Source: Escherichia phage vB_EcoM_WFbE185. From it: 64,000 nucleotides of DNA. Numbering within the stretch: the first letter of the stretch is position 1; the number at the start of each line of letters is the position of its first letter. The DNA is taken from sequence record MK373778.1. One strand, written 5' to 3'. Both the position numbers and the translations under genes were made by a program. The notes below the pieces were generated by a model that was given only the letters and a program-made list of their open reading frames with translations, was not told the DNA's origin and ran no database searches. This document shows positions 1 through 64,000 of this stretch, one piece after another.

Positions 1-214
1 TTTTCTTTTCGACAGCATTCAAAGGCTTGGCCTGTTTACCTTCATTAGCGCCAGGAAGAGCGAGAATACGCTCTTTGTCAATATAAAGGCTTACAAGTTT
101 CTTACGGTCTTTATCGGACAAATCATGAAATGAATGGGCTTTTTTATTTATAGCGGCTTCTAATTTACCTGCACTCACTCGCGCTTCAGTAATAAATTCT
201 TGATATGTTTTCAT
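1..214 (-). CDS. internal head protein-like (IPI/IPIII-like); N-terminal part only, ORF runs off left window edge
   Basis: ATG at 212-214 on minus strand, not in ORF track because no stop in window; N-terminus MKTYQEFITEARVSAGKLEAAINKKAHSFHDL matches T4 internal-protein capsid targeting leader. Confidence 0.6.
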   Translation of the reverse strand, partial: MKTYQEFITEARVSAGKLEAAINKKAHSFHDLSDKDRKKLVSLYIDKERILALPGANEGKQAKPLNAVEKK

Positions 215-244
215 TTTTTGTTTCCTTGTTTGTTTGATAGAGTA

Positions 245-274
245 ATTATACCATATTAATACTTAAGCGTAAAC
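245..274 (-). promoter_or_regulatory. early sigma70-type promoter (-35 GTTTAC, 18 nt, -10 TATAAT)
   Basis: minus-strand reading GTTTACgcttaagtattaatatggTATAAT about 30 nt upstream of the ATG at 214. Confidence 0.5.
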
Positions 275-277
275 AAT

Positions 278-538
278 TTAAGCTTTACCGCCAGAAATAA
301 TTCCGAAGTTGTTAAAATCGTATCCAATATCGTCAACATCTACTTTAGGACTTGCTACAACATAAGCAATTTCACTACGTTTTGCGTAGGTGTTGATTTC
401 TTTACCATCGCCACCTAAGAAAGAATACCCATTACGTTTTAATGAGCCAAAATCTTCCGCATCACCAATGAAAGCTTTAACTTTAAATTTAGGACCTTTG
501 GCATCTGCTTCAGCGATAAATTCTTGATACATTTTCAT
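278..538 (-). CDS. internal head protein-like, capsid targeting leader MKMYQEFIAE
   Basis: ORF track 86 aa; N-terminal leader of T4 IP type ending in E. Confidence 0.7.
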   Translation of the reverse strand: MKMYQEFIAEADAKGPKFKVKAFIGDAEDFGSLKRNGYSFLGGDGKEINTYAKRSEIAYVVASPKVDVDDIGYDFNNFGIISGGKA

Positions 539-544
539 TTTTCC

Positions 545-958
545 TTAGTAAATTGATTTACCATAGTATTTGTACCAAGTAGGACGTTGAGCAATTTTTT
601 CGTCTAAGCGTGCTTGACTTATCGCAATGGACGCTTCGGACGGGACGTAATTATTACGAAATTCGGCAGGGATGTCGGAAATATCCTGGACTGTTGTGTC
701 CTTGATTTTGAAACCACGTTTCAAACATTCGGCGATTAGCTCGATTTGACGTAAACGTAAAAATTCGAGTTTGTCGTAAAAGAATGTTACGTGACCTGTG
801 CCTAAGATAAATGTTGGAGAGATTTTAAAATCCTTTACACGTTTACCGTTTTGAACATGTTTACGGACTGCACCAAATACGCGTGGTAATTCACGATACT
901 CAGCCATAAGATGTTGGTCGGTCAGTTCAGAAACAAGTGTTAAATTGATACGAGTCAT
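545..958 (-). CDS. denV: endonuclease V, pyrimidine dimer DNA glycosylase
   Basis: [12 protein letters not shown]...[10 protein letters not shown] near-identical to T4 DenV as remembered; start moved to ATG at 958 (ORF track 970 is an upstream extension). Confidence 0.9.
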
Positions 959-985
959 AATTTCCTCCAAGTAGTTGATGAATGT

Positions 986-1015
986 ATAGTATCAAAGTCC
1001 TTGGAGGAAGTAAAC
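986..1015 (-). promoter_or_regulatory. early promoter (-35 GTTTAC, -10 TACTAT) for denV
   Basis: minus-strand GTTTACttcctccaaggactttgaTACTAT then leader with GGAGG before denV ATG. Confidence 0.5.
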
Positions 1016-1016
1016 A

Positions 1017-1298
1017 CTATTTTTCTGAAGCGCCTGAAATATATTTTTCAAGACGTTGTTTCATTAGCGAGCCGTTCTTAGCGATTTCTTCCGGTTTATC
1101 GCACATACGTAACAAGGCTTCAAGCTTAGCGATATCGCTGGTACGTTCAAATTTGCGAGTATCTATCTTACTAGCAAGTTCAGAAATACGTGCTAATAGA
1201 CTTTCGGCTTCAACCAAAGCTGCACCTAGCTTAGTTGCAAATGTGTCGGTAGCTTCGTTAAGAATAGATTCTGATAAAAATTCACTATATGTTTTCAT
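1017..1298 (-). CDS. internal head protein-like, leader [10 protein letters not shown]
   Basis: ORF track 1017..1313; likely start at in-frame ATG 1298 giving [10 protein letters not shown]; ATGA overlap with lysozyme stop. Confidence 0.65.
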
Positions 1299-1783
1299 AT
1301 ATACGCTTTCCAAGTTCCTGTTTTAAATGTTGAGATTACGCGTTTCGCGCGATTAGGTGTCTGACGATACCATTTAGATTGGGCTAAATTTACTGCCGCT
1401 TCGTCCCAACGTTTCTGTTGAAGCATACGAAGAGAATTAGTAAAACCGGAGACGCCTGCTACACCCATTTGGAAGACCATATTGACCAATGCACATCGAC
1501 GAACCGCATCTAAAGAATCGTATACCGGTTTAAGTTTAGCATTACCCAAGATTCCGCGAACGGCTTTATCAACGTCTTCATTAAATAGCTTTTCAGCCTC
1601 ATCAAGGGTAATTGTACCGTTGCATTTACGTCCGATCATTCTGTCAAGTTCAGCTTTAGCTACGGCTAAAGACGGGTTCTTTGTTACTAAATGGCCTATG
1701 CCAATAGTCCAAAAGCCTTCGGTGTCTTTGTATAAAGTCAGTCTAAGACCTTCGTCATTACGAAGCATTTCAAATATATTCAT
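1295..1783 (-). CDS. e: lysozyme (endolysin, T4 lysozyme family)
   Basis: [15 protein letters not shown]...TGTWKAYI about 85 percent identical to T4 lysozyme as remembered; GGGAGG SD before ATG 1783. Confidence 0.95.
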
Positions 1784-1817
1784 AATACCTCCCACGTTTA
1801 TAGGAGGTATTTATTAC

Positions 1818-2276
1818 TTATAGGAGTGTAGTGAGCACCTTATATAATGATTTGCCCATTACATATTCCCATTGAGAAGGTTTAATTAAAGCGAATGCAT
1901 CAAATTCAGGAATCTGTCGTCCTTCTGGGAATGTATGATAGGAATTACAAACACTGTTTCTGAATTGCTCGTGCTCTACAGGGATGGTATATAGGAACAG
2001 ATGAATATTCTTATTGTCTGAGTAATGATGTTCACCTAGGTCTTTCAGGAAGGCAGGGTCATATTGTGTAAACCCAGTTTCTTCTTCGCATTCACGAATA
2101 GCGGCTTCAATAGGAGATTCACCCGGCTCGACACGTCCTTTAGGAATATCCCACCGATGAGCTAAAGAACCTTTAGGACGAGAACCAGTTACACGCCCCA
2201 TGAATAATTCTTTATCTTCGGTAAGGAAAATAATACCGGCTGATAGTTCTTTCACTTTATTTTTCTTACTCATCAT
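1818..2276 (-). CDS. nudE: Nudix hydrolase
   Basis: Nudix box G-x5-E-x7-REC-EE-TG in ORF; position next to e as T4 e.1. Confidence 0.85.
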   Translation of the reverse strand: MMSKKNKVKELSAGIIFLTEDKELFMGRVTGSRPKGSLAHRWDIPKGRVEPGESPIEAAIRECEEETGFTQYDPAFLKDLGEHHYSDNKNIHLFLYTIPVEHEQFRNSVCNSYHTFPEGRQIPEFDAFALIKPSQWEYVMGKSLYKVLTTLL

Positions 2277-2517
2277 CTCGGTCCCATGATTTGGCCATTA
2301 ATTCGGACATAAATTCTTCAATGCGCGTTTCTTTAGATGGACTTTCACTATTAGAGACCGCAAGTTTGTAATCTGCAATAGGACAGAACATATCAAGGTC
2401 CATATTAAGGTCGTCTTTGATTTTTTCTTCTGACACATCTTTATCGTATGTGTACAGATAACTATCACATGATTCTGATTTAATGTAAATTGCTATACTC
2501 ATCTCAAATTCCTGCAT
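2266..2517 (-). CDS. hypothetical protein
   Basis: ORF track 83 aa; overlaps upstream ORF end, consistent with translational coupling. Confidence 0.6.
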   Translation of the reverse strand: MQEFEMSIAIYIKSESCDSYLYTYDKDVSEEKIKDDLNMDLDMFCPIADYKLAVSNSESPSKETRIEEFMSELMAKSWDRDDE

Positions 2518-2990
2518 TCGGTAATAAAACGTTCAACTTCATTATTCTTGGCCTTTATCTTGTCTTTACGTTCCTGTAAACTACTTTTAACAAGATTAAT
2601 AATGATGCCTACAGTACCTCCACCAATAATACCACCAATAATACTTACGATAGTAGATGCTAATAAGATAGCAATAATATCAACAAAACCGAAAGAACTC
2701 ACCTTAGTACTAAAAAACCATACCGACGGTACAAATATAATCCATCCTGTTATCCATTGGCACTTATTGAAAAACTTTTCAAGCTCAGCTTGAGTTGTTC
2801 GTATTACTTCATCGATAGGTTGATATCCGTTAATGTATCTGTTCACGATAATACCTGCTGGCTGGTCGATTTTAAATTCTTGGCAAATACGTTTAACTAA
2901 GTAGGATGGACATCCTGTCCAATCTACTGAATAGTATGAAATACCTTCGTTGCCATCGTCTATATTAGACCAATATGTTTTGTTAATCAT
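2499..2990 (-). CDS. hypothetical membrane protein (two predicted TM helices), C-terminal FITECR
   Basis: ORF track 163 aa; hydrophobic stretches WIIFVPSVWFF and IIAILLASTIVSIIGGIIGGG. Confidence 0.65.
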   Translation of the reverse strand: MINKTYWSNIDDGNEGISYYSVDWTGCPSYLVKRICQEFKIDQPAGIIVNRYINGYQPIDEVIRTTQAELEKFFNKCQWITGWIIFVPSVWFFSTKVSSFGFVDIIAILLASTIVSIIGGIIGGGTVGIIINLVKSSLQERKDKIKAKNNEVERFITECRNLR

Positions 2991-3676
2991 TACCAGCCTT
3001 CCATAGGGAATTCCAGATAAACTTGAGCATTGACACGAATTTCATTGGTAATCTTTTTAACTCGGTCTGTATTACGAGATACACGTCCGAACCAACGCCA
3101 TCCGTTACTAATTGCACGAGAACCAGTGTGCCATGTTTGCCAATCAAACTGAAGAAGAGTACGATCTGGAGCTTCCCATTTCTCTAGTTCACCTTTTTCA
3201 ATTTTTTCGAGGACTTCTTTGTGCCACTGGCGATAGATAAGTTCGCCATCAGGAATCTGACTGAACTCTGCAGTTCCTGTTGCAAAATGAGTAGGACACA
3301 CGTCAGCGTTAACAAGACCAAGAATGTGTTCAGACAAATAGCGAGGATTGTCATAATCAGGTTGTCCTGCAGTAATAAAGTGTTGACCTACCGGAATATC
3401 CGGGCGTGGTACATCGTCATGGTGATAACCTGGGATAGCAGGGTACCAACCAGGCATCAGCATGTGGACTCGTGAATCAAATACAACCTGATCGGTGTTC
3501 CAATCATCTGGCAAGTTCATGATGAAGCTGCGAGTAATAGGACCGCCGTTATTATAAGCAAATTCTAAACTACAGTTGAAGAACATAGGCTCGTTTTTAA
3601 TCTGCTCGTTTTTAATCGCATGAGCAAAACCACCTACTGCACGAGCTTGACTATTAAACACTTTAGAACTATTCAT
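2990..3676 (-). CDS. hypothetical protein
   Basis: ORF track 228 aa; ATG preceded by GAGGA. Confidence 0.7.
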   Translation of the reverse strand: MNSSKVFNSQARAVGGFAHAIKNEQIKNEPMFFNCSLEFAYNNGGPITRSFIMNLPDDWNTDQVVFDSRVHMLMPGWYPAIPGYHHDDVPRPDIPVGQHFITAGQPDYDNPRYLSEHILGLVNADVCPTHFATGTAEFSQIPDGELIYRQWHKEVLEKIEKGELEKWEAPDRTLLQFDWQTWHTGSRAISNGWRWFGRVSRNTDRVKKITNEIRVNAQVYLEFPMEGW

Positions 3677-3677
3677 A

Positions 3678-3983
3678 TTATTTTCCTCGACATTCTTTAA
3701 TGAAATTTTCTAGATTGGTAGATTCAATAGCTTTTTTACGAGCTTCTGCGTGTTCTTCTTCAGACAATTTACGTTTATAATTGACCCAGACATTATGGTC
3801 TAAACCGGTCGTGGCATATAATATCAAAGCTCCGACGAATAATAAAAACGGTGATAAAAATATACAACCAGGAACACCATCCATACTGTAAGCCTTTTGT
3901 AATACTGCAACAGAAAGAGCTGCGTAAAAAAGTGATGCAAATATTGTAAAAAGACCAATTCGGTTGGTTTCGCCTAATTTCAT
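3678..3983 (-). CDS. hypothetical small membrane protein, C-terminal FIKECR
   Basis: ORF track 101 aa; two hydrophobic helices; own early promoter. Confidence 0.7.
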   Translation of the reverse strand: MKLGETNRIGLFTIFASLFYAALSVAVLQKAYSMDGVPGCIFLSPFLLFVGALILYATTGLDHNVWVNYKRKLSEEEHAEARKKAIESTNLENFIKECRGK

Positions 3984-4011
3984 AATATTCTCCTCATGTT
4001 TTAATAGGACT

Positions 4012-4041
4012 ACTATAACATAGCCCTATAATTGTGTAAAC
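4012..4041 (-). promoter_or_regulatory. early promoter cassette (-35 GTTTAC, -10 TATAGT inside ataggact/agtcctat palindrome)
   Basis: minus GTTTACacaattatagggctatgtTATAGT, leader with GAGGAG before ATG 3983. Confidence 0.55.
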
Positions 4042-4053
4042 AGTTTTGTGAAG

Positions 4054-5010
4054 TTATTTGAAAGGTTTTACCATATGGAAATTTTGTTTGAAACGTTTTA
4101 CGTAATCGTCATGTCCTAAGCTTTGGTACATACTTACAACTTTGCTGTAGTTTTCCCAGGCGTATTCACGGAACCAACCGGAGGTGATGCTTGTGCAGAC
4201 TTTTTCTAATGCCATCATGAAACTGGCTTCAGGGTTAATTTTAAAGTCATTAGGAATCTGAGAACGTTCTAATGCTAGTACACATGATTCTTCATATACA
4301 CCGGCCAATTTGACCATTTCTGGTAACGATTCGAACTTCTCGCGTGAGGTCATGACTTCAGAACCGTCTTTCATATAAAATGTATACGCTGGGCGGTCTG
4401 TTAGCGCAATGGCTTCGTGAATAGTGTCATGGTCATATGTATAGATGTCATCTTTAAAGAACGCACTTTTAGAAGTGTCAAGAACTGGGTGAGCATAGTT
4501 CAAGGTTTCTTTCTGGCGTTTCAGCATAATTTCAGTAAGTTCATCGTTCAGTGTAACACCTTTACCACGAAGATACTGAATATGGTTCATAGTCTTTAAA
4601 AAGAATGGATTATTTTTCTTGAAACGATGAGACATCTTAATTGCAAGGCACATCTCAGGAGTCGCCCAGTAAAACCCGTTCAAACGGTCTTTAGACAAAT
4701 TTTTCTTGGCGTATTTTAAAAGGTCATAAGAAGACGTGAAATCTTCAGGAGTGAGTTCACCTACTAATTCACGGACATTAGTGATTGCCGGAACAATATA
4801 TGCTTCAAAATGAGTTTCGCGTCCATTATGGAAGCATTTGAAAACTTGGACATCAGGGTTATCTTGGTGAACATATACACCCATCATTTGATTTTTGAAT
4901 GCATTCCAAGAACATTGGTCCGCAATAAAGTCCCAATCACTATTTTTGATAGCGCTAGAATCAATAAGACCGTGATAGTGAAGTGCACGAGAACCAATAA
5001 CTAACATCAT
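4054..5010 (-). CDS. hypothetical protein, possible nucleotidyltransferase fold
   Basis: ORF track 318 aa; N-terminal IGSRALHYHGL...SDWDFIAD resembles GS...DxD of Pol-beta-type NTases (weak). Confidence 0.7.
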   Translation of the reverse strand: MMLVIGSRALHYHGLIDSSAIKNSDWDFIADQCSWNAFKNQMMGVYVHQDNPDVQVFKCFHNGRETHFEAYIVPAITNVRELVGELTPEDFTSSYDLLKYAKKNLSKDRLNGFYWATPEMCLAIKMSHRFKKNNPFFLKTMNHIQYLRGKGVTLNDELTEIMLKRQKETLNYAHPVLDTSKSAFFKDDIYTYDHDTIHEAIALTDRPAYTFYMKDGSEVMTSREKFESLPEMVKLAGVYEESCVLALERSQIPNDFKINPEASFMMALEKVCTSITSGWFREYAWENYSKVVSMYQSLGHDDYVKRFKQNFHMVKPFK

Positions 5011-5038
5011 AATATTTTCCTCGGATTAATTCATTAAC

Positions 5039-5278
5039 TTAAATTTCACGACATGCGATATTATATTCATCCCAGAGGTCAACATGTGAAGCCTCTACCA
5101 ATGGAACGATTGTACCGTTTATGTCTTCATTATAAGGGCAAATTGTACAGTGCGCATCTTCGAATCGGATGCCTTTATGTTCAGATTTTTTATAACGCAT
5201 ATCGAATATCTTTGCAAACTTTTCACGACTAATAGTTTTAGCAACTACTTCAGTTCCGATACTTTCGTAATAAATCAT
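5039..5278 (-). CDS. hypothetical protein
   Basis: ORF track 5039..5290; second ATG (MIYYES) has GGAG SD, first does not. Confidence 0.6.
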   Translation of the reverse strand: MIYYESIGTEVVAKTISREKFAKIFDMRYKKSEHKGIRFEDAHCTICPYNEDINGTIVPLVEASHVDLWDEYNIACREI

Positions 5279-5306
5279 TGTGGACTCCATTTAATTTGAT
5301 AGGACT

Positions 5307-5336
5307 ACTATAACATAGCCCTATCTTGTTGTAAAC
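5307..5336 (-). promoter_or_regulatory. early promoter cassette (GTTTAC / TATAGT in palindrome)
   Basis: same gataggactactataacatagccctatc cassette as at 4000. Confidence 0.55.
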
Positions 5337-5340
5337 TGTT

Positions 5341-5538
5341 TTAGCAAGAATAACTAGATGATACCCAGCCTTGAACAGTAATACTATTGTGGGATAATGA
5401 GATCGCGTCCTGGAGATTCAGACCTGCGTTATCTTCAATCCATAATGTAACTTCTTCGCGTTCTTCTGTTGCAATCTGGAACAGGTTTTCCAGAGCAGCT
5501 ACTGCGGTACGCACAGCACAATCTAATTCACGAGACAT
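5341..5538 (-). CDS. hypothetical protein, paralog family member (C-terminal GWVSSSYSC)
   Basis: ORF track 65 aa. Confidence 0.6.
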   Translation of the reverse strand: MSRELDCAVRTAVAALENLFQIATEEREEVTLWIEDNAGLNLQDAISLSHNSITVQGWVSSSYSC

Positions 5539-5547
5539 ATTGTTTCC

Positions 5548-5820
5548 TTAACAAGTGTGAGAAGATGCGACCCAACCACCAGTTTCGAGGCTCAAGTTGT
5601 AGTCGTATTGGTAAACGTCAGCCCATTCAGCATAGCCGTTTTTTGTACAACGTTCAAGATCAGCTTTAAGATGTCCGGGTGAATGATAGGTTCCACCCAT
5701 ACCATAAGCTGGGTACAAGTTGAATGTTGTGTTTTGTTTATCGGCAATTTCTTTGGCAGCCTCAATAGCTGCATAGATTTTTGCTACAGCTTCAGCCAGT
5801 TCGGTTTGTTCTTTAGACAT
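5548..5820 (-). CDS. hypothetical protein, paralog family member (C-terminal GWVASSHTC)
   Basis: ORF track 90 aa. Confidence 0.65.
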   Translation of the reverse strand: MSKEQTELAEAVAKIYAAIEAAKEIADKQNTTFNLYPAYGMGGTYHSPGHLKADLERCTKNGYAEWADVYQYDYNLSLETGGWVASSHTC

Positions 5821-5829
5821 AATGATTCC

Positions 5830-6135
5830 TTAGCACAACGCAGAAGACGAAACCCAAGCACCTTCAGTAATAACGTAACCATTACCTTCACGCTTAACAT
5901 CGCCACCATTATTTTCAATTTCATCTTTCATCCACTGGGATACGATTTCACCCTTAGGATAATAAGTACGACCGCTACCATAATCACCTACAGAAAATGA
6001 TACGGCATATTGGTCTGCGATCTTTGTTGCTTCTTCTTCGATACGTTCAGCTTGATTCAGAAGTTTATAAATTGCATCTGAAGCGGATTTGGCATCATTA
6101 AACTCTGGTACTTTAATTTCAATAATCTTACTCAT
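5830..6135 (-). CDS. hypothetical protein, paralog family member (C-terminal AWVSSSALC)
   Basis: ORF track 101 aa. Confidence 0.65.
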   Translation of the reverse strand: MSKIIEIKVPEFNDAKSASDAIYKLLNQAERIEEEATKIADQYAVSFSVGDYGSGRTYYPKGEIVSQWMKDEIENNGGDVKREGNGYVITEGAWVSSSALC

Positions 6136-6205
6136 TTTCTACATTCCTTAATAAAGTTTTCGATTGTTTCATTTTCACGTTTAGCTAGGAGTTCATTATA
6201 ACTAT

Positions 6206-6490
6206 TCATTTGAGAAGCGTAAACCCTTTTATTTTCTTGTTATGGTTTATAAAATCGTAGTAAAAATAGACTACAGTACAAAATGATGCGATTGATGCAA
6301 AGGCTTGAGTATATCGTAAGTCCTGCCACTGGTCTGTGAATCCACCAGTGTTCCCTATAAATCCTAACACAACGCCGTCAATAAGAAATCCAACTAATCC
6401 AAAGGCAAATCCCATGCCAATACTCATAATAAAAATTAGAATGTTCTCACCAAGAGAAGGCCATACGGTTAAGAGTTGAGGCTTTTGCAT
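6206..6490 (-). CDS. hypothetical small membrane protein
   Basis: ORF track 94 aa; hydrophobic core ILIFIMSIGMGFAFGLVGFLIDGVVLGFIG; start overlaps upstream ORF. Confidence 0.6.
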   Translation of the reverse strand: MQKPQLLTVWPSLGENILIFIMSIGMGFAFGLVGFLIDGVVLGFIGNTGGFTDQWQDLRYTQAFASIASFCTVVYFYYDFINHNKKIKGFTLLK

Positions 6491-6864
6491 CTTATTTCCT
6501 TAACGAATTCCATAGCTTCTTCATATTCATACTTTTTAACAGCTTCATCATACTGAGCTTGGGCTTTTGCGCACTGAACTTTCCATTCTCTTAATCGGGC
6601 TCTGTGATGACGGCCTTGGTGCCAATATCCTGCCCAATTAATAGGCATTAATAAAAATGGTACAATAAGTGGGGCGACGAACATTAATGAAAATGCTGCA
6701 TCAGACGATATAACTTTACTAGAATCTAAAACAGCTCCTATAATCATAAAGATTAAAAATGCTAAAGCTAAAATAGGGCCAAATAGTACTTCGTTTGGGA
6801 TTAATTTACGTTTGTATTCGTATGCCCAGGGCTTAATTGGCATGTACAGGGTTGGCTTTGACAT
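6469..6864 (-). CDS. hypothetical membrane protein, C-terminal EFVKEIRC
   Basis: ORF track 6469..6894 begins with TTG; first ATG at 6864 (MSKPTLY); two hydrophobic helices. Confidence 0.6.
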   Translation of the reverse strand: MSKPTLYMPIKPWAYEYKRKLIPNEVLFGPILALAFLIFMIIGAVLDSSKVISSDAAFSLMFVAPLIVPFLLMPINWAGYWHQGRHHRARLREWKVQCAKAQAQYDEAVKKYEYEEAMEFVKEIRCKSLNS

Positions 6865-7435
6865 ATTCTCTACATTCCATAATAAATTGCTCAAGGATTA
6901 AATTGTTAGTGAAATTAGGACTAACAACCATAGTTTCATAAAGCGCATCAATAGCACTTAAAGCATCAACTCTTTTAAGCAAAGGCTTGCCTTCATACAT
7001 AGTTTCAGAATCAACGATTAACGTAAAGTAATATTTTTTATTATCGACTAGAACTTCTGTGTCGATATAAAACATATTAGACCTCAGAAGCTTATCTCTA
7101 AAACCATAATAATCTTCTGAACGTTCGCTGATATATTCCCATTCAGTGTTTAAACAACAAACAGACCACGTAGGAGAAACGAAATCAGTGAATCTAATAT
7201 CATGGTCTGCAACTAGTTTAGCAATAGCTCCGATATCATGAATCATAATACCTGGGGCTAATAAAGATTTTCTGCTATGGCTAGCCGTTTTCTCAGTGGT
7301 CTCATAAGAAGCTGACCAGTACCATTTACGTCCGGTTGCAACATATCGTAATGAATCAACTAAAGACGTAGGTGGATTTACCTTATCTCGGAACTCTTCG
7401 AACATTGAGTCAATATCATTATTTTGGTTTCGCAT
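6833..7435 (-). CDS. hypothetical protein, C-terminal FIMECR
   Basis: ORF track 6833..7456 begins with TTG; ATG at 7435 preceded by AAAGGAG. Confidence 0.7.
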   Translation of the reverse strand: MRNQNNDIDSMFEEFRDKVNPPTSLVDSLRYVATGRKWYWSASYETTEKTASHSRKSLLAPGIMIHDIGAIAKLVADHDIRFTDFVSPTWSVCCLNTEWEYISERSEDYYGFRDKLLRSNMFYIDTEVLVDNKKYYFTLIVDSETMYEGKPLLKRVDALSAIDALYETMVVSPNFTNNLILEQFIMECREYVKANPVHAN

Positions 7436-7458
7436 GTTAACTCCTTTATTATCCAAAA

Positions 7459-7476
7459 GGAGGACCGGAGTCCTCC
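7459..7476 (-). terminator. intrinsic terminator hairpin after ORF 7485..8078
   Basis: ggaggaccggagtcctcc stem-loop followed by T-run on minus strand. Confidence 0.5.
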
Positions 7477-7484
7477 GTATTATT

Positions 7485-8078
7485 TTATTTCAAAGAGTTA
7501 ATATATTCTTGTACATCAGCAGAAGTGGTTTCGACACCGGCTAGAGTGCCATTAAACGTTTCAACACGAGTCAGAGTGTCTTCGATATCAACCTTAGTCA
7601 GTGCAGCGATTTCAATTACATCATCGGCTGTAGAGATACCAAGGGCATTGGCTGCTCGAGTTTCACGAATGTATTCGAGTTTGATTGCCAGGTTCTGACG
7701 AGCATCGTCAAGTTCAACCACCTTACGAGCAATTTCAATTCGCATAGCGGCATACCCGTCAGCTTTTGTATTAAGTTGTTCGGCAGTTCGACGATACAGA
7801 AGACCAAGCTTAGCATGCATGGTAACATCTTGTCCTTCGGCCAAGAGCTTACGAATTTCACGTTCCTTAGAAGCGGCTTGCTTATTCTTTTCAATAACAA
7901 GTTCGCGAATACGTTTTTCTTCATTAATAGATTTAACAGAGGCCGTTTTTAGTTCTTTGATTTGGGTAATCAACTTATCTGCAGCTGCGTTATACTGTTC
8001 TTCGACAGTCAGATTTTTAGCCATAGCAGTACCCAGTTTAGTGCGGATGAATTCAACAAGTTTCTTCAGTGTGTTCAT
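7485..8078 (-). CDS. hypothetical coiled-coil protein
   Basis: ORF track 7485..8120; ATG at 8078 (MNTLKKL); charged heptad-like sequence throughout. Confidence 0.7.
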
Positions 8079-8147
8079 ATTATTACCTTTCAATTGGTGG
8101 TTTATTATCCATGAGAGCATTATACTCTGCTCTCAAGAGTTTGTAAA

Positions 8148-8375
8148 TTATTTTTTAATCAAATTGACATAAAACTCTGCGTCTTCGGGGTGCATGCCTT
8201 CGCAGTATTCTTCAACCATGAACTTCTTAACGGCTTCATAAGGACCACTCAGATTAAGCTCAGTTGTCCAGAACTTGGAATCTTGTACTGAATCGATACG
8301 AACTTCAGGGTGACGGTTGCGAATAACTTCTTCTGTGTATTCATAATCAACGACATCAATACTAACTTTAGCCAT
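8148..8375 (-). CDS. hypothetical protein
   Basis: ORF track 75 aa; early promoter cassette and GAGGA upstream. Confidence 0.65.
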   Translation of the reverse strand: MAKVSIDVVDYEYTEEVIRNRHPEVRIDSVQDSKFWTTELNLSGPYEAVKKFMVEEYCEGMHPEDAEFYVNLIKK

Positions 8376-8403
8376 TTTGTTTTCCTCTTGATTTGATAGG
8401 ACT

Positions 8404-8433
8404 ACTATAACATAAACTTACTTAGATGTAAAT
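8404..8433 (-). promoter_or_regulatory. early promoter cassette (ATTTAC / TATAGT in palindrome)
   Basis: gataggactactataacat motif upstream of ORF 8148..8375. Confidence 0.45.
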
Positions 8434-8586
8434 TATTTCAACGTCACCTTTAGCTGCTTTATAACCTTCAGCCCAAGATACAACAGAGTTTTTATCTGAG
8501 GATTCAAATTCAGGCATTGGACTTTCACCAATATTCACACAGTATGTTTCTTCATTTTCATCGAACCAAATAATTAAAGTAGTCAT
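8422..8586 (-). CDS. hypothetical small protein (54 aa), not in ORF track
   Basis: hand translation MTTLIIWFDENEETYCVNIGESPMPEFESSDKNSVVSWAEGYKAAKGDVEIIYI; GAGGAG SD and early promoter upstream. Confidence 0.45.
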   Translation of the reverse strand: MTTLIIWFDENEETYCVNIGESPMPEFESSDKNSVVSWAEGYKAAKGDVEIIYI

Positions 8587-8616
8587 TTTGTTTACTCCTC
8601 TGTAGTTGATAAGTCT

Positions 8617-8646
8617 ATAGTATCACCATCCTTGGTGCTTGTACAT
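8617..8646 (-). promoter_or_regulatory. early promoter (-10 TACTAT, weak -35) with conserved leader agacttatcaactacagagga
   Basis: leader shared with the cassettes at 8989 and 45058. Confidence 0.4.
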
Positions 8647-8654
8647 CGTTATTT

Positions 8655-8960
8655 TTAATTTTTCCAACTTAACAACTTGTAGTGTCCTTCATTCGTACGA
8701 GGTTTATCCCAAGAAATACTAATATATGATTCGCTATCAATAGAAGTCGCCGGGTTTTTCTCTACCGTAAGACCTTCACTTTCCAGCCATTCAATAGTAT
8801 TTGCGCATAAATCTGAAGAACACCTCATCGGAAACCGGCAAGATTTTTCACCTTTAGCTGCAGTGTTATACATCTTTTCTAAAATACGCTTTTGCACGTT
8901 TTTAAAAATAGTTTCAGCAGATTCTTCAGATTTTTTATTCAGTTCAGTGTAAAGACTCAT
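8655..8960 (-). CDS. hypothetical protein
   Basis: ORF track 101 aa; early promoter upstream. Confidence 0.65.
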   Translation of the reverse strand: MSLYTELNKKSEESAETIFKNVQKRILEKMYNTAAKGEKSCRFPMRCSSDLCANTIEWLESEGLTVEKNPATSIDSESYISISWDKPRTNEGHYKLLSWKN

Positions 8961-8988
8961 AATATTTTCCTCTGTAGTTGATAAGTCT

Positions 8989-9017
8989 ATAATATCATGC
9001 CCTTAGAAGAAGTAAAC
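8989..9017 (-). promoter_or_regulatory. early promoter (-35 GTTTAC, 17 nt, -10 TATTAT)
   Basis: minus GTTTACttcttctaagggcatgaTATTAT then conserved leader. Confidence 0.5.
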
Positions 9018-9055
9018 ATCTTTATGAAATATTTTTATGCCCTAGATACCAAAAA

Positions 9056-9077
9056 GCCCCAACCGTAAGGAAGGGGC
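9056..9077 (-). terminator. intrinsic terminator after IP-like gene
   Basis: gccccaaccgtaaggaaggggc hairpin then T-run on minus strand. Confidence 0.6.
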
Positions 9078-9085
9078 ATTCTATA

Positions 9086-9550
9086 TTATTTAATTTGTTT
9101 AGCAGACCAGATACGGTCTTTAATAAGTTTTTGGATATCTTCAACATACTCAAGGCTATGAGCGTGAGGATTATCTTTGAAGCTATGTGCTCGAGCGAGT
9201 TTCTGACCTTCAGTTTTGATTACCAAAAGTTCTTTAAGAATTGCTTCATACTTAGAAATAATTCCTTTGGCGATATTTTTTTCTTGAGCTGCTTTAGGGT
9301 CCGCTTTTGGTGATGGTGCTTTACCTGTAGCTTTCTGGAACAATTCACCTGATGCAGCTAGGCTTTTAAAAACTCGACTAACAGTATTAGCATTAGTAAA
9401 TCCTTCAGCTTTAAAATCTCTAATAAAACGGAAACGTTCTTCATCAGAGGCGTCTTTATAAGAATATTTACCTGCTTGAATTGCTGCAATTGCTGCGGCT
9501 TTTACATCTGAACTAGATTGTTCAGTCAAAAATTCTGCATATGATTTCAT
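9086..9550 (-). CDS. internal head protein-like, leader MKSYAEFLTE
   Basis: ORF track 154 aa; capsid targeting leader; flanked by near-identical hairpins. Confidence 0.7.
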   Translation of the reverse strand: MKSYAEFLTEQSSSDVKAAAIAAIQAGKYSYKDASDEERFRFIRDFKAEGFTNANTVSRVFKSLAASGELFQKATGKAPSPKADPKAAQEKNIAKGIISKYEAILKELLVIKTEGQKLARAHSFKDNPHAHSLEYVEDIQKLIKDRIWSAKQIK

Positions 9551-9594
9551 GTTACTTTTCCTAAGTTAATTAACTTATCTATTTATTATTATGC

Positions 9595-9622
9595 AAAAAA
9601 GCCCCAACCTTTCGGAAGGGGC
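9595..9622 (-). terminator. intrinsic terminator ending the tRNA-region transcript
   Basis: gccccaacctttcggaaggggc hairpin then TTTTTT on minus strand. Confidence 0.55.
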
Positions 9623-9654
9623 TATATACCTTGTCGGGGTCCCACCTGCTAAGG

Positions 9655-9700
9655 CAAGTGTTTGTACGAAACGCCGGGATTCGAACCCGGTTATTAAGCA
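9655..9700 (-). other. tRNA-like 3' element (T-arm plus acceptor-like stem), possible small stable RNA or tRNA remnant
   Basis: minus-strand ccgggTTCGAATcccgg followed by cgtttcg that can pair with cggaacg about 60 nt upstream; no full cloverleaf. Confidence 0.25.
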
Positions 9701-9925
9701 GTTGACGCTACTCAATATTTTTAAAAGGCCATATCTCGTCCATATCCGAACGTTCCGTCAAAAACGCTACTCGGCTTACGGCAAAGATATTTCCTCGAAT
9801 CGATAATTCTGTGCGCCGTTTCTGCTGTGATGTGAGGGGATATTAACAAATCGTAAAGATTTGTTAAGACCAGTCCTTACTCAGGGAACATCAGTCCGAC
9901 GTCTTGCCGGTAGCGACCCGGCTTC

Positions 9926-10270
9926 TTATTTTGGCATATCATCAATTTGCTCTCGACGCCGACGCCATAGATTAATCGCTTCATAGGCACATTCTGCGTT
10001 TGGTATATGACGGCAATAATATAATGATTCGCGTTTCTGGAACCGATGTTGCAACGGGATTTCGTTTAAAAGGTCTTTACGGTCAAAGTATTCAAAACTA
10101 GTTAACCCGGAACGGTTTTTAAGAAACTTCCAATGTCCGAATTCATTTTTAAAATAAACATAATCAGCATGTTGATATAATGAATTAATTAACCTATCGG
10201 AAATAACTGTTTCACGTTCGTTAAAATAAAACGTTAAATCATGAACTACCAGATACACATTGCCTTTCAT
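9926..10270 (-). CDS. hypothetical protein immediately downstream of tRNA-Arg
   Basis: ORF track 9926..10318 extension overlaps the tRNA; ATG at 10270 with GAGGA SD. Confidence 0.55.
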   Translation of the reverse strand: MKGNVYLVVHDLTFYFNERETVISDRLINSLYQHADYVYFKNEFGHWKFLKNRSGLTSFEYFDRKDLLNEIPLQHRFQKRESLYYCRHIPNAECAYEAINLWRRRREQIDDMPK

Positions 10271-10288
10271 ATTTTCCTCACTTGAAGT

Positions 10289-10365
<77 letters not shown>

Positions 10366-10371
10366 AATATA

Positions 10372-10445
10372 TGACCCAGACCAGATTCGAACTGGTAACC
10401 TTTCCCTTATGAGGGGACTGCTGCTAACCATTGAGCTACAGGGCC
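10372..10445 (-). tRNA. tRNA with anticodon CAU (Met or Ile2 type)
   Basis: T-arm ACCAG-TTCGAAT-CTGGT, acceptor GGCCCTG/CTGGGTC with one mismatch, anticodon loop CTCATAA; D and anticodon stems imperfect. Confidence 0.5.
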
Positions 10446-10524
10446 TAAATAACTTTCTATTATGAAAGGCACTTTAGAGCACCTTTGGTAATAGAGGGTA
10501 TGAATTAATAATAACACATAATTC

Positions 10525-11040
10525 TTAAAGCAAATCAATCATTTTAACAGTCGGCAAAACGATTTCTTCTTCAATATAAGCAAATTCAACACATTCAACT
10601 ACACGCAAGAAATCATAATCATAATATTCAGAAGCATGGCCAAGAATATCAATGAGACCTTCTGATACTAAATATCCATTCTCATGGAACAGGTCAAATA
10701 CACGCGATTCGTCTTCTTCAGATTTATTACCAAGGTCGACTTCAATATCAAAGACCTTTTTAATGAATTCTGGATAAAGCTGGTCCGAGAACAATCCTTC
10801 AACCAAGTATTCATAGATTAAAAGCGAGCAATCACTGAATAGTGTATTACCACAGTAACGTTCAGCTTTAGTGCTAGAATGACGACTCTTAAATTTCTTC
10901 AAAAGATATTTAAACTGTTGGAGCTCATGCTCTTCCACACCAAATAATGTTTTGGTTTTATAGTTGTCGCCGTCATTTTCCCAAGTAGTGACATCAATTA
11001 CGTAACCCTTAGGAATTGTACTGCCTAAACAAATATTCAT
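10525..11040 (-). CDS. hypothetical protein
   Basis: ORF track 171 aa. Confidence 0.65.
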   Translation of the reverse strand: MNICLGSTIPKGYVIDVTTWENDGDNYKTKTLFGVEEHELQQFKYLLKKFKSRHSSTKAERYCGNTLFSDCSLLIYEYLVEGLFSDQLYPEFIKKVFDIEVDLGNKSEEDESRVFDLFHENGYLVSEGLIDILGHASEYYDYDFLRVVECVEFAYIEEEIVLPTVKMIDLL

Positions 11041-11044
11041 TTAC

Positions 11045-11335
11045 TCACCGTACCATATTAATGTAATTATATTCAATGCAACGTAATTTCAAAGGATTTT
11101 TGAAAATATCATATTCAAGAGGACCTTTTTCTGTTTCAATAAAGAAATCAAAGTTCACTGTATTAAATTTACGGTCTTCCCATAGTAATTTGACCTGTGA
11201 AGACGAACGGTCGATATAAACCTTTTCAACCTCAAAGTTAGTCAGAATACCGTAGTCGTCAACTAGTGCTTTAGCTGCACGTTGATCGCTTTCATATCCG
11301 TTCTCAATAGATGACACTTTAGCATAAAGAATCAT
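11045..11335 (-). CDS. hypothetical protein
   Basis: ORF track 96 aa; ATGA overlap with upstream ORF. Confidence 0.65.
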   Translation of the reverse strand: MILYAKVSSIENGYESDQRAAKALVDDYGILTNFEVEKVYIDRSSSQVKLLWEDRKFNTVNFDFFIETEKGPLEYDIFKNPLKLRCIEYNYINMVR

Positions 11336-11694
11336 GAATGTTCCACCACTTCAAAGGTGTGAGCATCAACAATATGATACCAGTCAAAATTTTCTTCTGC
11401 GTTTTTATAAATTTCGCGAAGAGCCTCAACGGTTTTTCCTGTAGCAACAAGGTCGTCAATACCACCAAGAGGATAACAGTCGTAACCAGCAAACAGAAGG
11501 AAATTAATAGTTTCTGTAGGTTCTGGATGCAGTGTACCATTGTCATCGACTACTTCAAAGAACATATAACCAGGCGATTTAGATTTAATCCAAGCCCATG
11601 CTTGAGCTGCTGAATCAAATGGTTTGCGTATCAAACGACAATCAGGGTCTTTAGAAGGATTTGCTTCAAAATCCGCATATACGTGATATTTCAT
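11332..11694 (-). CDS. hypothetical protein
   Basis: ORF track 11332..11727; ATG at 11694 (MKYHVY) has AGGTGA SD. Confidence 0.65.
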   Translation of the reverse strand: MKYHVYADFEANPSKDPDCRLIRKPFDSAAQAWAWIKSKSPGYMFFEVVDDNGTLHPEPTETINFLLFAGYDCYPLGGIDDLVATGKTVEALREIYKNAEENFDWYHIVDAHTFEVVEHS

Positions 11695-11695
11695 T

Positions 11696-11902
11696 TTACT
11701 CACCTTTTGCAATTTTATCCATAACAATAGCGATTAAACCGATTAGAAATGCTACTACCAATGAGATAGAATTTTCAGTTGTTGTCAGTAGTCCGCAAAT
11801 GAATCCTACAAACATCGAAAAACTAAAAGCCATTGAAGCAATTACTACAGCAACATTACGAATCAGTTCAGCGCGTTTCATTTTATTTCTCCGTTTACTC
11901 AT
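11696..11902 (-). CDS. hypothetical small membrane protein
   Basis: ORF track 68 aa; hydrophobic stretches; real start may be second ATG at 11881. Confidence 0.55.
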   Translation of the reverse strand: MSKRRNKMKRAELIRNVAVVIASMAFSFSMFVGFICGLLTTTENSISLVVAFLIGLIAIVMDKIAKGE

Positions 11903-11918
11903 TTGTTTTGATAGGACT

Positions 11919-11948
11919 ACTATAACATAGTCCTATCATCATGTAAAC
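11919..11948 (-). promoter_or_regulatory. early promoter cassette (GTTTAC / TATAGT in palindrome)
   Basis: gataggactactataacatagtcctatc. Confidence 0.55.
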
Positions 11949-11950
11949 TA

Positions 11951-12214
11951 TTAAATTCCAGCTTCGCGTTTAACATAATCAACATAAGCTTCGATAGCTT
12001 TCTTGCTGGTAATTTTTACCTGGCCACGTCCATTGCCTTCTTTAGAGTTTTTCTTAACAACTACATTACCATCTTTAACACCCCATACATGGACATAAGT
12101 ACCGATGTTTCGGTCGTAGAACATTGCATGGTCGTTGTTGTAAGAGAATGATTCGTAGTTCTCCGACAGAGTAGAAGATTGAGATTCAGCGATAAATTCT
12201 TTATACGTTTTCAT
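11951..12214 (-). CDS. internal head protein-like, leader MKTYKEFIAE
   Basis: ORF track 87 aa. Confidence 0.7.
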   Translation of the reverse strand: MKTYKEFIAESQSSTLSENYESFSYNNDHAMFYDRNIGTYVHVWGVKDGNVVVKKNSKEGNGRGQVKITSKKAIEAYVDYVKREAGI

Positions 12215-12249
12215 TTGTTTTTCCGTTTGGTTGTTGATTTGATAGGACT

Positions 12250-12279
12250 ACTATAACATAGTCCTATCGGCATGTAAAC
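12250..12279 (-). promoter_or_regulatory. early promoter cassette (GTTTAC / TATAGT in palindrome)
   Basis: gataggactactataacatagtcctatc. Confidence 0.55.
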
Positions 12280-12282
12280 TAC

Positions 12283-12570
12283 TTACAGAAGAGTTTTTGC
12301 AATAATTTTAAGCTGAGCTACAGAAATATGCTTAGCTTTAAACAGTGCAGTCTCTTCGGCCGGAGAGATAACAATAGTAGCGCCGTCTTTCTTAGCAGAC
12401 CATCCGTCCCCTAAGTAAACAGTACCTTTTACTTCTTCACCGTCAACCAGACTAATCATTGGTTTACCCTCACGTCCTTTATTTGCTTTAATAACTTCGG
12501 AAGTAAGGGTTGCTTCGGTTAGAGTAGAAACGTTAGCATCAGGTGATATAAATTCTTTATAGGTTTTCAT
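12283..12570 (-). CDS. internal head protein-like, leader MKTYKEFIS...TLTE
   Basis: ORF track 95 aa. Confidence 0.65.
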   Translation of the reverse strand: MKTYKEFISPDANVSTLTEATLTSEVIKANKGREGKPMISLVDGEEVKGTVYLGDGWSAKKDGATIVISPAEETALFKAKHISVAQLKIIAKTLL

Positions 12571-12604
12571 TTTATTTCCTTGAGGTCGTTTATTTGATAG
12601 AATG

Positions 12605-12634
12605 ATAGTAACACACCATCATCCTTATGTAAAC
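12605..12634 (-). promoter_or_regulatory. early promoter (-35 GTTTAC, -10 TACTAT)
   Basis: minus GTTTACataaggatgatggtgtgtTACTAT. Confidence 0.5.
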
Positions 12635-12647
12635 TGTTTTGTGAAAA

Positions 12648-13333
<686 letters not shown>

Positions 13334-13337
13334 TTTA

Positions 13338-14072
13338 TTACCTTAAGATTGTTTCAATTTTAGAATAAAGCTCTTCTAAAGAGCCGTCGTTTGTAATAAC
13401 TAAATCGCCTTCTTCAATAGGCAACCCAGCTTCTGTAATATGTTTATCGGTGGATTCCGTACCAGAGCGAACCACATGAATAACTGTAGCACCCATCGCT
13501 CTAGCGGTTTCCATTTCATGGACTTGGCGTGTATCGGTTACAACATAGTAATCGAAATCACTTCCAATATAATCCATATAGTTTAATGCAAAAAGCTTAA
13601 CCCAATACATACGGTCAAATAAATTAACGACAACATCCGTACCGAGGGCTTGCATAAGACGGCGGATTGACCATGTGTCGTTGGTATTATTTATAGCTTC
13701 ACGCAGGGCTTCGTATGGTTTAATATCTAGATATGAATACCCACCTTCTAATGATGATAATACTTTAACATTATTAATTGGTAAATATTGACTTTGTAAA
13801 TAAATTAGCGCTTCTTCCATTAATTCAAGAACATCCAACTTATTGATATTTAATGGTGTTTCACGGTCGTATCCAACACCTTCAAAGTATTCATATTTCA
13901 ACTCAGTGAATACATCAGGGTTTTCAGCATGTTTACGTCCCCAGGCTATTGCTAGAGCGTCTTTAATCGGATATGCCAATTGGTATTTTACGGATTTAAA
14001 GTTTGAATTGATGTAATCAGCAGTGGTGTCTTTACCACTACGTTTGATGCCGCTTAAAAAGATTAGCTCCAT
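13338..14072 (-). CDS. 1: deoxynucleoside monophosphate kinase
   Basis: MELIFLSGIKRSGKDTTADY P-loop N-terminus matches T4 gp1; synteny. Confidence 0.9.
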   Translation of the reverse strand: MELIFLSGIKRSGKDTTADYINSNFKSVKYQLAYPIKDALAIAWGRKHAENPDVFTELKYEYFEGVGYDRETPLNINKLDVLELMEEALIYLQSQYLPINNVKVLSSLEGGYSYLDIKPYEALREAINNTNDTWSIRRLMQALGTDVVVNLFDRMYWVKLFALNYMDYIGSDFDYYVVTDTRQVHEMETARAMGATVIHVVRSGTESTDKHITEAGLPIEEGDLVITNDGSLEELYSKIETILR

Positions 14073-14125
14073 AGGTTTTCCTCATATAATTTATGAGTGA
14101 TTATAACATACGGAGCTAGAAGCGA

Positions 14126-14710
14126 TTAACGCAAGGAAGGGTGTCTAGAAATGGATTTAGATTCGGCTGCCTGACGTGGTTGTTGAGATACAATGACTTC
14201 GCCATCCTTTTCTATCGTCATATACGCGTAGTGAATAGTTGCTACGCACGTAACGGCAGGGTCAGAGTCTTCAGTGTAACTAAATTCAATTTCACTCAAA
14301 TCAGAAATCCATGGTTTATAGAAATTTGCCGTCAAAACGACTTCAGTCTTATTGTTGTTTAAAATGTGCAAAGTAACAAACTCAGGACCATCGGAGTGGG
14401 CCGTATTATGTCCGGTTATATAGTTATTAGTGCTGAGCATCCATTTATACATGTTCATCCAGGACGTCATGTCTTCATCAACTATAAATCGTACAACAAA
14501 AGGGTCATATTCAAATGTGGTGCCTGCACGCATTGCACGTCCTAACCCCATTGTGCCTGTCACAGTTTCAACAACAGGAATTCTCACACCTGGCAATGGA
14601 GCCGTTTGGGCATTGAGCACAAAACCCGAAGTTCGTGTACTATCTGGGATATCCACAACAAAGTTTGTTATATTTGTTTGGTTAAAAATCTGTCTCGCTG
14701 GACGAGTCAT
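14126..14710 (-). CDS. 3: gp3 tail completion / sheath stabiliser
   Basis: synteny between genes 1 and 2; ATG at 14710 with GAGGTG SD (ORF track starts 6 nt upstream at GTG). Confidence 0.75.
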   Translation of the reverse strand: MTRPARQIFNQTNITNFVVDIPDSTRTSGFVLNAQTAPLPGVRIPVVETVTGTMGLGRAMRAGTTFEYDPFVVRFIVDEDMTSWMNMYKWMLSTNNYITGHNTAHSDGPEFVTLHILNNNKTEVVLTANFYKPWISDLSEIEFSYTEDSDPAVTCVATIHYAYMTIEKDGEVIVSQQPRQAAESKSISRHPSLR

Positions 14711-14812
14711 AAGCACCTCAAAAACGCTTTAATAAAAATGCAGTATAATGGTTTTAGGTCTCTTCCATTAATCTGGTTCAACAGAATATCAGAAGAACGG
14801 AAGAGAATAGAA

Positions 14813-15634
14813 TTAAGATTTCCAAACAGTATTCGCAGAGAAACGTTTTCCTTTTGACATAAACTGCTGAGTAGGTAACATGATTATGTTAGCCCAGTCT
14901 TTAGGAGCTATTTCTGTTATTGTTCCTCTAATGTGGCCTGGCAGATATGCTTTAATCATTTTGTCAGCACCTTGAAATCCTTTCACCTTGCTCCAGTCTA
15001 TCTTCAACTTTGTGTTATTAGTAATAGTAGTTGTGCTAGCATATTGCTTCAGCAATTCTTCAAGAAACTGTTGACGTGCTTTAGGTGGGATATAGTGCAA
15101 GTTTAATCCATACATCAAATTATGTTTACCTAATCCTAAATAAATAATCAAAGGATATCTGTCCCAATACGGCAGAGTATCTTTATGTTTAGCATCATAC
15201 ACGTAAGTATAAATTTTGCCTGGCGTAGGCTTGACTACTTTATGACCTTTTACACTTTTCTTAATTGTTTCAACAAACCACTTAGATGATTTGTTGTTTA
15301 CTGCTGCGCCTTCATTTCTAATCTTTTCTCGTATTGAACTGCGAAACGAGTTTATCATCAGAAGTTGACGTTCTTGCTTATTGAGTTTATTTTTAGGTTT
15401 AGATTCAAGCGTTTCAATTTTCTGTGCGGTCTTAATAGATGATGCATATCTAGACATTGCAGATGTAAACGACGAGTATTTTATTCCTTTTGATTCTGCA
15501 AATGCTTTTGCAGTGATTCCTTTCTCTTTAGCTTTCTTGTATTCTAATCCTATCTCAATCCATTTTCTTTCATTCATAGACTGAGCAATCTTAGGGGCTT
15601 GTACGCCTTCAGATATAATTTGGAATATGCTCAT
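14813..15634 (-). CDS. 2: gp2 DNA end protector
   Basis: 273 aa, synteny and size as T4 gp2. Confidence 0.85.
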
Positions 15635-15636
15635 AA

Positions 15637-16086
15637 TTACCCCTTGTATCCGAGTTTTCTAAGACCATCTTCGGTTAGAACTCGAAATTTTATATTTCTC
15701 TTTTCTGCGACAGCAGAAGCAGCTTTCCATTTGTCGCAGTTCACAGACCAGGTGTATATTTCATTCATATAACGTTTCTTTGCTGCGGTAGTAAGATTTG
15801 CAGGCTTAATAGGTGGTTGAGTTTCTTTCTTTGGTTTTATTTCTACAAAGAACTCTTGACCTGATGCATCTTTCATCCATATGTCCATATAGTATCGACG
15901 TTTCTTACCTTCAGCATTACAAAAATATGGAATTACTGCTGTTTCACTACCCCATGCAATAATTTCCGGATTTTTATCCAACCATTCGAAAAAGAATTTT
16001 TCCCAGTTTGAACGATACGTTATTTTGGTATGGTCTCCACGGTATTTTTTTAAATTTTTTGGGACCCATTTACCAGAGTAGGCCAT
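15637..16086 (-). CDS. 4: gp4 head completion protein
   Basis: [11 protein letters not shown]... matches T4 gp4; ORF-track N-terminal extension to 16230 crosses the promoter region and is rejected. Confidence 0.9.
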
Positions 16087-16097
16087 GTTGTCCTCCT

Positions 16098-16105
16098 TAT
16101 AAATA
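16098..16105 (+). promoter_or_regulatory. late promoter TATAAATA for gene 53
   Basis: exact TATAAATA about 43 nt upstream of gene 53 start. Confidence 0.6.
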
Positions 16106-16112
16106 GTATTAT

Positions 16113-16120
16113 TATTTATA
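16113..16120 (-). promoter_or_regulatory. late promoter TATAAATA (minus strand) for gene 4
   Basis: TATTTATA on plus strand about 27 nt upstream of gp4 ATG. Confidence 0.55.
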
Positions 16121-16147
16121 CCAATTTCATATTGGAAGGAGACTATC

Positions 16148-16723
16148 TTGTTATTTACATTCTTCGACCCAATAGGATATAGTGCTAAAACAGTTAATAA
16201 GAATGCACCTACTATTCCTATGACAGACATATTTCGTAACTATAAAGAGTACTTTAAGCGTGTGGCTGCCAATTATAGATTACGTTCTTATTATATTAAA
16301 GGCTCTCCACGTCCTGAAGAACTAGCTAATATCATTTATGGCAACCCGCAATTATACTGGGTTCTTTTGATGTGCAACGATAACTACGACCCGTATTATG
16401 GTTGGATTACATCTCAGGAAGCAGCGTATCAAGCTTCTATTCAGAAATATGCAAATGCTGGTGGAGACCAAATTCTTTACCATATTAATGAGAACCGTGA
16501 GAAATTTTACAATTTAGTTTCATATCCAGACGAGCCTTTAGTGTGGTACGATAAAGGTGATGAAGCTCGTAAGTATCCGCAATATAAAGGACCTTTAGCT
16601 GCAGTAGATACTTATGAAGCGGCAGTATTAGATAACGAAAAACTTCGTAAAATAAAAATTGTTGCAAAAGAAGATATAAACTCGTTTATTACAGATTTGA
16701 TTCGTGAGATGGAGATTGCATAA
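16148..16723 (+). CDS. 53: gp53 baseplate wedge protein; TTG start codon
   Basis: MLFTFFDPIGY... matches T4 gp53; first codon reads ttg with AGGAG 6 nt upstream. Confidence 0.9.
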   Translation: MLFTFFDPIGYSAKTVNKNAPTIPMTDIFRNYKEYFKRVAANYRLRSYYIKGSPRPEELANIIYGNPQLYWVLLMCNDNYDPYYGWITSQEAAYQASIQKYANAGGDQILYHINENREKFYNLVSYPDEPLVWYDKGDEARKYPQYKGPLAAVDTYEAAVLDNEKLRKIKIVAKEDINSFITDLIREMEIA

Positions 16724-18456
16724 TGGAAATGATTAGCAGTAGCCTTAATTGGTTCGTGGGTGTTGTCGAGGACAGAATGGACCCATTAAAACAAGGGCGA
16801 GTTCGAGTGCGAGTAGTTGGACTTCATCCAGCACAGAGAGTACAAGGCGATGTGCAGGGTATTCCTACAGAAAAACTTCCATGGATGACTGTTATTCAAC
16901 CTATTACGTCTGCATCAATGTCAGGTATTGGTGGTTCTGTTACAGGTCCTGTTGAAGGAACTCGAGTATATGGTCATTTCTTAGACAAATGGAAAACAAA
17001 CGGGATTGTACTTGGCACATACGGCGGAATCGTACGTGAAAAGCCTAATAGACTTGAAGGTTTTTCAGACCCGACAGGCCAGTATCCGCGACGTTTAGGT
17101 AATGATACGAACGTATTAAACCAAGGTGGTGAAGCTGGTTATTATTCGAACTCTAACGTAATTCAAGATAACAACTTGGATTATGGTATAAACCCAGATG
17201 ATACAGATTTAGCAAATATTCCAGAAGATGATGACCCTAATTTTACAATAACAGAAATGTTACGTCGTGACGAAGGTCTTCGTGATAAAGTGTATTGGGA
17301 CCATCTCGGGTATCCTACAGTAGGTATTGGACACCTTATCGTAATGGAAAAGACCCGAGATATGTCTCGAATTAATAAATTGTTATCTGATCAAGTAGGG
17401 CGTGAAGTAACAGGAAATCCGGGAACTATTACATTAGAAGAAGCAACAGCGTTATTTGAGAAGGACCTTGCTAAGATGCAGAAAGACATTCGTTCTAATT
17501 CTAAAGTAGGTCCTGTTTATGCTAAAATGAACAGATCTCGCCAAATGGCATTAGAAAACATGTGCTTCCAAATGGGCGTTGGTGGTGTAGCAAAATTCAA
17601 TACTATGCTTAAAGCAATGGCCGAAGGTGATTGGAAAACTGCATACAAATCTGGGCGTGATTCATTATGGTTCCAACAGACTAAAGGACGCGCTTCACGT
17701 GTAACAACAATTATTTTAACCGGTAACATGGAATCATACGGTGTTCCTGTTAAAACACCGCCTTCACCAGGAGTTGGTGCCGATTTAGTTACTAGAAATA
17801 CCGATTCAGAAGACCCGGCAGGTCCTCCTGTTCCATTAGATTCACGCATCCTTTTTAAAGAACCGGAATCAAGTTATCGTGGTGAGTACCCATATGTTCA
17901 TGCTATGGAAACAGAAAGTGGCCATATCCAAGAATTTGACGATACTCCAGGTAATGAACGTTATCGCTTAGTTCATCCAACAGGGTCATATGAGGAAGTT
18001 TCTCCATCAGGCCGTCGTACTCGTAAAACTGTAGAAGACCTTTTTGACATCACTAATGGTGACGGGAACTTCTTGATTTCTGGCGATAAGCTTGTTAACG
18101 TTGGTGCTAATGAAATATATTATAACATGGCAGACCGCCTCCATCAAATAGACGGCAATGACACAATCTTTATTCGTGGTAACCAATCTAAAACTGTTGA
18201 AGGCGATGGAACTCTTTACGTTAAGGGTAATATCAAAATAGTTGTTGACGGAAATGCAGATATTCTTGTTAAAGGTGATGCTAAAACTCAGGTAGAAGGG
18301 AATCATGATTACACCGTCAACGGAAACGTTAAATGGACTGTTAATGGTAATGTTGATATGACTGTTGCCGGGGATTGGGCAGAAACAATGTCTACAATGA
18401 GCTCAGTAGCTTCAGGACAATACACTGTTGACGGATCTCGTATTGATATTGGGTAA
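16723..18456 (+). CDS. 5: gp5 baseplate hub and tail lysozyme with C-terminal beta-helix
   Basis: 577 aa; lysozyme motif DEGLRDKVYWDHLGYPTVGIGHL; VxGxxxxxV repeats at C-terminus. Confidence 0.95.
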   Translation: MEMISSSLNWFVGVVEDRMDPLKQGRVRVRVVGLHPAQRVQGDVQGIPTEKLPWMTVIQPITSASMSGIGGSVTGPVEGTRVYGHFLDKWKTNGIVLGTYGGIVREKPNRLEGFSDPTGQYPRRLGNDTNVLNQGGEAGYYSNSNVIQDNNLDYGINPDDTDLANIPEDDDPNFTITEMLRRDEGLRDKVYWDHLGYPTVGIGHLIVMEKTRDMSRINKLLSDQVGREVTGNPGTITLEEATALFEKDLAKMQKDIRSNSKVGPVYAKMNRSRQMALENMCFQMGVGGVAKFNTMLKAMAEGDWKTAYKSGRDSLWFQQTKGRASRVTTIILTGNMESYGVPVKTPPSPGVGADLVTRNTDSEDPAGPPVPLDSRILFKEPESSYRGEYPYVHAMETESGHIQEFDDTPGNERYRLVHPTGSYEEVSPSGRRTRKTVEDLFDITNGDGNFLISGDKLVNVGANEIYYNMADRLHQIDGNDTIFIRGNQSKTVEGDGTLYVKGNIKIVVDGNADILVKGDAKTQVEGNHDYTVNGNVKWTVNGNVDMTVAGDWAETMSTMSSVASGQYTVDGSRIDIG

Positions 18457-18459
18457 TAT

Positions 18460-18975
18460 ATGGCACAAATACTTCCTTTAAATACCGACTTAGGAGAAGA
18501 CATGGAAGGGGTGTCTATTGACGTCCTTTTTACTCCACAGTTAGAAACAACCGAAACTTTAGTGTCAATAAATATAACAGATTATGAACCGACACAAGGC
18601 ATTACGGTAGATGGTAATCGTTTATATGGAACATATGAAAGTGTGTTTAGCTTTTCTTCGGATGCATTGAAATACCGATTAAATGATGATTTTGAAACCG
18701 CATCTTCATGGGATGATTTACCAAAAGATGAATCAACACAGTTATATTTGTGGAGAGCTCCTCAGAATCTTCGTAAAGTGTTTAGTTATACGGTTGAAAT
18801 GATTTATAACCACCAAGAAGAAAGTTCATCAGGCGGTTCTAGAAGTGACTCTGGTACAGAACCTCCACCGGCCCCAGTACAAAAAACTCTTACTAAGGTT
18901 TATACAAAAACCATAGTAGGAAATTGGAGCAAATGGGCTCATCAATTACGAAACTATGTTTATGTGAGGCCGTGA
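18460..18975 (+). CDS. 5.1: gp5.1
   Basis: 171 aa ORF between 5 and 5.4. Confidence 0.8.
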
Positions 18976-18977
18976 AA

Positions 18978-19271
18978 ATGTCTGGCTTAAGTTACGACAA
19001 GTGCGTTACAACAGGTCATGAAGCATGGCCTCCTACTGTAATAAATGCTTCCCAATCTAAAGTATTCACCGGCGGTATTCCTGTTCTTGTGGCAGGAGAC
19101 CAAATAACACCTCATACAGAAATTAAAAAACCATACGAGACTCATGGAGGTGTTACTGAACCTCGTACATCTAAAGTATACGTCACCGGTAAAAAGGCCG
19201 TTCAAATGGCTGACCCAATTTCATGCGGGGATACTGTTTCTCAGGCCTCGTCAAAAGTCTTTATCAAATAG
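18978..19271 (+). CDS. 5.4: gp5.4 PAAR-repeat spike tip protein
   Basis: 97 aa from internal ATG; [11 protein letters not shown]...SKVFIK near-identical to T4 gp5.4. Confidence 0.9.
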
Positions 19272-19279
19272 GAATTAAA

Positions 19280-21253
19280 ATGGCAAACACTCCTGTAAAT
19301 TATCAATTAACCCGAACAGCGAATGCTATTCCCGAGATTTTTATCGGGGGCACATTTGCCGAAATCAAACAGAACATTATCGAATGGCTCAATGGGCAGA
19401 ATGAATTTCTTGATTATGATTTTGAAGGTTCGCGTTTAAACGTATTGTGTGACCTTTTAGCATATAACACTCTTTACATCCAACAGTTCAGTAATAGTGC
19501 AGTGTATGAAAGTTTTATGCGTACTGCAAACTTGCGTAGTTCTGTTGTACAAGCGGCTCAAGATAACGGATATCTGCCTTCATCTAAATCAGCAGCACAA
19601 ACAGAAATTATGCTCACATGTACAGATGCATTAAATAGAAACTATATCACCATTCCACGTGGCACTCGTTTCTTAGCATACGCTAAAGATACTTCTGTTA
19701 ACCCATATAACTTTGTTTCTACTGAAGATGTCATTGTAGTTAAAGACAAAAATAACCAATATTTTCCACGTCTTCGATTAGCTCAAGGACGTATTGTTCG
19801 CACTGAATTAACATTTGATAGATTAAAACCTATCATTATTCGTGATAAGAATATTGACCGTAATTTGGTTAAGTTGTATGTTGACGGAGCAGAATGGATT
19901 AACTGGACTCGTAAGTCGATGGTTCACGCTGGTTCTACGTCAACAATCTATTATATGCGTGAAACAGTTGATGGGAACACCGAATTTTATTTTGGTGAAG
20001 GCGAAATCTCTATTAACACGTCAGAAGGTGCGTTAACATCTAACTATATTGGTGGCCTTAAACCTGTTCAGGGTTCTAAAATCGTAATTGAGTATATTTC
20101 TACTAATGGCGCAGACGCTAACGGTGCCGTAGGATTTTCTTATGCTGATACATTAGCTAATATCACGGTGATCGATATTAACGAGAACCCTAGCAATAAC
20201 CCAGACTTTGTTGGGGCTGACGGCGGTGGTGACCCTGAAGATATTGAACGTATCCGCGAATTAGGCACAATTAAACGCGAAACTCAACAACGTTGTGTAA
20301 CCGCTTCCGACTATGACACATTCGTTTCTGAGCGGTTTGGTTCTATTATTCAAGCGGTTCAAACATTCACAGATTCATCTAAACCAGGGTACGCATATAT
20401 TGCTGCTAAGCCTAAATCTGGATTGTATTTGACTTCTGTTCAACGCGACGACATCAAAAACTATTTAAATGATTATAACTTAGGGACTATTACACCTGTT
20501 GTTATTTCGCCCGACTATTTGTTTATCAAAATGAATATCAAAGTTACATACGCGTTGAATAAACTTCAAGAATCAGAGCAATACCTTGAAGGACAGATTA
20601 TTAATAAGATAGACCGTTATTATATTGAAGATGTAGAAATTTTTAACTCATCGTTTGCAAAATCTAAAATGCTAACTTATGTCGATGATGCAGATATTTC
20701 TATTATTGGTTCTTCAGCTACTATTCAAATGGTTCGCGAAGTACAAAACTTCTATAAAACGCCTGAGGCCGGTATTAAATACAATAATCAGATTAAAGAT
20801 AGATCGATGGAATCTAATATATTCTCGTTTGATTCGCACAGACCTAATCCAGAAAATGCAAACGAAACTATTAAATATGGTGTTCGCATAGTATCTTCTG
20901 ACCGTAATGACCGTGGCATAGGTCAAGTTATTATTGGCCCATTTGCAGACGGCGATGTTGTTGAAAACGAAAATATACAACCTTATACAGGTAATGATTT
21001 TAATAAACTTACTGTTACTGACGGACGAAACAAATACTATTCAATTGGTGAAGTGAATTATCCTGCCGATTCGATTTATTGGAACATTGCTAAAATTGAC
21101 CTCACTTCAGACCGTTTTGAAGTTCAAACAATTGAACTTTATTCCGACCCTGCGGATGATATTATTTTTACAAAGGATGGTTCTTTAATCGTATTCGAAA
21201 ATGACTTACGTCCTCAGTACTTAACTATAGATTTGGAGCCTATTTCACAATGA
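19280..21253 (+). CDS. 6: gp6 baseplate wedge protein
   Basis: start at MANTPVNYQ; about 658 aa as T4 gp6. Confidence 0.95.
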   Translation: MANTPVNYQLTRTANAIPEIFIGGTFAEIKQNIIEWLNGQNEFLDYDFEGSRLNVLCDLLAYNTLYIQQFSNSAVYESFMRTANLRSSVVQAAQDNGYLPSSKSAAQTEIMLTCTDALNRNYITIPRGTRFLAYAKDTSVNPYNFVSTEDVIVVKDKNNQYFPRLRLAQGRIVRTELTFDRLKPIIIRDKNIDRNLVKLYVDGAEWINWTRKSMVHAGSTSTIYYMRETVDGNTEFYFGEGEISINTSEGALTSNYIGGLKPVQGSKIVIEYISTNGADANGAVGFSYADTLANITVIDINENPSNNPDFVGADGGGDPEDIERIRELGTIKRETQQRCVTASDYDTFVSERFGSIIQAVQTFTDSSKPGYAYIAAKPKSGLYLTSVQRDDIKNYLNDYNLGTITPVVISPDYLFIKMNIKVTYALNKLQESEQYLEGQIINKIDRYYIEDVEIFNSSFAKSKMLTYVDDADISIIGSSATIQMVREVQNFYKTPEAGIKYNNQIKDRSMESNIFSFDSHRPNPENANETIKYGVRIVSSDRNDRGIGQVIIGPFADGDVVENENIQPYTGNDFNKLTVTDGRNKYYSIGEVNYPADSIYWNIAKIDLTSDRFEVQTIELYSDPADDIIFTKDGSLIVFENDLRPQYLTIDLEPISQ

Positions 21254-24200
21254 CAGTAAAAGCGCCAGCAGTCACAAGTCTCAGAATATCCAAGTTGTCC
21301 GCTAACCAAGTTCAAATACGCTGGGATGACGTTGGTGCTAATTTCTACTATTTCGTAGAAATCGCTGAGACTAAAACGGCAGACGGGGAAATAATTCCCC
21401 CTGCCAGCTACAGATGGATAAATTTAGGATATACTCCTAATAGCAACTGGTTCGAAAGTAGCTTAGACCCATTAACTTCTTATATTATTCGTGTATCAAC
21501 TGCAGCCGAAGGCTTCGAGAGATCTGATTGGGTATATACCGAAATATTTGAATCATTTCAGACTAACGCGTATACATTTCAACATATGATTGAAATGCAA
21601 TTGGCTAACACTTTTATTAGAGAAAAATTTACAAATAATAACATGGCTTATGTCGATTTTAATAACGACACTATAATGGCAGCTCTAATGAATGAATCGT
21701 TCCAATTTAGCCCTGCTTATGCGGATATTTCATCTATTAAAAATTTCATTATTGGCGAAAATGAGTATCATGAAATTCAAGGTTCGATTCAACAGGTGTG
21801 TCATGATATAAACCGTGTTTATTTGATGGAATCCGAAGGAATTCTTTATTTGTTTGAACGGTATCAGCCTGTGGTTAAAGTCTCTAATGATAAGGGACAA
21901 ACCTGGAAATCGGTTAAATTGTTTAATGACCGTGTAGGGTACCCTGTATCAAGAACAGTGTATTACCAGACAGGTTATACCACGTATGTTCTTGGGTACG
22001 ATAAATTATTTTACGGTCGTAAATCAACAGACGTTCGTTGGTCTGCTGATGACGTGAGATTTAGTTCCCAAGATATAACATTTGCTAAAATTGGTGACCA
22101 GTTAAATTTAGGATATGATGTAGAAATATTTGGTAACTACGCATCATTACCTGCTAACGTATCACGTATTGCAGAAGCTATCGTTTGCAACGACGATTAT
22201 GTATACGTTGCTGCTCGAGATAAAGTTCGTTTTATTAAAACTAGTAATGCCCCTATTGATTCAGACCCGTTATCTCCGACATATTCCGAACGTTTGTTTG
22301 AACAAGAAACATTTAACATCACAGGTAACCCTAAGGCAGTTTGCTATAAAATGGATTCTGTTGGTGGTAAAATATTTGCACTGATTATCGGTGAAGTTGT
22401 TAATCTTAACGATGACCCGAGGACCACTCCTATTGTTGATTCTGCTGATAAGGGTGTTTACGTTCTAGACCATGACGCTGGCACATTTAAACGTGTGTTT
22501 GGTAATACTGAAGAAGAACGTCGCCGTATTGAACCAGGGTACACTAGTATGTCTACCGATGGTGTTGAGTTATCTATTTCATCTAGTAATTTTAAATTTC
22601 TAGAATCTGATATTGTTGATGACCCAAAAACACAAATCAAGTACGGTTTAATCGGTGCTGTTAAATATGAGTATCCTCGTGAATGGCTGGCTGATAAACA
22701 TTATCATATGATGGCATTTATTTCAACTGAAGACTCTCAATGGGAATCGTTCACTCCTCAACCGATGGAATACTATGCCGAGCCATTCTTTAGTTATTCT
22801 AGAAAGTCTGGTACTCGTTGTTGGATTAATAACTCAGACAAGGCCGTTGTAATTTATTCTGATTTACTTTACACTAAGGTTATTGAGAATCATCCACTTA
22901 GTTCTTCAGACCGTGAAGTTCATGAATATTGGAAGGACGGTGACTGTACAATAGTGATGCCTAACGTAGATTTCACCGGATTTAAAAAATATGCATCCGG
23001 CATGATTTTCTATAAATCATCAGGTGAGATTATTTCTTATTATGATTTTAGTTATCGTGTTAGAGATAATGTTTCTATAATTTGGAAGCCTACTAATATA
23101 TTCTTAACAGCATCATTACAAAACCAAGAAAAAGATACCACATGGACTCCTGTAGAAGAGAACGGTATTGCAGACCCAGATTTACGACCATTGCTCACTA
23201 CAATGATGCCGGAGTCTTATCTTTTAGATAATACAAACTTCGAAGCATTCTGCGAGGCTTATATTCAGTATCTTTCTGACGGTTATGGGACCCATTATAA
23301 CAACCTTTTAAATCTTATTAAAAATCAATATCCGCGCGAAGAACATGCGTGGGAATATTTATGGTCTGAGATTTATAAACGAAACATTTACTTAAACGCA
23401 GAAAAACGCGATTTAGTGTCTCGTTTCTTTGAATCAAGAAGTTATGACTTCTATTCAACTAAAGGAACTGAAGCATCATATAAATTCTTGTTTAAAGTGC
23501 TTTATAACGAAGATGTTGAAATTGAAATTGAATCTAGTTCCGGGACCGAATATGATATCATCGTTGAATCTGATTCGTTGACAGAAGATTTGGTCGGACA
23601 AACCATATACACCGCGACAGGACGTTGTAATGTGACGTATATCGAGAGAAGTTACTCTAAAGGTAAATTACAATGGACTGTAACAATTCACAACCTCTTA
23701 GGTCGTTTAATCCAAGGACAGGAAGTTAAAGCTGAAAGACTCCCTGGTTTTGAAGGTGAAATTGTTCGTGGTATTAAAGGTAAAGAGCTTTCTCAGAACA
23801 ACATCGATTACATAAATCGTGGTAGAGCATACTACGTAATGAAGATTAAATCTAAACTTCCATCATCTCGTTGGAAATCAGACGTATTACGTTTTGTTCA
23901 TCCGGTTGGATTTGGATTTATCGCAATTACCCTTCTCACAATGTTTATTAACACCGGATTAACACTTAAACATGTTGAAACCGTTATTAATAAATACAAA
24001 AACTATAAGTGGGATTCTGGATTACCGACTAAATATGCAGACCGAGTGGCTAAATTAGACCCACAAGGAAATGTTGAGTTTGACCCTATTACAGGTAAAG
24101 CGATATATGAAATAGGCCCTATGGCTGGTCAAGATTATCCATTACCTGAAGATTATAACGCTGAAAACAATAACTCCATATTTCAAGGTCAACTTCCATC

Positions 24201-24348
24201 GGAACGACGTAAACTGATGAGCCCATTATTTGATGCGTCCGGAACAACATTCTCTAAATTTAGAGATTTGGTTGAACAGCGGTTAATCGATAATGTAGGA
24301 AATCCAAGAGACCCCGTGAATCCACCACAGGTTAAATTAGATGAATGA
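21250..24348 (+). CDS. 7: gp7 baseplate wedge protein
   Basis: 1032 aa, synteny. Confidence 0.95.
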   Translation: MTVKAPAVTSLRISKLSANQVQIRWDDVGANFYYFVEIAETKTADGEIIPPASYRWINLGYTPNSNWFESSLDPLTSYIIRVSTAAEGFERSDWVYTEIFESFQTNAYTFQHMIEMQLANTFIREKFTNNNMAYVDFNNDTIMAALMNESFQFSPAYADISSIKNFIIGENEYHEIQGSIQQVCHDINRVYLMESEGILYLFERYQPVVKVSNDKGQTWKSVKLFNDRVGYPVSRTVYYQTGYTTYVLGYDKLFYGRKSTDVRWSADDVRFSSQDITFAKIGDQLNLGYDVEIFGNYASLPANVSRIAEAIVCNDDYVYVAARDKVRFIKTSNAPIDSDPLSPTYSERLFEQETFNITGNPKAVCYKMDSVGGKIFALIIGEVVNLNDDPRTTPIVDSADKGVYVLDHDAGTFKRVFGNTEEERRRIEPGYTSMSTDGVELSISSSNFKFLESDIVDDPKTQIKYGLIGAVKYEYPREWLADKHYHMMAFISTEDSQWESFTPQPMEYYAEPFFSYSRKSGTRCWINNSDKAVVIYSDLLYTKVIENHPLSSSDREVHEYWKDGDCTIVMPNVDFTGFKKYASGMIFYKSSGEIISYYDFSYRVRDNVSIIWKPTNIFLTASLQNQEKDTTWTPVEENGIADPDLRPLLTTMMPESYLLDNTNFEAFCEAYIQYLSDGYGTHYNNLLNLIKNQYPREEHAWEYLWSEIYKRNIYLNAEKRDLVSRFFESRSYDFYSTKGTEASYKFLFKVLYNEDVEIEIESSSGTEYDIIVESDSLTEDLVGQTIYTATGRCNVTYIERSYSKGKLQWTVTIHNLLGRLIQGQEVKAERLPGFEGEIVRGIKGKELSQNNIDYINRGRAYYVMKIKSKLPSSRWKSDVLRFVHPVGFGFIAITLLTMFINTGLTLKHVETVINKYKNYKWDSGLPTKYADRVAKLDPQGNVEFDPITGKAIYEIGPMAGQDYPLPEDYNAENNNSIFQGQLPSERRKLMSPLFDASGTTFSKFRDLVEQRLIDNVGNPRDPVNPPQVKLDE

Positions 24349-25345
24349 TTCAAGTGTTATCTATCGTGCAATAGTTACATCAAAATTTAGAACAGAGAAA
24401 ATGCTGAATTTTTATAATTCAGTTGGGGATGGAGATGATAAGAACTCCATTTATATTACGTTTGGACGTTCAGAGCCTTGGGCGTCAAATGAAAATGAGG
24501 TGGGCTTCGCCCCACCTTATCCTACAGATTCTGTTCTTGGTGTTACTGATATGTGGACCCATATGATGGGTACCGTTAAAGTTTTACCTTCAATGTTAGA
24601 TTCTGTTATTCCTAGACGTGATTGGGGAGATGTGCGATATCCAGACCCTTACACGTTTAGAATTAACGATATAGTCGCATGTAATACTGCTCCGTACAAC
24701 GCGACAGAAGTTGGAGCCGGTTGGTTAATTTACCGTTGTTTAGACGTCCCTGACGTAGGGCTCTGTTCAATAGAATCTTTAGATAATAAAGACGAATGTC
24801 TTAAATTAGGTGGTAAATGGACTCCGTCTGTTCGTTCTATGTCTCCTCCTGAAGGCAGAGGCGATGCTAATGGGGTTATCGAAACCGGTGATGGATATAT
24901 TTGGGAATATCTTTATGAGATCCCTGCCGATGTGTCAATTAACCGTTGCACTAATGAATATCTTGTAGTTCCATGGCCGGAAGAAATTAAAGAAGACCCC
25001 ACCCGTTGGGGATATGAAAATAACTTAACTTGGCAACAAGACGACTACGGCTTGATTTATCGTGTTAAAGCTAATACAATGCGGTTTAAAGCATATTTTG
25101 ATTCTGTTTATTTCCCTGAGGCAGCTTTGCCAGGTAACAAGGGTTTTAGACAGATATCAATTATCGCAAACCCATTAGAAGCTAAGAAAAATCCAAATGA
25201 CCCTAATGTTAAAGCAGAAAAGGATTATTACGACCCTAGAGACCTGCAACGTCATTCTGGTGAAATGATTTATATGGAAAACCGACCACCTGTTATTATG
25301 GCAATGGACCAAACAGAAGAAATTAACATTTTGTTTATGTTTTAA
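24341..25345 (+). CDS. 8: gp8 baseplate wedge protein
   Basis: 334 aa, synteny. Confidence 0.95.
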   Translation: MNDSSVIYRAIVTSKFRTEKMLNFYNSVGDGDDKNSIYITFGRSEPWASNENEVGFAPPYPTDSVLGVTDMWTHMMGTVKVLPSMLDSVIPRRDWGDVRYPDPYTFRINDIVACNTAPYNATEVGAGWLIYRCLDVPDVGLCSIESLDNKDECLKLGGKWTPSVRSMSPPEGRGDANGVIETGDGYIWEYLYEIPADVSINRCTNEYLVVPWPEEIKEDPTRWGYENNLTWQQDDYGLIYRVKANTMRFKAYFDSVYFPEAALPGNKGFRQISIIANPLEAKKNPNDPNVKAEKDYYDPRDLQRHSGEMIYMENRPPVIMAMDQTEEINILFMF

Positions 25346-25347
25346 TT

Positions 25348-25371
25348 AGGGAGCCTTCGGGCTCCCATTTT
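25348..25371 (+). terminator. intrinsic terminator after gene 8
   Basis: gggagccttcgggctccc then ATTTTT. Confidence 0.65.
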
Positions 25372-25376
25372 TGTAT

Positions 25377-25384
25377 CTATAAAT
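25377..25384 (+). promoter_or_regulatory. late promoter TATAAATA for gene 9
   Basis: exact TATAAATA about 35 nt upstream of gene 9. Confidence 0.65.
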
Positions 25385-25417
25385 AGAATATAATATCGGA
25401 CAACAAAAGGCAGAATT

Positions 25418-26290
25418 ATGGCATTTTTTAAGCAAACTCCTAAACAATTAATCGATACCGGCGAAATTGGTAATGCCTCAACAGGTGATATCTTATTCGA
25501 CGGTGGTAATAAAATAAATGACGATATCAACGCTATTTACAATGCATTTGGCGATCAACGTAAAATGGCCGTAGCAGATGGAACCGGACCTACAGGTCAA
25601 ACTATTCATGCCACAGGTTATTATCAAAAAGGAAAGGCGGTCGATTATCAAACTCCTATTAAACCAGGCACTATGCATGATATTGATGCTTCTGATGGTG
25701 GTGTGATTGTTATTATTGACCGTCCTGAATTAGGTGACTCTGTAGAATTCATAAACTCTAATGGGTCTATTTCTGTTAACAATCCTTTAAGTATCCAAGT
25801 AACTGATGGTTCAATTAAAGGTGTTCTTAATAATCTTGTTATTTCCACCCCTTATACCCATGTTGTTCTTCGTTGTGTTGAAATTAATGGGCCGACTTCA
25901 GTATGGAATTATTCTACTGATAGCATGTTTGGGCAGAAAGAATCTCCTGTCGATGGGACTTGGAGTCTTACAGGAAACACAGTTTCTATTCCTCTGTTTT
26001 ATCGCACAGATTATAACATGGCTAAATTGCTTGTTACATGTCAATCCGCTGACGGCAGAAAAATAAAAACATGTGAAATAAATATTCTAATAGATACAAT
26101 TAACTCAGAAGTTCTTTCTACCGAATTTGCAGTAATGCGAGTTGGTAATGTAGATGAAACCGACGAGATTGCTAATATTAGCTTTAGTATTATTAACAAC
26201 TTTGCTACTATGACGATTACATCCGATATTATTGGATTACGTTCGGCAGTTAAAATTATCTCAACTCAGAAAATTGGGGTCGCTCAATAA
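25418..26290 (+). CDS. 9: gp9 baseplate wedge, long tail fibre socket
   Basis: 290 aa; PKQLIDTGEIGNASTGDILFDGGNKIN conserved with T4 gp9. Confidence 0.95.
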   Translation: MAFFKQTPKQLIDTGEIGNASTGDILFDGGNKINDDINAIYNAFGDQRKMAVADGTGPTGQTIHATGYYQKGKAVDYQTPIKPGTMHDIDASDGGVIVIIDRPELGDSVEFINSNGSISVNNPLSIQVTDGSIKGVLNNLVISTPYTHVVLRCVEINGPTSVWNYSTDSMFGQKESPVDGTWSLTGNTVSIPLFYRTDYNMAKLLVTCQSADGRKIKTCEINILIDTINSEVLSTEFAVMRVGNVDETDEIANISFSIINNFATMTITSDIIGLRSAVKIISTQKIGVAQ

Positions 26291-28095
26291 TGAAACAAAA
26301 TATTAAAATTGGTAACGTCGTTGATGACGGACAAGGCGATTACCTTCGTCGAGGTGGTGAAAAAATAAATGAGAACTTTGACGAAATCTATTATGAATTA
26401 GGTGATGGTGAAGTTCCTTATGCCGCTGGTGCATGGAAGACTTATGATGCGGCTGATGGTCTTAATCTTAAGGCTGCTTGGGGTAAATCTTATGCAATTA
26501 ATACTACTTCTGGACGAGTTTCGGTAAATCTTCCTAAAGGGACAATTGCAGACTATAATAAAGTTATTCGTGCTCGTGACGTATTTGCAACTTGGAACAT
26601 TAACCCTGTTACTTTAATTCCGGCAAACGGAGACACGATTAAAGGTTCTTCATCTCCGGTGGAAATTAACGTTCAGTTCTCTGATTTAGAATTAGTTTAT
26701 TGTGCTCCTGGACGTTGGGAATACATCAAGAACAAACAAATTGACAAAATAGTTAGCTCTGACATTAGTAACGTTGCTCGTAGAGAATATCTGGTTGAAA
26801 CCCAAGGTCAGACCGATTTCATGGATGTTTTTAACGGGACCTCTTATAATGTTAACAACATTCGCGTAAAACATCGTGGCAACGAATTGTACTATGGTGA
26901 TGTATTCAGTGATAATAGTGATTTTGGTTCTCCAGGCGCTAATCCTGGTGAACTGGTTGCACTCGATGGATTTAATATTAGATTACGCCAACCATGTAAT
27001 GTTGGCGACACTGTACAAATTGAGACATTCTTAGATGGTGTTTCTCAGTGGCGTAGTTCATATACTCGTCGCCAAGTTCGCATTTTAGATAGTAAATTGA
27101 CTGCTAAAAAGTCTATTGATGGAAGTATTTACGTCACTGATTTGAGTACGTTCCGGTCTATTCCATTTACAGCATTTGGTATTAATCCTACGGAACCACC
27201 TAACCCTAATTCGTTAGAAGTTCGCTTCAATGGTATTCTCCAAGAATTAGCTGGTACTGTTGGAACTCCTATTTTCCGTTGTGAAGGTGTGGATGCTGAT
27301 TCTGAAGAGTCATGCGCTAATCTCGGTGGGACGTGGACTCAATCGTATACAGATTATGCGATTGAATATACTGATAATATCCCTAGCGCAATTCTGTTTG
27401 ACCGTCAATTTGAAGACCAAGACATTATTACCATCACATGGTTTAATAACGATTTAGGAACTCTTCTTGAAATGGAAGAAATCCTTGATGTCGCTGATGA
27501 GAAATATGTTTCTCAAGGGTCTAACATTGAAATTACTGGTGACGTTGCATTAACCGATTTCGATAAAATTGGATGGCCTAATGTAGAACCTGTTCCTAAG
27601 TATGAACGTGAATTCTCGACTATCTCAGCAATATTTGATACAATTTATCCTGTCGGGACTATTTACGAAAATGCGGTTAACCCTAATAATCCGGCAACTT
27701 ATTTAGGTTTTGGTTTGTGGAAAATTTGGGGACAAGGCAAAGTATTAGCAGGTTGGAATGACGACGCATCCGATCCTAATTTTGCATTAAATAATAATGA
27801 CCTTGACGTCAATGGTAACCCTACTCATACCGCAGGTGGTACCGTTGGTGTAACAACCATCACATTAGAAAATGCTGATTTACCAGCTACACAAACCGAT
27901 GAAAAGGTTCTTATTTCTGATGATAATGGTACAGTAATTATAGGCGGTTGCCAATATGACCCGGATGAAGAAGGTCCTATTTACACTAAATATCGTGAAG
28001 ACCATGCAAAGACTAATGGATCTCATGTTCCAGCGCGTTCTATAACTAATATTCAGCCATCTATAACTGTATACCGTTGGGTAAGGATTGCATAA
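26290..28095 (+). CDS. 10: gp10 baseplate wedge / short tail fibre attachment
   Basis: 601 aa, synteny. Confidence 0.95.
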
Positions 28096-28754
28096 TGACT
28101 GTACTTAATACAAAGGCGGGAGTTATTTCCCGTCATGCTGATTTTTTGAATTACAGAAAAAATCCAGCTCAAATTGATGTTTTAAACAACCAAGCTGTAG
28201 GTTCCGTGACTATTTCTCAGTTAGCTCGCGGTTTTTATGATGCTAACGTAGAATCTGCAATAAATGATGTCCATAATATGGCACGAGCTGATATTGGTAC
28301 TGTTGTCACAAACACTTCAGGCGTATCGCCTGAAGGTACAGCACAAGTTGATTATTGGACTTTTTCTGGTGATGTTCTCGACGATACTTTGACCACTGGA
28401 ACGCCAGTCGTTATTAACGTATTTGGACTTGCTGTTAAAGCAACAATCGGTATGACTGATAACGAATTAACGGCACAAGTTCGTATAGCTTTACAAGAAG
28501 CCATTGCTAATCAAATCGCTATTTCTTCTTATAAAGACCATCCATCCGAAGGTAATAAACTTCAGGTGACATATTTAGATAACCAACGTCATGTGTTGCC
28601 AACATATGCTTCGTTTGGTGTAACAATTTCGCAAGAAATTTTGTCTGAAGCAAAATCCGGATACGGAACATGGAATTTATTAGGTGCCCAAACGGTTACT
28701 CTTGATAACCATGATACTCCTACCGTTTTCTACCACTTTGTGAGAGCCTCATGA
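28095..28754 (+). CDS. 11: gp11 baseplate wedge
   Basis: starts at [13 protein letters not shown] (TAATG overlap with gene 10); 219 aa. Confidence 0.95.
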
Positions 28755-30334
28755 GTAATAACAATACATACCAACACGTTTCAAATGAATCTATTTACGT
28801 TGAATTTGACCCTACTGGGTCGAATTTTCCAGATACAGTCACTAATGTCCAAGCCGCATTAGCTGCTATTTCTCCTTCAGGTGTTAATGGCGTACCGGAA
28901 GCAACAACTACTACACCTGGAATTATTCAAATAGCCACTCCACAAGAAGTTATTGATGGATTAGATAATAGTAAAGCTGTTACTCCGGCATCACTGAATG
29001 CTCGTCTACAATATCCTAATGCAACCGAAATTCAATATGGTTTAACTCGTTATGCTACTGAAGATGAAGCAGTAGCCGGAGCTATTGACGATGCATCAAT
29101 TACTCCGCTTAAATTGAATCAAAAAATAGACAATGTATTCCAGACAAAAGTATCAACAGAAGCAACAAATGGTGTAATTAAAATTTCAACTTCTGCTGCG
29201 GCATTAGCTGGTTCTGACGATACAACGGCAATGACCCCGTTAAAAACACAACAATTAGCAATTAAACTTATTTCACAAATTGCTCCAAATAATAGCGACG
29301 CCACCGAATCTATTACAGGTGTTGTTCGTTTAGCTACAGTTGCACAAGCACAACAAGGCACCCTGCGTGAAGGCTATGCAATTTCACCTTATACCTTTAT
29401 GAATTCAGTAGCATCAGAAACTAATAAAGGTGTCGTTAAACTAGGGACACAGACTGAAGTAAATAGTAACAACTCTTCAGTTGTAGTGACCGGCGCAACA
29501 TTAAACGGACGTGGTGCTACAACTTCTTTACGTGGAGTTGTTCGTTTAACTACACAAGCGGGTAGCCAATCAGGTGGTGATGGTTCTTCTGTCCTTGCTT
29601 GGAATGCTGATGTTATCCACCAACGAGGCGGACAAACTATTAATGGCACTCTTCGCATTAATAATACGTTGACGGTTGGTTCTGGTGGCGCTAATATAAC
29701 GGGTAATGTCAATATGACCGGTGGTTATATTCAAGGCAATCGTATTGTGACTCAAAATGAATTAGACCGAATTCTTCCAGTTGGCGCTATTACAATGTGG
29801 GCTGCAGATAGTTTACCGAGTTCTGACTGGCGCTTCTGTCACGGTGGGACCGTTTCTGCTTCAGAATGTCCGGTATATGCTTCCAGAATTGGGACACGAT
29901 ATGGTGGTAGTTCTTCTAACCCAGGCTTGCCTGATATGCGTGGATTATTTGTTCGTGGCTCAGGTCGTGGCTCTCACTTAACAAATCCAAATGTTAATGG
30001 TAATGACCAGTTTGGTAAGCCTAGATTAGGTGTAGGTTGTACTGGTGGATATGTTGGTGAAGTACAGAAACAACAGATGTCTTATCATAAACACGCTGGC
30101 GGATTTGGTGAGCATGATGATTCTGGAGCATTCGGTAATACCCGTAGATCAAATTTTGTTGGTACACGTAAAGGACTTGACTGGGATAACCGTTCATACT
30201 TCACCAATGACGGATATGAAATTGACCCGGCATCACAACGAAATTCCAAATATACATTAAATCGTCCTGAATTAATTGGAAATGAAACACGTCCATGGAA
30301 CATTTCTTTAAACTATATCATTAAGGTAAAATAA
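28751..30334 (+). CDS. 12: gp12 short tail fibre
   Basis: 527 aa, synteny. Confidence 0.95.
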
Positions 30335-31782
30335 TGGCTGATATAACTCTGGTAGATTTACCATATGTTGACGGCCCGCCAGACGCGGGTCAGAGTCGTA
30401 TTGAATGGATTAAAAACGATGAAGAAATAACAGGTGCTGACACAAAATACGGTTCTGAAGGTGTAATGAACCGTCCTATTGTTGAAGTTCAACGTAACGT
30501 AGAAGCGTTAGATGTTAATATTAAAACTATAGCATCTTCTTTGAATACGGCCAACGAAGATATCAAAGTTATTCAAGGTATTTTAGATGTTTCTGGGGAT
30601 GTTGATGCTCTTGCACAGATAGGCCAGAACACCCAAGATATTGATGTCATTAAAGTCACAGTTCAAACCCATGCTAGTGAATTGAATGATTTGAATGAAC
30701 ATATTGATGCGAATACTGATGATATTGGTGTTTATAATCAGGAAACAGATTCAGTTTATAGAACGGTTCGTAACGACCTGCTTTGGATTAAAAATGAATT
30801 AGGACAATATACTGGTCAAGATATTAATGGGGTTCCTACTCCAGGAAATGATAGCACTGGTATGAAACGCCGTATTATGACTAATAGCTCCGTAATTGTT
30901 GACCACGGTGTTCGATTAACTGATTTAGAAACTAAATTTGCTGATTCTGACGTCGGCTCTTTAACTATTGAAGTCGAACACTTGCGCGAAGAAATGGGAC
31001 CTCGCACTTCTTTCACTACTCCAGTGTTTAGTCGTCTTTCCAGTATTGATTTAACTTTGTCGCGTCAAAATGCTGACTTGGATGGCATTAAACAGTCTAT
31101 TGGGTATCCTAATACGACTTCTATTATTACTACCACTAATGCAAATAGTTCAGCAATAAACGACATTAATCTTGAGCTCAATCAATCAGGTGGTATTAAA
31201 CCTCGTTTGACTACAGTAGAAACTGCCATTGGCGCTGATGATTTGCCTACTACAATCCAAGGACGTATTAAACTCAATACTGATGCTATCAGAGCATTGA
31301 ACACTGTTGTCGGCTCTGGTTCTTCGTCAGGACTGCGTTTTAATGTGTCATGGTTAAATAACGTAGTCGGTGTTGACGCTTCAGGTGGGAAACCGGAACC
31401 AGACGGCTCTTTGCTTTATCGTACTCGAGAGCTTGAAGGAACTATCGGTGGGATGAGTAATGACATTCAGAACATTCAAACTGATGTTGGGACTAATTCC
31501 ACAGGAATTAAGGGATCTGTAATCACATTAAATACTCTTATAAACGGCACCAACCCAAATGGTTCAACTGTTGAAGAACGCGGTATATTGCCTACAGTTA
31601 AAAGTCATGATACGACAATTAATGGTTTAACTTCTAGAATTGCTACTCTTGAAACTGATTTGGCCGCTGCAGAAGCCGAAATCCAAACTCTTAAGGACGC
31701 TGGATATATTGAAGATGCTCCTTCAGACGGTAAATTCTATGTTCGCAAAGATGGTTCATGGGTTGAACTTCCTACAGCTTAA
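30334..31782 (+). CDS. wac: fibritin (whisker) with C-terminal foldon
   Basis: C-terminus GYIEDAPSDGKFYVRKDGSWVELPTA is foldon-like. Confidence 0.95.
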   Translation: MADITLVDLPYVDGPPDAGQSRIEWIKNDEEITGADTKYGSEGVMNRPIVEVQRNVEALDVNIKTIASSLNTANEDIKVIQGILDVSGDVDALAQIGQNTQDIDVIKVTVQTHASELNDLNEHIDANTDDIGVYNQETDSVYRTVRNDLLWIKNELGQYTGQDINGVPTPGNDSTGMKRRIMTNSSVIVDHGVRLTDLETKFADSDVGSLTIEVEHLREEMGPRTSFTTPVFSRLSSIDLTLSRQNADLDGIKQSIGYPNTTSIITTTNANSSAINDINLELNQSGGIKPRLTTVETAIGADDLPTTIQGRIKLNTDAIRALNTVVGSGSSSGLRFNVSWLNNVVGVDASGGKPEPDGSLLYRTRELEGTIGGMSNDIQNIQTDVGTNSTGIKGSVITLNTLINGTNPNGSTVEERGILPTVKSHDTTINGLTSRIATLETDLAAAEAEIQTLKDAGYIEDAPSDGKFYVRKDGSWVELPTA

Positions 31783-31787
31783 TGAAA

Positions 31788-31803
31788 AGGGCCTTCGGGC
31801 CCT
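31788..31803 (+). other. GC stem-loop after wac (no T-run)
   Basis: agggccttcgggccct. Confidence 0.4.
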
Positions 31804-31814
31804 AAAGGATTTAT

Positions 31815-32741
31815 ATGTCAGGTTATAATGCACAAAACCCTAAAGAATTAAAGGATGTAATATTACGTCGTTTAGGCGCTCCTATTGTAAATGTTGAATT
31901 AACTACAGACCAAATTTATGATTGTATTTCACGAGCGTTAGAACTTTATGGCGAATACCATTTTGACGGGTTGAATAAAGGTTTCCATGTATTTTTTGTT
32001 GATGACGAAGAAAAATACCGTCACGGCGTATTTGATATGCGTGGTTCTAACGTATTTGCCGTAACAAGAATTATAAGAACAAATGTTGGCTCTATTACTT
32101 CAATGGATGGTAATGCAACTTATCCATGGTTCACTGATTTCCTTTTAGGAATGGCTGGTGTTTCAGGTGGTATGGGTAGTAATTGTGGTAAATTCTACGG
32201 TCCGAACGCTTTTGGCGCTGACCTCGGGTATTATTCTCAATTAGTATCTTATATGGGTATGCTTCAAGATATGATTGCTCCTCTTCCAGATTTTTGGTTT
32301 AACTCTGCAAACGAGCAATTAAAAGTAATGGGTAACTTTAGACAGAAAGATGTCATTATCGTTGAATCGTATGTTCGCTCTTATATCGAGACCCATAAGA
32401 TGGTAGGAAATACAGTAGGGTACGGTCAGGTCGGTCCTCGTGATTCATGGTCTATTTCTGAACGTTATGATAATCCAGACCATAATTTGGTCGGACGTCG
32501 AGTTGGTGAAGATCCTGCAACTAAACAAGGCGCATATAACAACCGATGGGTTAAAGATTATGCAACTGCATTAGCTAAAGAGCTTAATGGACAAATTCTT
32601 GCTAAACATCAAGGTATGATGTTACCGGGTGGCGTCACTGTTGATGGTGTTCGATTAATTGAAGAAGCTCGTTTAGAGAAAGAAGCTTTACGAGAAGAGT
32701 TATATTTACTGGACCCTCCTGCAGGTATTTTGGTAGGTTAA
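31815..32741 (+). CDS. 13: gp13 neck protein
   Basis: 308 aa, synteny. Confidence 0.95.
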
Positions 32742-32742
32742 T

Positions 32743-33507
32743 ATGGCAACTTATGATAAAAATCTTTTCGCCAAGCTAGAAAATCGTGGTGGGTATTCTC
32801 AGACAAATGAGACTGAAATCCTCAATCCATTTGTCAATTTTAATAATTATGAGAATAGTCAGACATTAGCCGACGTTCTAGTGGCAGAAAGCATACAGAT
32901 GCGCGGTATTGAATGTTTTTATGTTCCACGTGAATATGTTGCCGTGGACCTTATCTTTGGTGAGGACCTTAAAAATAAATTTACTAAAGCATGGAAATTT
33001 GCTGCATATCTGAACTCTTTTGAAGGTTATGAAGGAGCGAAATCGTTCTTCAGCAACTTCGGAATGCAAGTTCAAGACGAAGTTACATTATCTATTAACC
33101 CGGGTCTTTTCAAACACCAGGTCAACAATCAGGAGCCTAAGGAAGGTGATTTAATATACTTCCCAATGGACAACAGTTTGTTTGAGATTAACTGGGTTGA
33201 ACCATATGACCCATTCTATCAAGTAGGTAAAAATGCGATTCGTAAAATTACCGCAGGCAAGTTTATTTACTCTGGCGAAGAAATCAATCCGGTGCTTCAG
33301 AAAAATGAAGGTATCAATATACCTGAATTTAGTGACTTGGAACTTAACCCTGTTAGAAATCTTGACGGTATCCATGACATTAATATCGATGAGTATTCTG
33401 AAGTTGAGCAAATCAATTCAGAGGCAAGTGAATACGTTGAGCCGTATGTAGTAGTTAACAACCGTGGTAGACAAAATTCACCATTTGACGATGGGTTTAT
33501 GAATTAA
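32743..33507 (+). CDS. 14: gp14 neck protein
   Basis: 254 aa, synteny. Confidence 0.95.
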
Positions 33508-33556
33508 TAAATAGATAAGATAAAGCAAACACCGGTCGAAAGGCCGGTTAGGAGAA

Positions 33557-34381
33557 ATGATGTTTGGTTATTTTTACAACTCGTCGTTCAGGCGATATAT
33601 CACAATGATGGGCGATTTGTTTTCAAATATCCAAGTTAACCGTCAATTGTCTACAGGCAATAAATTAATTAGAGTTCCTATTACGTATGCATCTAAAGAG
33701 CACTTTATGATGAAACTTAATAAATGGACCTCTATAAACTCACAAGAAGATGTGGCTAAAGTCGAAACTATTCTACCACGTATAAATCTCCAAATGGTAG
33801 ATTTCGTTTATAACCCAACGTTTAAAACGAATATATTGAATAACTCTCTTTTGAGTAAATCGACTAAGGATATTGTAGACCAATACAACCCATCACCAAT
33901 TAAAATGATTTTTGAACTGAGCATCTTTACTCGTTATGAAGATGATATGTTCCAAATCGTTGAGCAAATTATTCCATATTTTCAGCCGCATTTTAATACG
34001 ACTATGATTGAGCAATATGGGCAGGATATTCCATTTGAAAGGGATATTAAAGTCGTATGGATGGCAGCAGCAATGGATGAACAAATAGACGGTGATAATT
34101 TATCTCGTCGACGTTTAGAGTGGTCATTAACATTTGAAGTAAATGGATGGATGTATCCTCCGGTAGGCGCAGCTGAAGGCCTTATTAAAACGACTTATCT
34201 TGATTTTCATGCTAATGAACGAGACCTTCAAACAGCCGCCAGTGTTTTTGAATCAGTTGATACAGAAATTAAACCGAGAGACGTTGAAGCACAAGATTGG
34301 AATGGCGAAGTTGAACAAACTTATACTCATGATATTCCAATCCCGACTCCACCAACCCCTCCTGGTCCTAGAAAACAATAA
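33557..34381 (+). CDS. 15: gp15 tail sheath stabiliser / tail terminator
   Basis: MFGYFYNSSFRRY conserved; start may be the second ATG at 33560. Confidence 0.95.
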   Translation: MMFGYFYNSSFRRYITMMGDLFSNIQVNRQLSTGNKLIRVPITYASKEHFMMKLNKWTSINSQEDVAKVETILPRINLQMVDFVYNPTFKTNILNNSLLSKSTKDIVDQYNPSPIKMIFELSIFTRYEDDMFQIVEQIIPYFQPHFNTTMIEQYGQDIPFERDIKVVWMAAAMDEQIDGDNLSRRRLEWSLTFEVNGWMYPPVGAAEGLIKTTYLDFHANERDLQTAASVFESVDTEIKPRDVEAQDWNGEVEQTYTHDIPIPTPPTPPGPRKQ

Positions 34382-36707
<2,326 letters not shown>

Positions 36708-36734
36708 AAATAAAGCAAATTAAGAGGAATTAAA

Positions 36735-38717
36735 ATGTCACTTCTCTCTCCGGGCGTTGAGCTCAAAGAAACTACCGTACAGAGTACTGTAGTTAATAAC
36801 TCCACTGGTACTGCTGCCCTGGCTGGAAAATTCCAATGGGGACCTGCATTCCAGATTAAACAAATCACTGATGAAGTTGCATTAGTTGATATGTTTGGTA
36901 CTCCTAATACGGATACAGCAGATTATTTCATGTCTGCTATGAACTTCCTTCAATATGGTAATGACCTTCGTGTTGTACGCGCAGTTGACCGTGATACTGC
37001 TAAGAACTCATCTCCTGTAGCAGGCAATATTGAATTCACAATCTCTGCTGCTGGTAGTAACTATGCAGTTGGTGATAAAATTATCGTTAAGTATTTGACC
37101 GAAACTGTTGAAGCAGATGGTTATGTCACTTCGGTTGATGTCGATGGTAAAATTCTTAACATTTATATCCCAACCGGTAAAATTATTGCTCGTGCAAAAG
37201 AAATTAATGAATATCCGGCATTGGGTTCTAACTGGACCGCCGAAGTTGCCAGTTCTTCTTCTGGTCTCTCTGGCGTTATTACAATTGGTTCTATCGTAAC
37301 CGATTCGGGTATTCTGTTAACTGAAGTTGAAACTTCTGAAGAAGCTATTACTTCTCTAACTTTCCAAGAATCTATTAAAAAATATGGTGTCCCAGGTGTA
37401 GTTGCTCTTTATCCTGGTGAACTTGGCGACCAGCTCGAAATTGAAATCGTATCTAAAGCGGACTATGACAAAGGTGCTTCAGCCCAGTTAAAAATTTATC
37501 CTGATGGTGGTACTCGTGCATCTACTGCTAAAGCAATCTTTGGGTATGGCCCACAAACTGATGACCAATATGCAATTATCGTTCGTCGTAACGATGCTGT
37601 AGTTCAGAGCGTAATTCTTTCTACTAAACGCGGTGAACGCGATATTTATGGTAGTAATATCTTTATTGATGATTTCTTTGCTAAAGGCGCAAGCAATTAT
37701 ATTTTCGCTACTGCACAAGGTTGGCCAAAAGGTTTCTCTGGCGTAATCAAACTGGGTGGTGGCTTATCATCCAATGAAACGGTTGACGCTGGTGATTTAA
37801 TGGAAGCTTGGGATTTGTTTGCCGACCGCGAATCTGTTAATGCGCAGTTGTTTATTGCCGGTTCTTGTGCAGGTGAATCTTTAGAAGTTGCTTCTACAGT
37901 TCAGAAACATGTTGTAGCAATTGGTGATTCTCGCCAAGATTGCTTGGTTCTTTGCTCACCGCCACGTGCAACTATAGTTGGTATTCCTGTTAATCGTGCA
38001 GTTGATAATCTGGTTGATTGGCGTACTGCGTCAGGAACTTACACTGATAATAACTTTAATGTAAGTTCTACTTACGCGGCTATTGACGGTAACTATAAAT
38101 ATCAATATGACAAATATAATGATGTGAATCGTTGGGTTCCATTAGCTGCTGATATTGCTGGTCTTTGTGCTCGCACAGACAATATTTCTCAGCCTTGGAT
38201 GTCTCCTGCTGGTTATAACCGTGGACAAATTCTTAACGTTATTAAGCTTGCAATTGAAACTCGTCAACCACAGCGTGATCGTTTGTATCAGGAAGCTATT
38301 AACCCTGTTACTGGTACCGGTGGTGATGGGTATGTTCTGTACGGTGATAAAACTGCCACTTCTGTTCCTTCACCATTTGACCGTATTAACGTTCGTCGTT
38401 TGTTCAATATGGTTAAAACGAACATTGGTTCAGCATCCAAATATCGCCTGTTTGAATTGAACAACGCATTCACCCGTTCTTCTTTCCGTACAGAGACTTC
38501 TCAATATCTACAGGGTATTAAAGCTCTCGGTGGTGTATATAACTTTAAAGTTGTTTGTGATACTACCAATAACACCCCAGCAGTTATCGACCGTAATGAA
38601 TTTGTAGCTACTTTCTACTTACAACCTGCCCGCTCGATAAATTATATTACGTTGAACTTTGTAGCAACAGCAACTGGTGCCGATTTCGACGAACTAATTG
38701 GTGCTGTAGGTGGCTAA
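36735..38717 (+). CDS. 18: tail sheath protein
   Basis: 660 aa, synteny. Confidence 0.97.
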   Translation: MSLLSPGVELKETTVQSTVVNNSTGTAALAGKFQWGPAFQIKQITDEVALVDMFGTPNTDTADYFMSAMNFLQYGNDLRVVRAVDRDTAKNSSPVAGNIEFTISAAGSNYAVGDKIIVKYLTETVEADGYVTSVDVDGKILNIYIPTGKIIARAKEINEYPALGSNWTAEVASSSSGLSGVITIGSIVTDSGILLTEVETSEEAITSLTFQESIKKYGVPGVVALYPGELGDQLEIEIVSKADYDKGASAQLKIYPDGGTRASTAKAIFGYGPQTDDQYAIIVRRNDAVVQSVILSTKRGERDIYGSNIFIDDFFAKGASNYIFATAQGWPKGFSGVIKLGGGLSSNETVDAGDLMEAWDLFADRESVNAQLFIAGSCAGESLEVASTVQKHVVAIGDSRQDCLVLCSPPRATIVGIPVNRAVDNLVDWRTASGTYTDNNFNVSSTYAAIDGNYKYQYDKYNDVNRWVPLAADIAGLCARTDNISQPWMSPAGYNRGQILNVIKLAIETRQPQRDRLYQEAINPVTGTGGDGYVLYGDKTATSVPSPFDRINVRRLFNMVKTNIGSASKYRLFELNNAFTRSSFRTETSQYLQGIKALGGVYNFKVVCDTTNNTPAVIDRNEFVATFYLQPARSINYITLNFVATATGADFDELIGAVGG

Positions 38718-38749
38718 TAAGACGCCTGATGGGCTATTTCGGTAGCCCA

Positions 38750-38757
38750 TATAAATA
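38750..38757 (+). promoter_or_regulatory. late promoter TATAAATA for gene 19, preceded by hairpin
   Basis: atgggctatttcggtagcccat hairpin then TATAAATA. Confidence 0.6.
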
Positions 38758-38829
38758 TATTATATCGTTTAAAAATTAATTCTATGGGCATCAGGTTAAT
38801 CCTAAGCCCATATTACTACAGAGGCTAAT

Positions 38830-39321
38830 ATGTTTGTAGATGACGTAACTCGTGCCTTCGAATCAGGTGATTTCGCTCGCCCTAACCTGTTCGAAGTAGA
38901 AATCTCTTATCTTGGGCAAAACTTTAGCTTCCAGTGTCGTGCTACGGCTCTTCCTGCTGCGATCGTTGAAAAGGTTCCTGTTTCTTATATGAACCGTAAA
39001 ATTAACGTGGCCGGTGATCGTACATTCGATGATTGGACTATTACAGTAATGAACGATGATGCTCATAGCATTCGTCAGAAATTTGTTGATTGGCAAGGTA
39101 TTGCAGCAGGACAAGGTAATGAAATTACCGGTGGTAAACCTGCTGAATATAAAAAGTCTGCTATCGTTCGTCAATTTGCTCGTGATGCTAAAACGGTCAC
39201 TAAAGAAGTTGAAATTGTCGGCTTGTGGCCTACTAACGTTGGTGAAGTATCTCTTGATTGGGATTCGAATAACGAGATTGAAACGTTCGAAGTAACTCTT
39301 GCTCTTGATTGGTGGGAATAA
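38830..39321 (+). CDS. 19: tail tube protein
   Basis: 163 aa, synteny. Confidence 0.97.
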   Translation: MFVDDVTRAFESGDFARPNLFEVEISYLGQNFSFQCRATALPAAIVEKVPVSYMNRKINVAGDRTFDDWTITVMNDDAHSIRQKFVDWQGIAAGQGNEITGGKPAEYKKSAIVRQFARDAKTVTKEVEIVGLWPTNVGEVSLDWDSNNEIETFEVTLALDWWE

Positions 39322-39369
39322 TCTGGTTGGGGAGAAATCCCCAGCTTCCCGTGATGACGGAGAAGTCCA

Positions 39370-39377
39370 TATAAATA
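39370..39377 (+). promoter_or_regulatory. late promoter TATAAATA for gene 20
   Basis: exact octamer 29 nt upstream of ATG. Confidence 0.65.
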
Positions 39378-39405
39378 TAACTATAATTCCCATTCGGAGA
39401 ATACA

Positions 39406-40977
39406 ATGAAATTTAATATCTTAAGTTTGTTTGCTCCATGGGCAAAAATGGACGAACGTGATTACAAAGACCAAGAAAAAGAAAATTTAGAATCGATCAC
39501 CACACCAAAATTAGACGACGGCGCTAAAGAATACGAAGTATCTGAAAATGAAGCACAGCAAACATATAATGCTATGTTTCAGAGAATGTTCGGTAGCCAA
39601 GAACCAGGGCTCAAATCAACGCGTGAATTAATCGATACGTATCGAAATTTGATGACGAACTATGAAGTGGATAATGCAGTCTCTGAAATAGTTTCGGATG
39701 CTATCGTATATGAAGATGATACAGAAGTCGTTTCTATAAATTTAGACAACACAAAATTTAGTCCAAATATCAAATCAATGATGTTGGATGAATTTAACGA
39801 AGTGTTAAATCATTTATCTTTCCAACGTAAAGGTTCAGATCATTTTAGACGTTGGTATGTGGATTCTCGAATTTTCTTCCATAAAATTATTGACCCTAAA
39901 CGCCCTAAAGAAGGTATTAAAGAGCTTCGTCGTTTAGACCCACGTCAAGTTCAATATGTCCGTGAAGTTATTACAACCACTGAAGCTGGTGTTAAAATAG
40001 TCAAGGGTTATAAAGAATATTTCATTTATGACACATCACACGAATCTTATGCTTGTGATGGTCGCATATATGAAGCGGGCACAAAAATAAAAATCCCTAA
40101 AGCCGCGATTGTTTACGCCCATTCTGGTTTAGTTGATTGTTGTGGTAAAAATATCATTGGTTATTTGCATCGGGCTATTAAGCCAGCGAACCAATTAAAA
40201 CTTCTTGAAGATGCCGTCGTAATTTATCGTATTACTCGTGCTCCCGATCGTCGTGTATGGTACGTTGATACAGGTAATATGCCTTCAAGAAAAGCAGCAG
40301 AACATATGCAACATGTTATGAATACGATGAAAAACCGTATTGCATATGATGCTACTACAGGCAAGATTAAAAACCAACAGCATATTATGTCGATGACCGA
40401 AGATTATTGGTTACAACGACGTGATGGTAAAGCAGTAACAGAAGTTGATACATTACCAGGTGCAGATAATACCGGAAATATGGAAGATGTACGTTGGTTC
40501 CGTAATGCGCTTTATATGGCTTTACGTATTCCTATTACCCGTATTCCAAGTGACCAAGGTGGTATACAGTTTGATGCTGGTACTTCTATTACACGAGATG
40601 AATTATCATTTGGTAAATTTATTCGTGAGCTGCAACATAAATTTGAAGAGATATTCCTAGACCCGCTTAAAACTAATTTAATTCTTAAAGGAATTATTAC
40701 AGAAGATGAGTGGAATGATGAAATAAATAATATTAAGATAAAATTTCATCGGGATAGTTATTTCTCGGAATTAAAGGATGCTGAGATTCTGGAGCGTCGC
40801 ATTAATATGCTTCAGATGGCCGAACCATTTATTGGTAAATATATTTCTCACAGAACAGCTATGAAAGATATTCTTCAGATGTCTGATGAGGAAATTGAAC
40901 AAGAGGCTAAGCAAATTGAAGAAGAGTCGAAAGAGGCTCGTTTCCAAGACCCCGACCAAGAACAAGAGGATTTTTAA
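39406..40977 (+). CDS. 20: portal vertex protein
   Basis: 523 aa, synteny. Confidence 0.97.
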
Positions 40978-41207
40978 TGGACGATTTAATTCAAGCTATT
41001 AAATCAAACGACCTCGTTGCTACTCGAAAGTTTTTTGAAAGTGCAATGGCAGAAAAAACGGTTCGTTTGATTGAAGCACGCAAAGCAGAAATCGCTTCTC
41101 AATTTTTGATTGAAGGCGAAGAACCTGAAGAAGAAAAGAAAGCTTCGGAAGACGACGCTGATGAAGGCGATGACGACGAAGACGAAGATGATGAGGACGA
41201 TGAATAA
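40977..41207 (+). CDS. 67: prohead core protein gp67 (acidic C-terminus)
   Basis: 76 aa, D/E-rich tail. Confidence 0.9.
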
Positions 41208-41632
41208 TGTATCTTATCCCTGAATCTTATGAATTGGTACTCGAAAATGTCGAAGCACTTATTCCTGAAGCACAGGGCCGAATCGATGCATTGTCTTCTG
41301 CTCTCGATATTGACGATATAAATACTATTATCGAGAACATGCTTGAAACTGAAACGGATTTAGCTGTTGCAATGGCTTCCATTATTAATGAAGAACAGTT
41401 AAATGAGTTTATCGTTAAACATGTTTCTTCTCGTGGTGAAGTCACCCGCACTAAAGACCGTAAAACTCGTGAACGTAACGCGTTCCAAACAACCGGTCTT
41501 TCTAAAGCAAAACGTAGACAAATCGCTCGTAAGGTCGTTAAAGCTAAAAAAGCTAACCCTTCAGGCCAAGTTAAAGGCCTGCGTAAGCGTAAAAAGGCTC
41601 TTAAACGTCGTAAAGCATTAGGATTAAGCTAA
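41207..41632 (+). CDS. 68: prohead core protein gp68
   Basis: 141 aa, synteny. Confidence 0.9.
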
Positions 41633-42273
41633 TGAATAAACCCGAGTTACTTATTGAAACTTGGGGTCAACCCGGTGAGATTATTGATGGCGTTCCAATG
41701 TTGGAATCTCATGATGGAAAAGATTCTGGCTTAAAACCAGGGCTTTATATAGAAGGTATTTTTCTTCAGGCAGAGGTTGTTAACCGAAATAAACGTTTAT
41801 ATCCTAAACGCGTTTTGGAAAAAGCAGTAAGTGACTATATTAAAGAACAAGTCGCAACCAAACAAGCCCTTGGAGAATTAAACCATCCACCTCGTGCAAA
41901 TGTTGACCCTATGCAAGCCGCTATCATTATTGAAGATATGTGGTGGAAAGGAAACGATGTATATGGACGTGCTAGAATTATTGAAGGCGACCATGGTCCC
42001 GGTGATAAATTAGCTGCTAATATACGAGCTGGTTGGATTCCAGGTGTTTCCTCTCGTGGTCTTGGTTCTTTAACCGACACCAATAAAGGGTACCGTATCG
42101 TGAACGAAGGATTTAAATTAACCGTCGGTGTAGATGCCGTATGGGGACCTTCTGCTCCAGATGCTTGGGTTACTCCTAAACAAATATCAGAATCAGAAAA
42201 TTCGGTGGAAACCACCAAAAACAGTGCTGATGAAGCATTTAAAGCTCTCGCAGAGAGTTTAAAAGCATTATAA
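41632..42273 (+). CDS. 21: prohead core protease
   Basis: 213 aa, synteny. Confidence 0.95.
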   Translation: MNKPELLIETWGQPGEIIDGVPMLESHDGKDSGLKPGLYIEGIFLQAEVVNRNKRLYPKRVLEKAVSDYIKEQVATKQALGELNHPPRANVDPMQAAIIIEDMWWKGNDVYGRARIIEGDHGPGDKLAANIRAGWIPGVSSRGLGSLTDTNKGYRIVNEGFKLTVGVDAVWGPSAPDAWVTPKQISESENSVETTKNSADEAFKALAESLKAL

Positions 42274-42276
42274 ATA
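42269..42276 (+). promoter_or_regulatory. late promoter TATAAATA for gene 22
   Basis: exact octamer overlapping gene 21 stop. Confidence 0.65.
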
Positions 42277-42306
42277 ATAATGTAATCTAAACCACAGGAC
42301 ACTAAA

Positions 42307-43119
42307 ATGATCAAAGAACAACTTTTGAAAGAAGCTCAGAACATCGAGACTTCAGTTGCTCTTAATAGTGTTTTCGAATCAGTAGAACTGTCTCCGGACG
42401 TTAAAGCTAATTTCAGCACTGTATTCGAAGCCACCGTTAAGCAGGAAGCAGTCAAACTGGCTGAATCTCATATCAAAGCCATCGCCGAAAAAGCCGAAGA
42501 AGAAGTTGAAAAGGCTAAAGAAGATGCTGAAGAGAAAGCTGATAAAAAATTGGCTGAACAAGCTTCTAAATTCCTAGACCATCTTGCAAAAGAATGGCTC
42601 GCAGAAAACCAAATCGCAGTTGATAAAGGCATTAAAGCTGATTTGTTCGAATCCATGCTTGGTGGTCTGAAAGAACTGTTTGTTGAACATAACGTTGTTG
42701 TTCCAGAAGAATCTGTAGATGTTGTAGCAGAAATGGAAGAAGAGCTGGCCGAACATAAAGAAGAAACCGCTCGTTTGTTCGAAGAAGTTACCAAACGTGA
42801 TGCATATATCAATTACGTTCAGCGTGAAACCGCTATTAATGAAAGCGTAAAAGACCTGACTGAATCTCAGAAAGAAAAAGTTATTGGCCTGGTTGAAGGT
42901 ATGGATTATTCTGACGCATTTGGTACTAAGTTAACTGCTATTGTAGAAATGGTTAAAGGTTCTACTAAAGAAGAAGCCGCTATTACCGAAAGTATAAATA
43001 CAGTTGACAATGACGCTGCCGGTCTTAATTTTGTTGCCGAAGCAGTTGACACTACCACAACTCAGGTAGAACAGAATTCTAATGTAAGTTTATATGCGAA
43101 AGTCGCATCTCGTTTCTAA
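42307..43119 (+). CDS. 22: prohead core scaffold protein
   Basis: 270 aa, E/K-rich coiled coil. Confidence 0.95.
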   Translation: MIKEQLLKEAQNIETSVALNSVFESVELSPDVKANFSTVFEATVKQEAVKLAESHIKAIAEKAEEEVEKAKEDAEEKADKKLAEQASKFLDHLAKEWLAENQIAVDKGIKADLFESMLGGLKELFVEHNVVVPEESVDVVAEMEEELAEHKEETARLFEEVTKRDAYINYVQRETAINESVKDLTESQKEKVIGLVEGMDYSDAFGTKLTAIVEMVKGSTKEEAAITESINTVDNDAAGLNFVAEAVDTTTTQVEQNSNVSLYAKVASRF

Positions 43120-43136
43120 TTTAAAGGTTAACACAA

Positions 43137-44705
43137 ATGACTACTATCAAAACTAAAGCTCAGCTCGTAGACAAATGGAAAGAACTGCTGGAAGGTGAAG
43201 GCCTGCCGGAAATCGCTAATAGCAAGCAGGCTATTATCGCTAAAATCTTCGAAAACCAGGAAAAAGATTTCGAAGTATCCCCTGAATATAAAGACGAGAA
43301 AATCGCTCAGGCATTTGGTTCTTTCTTGACCGAAGCTGAAATTGGTGGTGACCATGGTTATAATGCTCAGAACATCGCAGCAGGTCAAACCTCTGGTGCA
43401 GTAACCCAAATTGGGCCGGCAGTTATGGGTATGGTTCGTCGTGCTATTCCTAATCTGATCGCTTTTGATATTTGTGGTGTTCAGCCTATGAACAGCCCTA
43501 CCGGTCAGGTATTTGCTCTCCGTGCAGTATATGGTAAAGACCCTATCGCTGCTGGCGCTAAAGAAGCTTTCCATCCGATGTATGCCCCAGACGCGATGTT
43601 CTCTGGTCAGGGTGCTGCTAAGAAATTCCCAGCTCTGGCTGCTGACACTACTACTGTTGTAGGTGATATCTATACTCACTTCTTCCAAGAAACTGGTACT
43701 GTATATCTGCAAGCTTCTGCTGTCGTAACACTTGATTCTGGTGCAACTGATGCAGCTAAATTAGATGCAGAAGTTAAGAAACAAATGGAAGCTGGTGCAC
43801 TGGTAGAAATCGCTGAAGGTATGGCTACTTCTATCGCTGAACTTCAGGAAGGTTTCAACGGTTCTACCGATAACCCATGGAATGAAATGGGCTTCCGTAT
43901 CGATAAACAAGTTATCGAAGCTAAATCTCGCCAGCTGAAAGCTGCTTACTCTATCGAATTAGCACAAGACCTCCGTGCAGTACACGGTATGGATGCTGAT
44001 GCTGAACTGAGCGGTATTCTGGCTACAGAAATTATGCTAGAAATCAACCGTGAAGTTGTTGATTGGATTAACTACTCAGCACAGGTTGGTAAATCTGGTA
44101 TGACCCTGACTCCTGGTTCTAAAGCTGGTGTATTTGACTTCCAGGACCCGATTGATATCCGTGGTGCTCGTTGGGCCGGTGAAAGCTTTAAATCTCTGTT
44201 GTTCCAGATTGATAAAGAAGCAGTTGAAATTGCTCGTCAAACCGGACGTGGTGAAGGTAACTTCATTATCGCTTCCCGTAACGTAGTTAACGTACTGGCT
44301 TCAGTTGATACTGGTATTTCTTACGCTGCACAGGGTCTGGCTTCTGGTTTTAATACCGACACTACTAAGTCTGTATTTGCCGGTGTACTTGGTGGTAAAT
44401 ACCGCGTATACATCGACCAGTATGCTAAACAGGATTACTTCACCGTTGGTTACAAAGGTGCTAACGAAATGGATGCAGGTATTTACTATGCTCCTTACGT
44501 TGCACTTACCCCACTGCGTGGTTCCGATCCTAAGAACTTCCAGCCGGTAATGGGCTTTAAAACTCGTTACGGTATCGGTGTTAACCCGTTTGCTGAAAGT
44601 TCCCTGCAGGCTCCAGGTGCTCGCATCCAGTCCGGTATGCCGTCTATCCTGAACAGCCTTGGTAAGAACGCTTACTTCCGCCGTGTATATGTAAAAGGCA
44701 TCTAA
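43137..44705 (+). CDS. 23: major capsid protein
   Basis: 522 aa, over 95 percent identical to T4 gp23 as remembered. Confidence 0.98.
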   Translation: MTTIKTKAQLVDKWKELLEGEGLPEIANSKQAIIAKIFENQEKDFEVSPEYKDEKIAQAFGSFLTEAEIGGDHGYNAQNIAAGQTSGAVTQIGPAVMGMVRRAIPNLIAFDICGVQPMNSPTGQVFALRAVYGKDPIAAGAKEAFHPMYAPDAMFSGQGAAKKFPALAADTTTVVGDIYTHFFQETGTVYLQASAVVTLDSGATDAAKLDAEVKKQMEAGALVEIAEGMATSIAELQEGFNGSTDNPWNEMGFRIDKQVIEAKSRQLKAAYSIELAQDLRAVHGMDADAELSGILATEIMLEINREVVDWINYSAQVGKSGMTLTPGSKAGVFDFQDPIDIRGARWAGESFKSLLFQIDKEAVEIARQTGRGEGNFIIASRNVVNVLASVDTGISYAAQGLASGFNTDTTKSVFAGVLGGKYRVYIDQYAKQDYFTVGYKGANEMDAGIYYAPYVALTPLRGSDPKNFQPVMGFKTRYGIGVNPFAESSLQAPGARIQSGMPSILNSLGKNAYFRRVYVKGI

Positions 44706-44729
44706 TCTTAATTGATTAAATCTTATTTT

Positions 44730-44754
44730 GGGAGACTTCGGTCTCCCATTTTTG
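44730..44754 (+). terminator. intrinsic terminator after gene 23
   Basis: gggagacttcggtctccc then ATTTTTGGTTTT. Confidence 0.8.
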
Positions 44755-44757
44755 GTT

Positions 44758-45027
44758 TTATTTCTGTGCAATTTTGATGTAAGTTTTCAAAATATTTTGC
44801 CAATTAGGCATACCTTCTTGGACATATGCCGGAGAACCATCTTTGTTTTTGAATGATGCAAGTTTATCAGTGGCCCAATAACCTTTAGCTCGAGCTTCAG
44901 AATCAACTTTCATCCATACTTTGTTGAAGGCATTACCATTAACTTTTGCACCATATTTTTCTACTAACTTAACTGCTTCAGCTTCCAGAACTTTTAAAGT
45001 ATCTCGTAAGAAACGTGCTTTAGTCAT
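44758..45027 (-). CDS. hypothetical early protein antisense to the late cluster, at the position of T4 segD
   Basis: ORF track 89 aa; own early promoter and GGAG SD; no endonuclease motifs recognised. Confidence 0.65.
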   Translation of the reverse strand: MTKARFLRDTLKVLEAEAVKLVEKYGAKVNGNAFNKVWMKVDSEARAKGYWATDKLASFKNKDGSPAYVQEGMPNWQNILKTYIKIAQK

Positions 45028-45057
45028 TTTGTTTACTCCTCTGTAGTTGATAAGTCT

Positions 45058-45087
45058 ATAGTATCACATATCAAATACGTTGTAAAC
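45058..45087 (-). promoter_or_regulatory. early promoter (-35 GTTTAC, -10 TACTAT) with conserved leader
   Basis: GTTTACaacgtatttgatatgtgaTACTATagacttatcaactacagagga. Confidence 0.55.
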
Positions 45088-45093
45088 AATCTT

Positions 45094-45101
45094 TATAAAT
45101 A
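45094..45101 (+). promoter_or_regulatory. late promoter TATAAATA for gene 24
   Basis: exact octamer 28 nt upstream of ATG. Confidence 0.65.
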
Positions 45102-45128
45102 ATCTATATCACATAAGGAAAAAATGCA

Positions 45129-46412
45129 ATGAGTAAAATCCAAAAATTATTGCGTGAATCTACAACGTCTACTAGCAACTCAATTGGTCGCCCAAATCTC
45201 GTTGCTTTGACTCGCGCTACGACTAAATTAATATATTCTGACATTGTAGCAACACAAAGAACTAATCAACCTGTTGCTGCTTTTTATGGTATCAAATATC
45301 TTAACCCAGATAACGAATTCACATTTAAAACCGGTGCTACTTATGCTGGCGAAGTTGGATATGTAGACCGAGAAAAAATTACCGAGCTCACAGAAGAATC
45401 AAAAGTCACACTAAATAAAGGCGATTTTTTCAAATATAATAATATCGTTTATAAAGTATTAGAAGATACACCGTTTGCAGATATTCAGGAAAGTGATCTA
45501 GAATTAGCTCTTCAGATTGCGGTCGTTCATTTAAAGGTACGGTTGTTTTCAGATGCAGCGGTAACAAGCAAATTTGAAAGCTCTGGTAGCGAAATTTCTG
45601 ATGCAAGATTCCAGATTAATAAATGGCAAACCGCTGTTAAATCTCGTAAACTTAAAACTGGCCTAACGGTTGAATTAGCGCAAGATTTGGAAGCGAATGG
45701 ATTTGATGCCCCTAACTTCTTAGAAGATTTACTTGCTACTGAAATGGCTGATGAAATTAATAAAGATATTCTTCAGTCTTTAATTACTGTATCGAAACGT
45801 TATAAAGTTACTGGAATTACTGACACCGGATTTATTGACTTGAGCTATGCGTCTGCTCCAGAAGCAGGTCGTTCATTATATCGAATGGTGTGTGAAATGG
45901 TATCACACATTCAAAAAGAGTCAACTTATACCGCAACGTTTTGCGTAGCTTCAGCTCGTGCAGCCGCTATTCTTGCTGCTTCAGGTTGGTTAAAACATAA
46001 GCCGGAAGATGATAAGTATCTTTCACAAAATGCTTATGGATTCTTGGCAAATGGATTACCTCTTTACTGCGATACTAACAGCCCGTTAGATTATGTTATT
46101 GTGGGTGTTGTAGAAAATATCGGCGAAAAAGAAATTGTAGGGTCCATCTTTTATGCTCCATACACTGAAGGAGTAGATTTAGATGACCCGGAACATGTTG
46201 GTGCATTTAAAGTTGTAGTTGATCCAGAAAGCTTGCAACCGTCTATCGGATTATTGGTTAGATATGCTTTATCAGCAAATCCTTACACAGTAGCAAAAGA
46301 CGAAAAAGAAGCGAGAATAATTGATGGTGGGGACATGGATAAAATGGCAGGACGTTCAGACTTGTCTGTTTTACTCGGTGTTAAATTGCCTAAAATTATT
46401 ATAGATGAATAA
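45129..46412 (+). CDS. 24: capsid vertex protein
   Basis: 427 aa, synteny. Confidence 0.95.
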   Translation: MSKIQKLLRESTTSTSNSIGRPNLVALTRATTKLIYSDIVATQRTNQPVAAFYGIKYLNPDNEFTFKTGATYAGEVGYVDREKITELTEESKVTLNKGDFFKYNNIVYKVLEDTPFADIQESDLELALQIAVVHLKVRLFSDAAVTSKFESSGSEISDARFQINKWQTAVKSRKLKTGLTVELAQDLEANGFDAPNFLEDLLATEMADEINKDILQSLITVSKRYKVTGITDTGFIDLSYASAPEAGRSLYRMVCEMVSHIQKESTYTATFCVASARAAAILAASGWLKHKPEDDKYLSQNAYGFLANGLPLYCDTNSPLDYVIVGVVENIGEKEIVGSIFYAPYTEGVDLDDPEHVGAFKVVVDPESLQPSIGLLVRYALSANPYTVAKDEKEARIIDGGDMDKMAGRSDLSVLLGVKLPKIIIDE

Positions 46413-46415
46413 ACG

Positions 46416-46441
46416 AAAAAGGGACCGTACGGTCCCTTTTT
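46416..46441. terminator. bidirectional terminator between gene 24 and rnlB
   Basis: aaaaagggaccgtacggtcccttttt. Confidence 0.75.
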
Positions 46442-46443
46442 CG

Positions 46444-47442
46444 TTATGATACTAATTCAATCCATGCAGGACGCAGAACATCTTGCACCATTCGGACTAA
46501 TTCTTTCTTAACAAGATTCGGATTATCGGATGATGTTAATACAATACCTTCACGAGAAGTTTCTTCCAGAATATCTTGAACAGTCAATCCCATCACTTTG
46601 CCAAAATCTTTTGGCGTTACAGTCCCAATCTTAGAAATCACATTATTAACACGGTTTAATGTAACATAACAAGCTAGGACATCAAGCAAGTTTTTGTCAA
46701 TTTCGGTTAATGGAACCTGAGTTTTAATAGGCTTATCAGACTTTTTCTTTTCACTGAATTTAGAGTTCTTGCACTTAATAGCTACACGAGTACCGTTTGG
46801 CAGCCATTTAGGGAAACAAGGCTTCAGAACATAACCTTCTGCTGTATTATCGCCAATAACATTAGCATCAAATACACAATTATTTGCTTCTACAAGGTCT
46901 TCTGACGCAGTAGCATTATAAGCGGCTAAGACGGAATCAAGGTCATTTGGAATCGCGATAAGAGCATCGAATGTTCCACGACCGAGCATTGGTGCCATTT
47001 TAAAACCGAATTCATTACAGAAATCTTGCATTTCGTAATCGGTCAAATACGTATTATCACCACTTTCTGTATTGATAAGGATATCGAACACATAAAAATC
47101 TTTTTCACCGTAGTCAACACCTTTCTGGATTCCACCACCAGCGAATTCACCAAAGACCTGATATGATACAGCTCGAGAACTACCCATTACTTCTTGAACG
47201 TTTTTAATAGCCTTATCATACTTCTTGAGTACAATTTCATAACCATAAAAATCTTCTGCTGGAAGAATAGGGCCTGTGCGCTTGGCGCATGTGACGTTGT
47301 CACGTTCAATTATTAACGAGAAGTTAGTCCCATGGATTTTCTCACGTGCTACCCAAACACCAGTAGTCAAACCATTAGTGTAGAGTTTTTCAATAAACTT
47401 AGAGTTGTAGTGGTTTTCAAGACTGCTGTATTTCTTAAACAT
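46444..47442 (-). CDS. rnlB: RNA ligase 2
   Basis: [21 protein letters not shown]...EKIHGTNFS near-identical to T4 Rnl2 with ligase motif KxHGxN. Confidence 0.95.
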
Positions 47443-47561
47443 AAATCACCATTATAAATAATAATATCAAAATAATTAGCAGAGACTCTATCTCTGACCG
47501 GATGTTTAATTTGAATGGATAGAACCTAGATTCATTATACCATCAAAAATTGTAAAGCATA

Positions 47562-47813
47562 TTAGAACTTGATTTCTATCCAATGACCATCACGCTGGTC
47601 GTGATTAATTTTGTACTGAAAGCCGTTATCACGAAGCCATTGACCGACTTGTTCAGTTATAGTTAAATCATTCTTTGACGGATAGTATGTAAATTGTGTC
47701 TGGCCTTTGTCAGCGGCTTTCTCTGCCATCGCAGAGAAGTTAGTAATAAAATCACTCAACAAATTAGCTTTAGTGGCCAGAGCCCTTTCTCTTAATTCCT
47801 GTGCAAAACTCAT
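47562..47813 (-). CDS. hypothetical protein (position of T4 24.2)
   Basis: ORF track 83 aa. Confidence 0.65.
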   Translation of the reverse strand: MSFAQELRERALATKANLLSDFITNFSAMAEKAADKGQTQFTYYPSKNDLTITEQVGQWLRDNGFQYKINHDQRDGHWIEIKF

Positions 47814-48004
47814 TTCTTCACCTTTTTGTTAATCAAACGTTTACGGTATACAACTTTTTCTTTTGCTTTAAACTTTGACCGAGCTGTCTCGGCTTTAGTC
47901 CATAGTAATCCAACTTCTTTAGGTTGTAAACCGATTTTTTGAGCAATTTCTACGAATGAAAATCCCGCCTCATGTAATGTATAAACTTCAACTTCAGCTC
48001 TCAT
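47810..48004 (-). CDS. small helix-turn-helix protein (position of T4 24.3)
   Basis: LHEAGFSFVEIAQKIGLQPKEV resembles an HTH motif; ATG at 48004 (ORF track begins at TTG 48010). Confidence 0.6.
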   Translation of the reverse strand: MRAEVEVYTLHEAGFSFVEIAQKIGLQPKEVGLLWTKAETARSKFKAKEKVVYRKRLINKKVKK

Positions 48005-48072
48005 AATCAATCCCGTATTATTTGGTTTGTGCCATTATATACATCAATCTCAAGTTGTGTTTTGTATGCTTT

Positions 48073-48099
48073 AAAAACGAAGAAAGGGGCCGAAGCCCC
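48073..48099 (-). terminator. intrinsic terminator after hoc
   Basis: ggggccgaagcccc then T-rich tract on minus strand. Confidence 0.65.
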
Positions 48100-48105
48100 T
48101 TACGA

Positions 48106-49524
48106 TTATGGATATGTATAGATGATACCAGTTTCCAAAGCAGTTTTATGGATGACGTATCCATTACGTGATTCTTGAACATCAACTTCTGGATAGTCTT
48201 TCATCATCTTCTGAAGAGTGTAACGATGCAGGTAGTATTTACTATCTGCATCTTCAGTTTTCCAATCTTTACCTTCTTCAGTCATTTTTTGTATTTCATC
48301 CATAACCCACCAACCGCACCAGATGTAAGCTGAAGTACGATGTGGAAGAGGATGAACATAAGGTAATTCACCTTCTGGTTCTGGAGCAACTTTATCGGTT
48401 ACCTGAACTTGTCCTTCTGCTGTAATAGTTTTGCTATCATAATCAGTAGCAGTAACGACGGCAGTCACTTCAATAGTTTGACTTCCAATAGATGAGGTAT
48501 CAACGGTATATACATTAGTTGACCCTTCTACAGGAGAAGAATCTTTCTTCCATGAATAAGCAATTTGTGCTTCTTCTGGTGCACCAGTAACATTAGCTGT
48601 AAATGTAGCCGAAGCATCTTGTTGAACATTAATAGAAGGAGGAGTCAATGTAACCTGTGGATTCATTGTCTTCTTATTAACCGTTAATGATACTTCATTC
48701 GAAGTAACTTCCTTTGCATCATAATCTGTCGCAGTTACTTGGGCTACACATTTAATTCTTTTTACTCCACTTGTAGTTGGAGTATAGCTAAATGTAGAGT
48801 TAGTTTCTCCACCAATCTGTGAATCATCTACATACCACTGATACGTAGCAGACGCTCCAACCGGTTGAGAAGCTAAGGCGGCAGTAAATTGAACTGGGGT
48901 TCCAATTACTCCGGCTGAAGGACTATTGGGAGTTACTGCCAACGTAGTTGTCTGCGTCTTTTTATTAACAGTCAGTGACACTTCATTAGAAGTAACGCTT
49001 AGTGCGTCATAATCTGTTGCGGTTACTTGAGCCACACACTTAATTCTTTTTACCCCGCTTTCGGCAGGAGTGTAATTGAATGTAGCGTTAGTTGCTTCGC
49101 CAACAGGAGAATCATCTACATACCATTGATAAGTAGCGTTTGCGCCTGATGGCTGCGAAGCTAAAGCGGCAGTAAATTCAATAGCTGTTCCGATTACTCC
49201 AGCGTCAGGGCTATTAGGAGTTACAGCTAAGGTAGTCGTTTGTGTCTTATTTTGAACTGTGATAGTTGTAGAAGCTTCTGCTGTTTCAGCTTCAGCTTCT
49301 GGAACTGTATTTGTTGCAACTACTTTAATAGACTTTTGACCTGCAGGTCCTTTTAACACATAATCAAAAGTTGCTTCAGCTCCATCTTGCGAAACATCAT
49401 CTACAGTCCAAGCATATGTAATAGTTCCACCTCCAGTTTCACCACTGGGAGTAGCAGTAAACTGCTGAGTCTGATCTATAACTCCAGTAGGTGTTTTAGG
49501 AGTTATATCAACTGTAAAAGCCAT
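48106..49524 (-). CDS. hoc: Hoc outer capsid decoration protein, four Ig-like domains
   Basis: 472 aa; Ig-like repeats plus C-terminal capsid-binding region; synteny hoc-inh. Confidence 0.9.
   Translation of the reverse strand: MAFTVDITPKTPTGVIDQTQQFTATPSGETGGGTITYAWTVDDVSQDGAEATFDYVLKGPAGQKSIKVVATNTVPEAEAETAEASTTITVQNKTQTTTLAVTPNSPDAGVIGTAIEFTAALASQPSGANATYQWYVDDSPVGEATNATFNYTPAESGVKRIKCVAQVTATDYDALSVTSNEVSLTVNKKTQTTTLAVTPNSPSAGVIGTPVQFTAALASQPVGASATYQWYVDDSQIGGETNSTFSYTPTTSGVKRIKCVAQVTATDYDAKEVTSNEVSLTVNKKTMNPQVTLTPPSINVQQDASATFTANVTGAPEEAQIAYSWKKDSSPVEGSTNVYTVDTSSIGSQTIEVTAVVTATDYDSKTITAEGQVQVTDKVAPEPEGELPYVHPLPHRTSAYIWCGWWVMDEIQKMTEEGKDWKTEDADSKYYLHRYTLQKMMKDYPEVDVQESRNGYVIHKTALETGIIYTYP
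48670..49245 (-). repeat. tandem in-frame duplication (2 x 288 bp) inside hoc
   Basis: two consecutive 96-aa units about 85 percent identical. Confidence 0.85.
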
Positions 49525-49533
49525 AAGTTATCC

Positions 49534-50202
49534 TTATTTTAATGTTACGAAAGAAGAATTACGAGTTTCACGAATTAGAACTGATCCATCGCGATTAATA
49601 TAATAAATTAAGCTAAATAATGTTTGGTGAGCAGAAGCGTGCACAAAACTGGTTGGGCGAGATTTCCAATCTGGGGTTTCGTCTATCCATTGATAAATCC
49701 ACCAAGGAACAGTAACATATCCTGGGCCTTTGCCTAATTTAATGAGTGTAGGACTAAAATTTTCAGGCAGAACAAATTTTACTTCTTTATTTACCTCTGG
49801 CTCAGGCTCTTTTTCAGATTCAACAACCTGAGTAATTGCTTCTTCGAATTTATCATGGTCGAATTCTTTTTCTTGTTCGACAACTTCTAATACTTCAACT
49901 TGTTCTGTTGGAGAATCAAACAACAGAATAGCTTCTTCTTTAACTTCTTCGTTGGTGAAATTAACACCGTCCACATCATCTGCGGCAGTAATTAAATCGG
50001 TGATAGATAATCCATCAGTTTCAGGTAATGGTTCATCAGCCAGTGCGTTAAGAGCTTCTTCGATATCAATAACAATATTATCGAATGATTTTGTTTTCTT
50101 AACACTAATGCCAAATTGTTCCGCATATTCAAACAGTTTAGCTTTGGCTTCCTTTTTATCAGAAAGAGCACGTAACTCTTCAATATAGTCTTTATCGATC
50201 AT
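49534..50202 (-). CDS. inh: inhibitor of prohead protease
   Basis: 222 aa, synteny. Confidence 0.8.
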   Translation of the reverse strand: MIDKDYIEELRALSDKKEAKAKLFEYAEQFGISVKKTKSFDNIVIDIEEALNALADEPLPETDGLSITDLITAADDVDGVNFTNEEVKEEAILLFDSPTEQVEVLEVVEQEKEFDHDKFEEAITQVVESEKEPEPEVNKEVKFVLPENFSPTLIKLGKGPGYVTVPWWIYQWIDETPDWKSRPTSFVHASAHQTLFSLIYYINRDGSVLIRETRNSSFVTLK

Positions 50203-50215
50203 GATATTTCCTCAT

Positions 50216-50223
50216 TATAAATA
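50216..50223 (+). promoter_or_regulatory. late promoter TATAAATA for uvsW
   Basis: exact octamer 30 nt upstream of uvsW ATG. Confidence 0.65.
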
Positions 50224-50252
50224 TAACTATATTTATTACATGGTAATTTGAC

Positions 50253-51767
50253 ATGACTGACATTAAAGTACATTTTCATGATTTTAGTCACGTGCGCATT
50301 GAATGCGACGAAAGTACGTTTTACGAACTTCGTGACTTTTTTAGCTTTGAAGCTGACGGGTATAAATTTAACCCAAAATATCGCTATGGGCAATGGGATG
50401 GTAGAATTCGACTTTTAGATTACAATCGTTTGTTACCATATGGACTTGTAGGACAAATAAAAAAGTTCTGTAACAATATGAGTTATTCTGTATGGATTGA
50501 CCATAAAATCTTTGAGACCGAAGACCTTACCAGGGAAGATTTTGACGCATGGCTTTCTAAACAAGAAATTTATTCAGGCAACGCCAAAATCGAACCGCAT
50601 TGGTATCAAAAAGATGCAGTATATGAAGGACTAGTTAATCGTCGTCGAATTTTAAACCTTCCGACATCAGCAGGTAAATCACTAATCCAAGCACTTTTAG
50701 CTCGGTATTATCTAGAGAACTATGAAGGTAAAATTCTCATTATCGTCCCTACAACAGCATTGACAACCCAGATGGCTAATGATTTTGTTGATTATCGCTT
50801 GTTTAGTCATTCGATGATTAAGAAAATTGGCGGTGGCGCTGATAAAGCGGACAAATCTAAAAATGACGCTCCAATTATTGTTGGCACATGGCAAACTGTA
50901 GTTAAGCAGCCTAAAGAATGGTTCTCTCAGTTCGGTATGATGATGAATGATGAATGCCACTTAGCAACAGGCAAAAGTATTTCTTCAATCATCTCAGGAT
51001 TAAATAATTGCATGTTTAAATTCGGTTTATCTGGCTCATTAAGAGACGGAAAAGCCAATGTAATGCAGTACGTAGGTATGTTCGGTGAAATCTTCCGTCC
51101 TGTTAGCACGTCTAAATTAATGGAAGATGGACAGGTAACTGAGCTTAAGATTAATAGTATTTTCCTTCGTTATCCGGACGAATTCACCACCAAATTAAAA
51201 GGTAAAACATACCAAGAAGAAGTTAAAATTATTACCGGACTAAAACGTCGTACAAAGTGGATTGCTCAACTTTCAGTAAAATTGGCTAAGAAAGACGAGA
51301 ACGCCTTTGTAATGTTTAAACACGTTACACACGGTAAAGAAATATTTGAAGCTATTAAAGAGCTTGGATACGAAAAAGTTTATTACGTATCAGGTGAAGT
51401 TGATACTGAAACACGTAACGCGCTTAAAGTCATGGCAGAAAATGGTAAAGGCATTATTATTGTTGCATCATATGGAGTATTCTCTACTGGTATTTCAGTC
51501 AAGAATCTTCATCATGTTATTTTTGCCCATGGTGTTAAATCAAAAATTATCGTACTTCAAACCGTAGGTCGCGTGCTTCGTAAGCATGGTTCTAAAGCTG
51601 TTGCTACAGTTTGGGATCTCATCGACGATGCAGGTGTAAAACCTAAATCATTAAATACTAAAAAGAAGTATACTCATCTTAATTACTTGTTAAAACACGG
51701 TATTGATCGTATCCAACGTTACGCTGATGAGAAATTTAACTATGTAATGAAAACAATTAATTTATAA
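50253..51767 (+). CDS. uvsW: UvsW DNA/RNA helicase (SF2)
   Basis: 504 aa; Walker A PTSAGKS, DECH box; near-identical to T4 UvsW. Confidence 0.97.
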   Translation: MTDIKVHFHDFSHVRIECDESTFYELRDFFSFEADGYKFNPKYRYGQWDGRIRLLDYNRLLPYGLVGQIKKFCNNMSYSVWIDHKIFETEDLTREDFDAWLSKQEIYSGNAKIEPHWYQKDAVYEGLVNRRRILNLPTSAGKSLIQALLARYYLENYEGKILIIVPTTALTTQMANDFVDYRLFSHSMIKKIGGGADKADKSKNDAPIIVGTWQTVVKQPKEWFSQFGMMMNDECHLATGKSISSIISGLNNCMFKFGLSGSLRDGKANVMQYVGMFGEIFRPVSTSKLMEDGQVTELKINSIFLRYPDEFTTKLKGKTYQEEVKIITGLKRRTKWIAQLSVKLAKKDENAFVMFKHVTHGKEIFEAIKELGYEKVYYVSGEVDTETRNALKVMAENGKGIIIVASYGVFSTGISVKNLHHVIFAHGVKSKIIVLQTVGRVLRKHGSKAVATVWDLIDDAGVKPKSLNTKKKYTHLNYLLKHGIDRIQRYADEKFNYVMKTINL

Positions 51768-51792
51768 GGGCTTCGGCCCTTAGGAGATAAAA

Positions 51793-52026
51793 ATGGTACT
51801 TGAATTTAAACAATTTTTATACGAAGCATCTATTGACGAATTCATGGGTAAAATTGCTAGTTGTCATACCTTAGAAGGGCTTGAAGAATTGGAAGCTTAT
51901 TATAAGAAACGTATAAAAGAAACGGAATTAAAAGATACAGATGATATTTCTGTCAGGGATGCCTTAGCAGGTAAGCGTGCCGAACTTGAAGGCGACGATG
52001 ATGAGGATGTGGAAGAAGACTTCTAA
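51793..52026 (+). CDS. uvsW.1: UvsW.1 acidic C-terminal protein
   Basis: 77 aa, synteny. Confidence 0.85.
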   Translation: MVLEFKQFLYEASIDEFMGKIASCHTLEGLEELEAYYKKRIKETELKDTDDISVRDALAGKRAELEGDDDEDVEEDF

Positions 52027-52029
52027 TTA

Positions 52030-52062
52030 AAAAAAGGCCCGACCTTTTTGGAAGGGCCAAAA
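52030..52062 (-). terminator. terminator-like hairpin, mainly for minus strand
   Basis: ggccc...gggcc stem flanked by A-run on plus and T-run on minus. Confidence 0.45.
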
Positions 52063-52084
52063 ACCATAGGCAAAAAAGGTAACA

Positions 52085-52252
52085 CTATAGTAAAAGTTGG
52101 GTTTCATTCAATTGCTCTTCTGAACTTTCTGAAACCGGCAATTGTTGGACATAGTTATAACAAGGACCAGGGTGTGCTGGGCCTTTGTCTGTTTCAACAA
52201 CCAATGCAGAATCGATTGGAGTTTTACAGACAACACAAATCTTATCTGACAT
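52085..52252 (-). CDS. small Cys-containing protein (55 aa), position of T4 uvsY.-2; not in ORF track
   Basis: hand translation MSDKICVVCKTPIDSALVVETDKGPAHPGPCYNYVQQLPVSESSEEQLNETQLLL; CxxC...C pattern. Confidence 0.5.
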   Translation of the reverse strand: MSDKICVVCKTPIDSALVVETDKGPAHPGPCYNYVQQLPVSESSEEQLNETQLLL

Positions 52253-52284
52253 GATTGCCTCCTAAGTTGAAATTACATATCTAT

Positions 52285-52509
52285 TTATACAACTCTCATA
52301 TGCATATCAATGCCCATATCTTTAGAATAAAAATATTCATCAAGATATCCGGCAAACTTCCCTTTAATATAAAGGACGTCTTCGCCACAAGGATGGTCTG
52401 CCAGGATACGAATATCCTGACGACGTAGACGATACTTTTCCATTAAGAATTTAATTTCAGTTTCAAATTCTTCATCATTATTAAAGGCATCTTCAATTGA
52501 ATAACGCAT
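52285..52509 (-). CDS. hypothetical protein (position of T4 uvsY.-1)
   Basis: ORF track 74 aa; ATGA overlap with uvsY stop. Confidence 0.7.
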   Translation of the reverse strand: MRYSIEDAFNNDEEFETEIKFLMEKYRLRRQDIRILADHPCGEDVLYIKGKFAGYLDEYFYSKDMGIDMHMRVV

Positions 52510-52922
52510 TATTGCCCCGCTTCAAATTCTCGCATATCCTGGATATGTTTAAGTGCAAAACTACGAGATTTAACTGCGTCAAGTGCACCACTACAGAACT
52601 CAAGTAAAATTCCCCAGTATTGTAAAGTAGTCTCTATTTTAAGCACATCTTTATCTGCAGCCAGGACAGTTTTCATTTCAGATTTCTCGTATCGGTCCAT
52701 ACTGAATTCATCACCGTCACCTCGTCCTGAGTAGTAGTCTAATCTTGCTTTTAGAGCAGTTTTCTTCTGAGTCTCTATACGCAACATTTCTTTACGAATA
52801 AATGAGTGCTTACGTAGCCATTTGCTGTATAACTTAACATTATTCGCTGTCTCATATTGCAACTTTGTCGTATCAATAGCTAAGTCTGCGTCTAACTCTT
52901 CCTGTAAATCTTCCAGCTTCAT
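52509..52922 (-). CDS. uvsY: UvsY recombination mediator
   Basis: starts at MKLEDLQEEL; about 138 aa; near-identical to T4 UvsY. Confidence 0.95.
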   Translation of the reverse strand: MKLEDLQEELDADLAIDTTKLQYETANNVKLYSKWLRKHSFIRKEMLRIETQKKTALKARLDYYSGRGDGDEFSMDRYEKSEMKTVLAADKDVLKIETTLQYWGILLEFCSGALDAVKSRSFALKHIQDMREFEAGQ

Positions 52923-52977
52923 AATATTCTCTCTTTTAACTAATAATCTCCCGGCTGTATCGGAAGGACCTAAAACC

Positions 52978-53002
52978 ATTATACATAGGTTGTCTTGAAG
53001 CA
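52978..53002 (-). promoter_or_regulatory. middle (MotA-dependent) promoter for uvsY
   Basis: minus-strand aaTGCTTca, 12 nt, TATAAT. Confidence 0.6.
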
Positions 53003-53401
53003 TTACACTCTATTGCTTGATGCTAACTGAAGTTTGATTTGTTCGATATCATCAGGGTTATCTACGACCGAAAATCTAATCTCTACTATAACTGTATAGT
53101 CATCATATACTGGCGTTACACTTACAGAAAGTTTGTCGATGCGCGGCTCATAGTTACGGACGGCTGCCTGGATATTACGCTCAATCGTATCGGCTGTAAG
53201 TGGTGTCATGTTCTCGAAAAGTTCATCAACCAAATCGCATCCAAATTCAGGGTCGAAGGGGCGTGAGCCTTTTCTAGTTGTCACTATGCCAAGAAGACTA
53301 TTTTTAATAGAACGAAGTCCTACAGAACGAGCAACGTCCTTGTTCCAATCCATACGCATTTCTGGATCGATATCTGAATAAAGTTTATTGATATTAGACA
53401 T
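53003..53401 (-). CDS. 25: gp25 baseplate wedge protein
   Basis: 132 aa near-identical to T4 gp25. Confidence 0.97.
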   Translation of the reverse strand: MSNINKLYSDIDPEMRMDWNKDVARSVGLRSIKNSLLGIVTTRKGSRPFDPEFGCDLVDELFENMTPLTADTIERNIQAAVRNYEPRIDKLSVSVTPVYDDYTVIVEIRFSVVDNPDDIEQIKLQLASSNRV

Positions 53402-54027
53402 TATAGTAACTCAAAGAATTCTTTGAGGCCTCGTATTGTGTGAACGTGTGATGCCCCACATTTGGGACATTTAATAGGGGTTGCCAGATAAATTGATGGC
53501 GATACCAAAAGATTTTTAATATTGATCATGTCATCTTCTGTTATAAGGCCGTAAAGGTCGTTTATTTCTGCTTCAGTTAAATCTTCAACAGGGATGGACT
53601 CTCCATTGACAAAAACGGCCTCAATACATGAAGCAATCATTAATGCGATATTTTTATCGTCAAATAATTTAGGTTGACGGAACTTAATTTTAATACCACT
53701 GAACGAATACCAGGGATCGGCCTGTTCATCTAATTGAGTGTGCAATAAATTCATATAGACTTGAAATGAATGCCCACAGGAACAATTCCAGGTGTGTTCT
53801 TGATTCACTTCACCTAATGAATGTGCCCACAGATTTACCAACAATAACTCGGCTTCTTGTTTAGTCAAGTTTTTAGCATTAGAGCAATTAGTGATAATAT
53901 TGTTCACTGCGGATTCAATAGTATCGGTAGCCCGCGCACCTATGAGTCCTAAATATTCTTTTAAAGTAAAGGCTCTACAATTCACTTCTTTATCGCCTAA
54001 ACGTACGGTAAACGTATATTTGTACAT
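53401..54027 (-). CDS. 26: gp26 baseplate hub protein
   Basis: 208 aa, synteny. Confidence 0.9.
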   Translation of the reverse strand: MYKYTFTVRLGDKEVNCRAFTLKEYLGLIGARATDTIESAVNNIITNCSNAKNLTKQEAELLLVNLWAHSLGEVNQEHTWNCSCGHSFQVYMNLLHTQLDEQADPWYSFSGIKIKFRQPKLFDDKNIALMIASCIEAVFVNGESIPVEDLTEAEINDLYGLITEDDMINIKNLLVSPSIYLATPIKCPKCGASHVHTIRGLKEFFELL

Positions 54028-54045
54028 GTTAACTCCTTTATTGTG

Positions 54046-54053
54046 TATTTATA
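54046..54053 (-). promoter_or_regulatory. late promoter TATAAATA (minus) for genes 26-25
   Basis: TATTTATA on plus strand, overlapping the plus-strand octamer. Confidence 0.6.
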
Positions 54054-54057
54054 AATA
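54050..54057 (+). promoter_or_regulatory. late promoter TATAAATA for gene 51
   Basis: exact octamer 18 nt upstream of ATG. Confidence 0.6.
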
Positions 54058-54074
54058 ATAGAAAAGGAGTAATT

Positions 54075-54827
54075 ATGGCTAATATAATTCGTTGTAAATT
54101 ACCGGATGGTGTTCATCGTTTTAAGCCGTTCACTGTGGCGGATTATAGAGACTTTTTACTAGTTAGAAATGATATCGAACATCGTTCGCCGCAAGAACAA
54201 AAAGAAATAATTGCCGATCTGATTGATGATTATTTTGGCGAGTACCCTAAAACATGGCAACCATTTATATTCCTGCAAGTTTTTGCAGGCTCTATAGGCA
54301 AAACAAAAGTTCCCGTTATTTTCACTTGCCCTAAATGCTCTAAAGAAAAAACTGCACCATTTGAGATATATCAAAAAGAACTAGTCGAACCTGAACTTGA
54401 TGTTGCTGGTATAAAAATACGTTTTTCTTTCCCTGAAAAGTTTTATGACAACAAGGCATTAATGATAAGTGAAAACATAAAAGAAATATATTATAATGAC
54501 AAATGGTACCCATGGAATGATTTGACTGAAGAGAACCAAATCCAAGTAATAGAAGCAATAGACATTGACTCGCTCGAGAAGGTTATTGCTTCTATGAACC
54601 CTATTAATTTGACCCTTAGATTAGGCTGTTGTGAACGACATGTTAAAACATATACTGATATCTTAGAGGTTTTTAAATTGTTAGTTAACCCTGATGAGAT
54701 TTTTACATTCTATCAGATAAACCATTCACTGGTAAAGAGTCAATACACATTGGATTCTATTATGCAAATGATTCCTGTTGAACGTGGTATTGCTTTAACA
54801 TTAGTAGAAAAGGACCATAAAAAATGA
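54075..54827 (+). CDS. 51: gp51 baseplate hub assembly protein
   Basis: 250 aa, synteny. Confidence 0.9.
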
Positions 54828-55996
54828 AAGTATTCCAACGTCCAGGATATCCTAACTTAAGCGTTAAATTATACCAAGATTATTCGGCTTGGCAAGAAAA
54901 TAGATACGTTGAACTCGCGGCAACAATAACAACTTTAACCATGCGAGATTCGCTATATGGAAGAAATGAAGGGATTCTTCAATTTTATGACACTAAAAAC
55001 ATCCACACTAAAATGGACGGTAGACAGATAGTTCAAATCTCTGTTTCAAATTCAAACACACCTCTCCAAGTTAGAACTCGAATTTATGGATGCAAACATT
55101 ATTCTGTGTCTGTGGACTCAAAAGGTGACAATATTATTGCAATTGAGCTTGGAACAATACATTCTATAGAGAACCTTAAATTTGGGCGACCATTCTTCCC
55201 AGACGCAGGCGAATCTATACGTGAAATGTTAGGTGTCATATACAAAGACCGTGCGTTAATTACTCCGCCAATAAACACTATTAATGCTTATGTTCCTGAT
55301 ATCCCTTGGACAAGCACATTTGATGATTATTTGGCATATGTCAGAGAATTAGGACTTGCTACAGCGAGTGATAAGTTCGTATTCGTATGGCAAGATATTT
55401 TAGGCGTAAACATGATTGACTACGATACTCTTATTGGTCAGGAAGGCATTAAGATGATTGTAGGCGAGCCAAATACTGTAGGTCAGTATATTCAAGAGCT
55501 TGAGTATCCATTAGTATGGGATTTTACCTGGATGACTAAAGCTAACCAGTTTACAAGAGACCCTATTAAAAACGCCACGATATTCGCCCATTCATTTTTA
55601 GATACATCTATTCCGGTTATTGTTACAGGCGATGGTGATAATGCTATTGTTGTGTCAAGATCCGGTGGATATTCCGAAATGACCTATCGTAATGGATTTG
55701 AAGAAGCAAGTCGTCTTCAGACAATGGCTCAATATGACGGATATGCTAAATGCACTACTACAGGCAATTTTAACATAACTCCTGCTACTAAAATTATATT
55801 TGTTGACCAAAAGAACCAATTCAAATCCGAATTTTACGTCGATGAAGTTATTCATGAGTTATCAAATAACAACTCACAAACTCATCTGTACATGTTTACC
55901 AACTCAATGGTGTTAGAACCTGTTAACCCAGTTAAGGTTAAAAATGAACTTAAATCTGATTCTACCTCTAAAGAAAATAATTCTACCACAGTCTAA
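54824..55996 (+). CDS. 27: gp27 baseplate hub protein
   Basis: 390 aa, synteny. Confidence 0.95.
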
Positions 55997-56477
55997 TAAA
56001 AAGGTAATGATTCCTAAATTAGGGCTCAAACATTATAATCTTTTAAAGGACGTTAAAGGTCCTGATGAAAACATGAAAATCTTAGCTGATTCTATTTGTA
56101 AAAATATGAGCCCAGCAGATTTTGATTTTGCATGTCTACACATATTGGAATTTAATAACAAACTTAAGTCTGAAGTTGAAAAAGACGGATTCACATATAA
56201 ACTAGATGACGTCTATGTATGCCAACGAACAGAATTCCAATTCCAAGGCAATACCTTTTATTTTAGACCTCCAGGCAAATTTGAACAATTCGCTACAATC
56301 AGTGAAATGCTATCAAATTGCTTAATAAAAGTTAATGACGAAGAGAAAGAAATTTCTTTCCTTGAGATGCCTGCTTTTGTAATCAAATGGGCAGAAGACC
56401 TTTCGACAACTATTGCTATTCCAGGCCCTAATGGCCCTATTAAGGGTATAGCAGAAATTATTGGATTGCTTGAATGA
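55944..56477 (+). CDS. 28: gp28 baseplate hub distal subunit
   Basis: 177 aa, overlaps gene 27 end. Confidence 0.9.
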
Positions 56478-58246
56478 AACCTGAAGAAATGAAATCCATG
56501 CGTAGAAATAAGGTCATTGCCGATAATAAACCACAAAAAGTAGCTGCAACAGCAGCTACCGATTCATTAGAAGCATTGAATGACATTTCATCAAAACTAG
56601 ACGATGTCCAAGCCGCGTCTGAACTCACATCACAAAGTGTAGAAGATAAAGGCAATGGAATTATTGAATCAATTGGAGACTTAAAGAATTCGACAGATAA
56701 TACTGCTGAAGGCACAGAGCTTATCGCAGAAGTTATTGAAAAACAAACTGAAGTCACTAAAAGTATAAACGAAGTTTCTAGTGCAATAAGCTCTAAGTTA
56801 GACCGATTAGCTACATTATTAGAGCAAAAATTACAAACATCTACCGCTATTCAAAATACAGGAGGCACCTCTCTTGAAGTAATTGAGAACGCAATACCTG
56901 TTAAAGTGGTTGAGAATGAAACTTCTGACGAGTTGTTTAAAGCATTACCTACACCTGAAAAGATTGATAATAAGCCAGACGAAGATTTCTTCCCGGCCCC
57001 GGTTCAAGAAAGTGCTAATTCTACTTCCGATTCTAAAGGCGGAATTAGCTTTAAATTGAGTGATAAAATTGCAATGCTCACCAAAACAGTTCAAACCGGG
57101 TTTAATAAATCAATATCAATTTCAGACAGAATTGCTGGAATGCTTTTCAAATACACTATAACGGCTGCTATTGAAGCAGCAAAAATGGCCGCACTTATTC
57201 TTGGTATTGTTATCGGTATTGATTTATTGATAGTCCATTTCAAATATTGGACAGACAAGTTCACTTCTGCCTGGGATTTATTTGATGAAAACTTTACTAA
57301 ATTCTCCGATGAAGCTAAAGAGTGGGGTAAATTCTTAAGTGATATATTCACTTCTATTGACTCGATAAAACAAATGTGGGAAGCTGGAGACTGGGGTGGT
57401 TTAACCGTTGCTATTGTCAAAGGTGTAGGAACAGCATTAATGAACTTAGGTGAACTAATTCAATTAGGAATGGCTAAACTCTCCGCGTCTATATTGCGTG
57501 CTATAGGTTTTGGCGATACCGCGGACGAAATAGAAGGACGTGCTTTAGAAGGATTCCAAGAAACTACTGGGAACAAATTAAAGAAAGAAGACCAAGAGAA
57601 AGTCGCTAAATATCAAATGAAACGTGACGATGGGGAATTAGGAACCGTTTCTAAAGGTCTTGATATGTTACAACGCGGCAAAACATTCGTTACTAACTGG
57701 GTTCGTGGTAATGACAATAAAGAAGAGTTTAGTACAAGTGATGAGCGCGCTGCGGAATCAGCAAAATTAAAAGAGTTACCTGAAGAGGAACGTAAAGAGG
57801 CGTACATAAAAGCGAATGAAACTCGTGCCGCACTGGTTAGATTTGAGGATTATATCGATAAAATCGATATGACTAATCCAGAAAATGCTAAAAACGTCGA
57901 GAAGTCTTATGCTGATTTAAGTAAACTTATTAAAGACCCTGAACTTAATAAAACTCCTGTTGTTAAAAAGGAAATAGATGCTAGATTTGAAAAGCTAAAT
58001 AATAAAATGGCTGAAGCCAAAAAGGCTCAGACTACAGTTAAGCCTGAATCTTCGTCTAAATCTCCGGAAGCAAAACAAGTTCAGTCAATAGAGAAAGGAC
58101 GTGCTTCTGAATCTAAACAACAGCAACCGGTAGCGGCGATTAGTAACACAAATAATGTCGTCAAAAAGAATACCGTAGTCCAGAATATGACCCCTGTAAC
58201 AAGTACAACGGCTCCTGGAATTTTCCATGCCACCGGTGTTAATTAA
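56474..58246 (+). CDS. 29: gp29 tail length tape measure / hub protein
   Basis: 590 aa, synteny. Confidence 0.95.
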   Translation: MKPEEMKSMRRNKVIADNKPQKVAATAATDSLEALNDISSKLDDVQAASELTSQSVEDKGNGIIESIGDLKNSTDNTAEGTELIAEVIEKQTEVTKSINEVSSAISSKLDRLATLLEQKLQTSTAIQNTGGTSLEVIENAIPVKVVENETSDELFKALPTPEKIDNKPDEDFFPAPVQESANSTSDSKGGISFKLSDKIAMLTKTVQTGFNKSISISDRIAGMLFKYTITAAIEAAKMAALILGIVIGIDLLIVHFKYWTDKFTSAWDLFDENFTKFSDEAKEWGKFLSDIFTSIDSIKQMWEAGDWGGLTVAIVKGVGTALMNLGELIQLGMAKLSASILRAIGFGDTADEIEGRALEGFQETTGNKLKKEDQEKVAKYQMKRDDGELGTVSKGLDMLQRGKTFVTNWVRGNDNKEEFSTSDERAAESAKLKELPEEERKEAYIKANETRAALVRFEDYIDKIDMTNPENAKNVEKSYADLSKLIKDPELNKTPVVKKEIDARFEKLNNKMAEAKKAQTTVKPESSSKSPEAKQVQSIEKGRASESKQQQPVAAISNTNNVVKKNTVVQNMTPVTSTTAPGIFHATGVN

Positions 58247-58254
58247 GGATTATT

Positions 58255-59364
58255 ATGATTAGTGTAAAAGAAATAGTAGTAGATGCAAAGGATTTAAATA
58301 AAGCAATCCCAGTCTCAGAAAGTGCTGGGCAAAGCACTAAAACCGAAACAACTACTAAAACTTATGTTGCTCAATTTCCTACAGGAAGAGCAGCCGGAAA
58401 TGACTCCACAGGAGACTTCCAGGTAACAGACCTTTATAAGAATGGATTATTATTTACCGCGTACAATATGTCTGCACGCGATTCAGGATCCCTCAGGAAT
58501 TTACGTCCGGCATATGCCGGTACTTCATCTAATGGTATCATATCAGATTTAACCGATAATGTGAAAGATGCAGTGACTAAATTCTCTAATGGATTGCTTC
58601 CTGCCGGGGCTAATAAATCTACTATAAATAAAACTCCTGTTGCTAATATACTTTTGCCACGTTCCAAATCTGATGTCGATACAACTTCGCATCGTTTTAA
58701 TGATATCGGTGATAGCCTTATTACTAAAGGTGGAGGTACTGCTACGGGTGTTTTAAGTAACATTGCTTCTACTGCAGTCTTTGGTGCATTAGATTCTATT
58801 ACTCAAGGGCTTATGGCTGATAATAACGAACAGATTTATACGACTTCTCGTAGTATGTACGGTGGTGCTGAGAACCGTACCAAAGTCTTTACATGGGATT
58901 TAACTCCGCGTTCAACTGAAGACCTTATGGCTATTATAAACATTTACCAGTATTTTAACTATTTCTCATATGGTGAGACCGGTAAATCACAGTACGCCCA
59001 AGAGATTAAAAGTTATTTAGACGAATGGTACCGTTCAACGTTTATTGAGCCTATGACGCCAGATGATGCAGTAAAAAATAAGACATTGTTTGAAAAGATT
59101 ACTGCGTCATTAACAAATGTATTAGTTGTAAGCAACCCTACAATTTGGATGGTTAAAAACTTTGGTTATACGTCTAAATTTGATGGATTAACTGACGTAT
59201 TTGGTCCATGCCAAATTCAAAGCGTACGTTTTGATAAAACTCCAAATGGACAATTTAATGGTCTTGCTGTTGCTCCTAACTTACCATCAACATTTACGTT
59301 AGAGATAACAATGCGAGAAATTATTACATTAAACCGTTCTTCACTTTATGCGGGGACTTTCTAA
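58255..59364 (+). CDS. 48: gp48 baseplate-tail tube junction protein
   Basis: 369 aa, synteny. Confidence 0.95.
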   Translation: MISVKEIVVDAKDLNKAIPVSESAGQSTKTETTTKTYVAQFPTGRAAGNDSTGDFQVTDLYKNGLLFTAYNMSARDSGSLRNLRPAYAGTSSNGIISDLTDNVKDAVTKFSNGLLPAGANKSTINKTPVANILLPRSKSDVDTTSHRFNDIGDSLITKGGGTATGVLSNIASTAVFGALDSITQGLMADNNEQIYTTSRSMYGGAENRTKVFTWDLTPRSTEDLMAIINIYQYFNYFSYGETGKSQYAQEIKSYLDEWYRSTFIEPMTPDDAVKNKTLFEKITASLTNVLVVSNPTIWMVKNFGYTSKFDGLTDVFGPCQIQSVRFDKTPNGQFNGLAVAPNLPSTFTLEITMREIITLNRSSLYAGTF

Positions 59365-60326
59365 TGTACTCTTTAGAAGAATTTAATAACCAAGCTATAA
59401 ATGCAGATTTCCAACGAAACAATATGTTTAGTTGTGTATTTGCTACTACACCATCAACCAAATCGTCTTCACTAATTTCGTCAATTGGTAGTTTTGCTTA
59501 TAATAACTTAGGGTTGGATTCAGATTGGCTAGGATTGTCTCAAGGTGATATCAATCAGGGCGTAACAACCCTGATTACAGCAGGAACACAGAAATTAATT
59601 CGAAAATCAGGTATAAGTAAATATCTGATTGGAGCAATGAGTCAACGTACGGTACAAAGCTTGTTAGGTGAGTTCACAGTAGGAACTTATCTGATAGACT
59701 TCTTCAATATGGCATATAATAATACAGGTTTAATGATTTATTCTGTAAAAATGCCTGAGAACCGATTATCTTATGAAACGGACTTCAACTATAACTCCCC
59801 GAACATCCGAATTACCGGTCGTGAAATGGACCCGTTAGTAATAAGCTTTAGAATGGATTCCGAAGCATCTAACTTTAGAGCAATGCAAGACTGGGTAAAC
59901 TCAGTCCAAGACCCTGTAACAGGTCTTCGTGCTTTACCACAAGACGTCGAAGCAGATATTCAGGTTAATTTACACGCACGAAATGGTTTACCACATACCG
60001 CTGTCATGTTCACAGGATGTATTCCTGTTAGTGTCTCTTCTCCTGAGTTAACGTATGATGGTGATAATCAGATAACAGTTTTTGATGTAACATTTGCTTA
60101 TCGCGTTATGCAATCAGGTGCTGTAAATAGACAGGCTGCTTTAGAATGGCTGGAATCAGGACTTATTAGTAGTGTTTCAGGAATGTTTGGAAATAATCAG
60201 AATGATTCTGGGCTAGGAAGTGCAGTATCAAGACTTTCTAGATTAGGTGGGACTGCTGGTGGCGTGTCTAATATAAACACACTGACAGGTGTGGTGAATT
60301 CTGCGTCAAGAGTTTTAGGACTATAA
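59364..60326 (+). CDS. 54: gp54 baseplate tail tube initiator
   Basis: 320 aa, synteny. Confidence 0.95.
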   Translation: MYSLEEFNNQAINADFQRNNMFSCVFATTPSTKSSSLISSIGSFAYNNLGLDSDWLGLSQGDINQGVTTLITAGTQKLIRKSGISKYLIGAMSQRTVQSLLGEFTVGTYLIDFFNMAYNNTGLMIYSVKMPENRLSYETDFNYNSPNIRITGREMDPLVISFRMDSEASNFRAMQDWVNSVQDPVTGLRALPQDVEADIQVNLHARNGLPHTAVMFTGCIPVSVSSPELTYDGDNQITVFDVTFAYRVMQSGAVNRQAALEWLESGLISSVSGMFGNNQNDSGLGSAVSRLSRLGGTAGGVSNINTLTGVVNSASRVLGL

Positions 60327-60331
60327 GAAAA

Positions 60332-60350
60332 AGGGAGACAACGTCTCCCT
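60332..60350. terminator. bidirectional terminator hairpin
   Basis: agggagacaacgtctccct; T-run on minus side. Confidence 0.6.
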
Positions 60351-60358
60351 TTAGGGGT

Positions 60359-60652
60359 TTATTTACGGAATGAAAGGAATGCTGGTGCTCGGAATGGAGT
60401 ATCATCTTTAGAGTATTTAACTAATACGACCATTGGTACCTCTGTTTCTAAATGACCTGTCACTACACCGATAAAAATTTGATCAGTGTGCTCAGGGTCA
60501 CGAAAGTTTTTAAGAGGTTCCATAGCAATATGGAATGCACCTGGGAATACTCGATTCAATTCGTCAATCACAGCTTCGTTAAAAACATCATCCGCTGGGA
60601 TAGCATCTTCAACTACTAGTTCTTGACCATTAAAGCGAAGCATAGATTTCAT
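60359..60652 (-). CDS. hypothetical protein downstream of alt
   Basis: ORF track 60359..60691 (GTG); ATG at 60652 with GAGGA SD. Confidence 0.6.
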   Translation of the reverse strand: MKSMLRFNGQELVVEDAIPADDVFNEAVIDELNRVFPGAFHIAMEPLKNFRDPEHTDQIFIGVVTGHLETEVPMVVLVKYSKDDTPFRAPAFLSFRK

Positions 60653-60681
60653 AACGTTTTCCTCATGTTGTTGATGGGATG

Positions 60682-60711
60682 ATAGTATCACACATCCATG
60701 TGTTTGTAAAC
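60682..60711 (-). promoter_or_regulatory. early promoter (-35 GTTTAC, -10 TACTAT)
   Basis: GTTTACaaacacatggatgtgtgaTACTAT. Confidence 0.5.
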
Positions 60712-62798
60712 TATCCTTGGATAAATTTAAACGGAACTGATTCTAAATCCATTAAAGATGCTAACAATTTCAAACCTTTAGGTGCACTAGTTTTTTCTAC
60801 AAATGAGGCAAAAGATACCGGCTCATCTGATTCGATTTCACCCGTCATAGCAACTACCTCGCCTGTTTCCATGAGAACATCACCATCGTAAATGACAGCT
60901 TCGTCCAACTGGTCCGAGGACATGACTTCAGCTTGAATAAATTTAAGGTTGGATTCTAAACCTGCACCAGTGTCAGATGACGCATCTGTAATTTTATTTA
61001 TCTGCAAGAGAATGCCTCTAGGCAAAATAATTTCTTGCTCATTAGGGTGATTACTCAACTGACCCGGATAAATCACGTTAACTTTATGGGCGCCATCAAT
61101 AGCCCATCCAACGTTAACACGGATTTGTTCTGGTGCATGCATAGCTGTTCTTACTTGACTAGGAGAAATAGTAACACCTTCGTCGTTATTGTCAATGTTA
61201 AGCTCTTTGCGAACTTCTTCAGGAGCAAGTCCAAGGGCAACGTTCTCTTTAAACCCACCGAAAATAATAGGAGCTAGTGAAGTGGAAACATAGTTTCTGA
61301 AATAGAATACCTTATTTTTAACCATTGCTTCGTAAATAGGCATTCTGATAGACTGAGCTCTATATAACGTTAGTCCTTCAGGTAAACGGTCTCCATTTAA
61401 AAACGCCGAATCAAGACCATCAATAGCGCGTTTAACTTCATCTTCATCCGCAACATCGTAAAAATCTGGTTTATAACGACCTAACAACATATTATTGATA
61501 TCTGTATATGCAGAAGAGGCATATTCACGAATAGCTCGTTTTTCAGAAACAGAGTATTGTTTAGGGTCCCGATTCATTGTTATATTAAAGGTGCCTCTAG
61601 CCGATTCTCGGGCATAAGTATACATCACATTAGACAAGAACGCTGATTTACGTTGTTTCCAAGTTCTTTCAGATACTTCAGCTAAAACGTCGTCAGGCAG
61701 TTGGAAATTATCACGTCTAAAATCTTCAAACCATTCGTCTTTAATAGAGTCTGCAATTTCATTTGCAGCTTCAACAAAAGCAGCTAATGCTTTAACAGAT
61801 GTTGTTTTTTCGGTTTTAATTTTCTTAGCAAACTTTTCTAAAGTCGGCTTAATAACACCACCATAAGAAACTTCATCAGCAAATTTAAAGGATTCATCAA
61901 TACGATTATAAATCTTATTTTCGATATCAGCAACTAAAGTGCCTTTTGCTGTGGACGACGCTTGGGCTAGTACTATTTCATATGCTTCAGGAAGTAATTC
62001 GGCTGTAGCTGGGCCACTAACTTCTTTAGCAGAATTTTCATATTTCTGGAATAACTCACCTTCTTGTCGGTCCGCTTCTAAAGATTGACTTGCTGCAATA
62101 GCACGACGAGAAATTTTAGTACGAGCAATAACAGGCTTATCTTTACGTTTTTCTTCTACAGCAGCAATAGAACCAGCGATAGCCGTTTCTTTGGTGACCT
62201 TTTCGCCGGTCTTTTTACTAACATAAACTTCGCCAACATCAGAATCTACTTTCGTGTACAACTCTGTGTTAATGTTAGGGATGCCTTTAATATCTTCAAT
62301 GTTGGCATTTTTACGAACCATCATCACATAGGTGTGTTTACCTGTGAATTGATACATTGCCGACAATACTTTAAAACGACCACCGGTTTTAGTAGAAACT
62401 AAACGAGCAAGAAGAGTTTGAAGCTGTTGTCCACGTCCTTTCAATTTCTTGGTAGGGAATCGGAACAGAACTGCATCCATACGAAGAGCTTTAACTTGTT
62501 CATATACTGTATTGAAAATGGTGTTGATTGCATCAATAGGAGCAGGACCAAGGCCATTTTTCAATTCAGCGAGATTACCCTTTTCAGACAGACTCATAAT
62601 AACAACATGAGCGTATTTATCGCCGAGTTTAACTTGTTTTACAGCATCGCCTTCGGAAAGGTAAGAGAATAAACGAACTACAATATTTGTATCGATATCA
62701 CCAATTTTCCAGACTTGTGGAACTTTAGCTTTAGGGTTCAAATTGACGACAGGAAGACTGCCTTCAGATTCAAACACTTCATTTAATTGTTCAGACAT
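60711..62798 (-). CDS. alt: Alt, packaged ADP-ribosyltransferase
   Basis: 695 aa; position between 54 and DNA ligase; size as T4 Alt. Confidence 0.9.
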   Translation of the reverse strand: MSEQLNEVFESEGSLPVVNLNPKAKVPQVWKIGDIDTNIVVRLFSYLSEGDAVKQVKLGDKYAHVVIMSLSEKGNLAELKNGLGPAPIDAINTIFNTVYEQVKALRMDAVLFRFPTKKLKGRGQQLQTLLARLVSTKTGGRFKVLSAMYQFTGKHTYVMMVRKNANIEDIKGIPNINTELYTKVDSDVGEVYVSKKTGEKVTKETAIAGSIAAVEEKRKDKPVIARTKISRRAIAASQSLEADRQEGELFQKYENSAKEVSGPATAELLPEAYEIVLAQASSTAKGTLVADIENKIYNRIDESFKFADEVSYGGVIKPTLEKFAKKIKTEKTTSVKALAAFVEAANEIADSIKDEWFEDFRRDNFQLPDDVLAEVSERTWKQRKSAFLSNVMYTYARESARGTFNITMNRDPKQYSVSEKRAIREYASSAYTDINNMLLGRYKPDFYDVADEDEVKRAIDGLDSAFLNGDRLPEGLTLYRAQSIRMPIYEAMVKNKVFYFRNYVSTSLAPIIFGGFKENVALGLAPEEVRKELNIDNNDEGVTISPSQVRTAMHAPEQIRVNVGWAIDGAHKVNVIYPGQLSNHPNEQEIILPRGILLQINKITDASSDTGAGLESNLKFIQAEVMSSDQLDEAVIYDGDVLMETGEVVAMTGEIESDEPVSFASFVEKTSAPKGLKLLASLMDLESVPFKFIQG

Positions 62799-62837
62799 AG
62801 TGTTTTCCTTTTAGTAATAATTTATATTTATGCCAAA

Positions 62838-62855
62838 AAGAGCCCGAAGGCTCTT
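62838..62855 (-). terminator. intrinsic terminator upstream of alt
   Basis: aagagcccgaaggctctt then T-run on minus strand. Confidence 0.55.
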
Positions 62856-63042
62856 AATCCACAATCGGAAGCAAAGTACGATAAACTTCAAAATTAGAGC
62901 CTTTTTCGTACTTATCGAAATTGTCCATAAAAATATGATAGGAATCGTTATTAGGAAAATCTAATATAATCTGAGAGCAAGAGGTGGAAACATCTCCACC
63001 ATCCTTCTTAGCTACAATAACTGTTTCTAAATAAGCTTTCAT
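62854..63042 (-). CDS. hypothetical small protein between DNA ligase and alt
   Basis: ORF track 62854..63063; ATG at 63042 forms TAATG overlap with ligase stop. Confidence 0.55.
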   Translation of the reverse strand: MKAYLETVIVAKKDGGDVSTSCSQIILDFPNNDSYHIFMDNFDKYEKGSNFEVYRTLLPIVD

Positions 63043-64000
63043 TATAAACCTGTCTGGGACCACGGTCCAAATACGTCTTCAAACGAATCCGCTTCTGTTT
63101 TATCAAAACGGAACCCTTTAATAATTGGAAGGAAAATACCTACAGTACCTTCACGGCCTTTAGAATGAACCCAACCATTACATTCACAATCAGCGATACG
63201 TCCAATTAATTTACCTTCACGAGCTTCGGTCATTAATCGTTCACGGTCTAAATCATGACGCTCGTCTAAAGGAATAAGAACCTTTACACCGTCAACTGTT
63301 TTATGAGTTGTATCTTTAAAACCTGAACCACAATCGGTTGTAATACGACGACAACGTGATACGAGTTCGACACCACCTAATTTGTTAGGGTCTTTAGAGT
63401 GTTCATAGTATCCTACAACTTCTAAAGCGATATCAATAACTTCTTTAAATTTAATTAGGTTCTTAGAGCGTTTGTTTTCCCAATATGAATCACGGTTTTT
63501 AAGAATAATACCTTCAAGACCTTGGTCAACATATTTTTTATAAACCACTTTAGCTTCGTCAAGATTACGAACTAACTGATTTTCAATTGGCTCAATTCGC
63601 TTAAAGCCTTCAGCCATATTTTCAAGAGCAGCAAAACGAACATCGTATTTCTGACCTTTAATTTTGCCATCAGAATAGACTTCATCTAAAGGAACATAGT
63701 CCCAGGCTTGAAGAACAATACCTTCAGCTTCTTTAGGAGAAATAGTCCCTTGAAGAGATTTATTTGCTAAACCGTTTGAAGTGCTACGGTCCGCAACTTG
63801 TACTTCTTCGGATTCTTCATTATCACCAAATAAGAACGACAGGTCATTTCCTGAGCTCACAGCCTTTTTAATATCAAATGAATGGTAAACTAATTCACCG
63901 TCGATTAAAACCCCATTAGGGTGTCTTTCACGAGCTTCTTTAGTCATTTCCATTAGTTCATCCGCTAATAGAGTAAGACCATGATATTCGTTGCCGGCAC
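63042..64000 (-). CDS. 30: DNA ligase, C-terminal part (5' end outside window)
   Basis: frame open to window edge; LMEMTKEARERHPNGVLIDGELVYH ... ECNGW matches T4 ligase as remembered. Confidence 0.9.
   Translation of the reverse strand, partial: AGNEYHGLTLLADELMEMTKEARERHPNGVLIDGELVYHSFDIKKAVSSGNDLSFLFGDNEESEEVQVADRSTSNGLANKSLQGTISPKEAEGIVLQAWDYVPLDEVYSDGKIKGQKYDVRFAALENMAEGFKRIEPIENQLVRNLDEAKVVYKKYVDQGLEGIILKNRDSYWENKRSKNLIKFKEVIDIALEVVGYYEHSKDPNKLGGVELVSRCRRITTDCGSGFKDTTHKTVDGVKVLIPLDERHDLDRERLMTEAREGKLIGRIADCECNGWVHSKGREGTVGIFLPIIKGFRFDKTEADSFEDVFGPWSQTGL

Follow-up and report, generated by a model that had tools for sequence, protein, structure and literature searches.

PeSL (promoter-early stem-loop) cassettes of T4-type phages were described by Arbiol et al. 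2010 (PMC2839356) and Comeau et al. 2014 (PMC4122927), and mini-circle crossovers between the -10 element and the SD or the ATG were found experimentally (PMC2839356). On the gene 23-24 interval, a review by Edgell et al. remarks that segD is oriented on the opposite strand, and Nolan et al. 2006 list in RB69 an early promoter on the minus strand (Pe:109605), a late promoter (Pl:109573), and a terminator given as '23-><-RB69ORF188c'. From that list and the segD remark, the anatomy of this slot is already known from RB69, while the literature appears to contain no specific discussion of the 89-aa gene that occupies it in the phage studied here. The promoter-leader idea is likewise not new, since PeSL modules are the subject of PMC2839356 and PMC4122927 and the RB69 early promoter was predicted in 2006.

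We analyzed a stretch of 64,000 nucleotides from Escherichia phage vB_EcoM_WFbE185 (MK373778.1), hereafter the window, which is that of a Mosigvirus (RB69-like T4-type phage). The region is 99.4 to 99.7% identical to Mosigvirus relatives such as O157 typing phages 3 and 6 and PhAPEC2. The slot, its borders, and its contents are as follows.

43137 to 44705, plus strand: gene 23 (major capsid protein), a 522-aa ORF annotated as gp23 in PhAPEC2 and RB69 (99% identity); left border of the slot.
44729 to 44758, plus strand: gene 23 intrinsic terminator, with the hairpin GGGAGACTTCGGTCTCCC at 44729-44748 followed by a T-run.
44758 to 45027, minus strand: 89-aa ORF with an ATG start; as allele A it belongs to the RB69ORF188c/189c-JS98 orf173 family (phrog_6003) and is a putative early accessory gene.
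45028 to 45051, minus strand: predicted 5' UTR of ~24 nt, with the SD GAGGAG at 45041-45036, 8 nt before the ATG.
45058 to 45087, minus strand: T4-type early (sigma-70) promoter, from a promoter scan; its RB69 homolog is Pe:109605.
45094 to 45101, plus strand: gene 24 late promoter TATAAATA, from the sequence; its RB69 counterpart is Pl:109573.
45129 to 46412, plus strand: gene 24 (capsid vertex protein); right border of the slot.
46444 to 47442, minus strand: rnlB, beyond gene 24.

A preliminary description of this DNA had reported an 89-aa minus-strand ORF flanked by the terminator of gene 23 and the late promoter of gene 24, and the sequence confirmed this arrangement. The same description called the gene antisense, which is correct as to the strand but not as to any overlap, because the ORF reaches neither gene 23 (stop 44705) nor gene 24 (start 45129). 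We also found segD at the corresponding position in T4, as had been stated. Like the window gene, segD lies on the opposite strand and adjoins the gene 24 late promoter, but the two genes are unrelated: the window gene encodes 89 aa, against about 200-230 aa for Seg-type proteins, and has no GIY-YIG domain. No T4 record was present among the tblastn matches of the 89-aa ORF. The relatives that share family, slot, and orientation with the window gene are RB69ORF188c/189c, PhAPEC2_170, and JS98 orf173, all annotated as hypothetical proteins (PhAPEC2_170 as 'similar to RB69ORF188c'); frameshifts break up the copy in the RB69 reference but not the one in the window, which is intact.

The minus-strand promoter reads G-TTTACA, with the -35 element TTTACA at 45086-45081, a 17-nt spacer, and an extended -10 element (TGnTACTAT, with TACTAT at 45063-45058), and it is preceded by the A/T-rich region TTATTTATAAAGATT. 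In its -35 and -10 elements, spacer, upstream region, and orientation before the ORF, it thus agrees with T4-type early promoters, and its RB69 homolog was independently predicted with a score of 29.9 by the early-promoter HMM of Nolan et al. From the position of the -10 element, transcription would start near 45051, and the promoter class predicts early timing for the 89-aa gene. The early -35 element and the late promoter stand back to back, 6 nt apart, and this arrangement is conserved in T4, in JS98, and in two metagenomic T4-type contigs, L020 and L022. Occupied slots share the motif TATTTATAAA..(G/A)TTTACA, of which T4 has a variant.

The terminator hairpin at the other end of the slot folds with -18.2 kcal/mol (z -6.7). 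The 18-nt hairpin is identical in all slot versions of Mosigvirus, Dhakavirus, L020, and L022, T4 again having a variant, and it also forms the 3' boundary of the leftward 89-aa ORF. A scan of the minus strand detected no intrinsic terminator after the ORF: the stem is followed on that strand by AAAAUAAG (given also as AAAATAAG), and the T-run is found only on the plus strand, so that the U-run on both strands that characterizes a bidirectional terminator is missing. As the minus strand has no U-tract, some read-through antisense to gene 23 is possible.

We then evaluated the ORF as a gene. In a profile search, the 89-aa protein matched phrog_6003 (E 2.9e-45) and no endonuclease family; the phrog_6003 alignment is full-length, with residues 1-89 covering positions 1-90 of the 90 in the profile. 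By tblastn, full-length homologs were present in 215 phage records, which split into ~119 at an identity of at least 90% and 95 below 60%. The first group consists of Mosigvirus records in which the ORF is intact. Amino acid identity was 96.6-100% to the listed Mosigvirus copies and 33-36% to the Dhakavirus copies. Among JS98-type (allele B) copies, dN/dS was 0.05-0.13 at dS 0.3-0.5 (Nei-Gojobori). Allele A of the window compared with the 61%-identical L020 copy gave a pN of 0.23 and a pS of 0.71, and synonymous sites were saturated against both L020 and L022. Together, the full-length homologs, the low dN/dS, and the confident fold described below show that the 89-aa ORF is a real gene under purifying selection. 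The preliminary description had considered that its reading would suffer from a lack of coding conservation in relatives or from a match to a known endonuclease; coding is conserved, and the protein matches no known endonuclease.

The gene is nonetheless dispensable, at least in the laboratory, since it is split in the RB69 reference, exists in truncated copies, and is missing from Tequatrovirus. In RB69, two frameshifts separate ORF188c from ORF189c, and the slot leader carries 3 substitutions; the truncated versions, such as that of phage mogra, are 51 aa long; and no member of the family was found in Tequatrovirus, either among the tblastn matches or by inspection of the RB33 and Shfl2 slots. 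Outside the slot, we found two distant homologs in unrelated contexts (ABPH49 and L023), and slot homologs also occur in the loci L013-L018. A word-indexed protein search returned 8 proteins, an exhaustive HMMER profile search of 1.84 billion representatives returned 8 clusters, and a scan of IMG/VR with the family alignment gave only six Dhakavirus-like loci. A 655-aa HMMER match with a repeated 22-residue stretch resembling the beta-hairpin was judged spurious, being a cytochrome-b5-like repeat.

The predicted protein (~10 kDa, pI 9.8) is basic and hydrophilic and contains no cysteine. AlphaFold (AF2) modeled it with a pLDDT of 87 as three helices (residues 3-25, 31-48, and 76-88) and a beta-hairpin (56-70). 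The only match in BFVD, a 32%-identical homolog of the same family, folds alike (TM 0.77). In Pfam, the sole hit was a sub-threshold one to DUF4859 (17.9 bits against a cut-off of 22.6), NCBIfam gave no match, and neither collection revealed a GIY-YIG or HNH domain. PADLOC defence and anti-defence models matched 0 families, PDB sequence searches with the single sequence and with the profile returned nothing below E 0.07, and Foldseek of the model against the PDB returned no match at E <= 0.001. At the nucleotide level, Rfam gave no match above chance over 44500-45300. Our guess is that the protein might bind a host or phage macromolecule as an accessory factor of host takeover or anti-defence.

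The 23-24 slot had been proposed to be a hotspot, and the synteny comparison across relatives agrees: judged by gene content, it is a hotspot with five states.

State 1, empty: RB33 and Shfl2 (Tequatroviruses), with an 83-bp spacer containing only the late promoter and the terminator.
State 2, segD: T4.
State 3, allele A: the window, PhAPEC2, WFL6982, and others (~119 records).
State 4, allele B (33-36% identity to A): JS98 and about 55 more records of Dhakavirus type.
State 5, allele B with a SegD-like endonuclease gene: Mosigvirus LF82-3 and 37 other records, including Dhakavirus IME08.

The state 5 endonuclease is a 219-aa GIY-YIG protein, 57.5% identical to T4 SegD, whose gene begins 4 nt after allele B. 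In addition, A-like genes with 70% and 61% identity occupy the same slot in L022 and L020, respectively, and one of these two contigs has a duplicated gene 24, as in JS98. The leaders between the -10 element and the ATG are of different types: TACTATAGACTTATCAACTACAGAGGAG... in Mosigvirus, TACTATAGACCTATCAAAACATGAGGAG... in Dhakavirus, and unrelated sequences in L022 and L020. By its distribution, the gene family has long been resident in the slot and is not a recent arrival. The proposal that the gene had been delivered together with its leader did not survive this comparison, as the deeply diverged slot relatives have different leaders. Since slot relatives carry different leaders and the same leader type serves unrelated genes, the comparison indicates that ORF and leader have separate histories and that the leader is a crossover point, not a vehicle travelling with the gene.

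The promoter-leader itself recurs in the window. The preliminary description had reported near-identical copies at two other loci, and both were recovered, one as 47 identical nucleotides and the other as a 30-nt core.

45021 to 45067, minus strand: slot copy of the promoter-leader module, 47 nt identical to 8580-8626.
8580 to 8626, minus strand: copy 2, driving a 54-aa ORF at 8422 to 8586 (RB69ORF145c homolog).
8952 to 8998, minus strand: copy 3, a 30-nt core with 1 mismatch, driving a 101-aa ORF at 8655 to 8960 (RB69ORF146c homolog).
949 to 1014, minus strand: a distant fourth member, the denV promoter-leader, in which a 10-bp stem pairs the promoter spacer with the SD.

The 27-mer given in the preliminary description occurs without mismatch at 45037-45063 and 8596-8622 and with one mismatch at 8968-8994, and had 0 matches in 100 shuffles. 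The identity between the slot copy and the copy near 8600 extends from the extended -10 element through ATGACTA; upstream of the -10 element, the copies share only promoter consensus positions. The fourth copy is weak (62% at 949-995). Copies 2 and 3 are located in the e-tRNA hyperplastic region, and the RB69 leader before RB69ORF145c is identical to copy 2. A 55-nt leader query found 1159 places in 490 records, among them T4 denV and Dhakavirus alc, with three to five places per genome in Mosigvirus and five to eight in Dhakavirus. These places serve unrelated genes, which upholds the earlier suggestion of a reused module. The T4 denV leader (TACTATAGACCTATCAACTACAGGAG) and that of Dhakavirus alc follow the pattern TACTATAGAC(C/T)TATCAACTACAG(A)GGAG, with nearly the same -10 element, initial transcribed sequence, and SD as the slot module, but the denV module has the 10-bp spacer-SD stem that the slot module lacks.

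The sequence ATCAA stands at the same distance after the -10 element in 11 of the 13 TTTAC-type early promoters of the window, most of which have GGAG or GAGG SDs. Because of this, the likeness of the leaders is partly a class consensus (YATCAA, GGAG), and their identity could be kept by selection without recent recombination. Folding of the slot copy yielded a 5-bp TGATA/TATCA stem and an 8-bp pairing with the -35 region (TTGTTTAC/GTAAACAA; z -2.4). Copies 2 and 3 had a z of -0.4, with a 5-bp CACCA/TGGTG hairpin in the spacer of copy 2, and in a second promoter family of the window the -10 element is surrounded by perfect 10-bp stems. Since GTAAACAA pairs with the -35 region of the slot (TTGTTTAC) and not with that of the copy near 8600, the pairing weakly hints that the leader may be native to the slot.

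Junctions between haplotypes were observed at both ends of the slot. Through gene 23 until its last ~70 nt, and again from the SD rightward, LF82-3 and the window are 99-100% identical, and the segment in between contains, in LF82-3, allele B and the endonuclease gene. Its leader is of Mosigvirus type up to GAGGAG and of Dhakavirus type from ATTAAAAATGAAC on; at the other end, the sequence is of Dhakavirus type up to the hairpin and follows a Mosigvirus haplotype past it. WFL6982 has the same alternative haplotype of the gene 23 end as LF82-3, switching at the hairpin, and as it combines this haplotype with allele A, another crossover must have occurred at the hairpin. Comparable junctions were found at the other module copies. 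The 54-aa ORF is absent from NHEP36 and Mizar: in NHEP36, its promoter-leader, identical to that of the window until GAGGAG, is fused to the start of frd.3 with the junction inside AGAGGAG/AAACAAAATG, and Mizar has the same fusion with a variant leader. The 101-aa ORF has kept its leader while its upstream neighbours differ among the window, NHEP36, and Mizar; in RB69, the promoter-leader of the 101-aa gene is another one entirely, and its upstream neighbour differs as well. Altogether, these comparative junctions show that cassettes are exchanged and deleted by crossovers located at the leader modules and at the terminator hairpin. For LF82-3 in particular, the exchange could be a co-conversion tract resulting from endonuclease cleavage, whose ends lie in conserved elements only because homology resumes there.

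The slot module resembles PeSLs in several respects. It combines an A/T-rich region, sigma-70-like -35 and -10 elements, an SD, and the start codon of a small early ORF; near-identical copies precede small early ORFs, three of them in the window; and junctions fall in the -10-to-ATG element (GAGGAG in LF82-3, AGAGGAG/AAACAAAATG in NHEP36 and Mizar), with indels and ORF replacements. It differs in that the stem pairing within the slot copy is weak (z -2.4), falling short of the clear stem-loop that PeSLs have between the -35 and -10 elements, over the -10 element, or just upstream, and in that the slot lies inside the conserved head-gene block, whereas PeSLs are found in hyperplastic regions. 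Moreover, the PeSL descriptions concern RB49/phi1, PST/T4, and nt-1/KVP40 and do not cover RB69-like phages.

The interpretation that we favor, with a probability of roughly 0.6, is that the 89-aa ORF is a non-essential early accessory gene that has long resided in the 23-24 slot, with a PeSL-like leader module and cassette exchange. Soon after infection begins, the early promoter at 45087-45058 would be used by host RNA polymerase. The resulting mRNA would run leftward from a ~24-nt leader in which GAGGAG is a strong ribosome-binding site, and its product would be a basic, soluble protein of 10 kDa with three helices and a beta-hairpin. By analogy with T4, the GGAG in the SD would probably also be a RegB cleavage site. 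The transcript would converge on gene 23 and meet the hairpin, where 3'-end stabilisation or polymerase pausing seems likelier than efficient termination because the minus strand has no U-tract. The exact identity of 40-47 nt with the leader of the RB69ORF145c homolog would most likely result from ectopic homologous recombination or gene conversion between dispersed modules, and slot contents and neighbouring small ORFs are exchanged or deleted at the modules and the hairpin. We infer gene conversion between leader copies from that identity.

In line with the preliminary description, one could suppose instead that the gene is a recent arrival, inserted as one unit with a portable promoter-leader cassette. 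This would account for a leader identical at 47 of 47 positions to another locus of the same genome and for a slot that contains no gene in some T-even phages and segD in T4, and the PeSL mini-circle model permits the insertion of an ORF with one chimeric module. Yet the slots of Mosigvirus, Dhakavirus, and two metagenomic lineages all contain a member of this family, with 33-70% aa identity and saturated synonymous sites, and ORF and leader are unlinked, as the A-type ORFs of L020 and L022 have unrelated leaders and the B-type ORF of LF82-3 has a Mosigvirus leader; we therefore regard recent joint insertion as improbable. Somewhat better placed, if still unlikely, is the view that functional selection rather than recombination keeps the leaders identical, acting on the initial transcribed sequence and ribosome-binding site or on a GGAG target of RegB. 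RegB cuts GGAG in early SDs and thereby inactivates T4 early mRNAs. The recurrence of ATCAA in 11 of the 13 early promoters of the window, mostly with GGAG/GAGG SDs, the conservation of the motif from T4 denV to Dhakavirus alc, and the 3 substitutions in the RB69 slot leader, which fit relaxed constraint where the ORF is broken, all speak for such selection. Other early genes of the window, however, work with quite different leaders, so 40 identical bases are not required, and real crossovers inside leaders are seen at the comparative junctions.

Two further explanations would deny the protein its role. Antisense ('anti-late') RNA is a classical T4 observation, and with no intrinsic terminator after the ORF on the minus strand, read-through into antisense gene 23 is plausible, so that an anti-late RNA across gene 23 could be the main product and the ORF incidental. 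We consider this very unlikely, given the strong purifying selection on the protein sequence, the strong and optimally spaced SD, the lack of an Rfam match, and the empty-slot phages, which have no slot promoter and yet express gene 23 normally. The broken state of the ORF in RB69 and its truncation in phage mogra might suggest that the frame is open by chance or is what remains of a decaying gene, such as one for a homing endonuclease, but this is in effect refuted by conservation: the ORF is intact in ~119 Mosigvirus records, its dN/dS is well below 1, its fold is confident, and it has no similarity to GIY-YIG or HNH proteins. An origin as a segD remnant was specifically rejected for want of any similarity. 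A more speculative extension, to which we give only a small chance, is a dimorphic early locus that crosses genera: alleles A and B, each under purifying selection, would be swapped between the SD and the hairpin, B having spread by means of the linked, co-transcribed SegD-like endonuclease, and the dimorphism would be kept by a host-range or anti-defence role or by an endonuclease target in A to which B is immune.

What is added here is the A/B allele dimorphism and a precisely bounded cassette swap linked to a SegD-like endonuclease, and its value is modest. The PeSL picture, in which early leaders and terminator hairpins are the joints of cassette exchange, is thereby extended to RB69-like phages, with the exchange operating within the conserved head-gene block, beside a homing-endonuclease slot. 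The replacement of A by B plus the SegD-like endonuclease is a clean natural swap, both ends of which lie in regulatory elements only a few nucleotides long. Like many other early proteins of T-even phages, the 89-aa protein is conserved and dispensable, and because it comes in two alleles it would be a reasonable choice for a host-interaction screen.

In the Mosigvirus genomes, the last ~70 nt of gene 23 and the spacer to the terminator hairpin occur as two haplotypes (window 44640-44728 versus L004, the LF82-3 locus, and L009), which are ~73% identical across a 100-nt stretch and assort independently of the ORF allele in the slot. A further observation concerns the reference copy of the slot gene in RB69.

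L005 (RB69) 2388-2628: slot gene with a +1 and a -1 frameshift

Besides the frameshifts, this copy has substitutions clustered near codons 15-25, and its leader carries three more. These changes reflect either real decay in the laboratory strain or errors of early sequencing.

Two observations bear on how the endonuclease genes of the slot might be expressed.

L019 (T4T) 640-705: candidate early promoter 5' of T4 segD, TTTACA-17 nt-TATTAT, followed by GGAG and ATG
L004 (LF82-3) 2364-3293, also L014 and L017: allele B plus the SegD-like endonuclease gene

According to a 2010 review (PMC2988022), a segD-specific promoter could not be found. With respect to the gene 24 late promoter, the candidate is placed just where the early promoter lies in Mosigvirus, and it may have been overlooked earlier since A replaces the usual G before TTTAC. 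At LF82-3, L014 and L017, the start of the endonuclease gene lies 4 nt past the allele B stop (TAAAATATG), and the gene has no Shine-Dalgarno (SD) sequence of its own. It would share a transcript with allele B, from the early promoter, and would probably be translated by coupling. For T4, the dedicated promoters reported for free-standing homing-endonuclease genes are of the middle or late class rather than the early one.

Leaders also mark natural deletions. The RB69ORF145c homolog is naturally deleted in NHEP36 (L024 560-640) and Mizar (L026 560-640), and the deletion junction lies within the SD-ATG part of two adjacent leaders that belong to different families. As little as ~15 nt of leader in common is sufficient for such deletions.

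The denV promoter-leader contains an inverted repeat.

Window 956-1014, minus strand: denV promoter-leader inverted repeat, perfect over 10 bp
L010 380-500: T4 denV counterpart, for comparison

In the window, the promoter spacer TTCCTCCAAG pairs with the SD region CTTGGAGGAA. The T4 arms (TCTCCTGTAG and CTACAGGAGA) differ in sequence yet are equally complementary, and thus the stem is kept despite changes in both arms. On read-through transcripts, the stem would hide the SD; transcripts started at the embedded promoter would lack its 5' arm.

A second early promoter-leader repeat family in the window is larger than the slot-leader family.

3981-4047, 5276-5342, 8373-8439, 11888-11954, 12219-12285 and 12589-12640, motif read on the minus strand: six copies of the second family

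The motif is GTTTACA..GATAGGACTATGTTATAGTAGTCCTATCAA. In the best copies, a perfect 10-bp stem (GATAGGACTA/TAGTCCTATC) encloses the -10 box, a textbook PeSL-type stem-loop.

Downstream of rnlB (window 48668-49243), a 288-nt unit is tandemly duplicated, the two copies being 76% identical; the units may be repeated domains within one coding sequence.

Finally, six small genes of the window have a conserved 5' coding end in common, encoding MK(T/M/S)Y(Q/S/A)EF(I/L).E.

185-214, 509-538, 1269-1298, 9521-9550, 12185-12214 and 12541-12570, minus strand: shared 5' coding ends

We take this end to resemble the sequence that targets internal proteins of T4 to the capsid, and the resemblance suggests that internal-protein-like genes form a large set, dispersed among the promoter modules.

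Follow-up and report, generated by a model that had tools for sequence, protein, structure and literature searches.

The Hoc protein encoded by Escherichia phage vB_EcoM_WFbE185 is a T4-type Hoc with the layout D1-D2(A)-D2(B)-D3-capsid-binding domain, in which the second immunoglobulin (Ig)-like domain (D2) is present as two copies, A and B. Their divergence identifies these copies as old paralogues under purifying selection, and the orthologues that each of them has in other phages indicate that the two-copy arrangement was inherited or exchanged and is not new to WFbE185. Taken as a whole, an account that combines a T4-type Hoc, old D2 paralogues, recurrent recombinational change in copy number and exchange between genera is, in our judgment, probable. 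T4 nanoparticle vaccines use Hoc as their standard display platform, and the adherence of phages to mucus has Hoc as its model protein. The presence of four or five Ig-like domains in many natural T4-like phages, in a number that flips among near-identical genomes, matters for the choice of therapeutic phages and for comparisons of Hoc adhesion or antigenicity. In terms of annotation the case is routine, as this very protein has been deposited along with hundreds of close relatives and variable Ig-domain number has been published; the addition made here is modest, namely evidence of the great age of the repeat and of single-copy alleles, that of T4 probably among them, that look like recurrent recombinational deletions. 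All coordinates below are positions in the window, i.e. the whole stretch of 64,000 nt of sequence record MK373778.1 that was analyzed.

The hoc product (QBQ77693.1 of phage vB_EcoM_WFbE185, an exact protein match that is already public) was compared over its 472 aa with T4 Hoc (PDB 5vf3_Z; E=8e-219). The alignment fell into two blocks, query residues 1-109 with T4 1-109 and residues 189-472 with T4 93-376, the latter ungapped. One 96-aa unit is therefore left without a separate T4 partner, which bears out the claim, made in an earlier note on this DNA, of a Hoc of 472 aa versus about 376 in T4. The four Ig-like domains followed by a C-terminal capsid-binding region that the note had proposed, versus three such domains in T4, were likewise recovered by Pfam, by the T4 alignment and by an AlphaFold2 model. 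Pfam matches corresponded to PKD, Ig_2, Ig_3 and I-set, with PKD/Ig models on both repeat units and on D3. The AlphaFold2 model (mean pLDDT 82.6) consisted of beta-sandwiches at residues 1-91, 94-187, 190-283 and 286-376 (pLDDT around 90), with a helical C-terminal domain of low model confidence after the fourth sandwich. When the model was compared with the PDB using Foldseek, the best matches were multi-Ig proteins (adhesins, Dscam, Sidekick, complement; E around 1e-13) and no Hoc entry appeared among the top 50, a result that supports the predicted Ig-string architecture and says nothing on family membership. The protein combines a T4-like C-terminal domain, nearly invariant at residues 382-472 among 33 aligned Hoc proteins, with an N-terminal Ig-like string, a gene position next to inh and 24.3 and an acidic pI, as found in Hoc proteins. 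T4 Hoc (376 aa; PDB 5VF3) has the same genomic position and is also acidic; pI and net charge at pH 7 are 4.47 and -25 for WFbE185 Hoc, and 4.74 and -14 for T4 Hoc. An acidic fibre with a pI of about 4-5 is given as characteristic of Hoc by Fokine et al., 2023 (PMC10385173).

The gene order rnlB-24.2-24.3-hoc-inh-uvsW is the same as in T4 and RB69, and the place of hoc between inh and 24.3/24.2/rnlB agrees with the annotation of mar007P3 as well. Only 9 nt separate the stop codon of inh from the hoc ATG, which is preceded by an AAGGA ribosome-binding site, a spacing that makes co-transcription of inh and hoc likely. Ahead of inh and hoc the minus strand has no exact copy of the T4 late-promoter motif TATAAATA, but only a version with one mismatch, AATAAATA, at 50237-50230. 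In the whole 64-kb window the exact core occurs 19 times versus 8.6 expected, with most copies in front of the head genes, at 36.7 to 47.5 kb of the plus strand. Past the end of hoc there is a strong terminator-like hairpin (Table 1), and a terminator is annotated at the corresponding position of phage G2469.

Table 1. Features of the hoc region of WFbE185 (positions in the window) and A-to-B switches in single-copy D2 units of other phages (positions in the unit).
Feature	Position	Strand	Remarks
hoc CDS	48106..49524	-	472 aa + stop; stop codon 48106-48108; ORF list, T4 Hoc match
inh (prohead protease inhibitor)	49534..50202	-	Directly upstream of hoc
Terminator-like GC hairpin (AAGGGGCTTCGGCCCCTT) and T-run	48074..48101	-	4 nt past hoc stop; pattern scan
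Ig-like domain 1 (residues 1-93)	49246..49524	-	Aligns to T4 Hoc 1-93; beta-sandwich, pLDDT ~90; E29 and G33 present
Domain 2 copy A (residues 94-189)	48958..49245	-	Unit extra relative to T4
Domain 2 copy B (residues 190-285)	48670..48957	-	Closest to the single domain 2 of T4
Ig-like domain 3 (residues 286-381)	48382..48669	-	Aligns to T4 Hoc 190-285; Pfam Ig_3, I-set at 289-373
C-terminal capsid-binding domain (residues 382-472)	48109..48381	-	Aligns to T4 286-376
A-to-B switch, AV116	nt about 9-15 of unit		
A-to-B switch, G2469 and JS09	nt 21-30 of unit		
A-to-B switch, IMG L015	nt about 42-54 of unit		
A-to-B switch, IMG L016	nt about 64-81 of unit		
A-to-B switch, pSe_SNUABM_01	nt about 150-170 of unit		
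A-to-B switch, ChristianSchoenbein	nt 216-225 of unit		Slightly earlier in teqhad
A-to-B switch, JK38-like	nt 258-267 of unit		

The repeat itself corresponds to residues 94-285, which are encoded by 48670-49245 exactly. The limits given in the earlier note for the two units and for their DNA were thus correct to the base, and Tandem Repeats Finder agreed with them, reporting a repeat at 48668-49248 (period 288, 2.0 copies, 76% matches, no indels, score 684). The units are identical at 80 of 96 residues (83%), close to the 85% that had been estimated although slightly lower, and at 219 of 288 bases (76%); a BLASTP comparison of copy A with copy B gave E=3e-58, a similarity well outside that expected by chance. 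Copy B shares 91% of its DNA and 94% of its amino acids with T4 D2, versus 80% and 85% for copy A. T4 Hoc has one D2, whose DNA is itself a mosaic of A and B; the WFbE185 protein has one D2 more.

This arrangement is common. There were 658 phage records with a match, and among 60 of them that were sampled systematically 23 carried a two-copy gene (1419-1425 bp), 29 a one-copy gene (1117-1134 bp) and 8 a partial or other form, which puts the two-copy share at around 38%. The comparison of Hoc lengths in related phages that the earlier note had suggested returned forms of 376, 472 and 568 aa, and among the top 120 protein clusters these lengths accounted for 80, 29 and 7 clusters and correspond to one, two and three D2 units, respectively. 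The cluster at 90% that contains WFbE185 Hoc has 167 members, RB30 Hoc among them. Two-copy genes are found in Tequatrovirus (RB27, ime09, Sf23, teqskov) as well as in Mosigvirus (moskry, F31, vB_EQ1), while G2469 and mar007P3, Mosigvirus phages 98% identical to the WFbE185 stretch over 20 kb, have one copy, so copy number varies among near-identical Mosigvirus genomes. The 472-aa Hoc proteins of RB30, RB27, ime09, Sf23, teqskov, moskry and others consist of the same five domains, with A and B units that keep to their positions, and show 87-100% protein identity, differing from that of WFbE185 only by point changes and small A/B mosaic patches; in the moskry record a repeat_region is annotated within hoc. 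The 568-aa proteins (UGKSEcP1, UGKSEcP2 and metagenomic relatives) belong to the same family and have the same kind of D2 unit, but three of them. The third D2 unit of UGKSEcP1 hoc (L004:1501-3207) has the diagnostic-site pattern of the second unit of ime09 (L047), which suggests, from these sites, a third recurrent D2 unit type in the population. In Yersinia phage PST (L006:1501-2920) and Shigella phage SHFML-11 the hoc match spans 1420 nt and not 1419, and the PST gene is annotated as a truncated CDS of 930 nt; this 1-nt indel in a two-copy hoc could be a genuine frameshift or an error of sequencing. An explicit description of a 472-aa Hoc with two D2 units was not found in the literature searched, including that on RB69/RB49 and RB30 Hoc, and variable Ig-domain number in Hoc is described only in general terms in the text of Fokine et al., 2023 (PMC10385173). 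WFbE185 Hoc is therefore a widespread, already deposited variant of a well-known family.

The presence of the two-copy layout in both genera is best explained by transfer of hoc, judging from how identity changes along the region. The genome belongs to Mosigvirus, in the mar005P1 group, with around 98% identity to several such phages over 20 kb. However, hoc and the last ~150 nt of inh (48106-49680) are 88-98% identical in 150-nt bins to the Tequatrovirus phages T4, teqskov and UGKSEcP1, whereas identity to the same phages drops to 57-84% in the flanking uvsW, in most of inh, and in 24.3/24.2 and rnlB. This Mosigvirus therefore carries a T4-type, not an RB69-type, hoc allele. Homing by SegE with co-conversion was considered as the cause of the hoc identity and was not retained, given the divergence of inh, the gene that separates hoc from the SegE site. 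As for that site, the inh-uvsW intergenic region of WFbE185 (50203-50252) is only 50 nt long and lacks segE, while segE is located there in T4 and in Yersinia phage PST, and the near-identical Mosigvirus OZ035759 has at this position an ORF for a 260-aa SegE-like GIY-YIG/NUMOD3 protein (L007:42-824, minus strand). Homing of SegE into the inh-uvsW site in RB30 has been published (PMC2330249).

With regard to the direction of change, recurrent deletion in descendants of a two-copy ancestor is the most likely origin of the 376-aa form, including that of T4, as suggested by the distribution of A- and B-type bases. Single-copy D2 units were painted according to the bases at which A and B differ; a scan of IMG/VR for further hoc loci gave 21 loci, few of them T4-type, for which reason individual GenBank hoc genes were used. 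The direction of change is judged from the polarity of chimeras in only 21 single-copy and 9 two-copy DNA sequences. Single-copy units were mostly chimeras with an A-type 5' part and a B-type 3' part and a crossover at a variable position: the 5'-most diagnostic site had the base of the first unit in 19 of the 21, the 3'-most site that of the second unit in 20 of the 21, and clean A-to-B switches fell in about seven different intervals (Table 1). In T4, most of D2 is of the B type, while its 5' end and a patch near nt 244-249 are of the A type. An A 5'/B 3' polarity with varied junctions is what unequal crossing-over within a two-copy gene predicts, and argues for deletion. Complex mosaics or B-type starts in the single-copy units of HY01, PhAPEC2, Shf125875 and LF82-41 indicate that equal recombination between alleles, or gene conversion, is at work too and blurs the signal.

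In the mechanism we propose, one D2 would be lost repeatedly through unequal homologous recombination of two units that are 76% identical, leaving chimeric single-copy alleles such as that of G2469 and probably that of T4, while the reciprocal event would occasionally add a unit and give rise to three-copy genes. The D2 block varies between one, two and three copies across Tequatrovirus and Mosigvirus, and whole hoc alleles are also swapped between the two genera. A bolder proposal, which at present we regard as rather doubtful, is that the D2 block works as a recombination "accordion" that generates one-, two- and three-copy fibres together with new chimeric D2 surfaces, the three-Ig Hoc of T4 being derived and not ancestral. 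If true, populations could rapidly vary the length, charge and glycan-binding valency of the fibre in mucosal environments.

Fusion of two alleles is the least improbable of the alternatives, even if we consider it unlikely. According to it, A- and B-type D2 domains diverged in separate single-copy lineages and were joined by one unequal (microhomology) crossover in a mixed infection, with the single-copy chimeras resulting mainly from ordinary equal crossovers between A-type and B-type genes. Such crossovers predict both polarities, and mosaics that switch from a B-type 5' part to A do exist (Shf125875, HY01), but the clean single-switch chimeras are all of the A 5'/B 3' kind, at each of the intervals where they were found. 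Many second units begin with a B-type 5' end, which beside D1 in single-copy genes is rare. The movement of hoc alleles between genera is demonstrable, and nearly all-A (IMG L017, PYPS2T) as well as all-B (AV116, JS09) single-copy units occur, as fusion would need; yet D1, D3 and the C-terminal domain are no more diverged in genes with A-type single units, and no donor lineage of the required depth was seen, the D2a domain of RB69 being far more distant.

In the earlier note the repeat had been interpreted as a recent in-frame duplication, of which the tandem, in-frame repetition of domain 2 stands and the recent date does not. An origin in the lineage of WFbE185 itself, from a three-Ig, T4-like Hoc, would fit two adjacent, in-frame units of equal length with such protein identity, and the single unit of this kind in T4, but it is very improbable considering the synonymous divergence and the orthologous copies shared with other phages, which refute it. 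Identity between A and B at codon positions 1, 2 and 3 was 83, 86 and 50 of 96, respectively. By the Nei-Gojobori method there were 45 synonymous and 24 non-synonymous differences, with dN 0.12, dN/dS 0.087 and a dS of 1.38 that, derived from 96 codons with a pS of 0.63 +/- about 0.06, is imprecise. For comparison, dS was 0.28 between copy B and the single D2 of T4, and 0.27-0.38 between the remaining Hoc domains and those of T4. The A-B value exceeded anything that 29 T4-type hoc genes show in D1, D3 or the C-terminal domain (maximum pairwise dS 0.59, 0.55 and 0.43, respectively), a comparison of flanks with D2 whose value as a measure of age is weakened by the frequent decoupling of D2 from its flanks by recombination. 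In nine two-copy genes the dS between first and second units had a median of 1.12 within a gene and of 1.05 between genes, while first units differed from each other by 0.82 at most and second units by 0.60 at most. Gene conversion keeping the copies alike was rejected on these data, since distances within and between genes were equal and there was no sign of homogenisation.

The orthologues of each unit are found at the same position in other phages. In moskry, teqskov and OZ035759, the first unit shares 97-99% of its DNA with copy A and the second unit 94-98% with copy B; such orthologues thus exist in other genera, and the same architecture is present in roughly 250 phage records, plus RB30 and RB27. 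Neither the synonymous near-identity nor the absence of the arrangement from relatives that a recent tandem duplication would entail was found. Near-saturated synonymous divergence together with position-specific orthologues points instead to paralogues of considerable age. That a single domain 2 was mis-assembled into two, an error to which tandem repeats are prone, is hardly credible, since 69 of the 288 bases are different in the two copies, with 17 nt as the longest identical run, the reading frame is unbroken and the same two-unit arrangement is present in at least nine independent genomes and, more broadly, in many separately sequenced phages.

Equally implausible is the import of the extra domain from the RB69-type Hoc native to Mosigvirus. 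The Hoc protein of RB69, the type Mosigvirus (471 aa; L009:12613-14028), also has four Ig-like domains and an almost identical C-terminal domain, and one known Hoc, P0112, is a hybrid of the T4 and RB69 types that has five Ig-like domains, but the identity matrix refutes this origin: copies A and B share 52-53% of their amino acids with RB69 D2a (52% for copy A) and 39% with RB69 D2b, yet 83% with each other, while D2a and D2b, the middle domains of RB69 Hoc, are 40% identical. A and B are therefore co-orthologues (in-paralogues) of one ancestral D2. These identities place the A/B split after the separation of the T4-type and RB69-type lineages and indicate that the four-domain layout of RB69 arose independently, D2b not being orthologous to A or B. 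The P0112 hybrid is 567 aa long and consists of T4-type D1-D2 followed by RB69-type D2a-D2b-D3.

Other Hoc proteins share with that of WFbE185 the conserved capsid anchor and a variable Ig-like string. The homologue in Serratia phage Muldoon, a distant one, has 10 Ig domains in 1174 aa (PMC10385173, which also cites a crystal structure of RB49 Hoc), and in PNJ-9 Hoc D3 is absent, a different domain loss (PMC11853027). Unlike these two cases, the variation described here affects the copy number of one domain among close relatives. According to PMC10385173, Hoc homologues have one to ten Ig-like domains, and T4 Hoc is present as one molecule per gp23 hexamer, to which it is attached via its C-terminal domain, and forms an acidic fibre of around 180 Å. 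The near-identical C-terminal domain of WFbE185 Hoc is predicted to bind the centre of the gp23 hexamer as a monomer and, by the same analogy, the protein would be dispensable for growth, with the Ig-like domains projecting as an acidic fibre. The additional D2 should lengthen this fibre by one bead of around 4-5 nm and offer a second D2 surface, including the S-L-T motif. A longer and more charged fibre with doubled D2 surface and glycan-binding motifs is plausible by analogy with T4, and the altered adhesion or antigenicity that the earlier note had ascribed to the extra domain would be a reasonable expectation.

Several residues of WFbE185 Hoc coincide with reported binding determinants. 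S183/L184/T185 in D2 of PNJ-9 binds MUC2 and is reported to be essential for it (PMC11853027), E29/G33 are mucin/glycan determinants in PNJ-6 (cited in PMC11853027), and D246 in D3 of T4 is a glycan/mucin-binding determinant (PMC9271167). WFbE185 Hoc has all of these, namely E29, G33, SLT at both 183-185 and 279-281, and D342 as the counterpart of T4 D246; their presence does not by itself demonstrate mucin or glycan binding. The differences between copies A and B are mostly located in or beside predicted loops.

Follow-up and report, generated by a model that had tools for sequence, protein, structure and literature searches.

The window, a stretch of 64,000 nucleotides from Escherichia phage vB_EcoM_WFbE185 (MK373778.1), includes the region between the recombination genes uvsY and uvsW. 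Around the small open reading frame (ORF) that is the subject here, a 1-kb stretch shows 99.2% identity to Escherichia phage ChristianSchoenbein and to other Mosigvirus genomes, and the same stretch is matched by 689 phage records. Judged by its sequence, which is 99% identical to that of ChristianSchoenbein, the window comes from a T4-like Mosigvirus (Straboviridae, Tevenvirinae). The ORFs at the locus are arranged as follows.

50253-51767, plus strand: uvsW.
51793-52026, plus strand: uvsW.1, the convergent neighbour, 77 aa (PF11637, E 1.6e-26).
52048-52254, plus strand: spurious antisense ORF, 68 aa, with a TTG start.
52085-52252, minus strand: coding sequence of uvsY.-2, 55 codons and a TAG stop (Pfam DUF2685; almost certain ortholog of T4 uvsY.-2).
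52285-52509, minus strand: uvsY.-1, the upstream neighbour, 74 aa (PHROG 1541).
52509-52922, minus strand: uvsY, the recombination mediator, with the start that gives 137 aa chosen; the frame is open to 53003.
53003-53401, minus strand: gene 25.
53401-54027, minus strand: gene 26.

In this arrangement, the uvsY unit of the minus strand ends with uvsY.-2. What lies between uvsY and uvsY.-2 is variable: T4 and Mosigvirus have uvsY.-1 there, and several genera have no gene; uvsY.-1 itself is found in some genera only. As for the start of uvsY, the Pfam UvsY match begins at residue 36 of the 164-aa ORF, and both versions of the start occur in annotations of relatives.

The minus-strand ORF at 52085-52252 begins with ATG and encodes 55 aa, MSDKICVVCKTPIDSALVVETDKGPAHPGPCYNYVQQLPVSESSEEQLNETQLLL, with cysteines at positions 6, 9 and 31 (C6, C9 and C31) and a histidine at position 27 (H27). 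The sequence and its CxxC...C arrangement are exactly those given in the preliminary description, where H27 went unmentioned. The plus-strand ORF at 52048-52254, which starts with TTG and would encode 68 aa, overlaps it fully. As had been pointed out, uvsY.-2 is missing from the ORF track, its 55 aa being below the default minimum of 60 aa of the ORF tool, and this cutoff is probably the reason for the omission. A 60-aa cutoff can hide real small genes in this way, with a longer antisense ORF standing in for them. By length alone, the 55-aa ORF is within chance expectation; ORFs of at least 55 aa number 194 in the window and 78-96 in mononucleotide shuffles. We count it as real on account of its homology to Pfam DUF2685, its tblastn matches in 1250 phage records (compared with 1378 for uvsY) and the purifying selection that acts specifically on its frame.

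To compare the frames, homologous DNA was gathered from 34 loci in IMG/VR contigs and GenBank phages, and all six frames were examined on a codon alignment of the 22 sequences that align gap-free. The minus frame has a pN/pS of 0.17 and is free of stops in all 22 relatives, and its variable sites at codon positions 1, 2 and 3 number 29, 18 and 51 of 55, respectively. In the frame of the plus-strand ORF, pN/pS is 2.4 and stops are present in 17 of the 22 relatives, T4 among them; codon position 2 of this frame is the wobble position of uvsY.-2. Considering all five frames other than that of uvsY.-2, pN/pS lies between 0.36 and 2.4 and the frames are interrupted in 17-22 of the 22 sequences. Searches with the plus-strand ORF gave no match in Pfam and a best E value of 0.22 in PHROGs, which is not significant. 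The reading in which this ORF is the real gene, or in which the region is non-coding, could draw on its greater length (68 versus 55 aa) and on its entry in the ORF track, but it has virtually no probability left and is refuted by the six-frame conservation comparison, since the frame is broken and unconstrained as described, the ORF starts with TTG, lacks a significant family match and is never annotated among the relatives inspected, while the opposite frame is under strong purifying selection and its T4 product appears in proteomics tables. Thus, the minus-strand ORF of 55 codons is a genuine protein-coding gene, and the one opposite it on the plus strand is spurious, as the preliminary description had suspected. 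Conservation of both frames was the check that it had set beforehand, and the outcome favours the minus strand, the opposite of a refuting result.

The encoded protein matches Pfam PF10886 (DUF2685) with 109.4 bits (cutoff 25 bits; E 1e-31), residues 3-55 aligning with positions 1-55 of the 55 model positions, and it matches PHROG 1043 ('unknown function') with an E value of 7.5e-30. T4 UvsY.-2 (UniProt Q00778) is likewise a protein of 55 aa, its gene stands in identical order and orientation, and 51 of the 55 residues (92.7%) are identical to those of the window protein. The T4 gene also shares the spacing between Shine-Dalgarno sequence and ATG, the upstream TATAAATA box and the design of the terminator. 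The only differences are four substitutions (A26V, V35I, Q36K and Q37E in T4), and nothing in them suggests, at the level of sequence, a functional difference between the T4 and Mosigvirus proteins. In the published T4 gene table, uvsY.-2 is listed with 168 nt and PHROG 1043 between uvsW and uvsY.-1 (PMC11879866). The ORF had earlier been called the positional equivalent of T4 uvsY.-2, which was too modest a claim, as the degree of identity and the shared gene arrangement make it almost certainly the Mosigvirus ortholog of that gene.

The gene is not a new ORF but is already known from Pfam, PHROGs and most GenBank records of T4-like phages, so that for genome annotation the finding matters little. 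Relatives annotate it as a CDS under the names uvsY.-2 (Bp7) and DUF2685 domain-containing protein (SCS57), and a further record calls it 'uncharacterized 6.1 kDa protein in uvsW-uvsY intergenic region'. An identical protein is encoded in many Mosigvirus genomes, and T4-type phages carry the version with 92.7% identity. A literature search on 'DUF2685' returned no papers, and one on the accession NP_049797 returned nothing relevant. Searches of PADLOC and NCBIfam with UvsY.-2 were without match, and in Rfam the best score for the region 51500-52800 was 18 bits against a threshold of 50.

The hosts of the phages that carry uvsY.-2 are all Proteobacteria, nearly all of them Gammaproteobacteria. 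An exhaustive search of 1.84 billion representative proteins with the family profile returned only 66 clusters at 50% identity, and the members are nearly all 50-66 aa in length; three long or repetitive matches in this search (P0051, P0076 and P0088) look spurious and were set aside. Tequatrovirus, Mosigvirus, Dhakavirus, Jiaodavirus, Krischvirus, Biquartavirus and a Serratia phage all have the order uvsY...uvsY.-2 followed by convergent uvsW.1 and uvsW. In a Vibrio phage, uvsY, uvsY.-2 and a convergent uvsW are accompanied by additional small genes, and no uvsW.1 is annotated; in Acinetobacter phage Morttis uvsY.-2 is not adjacent to uvsY. Among Straboviridae genera that are distant from one another and infect very different hosts, the gene is near-core. 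In Bragavirus, an unrelated extension of 72 residues is fused in frame to the N-terminus, which gives a version of 126 aa. We considered this extension as a fused UvsY.-1, which would have been a Rosetta-stone clue, and rejected it because BLASTP found no similarity between the two and the extension matches only a PHROG of its own, 26998.

Around the coding sequence, three signals can be recognized.

52258-52263, minus strand: Shine-Dalgarno sequence AGGAGG, 5 nt before the ATG.
52282-52289, minus strand: putative late promoter TATAAATA, identical to the consensus of T4 late promoters and located 30 nt before the ATG of uvsY.-2.
52029-52058, minus strand: intrinsic terminator of the uvsY-to-uvsY.-2 unit, a GGCCC/GGGCC stem followed by U7.

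The ribosome-binding site, a strong one, is kept as AGGAG(G/A)CAATCATG in nearly all relatives. The TATAAATA box overlaps the stop codon of uvsY.-1, and in relatives the box, exact or with one mismatch, followed by GATATGTAA, is kept whatever the upstream gene is. The window contains 19 copies of TATAAATA, where 8.6 +/- 2.6 are expected and none of 100 shuffles reaches 19. Other copies precede late genes, such as those at 54046/54050 in the interval from gene 26 to gene 51, and one is located at 50216-50223, just upstream of uvsW. Based on the consensus match and this conservation, we infer that the box at 52282-52289 on the minus strand acts as the late promoter of uvsY.-2. A sigma-70-like site inside uvsY.-2 (52111..52084, minus strand) was also considered and rejected as being at chance level, as three such sites were found and five are expected.

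The terminator that the preliminary description had placed after uvsY.-2 was borne out as a conserved hairpin. It is located between the convergent genes uvsY.-2 and uvsW.1, 26 nt past the uvsY.-2 stop codon, with the stem arms GGCCC at 52058-52054 and GGGCC at 52040-52036 followed by seven U at 52035-52029. The fold consists of a 5-bp stem and two inner pairs, and the 81-nt segment has a folding energy of -19.4 kcal/mol (z = -2.1). Among relatives, GGCCC/GGGCC exchanges with GCCCC/GGGGC in a compensatory manner, and distant phages use other G+C stems. In the plus-strand reading, A's and not U's come after this hairpin. The hairpin at 52029-52058 escaped a simple terminator scan, probably because its 13-nt loop exceeds the 8-nt limit of that scan. 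In T4, a terminator is documented after uvsY.-2 (PMC5931544).

Published T4 data bear on when the gene is expressed and on what it is worth to the phage. In the time-course omics tables, T4 UvsY.-2 (Q00778) is classed as 'middle-RNA, late-protein', and uvsY and uvsY.-1, which lie upstream of it, are classed as 'early RNA' (PMC9697503 supplement). The difference in RNA class fits an additional promoter before uvsY.-2. In a CRISPRi-ART screen of T4, uvsY.-2 was scored 'Semi-Fit', and uvsY, uvsY.-1 and uvsW were scored 'Not Fit' (PMC11879866). Knockdown of uvsY.-2 with a single guide lowered the titre at most 2-fold and roughly halved the plaque area, and according to the authors the defect was complemented (PMC11879866). 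That the protein is made and that its knockdown costs modest fitness has therefore been established by others for the T4 ortholog. With this measurable effect on T4 fitness (PMC11879866), uvsY.-2 is among very few near-core Straboviridae genes that are still without a function.

UvsY.-2 is a 6-kDa protein in which two parts can be told apart from conservation and from the AlphaFold2 model.

52139-52243, minus strand: predicted single treble-clef zinc finger, residues 4-38, based on conserved ligands and AlphaFold2.
52235-52237, 52226-52228, 52172-52174 and 52160-52162, minus strand: codons of the candidate ligands C6, C9, H27 and C31, respectively.
52088-52138, minus strand: acidic tail predicted to be disordered, residues 39-55 (pLDDT 58-69).

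To determine which residues are conserved, we constructed a family alignment of 61 representatives, whose identity to the window protein ranges from 31 to 78%. C6, C9, C31 and E42 are invariant in this alignment, and K10, G24, H27 and G29 are conserved in at least 90% of the 61 members. The pattern CxxC-x15-22-H-x3-C is present in 58 of the 61 members, the spacing in the window protein being CxxC-x17-H-x3-C. The AlphaFold2 model calculated with the family alignment has a mean pLDDT of 80, with values of 83-90 for residues 1-40, and shows beta-hairpins at residues 4-5/12-13 and 19-26; a helix begins at residue 30, beside the last two ligands. Possible zinc binding, as raised in the preliminary description, appears plausible in view of the three invariant cysteines, the largely conserved H27 and the confident, treble-clef-like N-terminal domain, and from sequence and model we regard it as likely, with some room for doubt, that UvsY.-2 binds zinc. 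Residues 1-38 are predicted to form a Cys3-His finger of the treble-clef type.

Searches with this model gave weak matches to the same class of fold. LIM zinc fingers, with an rmsd of 1.7 Å over 29 residues, lead the fold matches in the PDB, and ribosomal eL24, GATA and PHD modules are also among the best. All of these are zinc modules, although none of the matches is significant and the best Foldseek E value is 0.41. Weak matches are expected for a domain of only 35 residues, and the fold class is thus unproven. Structure matches in BFVD are uncharacterised homologs only, and by sequence the single protein had no more than chance matches in the PDB. When the family profile was used, the C-terminal zinc finger of Vps39 (6ze9) was matched with an E value of 0.0016, and individual members have weak matches to zf-Vps39_C (11 of 61) and to archaeal DUF2175 (14 of 61). 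In the Vps39/Vam6 finger (6ze9, PF10367) and the first LIM finger, treble clefs of the Cys2-His-Cys type, some 17 residues separate the CxxC knuckle from a His...Cys pair at the start of a helix, an arrangement that is also predicted for UvsY.-2; both modules mediate protein-protein contacts. The likeness has its differences, as the spacing is H-x3-C in UvsY.-2 and H-x2-C in Vps39 and LIM, and the finger of UvsY.-2 stands alone whereas LIM has two. Considering that the window protein is below the Pfam thresholds of Vps39 and LIM and that the Foldseek E values exceed 0.4, the likeness is a resemblance of fold class, with homology not demonstrated.

The tail has AlphaFold2 pLDDT values of 58-69 over residues 41-55. 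In the window protein it holds two conserved motifs, PV-S-E-S, which contains the invariant E42, and a C-terminal L-N-E-T-Q-L-L-L. Across the 61 members, the tail consists of x-E-[SN] around E42, a variable acidic linker and then LxE[TV][QE]LL[LMI]-COOH, with a mean net charge of -3.9; the whole protein has a mean of -5.5 (range -9 to 0). The finger itself is about neutral, and there is no basic patch in the sequence. The domain runs to the very end of the protein in the aligned full-length members, including those with an N-terminal extension such as the 126-aa Bragavirus version. The one exception is a protein of 101 aa, whose extra C-terminal residues resemble read-through. The end position of the tail varies, many members stopping right after Q-L-L, and the tail is identical in T4 and Mosigvirus.

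What, then, could a small protein with these two parts do? The reading we prefer is that UvsY.-2 is a tail-docking adaptor on phage DNA-metabolism proteins, to which we assign about an even chance. UvsY.-2 would be a small, late-made protein-protein adaptor or competitor and not a nucleic-acid binder; the latter point is suggested by its strong negative charge, and the notion of a protein-docking module from the fold class together with the conserved, free C-terminal tail. The tail would dock onto one partner as a short linear motif, and the finger would either contact a second partner or merely present the tail. The target would most plausibly lie in the late DNA-replication, recombination or late-transcription machinery of the phage, a placement suggested by late synthesis, near-core conservation and the fixed site beside recombination genes. 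Adjacency by itself is weak functional evidence here, as T4-like genomes show general synteny. The small Escherichia coli protein YacG, a Cys4 zinc-finger inhibitor of gyrase, has an acidic, flexible C-terminal tail with which it binds this DNA-metabolism enzyme. It resembles UvsY.-2 in size and in layout, with a zinc module and an acidic tail, and serves as an analogy of mechanism only; none of the searches made here found sequence similarity between the two. The functional question is in this way narrowed to a testable form, that of a Cys3-His finger with a bipartite, conserved acidic tail that is made late and is probably protein-docking.

A different target would be the host. The acidic tail could mimic a host interaction tip, and UvsY.-2 could thereby inhibit or hijack host replication, repair or defence; the tips we considered were the QLxLF-type motif that binds the beta clamp and the acidic C-terminus of the SSB type. 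The conserved Q-L-L-hydrophobic end of the tail after acidic residues would suit such mimicry, as would the restriction to Proteobacteria and almost entirely to Gammaproteobacteria. The motif by which bacterial proteins bind the beta clamp is QL[SD]LF or QLxLxL, five or six residues long, with a hydrophobic or aromatic residue in the last position. As a candidate for this motif, the tail was rejected, for Q-L-L is followed by only 0-2 residues and in many members by none, so that the fifth, aromatic position is missing; moreover, the distance of the tail motif to the carboxylate is not fixed. The authors of the CRISPRi-ART screen place uvsY.-2 among genes that possibly point to inhibition of host defence (PMC11879866), but PADLOC gave no match, and a near-core gene at a fixed genome position is unusual for counter-defence. 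UvsY.-2 is also made late, and host take-over proteins are typically early. We therefore consider a host-directed function unlikely, and in particular a host-specific counter-defence role less likely than one in phage late DNA metabolism.

Equally unlikely in our estimate is a role for UvsY.-2 as a cofactor that specifically serves its neighbours in recombination-dependent replication. Its tail might, for example, cover the surface with which UvsY or gp32 binds ssDNA, much as the acidic C-terminus of gp32 does, or the protein might modulate the UvsW helicase. Gene order would fit such a role, as in the examined genera uvsY.-2 comes directly after uvsY and is convergent with uvsW.1 and uvsW, but the Acinetobacter phage Morttis, in which it is located away from uvsY, is an exception. 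The late-promoter box is common to uvsY.-2 and uvsW. The order of a Ser-rich, an acidic and a Leu-rich segment in the tail resembles the gp32 tip, ...SSSDDGDLDDLLAGL, yet this likeness is compositional, with no motif match. The T4 screen weighs against the cofactor role, since knockdown of uvsY, uvsY.-1 or uvsW was without fitness effect and that of uvsY.-2 was not (PMC11879866), which argues that UvsY.-2 is not simply a cofactor of these neighbours.

That the finger binds nucleic acid, as a regulator of transcription or translation or as a binder of DNA ends or structures, seems very improbable to us. GATA and eL24 are among the fold matches, some treble clefs of this kind bind nucleic acids, and K10 is nearly invariant; however, the family has an average net charge of -5.5, the finger is neutral and without a basic patch, and the closest matches, the Vps39 C-terminal finger and LIM, are protein-interaction modules. 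A role in virion assembly or structure, for example of the baseplate or head, is slightly less probable still, for although the late-promoter box, the late protein class and the nearby baseplate genes 25, 26 and 51 (25 and 26 just upstream on the same strand) would suit it, knockdown of a true assembly gene abolishes plating whereas that of uvsY.-2 costs at most 2-fold in titre, and neither structural evidence, nor the PHROG category, nor either of two papers in which uvsY.-2 is mentioned speaks for such a role.

Returning to the adaptor, one candidate partner that we follow as a lead only is the gp45 sliding clamp, which is encoded outside the window; that gp45 specifically is the partner is doubtful, and by analogy to other clamp ligands we give it a low probability. 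In the version we have in mind, which is held with as much reserve, UvsY.-2 would be a zinc-finger 'plug' produced late in infection, a ligand of gp45 or of another late replisome or recombination hub. Its C-terminus would compete with the tails of DNA polymerase, gp33 and gp55 for loaded clamps, and the plug would thereby tune how clamps are shared among replication, recombination-dependent restart and late transcription. Should the tail indeed bind gp45 or another hub, UvsY.-2 would be a new regulator in one of the best-studied replication systems.

Clamp ligands of the T4 family, namely gp33, gp55 and gp43, have hydrophobic-acidic C-termini on flexible linkers (PMC2988020), and a hydrophobic and acidic C-terminus on a flexible linker is also present in UvsY.-2. 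In the same genus, the tails read ...NTLDFLL in gp33, ...SLDFLYEDDN in gp55 and ...SLFDMFDF in gp43, and the tip of gp32 reads ...DGDLDDLLAGL; UvsY.-2 ends in ...EEQLNETQLLL. A C-terminal pattern of hydrophobic-[DEQ]-hydrophobic-[LIM]-hydrophobic, which was designed after both UvsY.-2 and gp33 had been seen and is thus post hoc, was compared with 640 ORFs in 144 kb and is shared only by UvsY.-2, gp33 and a single spurious ORF. The T-Q-L-L-L end of UvsY.-2 differs from the known ligands in having no (S/T)-L-D-F-L core, no aromatic residue and no L-D pair, with Q/E in place of D. Because the core sequence differs in this way, we do not class UvsY.-2 among the clamp ligands and use the likeness as a working analogy only. 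In addition, the UvsY.-2 tail does not covary with the clamp-binding tails across genera and is more conserved than they are. The gp43 tails differ between T4 and Mosigvirus, unlike that of UvsY.-2, and the UvsY.-2 tail is retained in vibriophages in which clamp binding by the gp33 tail is not evident from its sequence.

The product of uvsW.1 (51793-52026, plus strand) ends in an acidic run followed by a final Phe (...EGDDDEDVEEDF). This [DE]n-x-F-COOH ending is conserved in relatives, reading ...EVEESF in T4 and ...EEEEDF or ...EEEEEF in others, and is similar to the acidic interaction tips of the SSB type. UvsW.1 and UvsY.-2 are both small proteins whose acidic C-terminal tails are conserved, and they are arranged tail-to-tail in one locus. 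Between the stop codon of uvsY.-2 and its terminator, we also found a second, weaker hairpin at 52062-52086 on the minus strand. The AGCCA...TGGTT pairing is conserved in relatives at the position matching this hairpin, which may stabilize the mRNA or belong to a tandem terminator.

When the uvsY frame was analyzed (52509-53003, minus strand), a 164-aa product was possible from 53003, overlapping the stop codon of gene 25. Considering that the Pfam UvsY match begins at residue 36 and that T4 UvsY has 137 aa, we placed the start at 52922. The GenBank annotations of uvsY differ between relatives, with 495 nt in MZ501056 versus 414 nt in OM960734.

In Bragavirus-type phages, namely Proteus phage Pm5461 (homologous locus L038, 1501-1881), PM2, phiP4-3, and Shigella phage vB_SdyM_006, the uvsY.-2 homolog is 126 aa long. 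It carries a conserved, unrelated N-terminal extension of 72 residues (PHROG 26998) as an in-frame fusion, and the start of the extension overlaps the uvsY stop codon. An internal Met of this homolog (MNHICAVCKK) could be an alternative start. The only clear exception to the adjacency of uvsY and uvsY.-2 is Acinetobacter phage Morttis (homologous locus L031), where uvsY.-2 directly follows gene 25 with no uvsY between them (1417-2168), has its own TATAAATA box, the consensus of the T4 late promoter, and is separated from the uvsW side by five additional small ORFs.

A homing-endonuclease gene adjoins uvsW in Morttis (3370-4070), and in phage Bp7 one is inserted between uvsW and uvsW.1 (homologous locus L004, 1652-2434). 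The uvsW side, which adjoins the uvsY.-2 locus, is a recurrent site of homing-endonuclease insertion.

Within the window, 19 TATAAATA boxes were found against 8.6 expected, an enrichment of approximately 2-fold. Two of the boxes overlap on opposite strands at 54046-54057, between gene 26 on the minus strand and the next plus-strand gene, and judging by sequence the pair looks like back-to-back divergent late promoters. A further box at 50216-50223 lies 30 nt 5' of uvsW, consistent with the late synthesis of UvsW.

Finally, a database protein annotated as 'DUF2685 domain-containing protein, partial [Enterococcus faecalis]' (P0003) shares 91% identity with the uvsY.-2 protein of the window. Rather than a genuine Enterococcus gene, this entry most likely represents contamination of a bacterial assembly with DNA from a T4-like phage.

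Follow-up and report, generated by a model that had tools for sequence, protein, structure and literature searches.

A perfect 12-bp palindrome is located in the short gap between two divergently oriented baseplate-hub genes of Escherichia phage vB_EcoM_WFbE185, and the question raised by this locus is whether one such element directs late transcription in both directions and, if so, how the two directions influence each other. The analysis covered a 64,000-nt stretch of the phage DNA (MK373778.1), hereafter referred to as the window. The first-pass annotation had interpreted the palindrome as two overlapping, divergent T4-type late promoters which cannot be occupied independently, and had proposed that expression of the two hub operons is coupled in this way.

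The palindrome and its genetic context

The palindrome is embedded within a 47-bp gap between two divergent open reading frames (ORFs), both of which were assigned by comparison with phage RB69:

53401..54027, minus strand: gene 26 homologue, baseplate hub, 208 aa (RB69 annotation and homology; Pfam PF12322, E = 1.9e-60)
54075..54827, plus strand: gene 51 homologue, baseplate hub assembly protein, 250 aa (RB69 annotation and homology; Pfam PF12322, E = 1.7e-58)

In the RB69 annotation, gene 26 leads on to 25 and uvsY to one side of the junction, and gene 51 leads on to 27 to the other. A 1.4-kb region of the window shares 99.6% DNA identity with Mosigvirus mar005p1 and 98.6% with RB69, and the amino acid identity of gp51 to its counterparts in T2/T4-type Tequatroviruses is about 72%. 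Judged from these identities, the phage is an RB69-like Mosigvirus and not T4 itself, and the gene names 26 and 51 are therefore valid by orthology only. The products of the two genes can be aligned with each other over about 200 residues (BLASTP E = 9e-10, 24% identity), and the match of each to PF12322 spans the entire family profile; on this similarity, gp26 and gp51 are paralogues.

T4-type late promoters consist of an 8-bp TATA box placed approximately one helical turn upstream of the transcription start, with no -35 element (PMC2988020), and the box TATAAATA is positioned at -13 to -6 (PMC1524935). Homologues of gp55 are encoded in all sequenced T4-related genomes, and a structure of the RB69 clamp is cited in the same review (PMC2988020). 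Nucleotides 54046-54057 of the window read TATTTATAAATA, a sequence equal to its own reverse complement. A pattern search located the TATAAATA box on both strands of this 12-mer, offset by 4 nt, each copy being a perfect match to the late consensus; the central TATA, which constitutes the first four bases of each box, is common to both. Each box precedes, in the correct orientation, an orthologue of a late T4 gene (51 or 26), and would occupy about -13 to -6. Together with the positions of the ORFs, this search confirmed the basic observation of the first-pass annotation, i.e., a 12-mer carrying the box on both strands, with a 4-nt offset, between the minus-strand gene 26 and the plus-strand gene 51. 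The following elements were distinguished:

54046..54057, both strands: putative shared core of two late promoters, TATTTATAAATA (palindrome; the same 12-mer at the junction in T4, RB69 and 29 of 38 distinct relatives)
54050..54057, plus strand: TATAAATA box (-13 to -6), predicted promoter of gene 51 and downstream 27-28-29 (consensus match, RB69 prediction, SA35RD annotation)
54046..54053, minus strand: TATAAATA box (-13 to -6), predicted promoter of gene 26 and downstream gene 25 (consensus match, RB69 prediction, SA35RD annotation)

The exact 12-mer occurs once in the window, compared with 0.04 occurrences expected from dinucleotide-preserving shuffles (at least one copy in 4 of 100 shuffles), while the 8-mer TATAAATA occurs 19 times, compared with 8.6 +/- 2.6 expected, a count reached by none of the 100 shuffles. 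The tetranucleotide TATT, which extends each box upstream at the palindrome, directly precedes none of the 17 remaining TATAAATA sites of the window, so late promoters do not in general carry this extension. The plus-strand box at 54050-54057 is the only consensus box on that strand between 50216 and 58623, and the minus-strand box at 54046-54053 is the only one on its strand between 52282 and the window end; within the window, no further consensus box is placed to serve either operon. Because T4-type late promoters lack a -35 element, two of them can be fitted back to back in 12 bp, and a gap of 47 bp can drive two operons.

The distance from box to ATG is 17 nt for gene 51 and 18 nt for gene 26, and each ATG is preceded by AAAGGAG. 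These short distances would place the Shine-Dalgarno sequence at the extreme 5' end of both predicted messages, whose leaders open with AAAGGAG, followed by 5 nt and ATG:

54063, plus strand: predicted transcript start of gene 51, +/-2 nt, from the box at -13 to -6; leader of about 12 nt, AAAGGAGTAATT
54040, minus strand: predicted transcript start of gene 26, +/-2 nt, from the box at -13 to -6; leader of about 13 nt, TAAAGGAGTTAAC
54063..54077, plus strand: gene 51 translation initiation region, right arm of an inverted repeat (AAAGGAG, 5 nt, ATG)
54025..54039, minus strand: gene 26 translation initiation region, left arm of the inverted repeat (AAAGGAG, 5 nt, ATG)

For gene 26, an A at 54041 or 54039 is a likelier first nucleotide than the T at 54040. 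The distances of 17 and 18 nt are the shortest found among all 19 TATAAATA sites in the window; the other sites with a clear Shine-Dalgarno sequence and ATG (32 nt inspected) are located 26-29 nt from the ATG.

A scan of the region for sigma-70-type promoters produced 11 matches, compared with 6.4 +/- 2.8 expected, none of them centred on the palindrome. One such match, at 54059-54088 (TAGAAA, 18 nt, TATAAT; 10 of 12 consensus positions), overlaps the start of gene 51, and is probably due to chance, given the number of matches expected in the region.

The segment opened by the polymerase just downstream of a late box shows a preponderance of AT, for which the review of late transcription sets no quantitative threshold (PMC2988020). 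The 6 nt in question are ATAGAA on the gene 51 side (5 of 6 A/T) and CACAAT on the gene 26 side (4 of 6). Across 33 distinct loci the A/T fraction of these 6 nt is 0.79 on the gene 51 side vs. 0.66 on the gene 26 side (Wilcoxon p = 6e-4, a test that treats the 33 related loci as independent), and the gene 51 arm may thus open more easily, or the arms may differ in strength.

The palindrome can almost certainly be regarded as the core that two late promoters, facing opposite ways between the baseplate-hub genes, have in common. Two overlapping divergent promoters of the T4 late type, as proposed in the first-pass annotation, are well supported by sequence and position, as well as by the deep conservation and the existing annotations described below.

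Predicted occupancy of the two promoters

Late in infection, the host RNA polymerase, equipped with the sigma-like gp55 and the co-activator gp33 and activated by the gp45 sliding clamp, would open the DNA at either one box or the other. Transcription would start about 6 nt past the box, either rightwards near 54063, into 51-27-28-29, or leftwards near 54040, into 26-25. The predicted starts are about 23 bp apart, and a late open complex together with its clamp would cover roughly -50 to +20. Late open complexes are stable and site-specific, and the clamp extends their upstream end by about 13 bp, with contacts at -39 and -36/-35 (PMC2988020). Since position -39 of one promoter corresponds to approximately +17 of the other, both complexes would claim the same DNA and their simultaneous presence would be sterically impossible. 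Mutual steric exclusion at the 12-mer can soundly be inferred from this geometry: a template occupied by one polymerase would have no room for a second, and the site would be contested by the two directions.

Such exclusion implies competition, or alternate firing on each template, and not positive coupling. Of the inference made in the first-pass annotation, the lack of independent occupancy follows from the size of the late complex footprint; the coupling is better described as probable mutual exclusion, or competition, for a common site. Timing and an identical box quality are common to both arms.

Opposite transcription polarities need clamps of opposite orientation (PMC2988020). According to this rule, each direction at the 26/51 junction would need a clamp facing the opposite way, and the two directions, activated by oppositely oriented clamps, could in principle be fed independently. 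The explanation that best accounts for the palindrome, and which we consider highly probable, is that of a bidirectional late promoter module with competing, gp55/gp33/gp45-dependent arms.

The symmetry of the locus extends beyond the 12-mer. The start codon and Shine-Dalgarno regions of genes 26 and 51 form an inverted repeat with 15-nt arms (80% complementary), whose centre (54051) lies half a base from that of the palindrome (54051.5). The two paralogues, with their mirror-image ribosome-binding regions, may go back to an old inverted duplication. A more elaborate version of the competing-arms model takes the whole promoter-leader-gene unit to be a relic of such a duplication, kept as a toggle that is set by the orientation of the arriving gp45 clamp; the firing arm would then be determined, via clamp orientation, by the nicked strand or by the direction of the replication fork. 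We regard this proposal as rather unlikely. If true, the toggle would link the relative output of the two hub operons to the geometry of replication.

Conservation of the junction and alternative readings of the palindrome

The junction was compared in 13 annotated genomes and 52 IMG/VR contigs, the latter found via gp51 alignment. Slopekvirus (locus L015) and Pseudotevenvirus (L016) were left out of this comparison, since they have no divergent 26/51 junction: genes 51, 26 and 25 are co-directional there, behind a baseplate/tail-tube gene, and the palindrome is absent as well. The exact 12-mer is present in 29 of the 38 distinct upstream sequences. Nine genera carry it: Mosigvirus, Tequatrovirus, Karamvirus, Gelderlandvirus, Gaprivervirus, Kagamiyamavirus, Jiaodavirus, Hadassahvirus (whose carrier of the 12-mer is an Acinetobacter phage) and Muldoonvirus. 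It is kept down to 39% gp51 identity, in gaps of 45 to 65 bp whose remaining sequence changes. In an anchored profile, which was built from 12-mer-containing sequences (i.e., selected for the element and phylogenetically related), the information content is 1.7 bits at all 12 positions of the palindrome vs. 0.0-0.4 bits at the four positions on each side. If the late promoter worked in one direction only, conservation of the four bases upstream of its box would have no explanation, and both boxes are therefore taken to be under selection.

Several phages have variants of the element at the 26/51 junction, and these still retain two opposed boxes. Aeromonas phages (Tulanevirus as well as 44RR-like phages) carry a 10-bp palindrome, TATTTAAATA, that provides TTTAAATA on both strands; in 44RR, no promoters were called at this junction by the 2006 model (PMC1524935). 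In the IMG/VR contig UViG_2974770551 (L057; 46% gp51 identity), the palindrome is lost and the junction (1164-1186) contains TATAAATA-N7-TATTTATA, with the boxes face to face, which is the geometry of the gene 4/53 junction in the window. A further variant, L056, has CATTTATAAATA. Krischvirus (RB49-like) carries a non-palindromic 13-mer, TATTTTATAAATA, whose minus-strand box is imperfect.

The same TATTTTATAAATA recurs at another divergent junction of RB49, between an orf and gene 34 (L018, 966-1039), where it is located upstream of gene 34 and where promoters were called in both directions (144977/145030; PMC1524935). The late consensus of Aeh1 is CTAAATA (PMC1524935), and the divergent junction between gene 4 and the tail-tube cap gene of this phage (L017, 987-1038) contains TATTTAGCTAAATA, a palindrome of Aeh1's own consensus. 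The overlapping promoter pairs of RB49 (144977/145030) and Aeh1 (122785/122835) had been considered as candidates for the 26/51 junction, and were rejected on account of their placement at orf/gene 34 and gene 4/tail-tube cap, respectively. The palindrome in Aeh1, being built from that phage's own CTAAATA, indicates that the element tracks the promoter consensus of each phage and is not a fixed 12-mer, which argues against a separate protein-binding site as its main function.

These comparisons bear on three other readings of the palindrome. According to the first, only one box works, most plausibly that of the gene 51 side, the other TATAAATA being an AT-rich by-product and 26-25 being expressed from elsewhere. 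Given one box, a second needs only four more bases (TATT), expected at about 1% of sites with A and T frequencies of 0.31 each; the higher A/T content downstream of the gene 51 box (0.79 vs. 0.66) is compatible with arms of unequal strength, and not all of the listed late promoter sites have been proven active in vivo, as the review warns (PMC2988020). Yet the whole 12-mer is conserved in nine genera amid variable flanks, the variant geometries retain a second box, TATT accompanies none of the other 17 boxes, and upstream of gene 26 the window contains no other minus-strand consensus box. A single working box is therefore very unlikely.

The second reading, which we find highly improbable, is that the palindrome is maintained mainly as a site for a dimeric protein, with phage DsbA as the candidate, or as a structural element of the DNA, the promoter matches being secondary. 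Perfect palindromes are typical of dimeric-protein sites, and DsbA recognizes A/T-rich sites, those of low affinity overlapping two late promoters (PMC2988020). The single-stranded intergenic region also folds somewhat better than its shuffles (-5.3 kcal/mol, z = -2.7). However, this modest predicted fold is formed by the mirrored Shine-Dalgarno arms and not by the 12-mer, and a loop-free 12-bp A/T palindrome forms no stable hairpin; a DNA hairpin or cruciform as the main function was rejected on these grounds. The non-palindromic box pair of L057, the non-palindromic 13-mer of Krischvirus and the Aeh1 palindrome, which follows its own late consensus at a different junction, likewise speak against a protein site. 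Moreover, protein binding would be compatible with the promoters and could only add to them.

Finally, a functionless chance occurrence, for which the appearance of the 12-mer in a few shuffled sequences could be invoked, is effectively refuted by the conservation of the element across genera, and is also at odds with its exact placement between two divergent late genes and with the enrichment of the 8-mer.

Known counterparts and other divergent late junctions

The late promoter pair at the 26/51 junction is not new: it appears as a prediction in RB69 and as an annotation in sister phages, and it represents an ordinary arrangement. In RB69, two late promoters, Pl:118620 (plus strand, score 12.7) and Pl:118672 (minus strand, score 11.2), were predicted with a profile model, and both scores are in the upper half of those of the 31 RB69 sites (Nolan et al. 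2006, Additional file 5; PMC1524935). Both fall in the RB69 gap 118623-118669, whose sequence is identical to that of the window; The element of RB69, a phage with 98.6% genome identity, is thus the same one, with no difference of substance. In GenBank entry OL960577 (SA35RD, Mosigvirus), both 8-mers are annotated as promoters of the T4 late type, and in NC_055723 (fPS-90, Tequatrovirus) both are annotated as predicted late promoters; all the public annotations of the 26/51 promoters that we found are predictions.

At the orthologous site, phage T4 carries an identical TATTTATAAATA between the same divergent genes, in the same gene order as the window (uvsY-25-26 / 51-27-28-29), and its leaders are equally short and open with AAAGGAG. 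The intergenic region is 50 bp long in T4 and 47 bp in the window, and the spacers between box and Shine-Dalgarno sequence differ. Both T4 start sites were reportedly mapped by Scarlato, Storlazzi, Gargano and Cascino in 1989 (Virology 171:475), in a paper whose title is said to speak of overlapping promoters directing divergent transcription of a base plate gene cluster. Literature searches for genome-wide mapping of transcript starts in T4 or RB69 retrieved none.

The closest bacterial systems are bidirectional promoters generated by symmetric -10 elements, at which divergent starts are 7-25 bp apart, with 18 bp as the commonest spacing and a secondary peak at 23 bp (Warman et al., bioRxiv 10.1101/2020.01.31.928960). 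As in these promoters, the opposed -10 elements of the 26/51 junction overlap on opposite strands (sharing 4 bp) and the starts are a short fixed distance apart, the predicted separation of 23 bp (54040 and 54063) being one of the favoured bacterial spacings. The bacterial promoters depend on sigma-70 and the hexamer TATAAT, whereas the phage junction has an 8-bp gp55 box, no -35 element and a sliding-clamp activator. Reciprocal stimulation in the bacterial system occurs via a contact of sigma-70 R451 at -18, which has no known counterpart in gp55.

Two other divergent late junctions were found in the window, with the following ORFs beside them:

15637-16086, minus strand: gene 4 homologue
16148-16723, plus strand: gene 53 homologue
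49534-50202, minus strand: ORF to the left of the third opposed pair
50253-51767, plus strand: ORF to the right of the third opposed pair

At the gene 4/53 junction, a plus-strand TATAAATA (16098-16105) stands face to face with a minus-strand copy (16113-16120) across a 7-nt spacer, an arrangement expected to give about 5 nt of overlap between the 5' ends of the two transcripts. The third pair consists of TATAAATA on the plus strand at 50216-50223 and an A(-13) variant, AATAAATA, on the minus strand at 50230-50237, again face to face, with a 6-nt spacer. By their size and their position in the T4 gene order, we take the ORFs flanking the third pair to be the inh and uvsW homologues. The gene 4/53 pair matches the RB69 predictions Pl:80613 and Pl:80684, while for the third pair (50216-50237) only the plus-strand box was predicted in RB69 (PMC1524935).

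All three divergent late junctions of the window have interleaved boxes. Opposed late boxes within about 22 bp are found at gene 4/53 and inh/uvsW, as at 26/51, and also at the gene 4/tail-tube cap junction of Aeh1 and the orf/gene 34 junction of RB49. The geometry differs: the boxes of gene 4/53 and inh/uvsW are face to face with a spacer of 6-7 nt, which would lead to an overlap of a few nucleotides between the two transcripts, whereas the back-to-back boxes of 26/51 have 4 bp in common. The divergent junctions of the window would offer a tidy system for the study of promoter competition and clamp-orientation effects, but open no new question. For the T4 family as a whole, the comparative data indicate that the back-to-back design is under strong selection.
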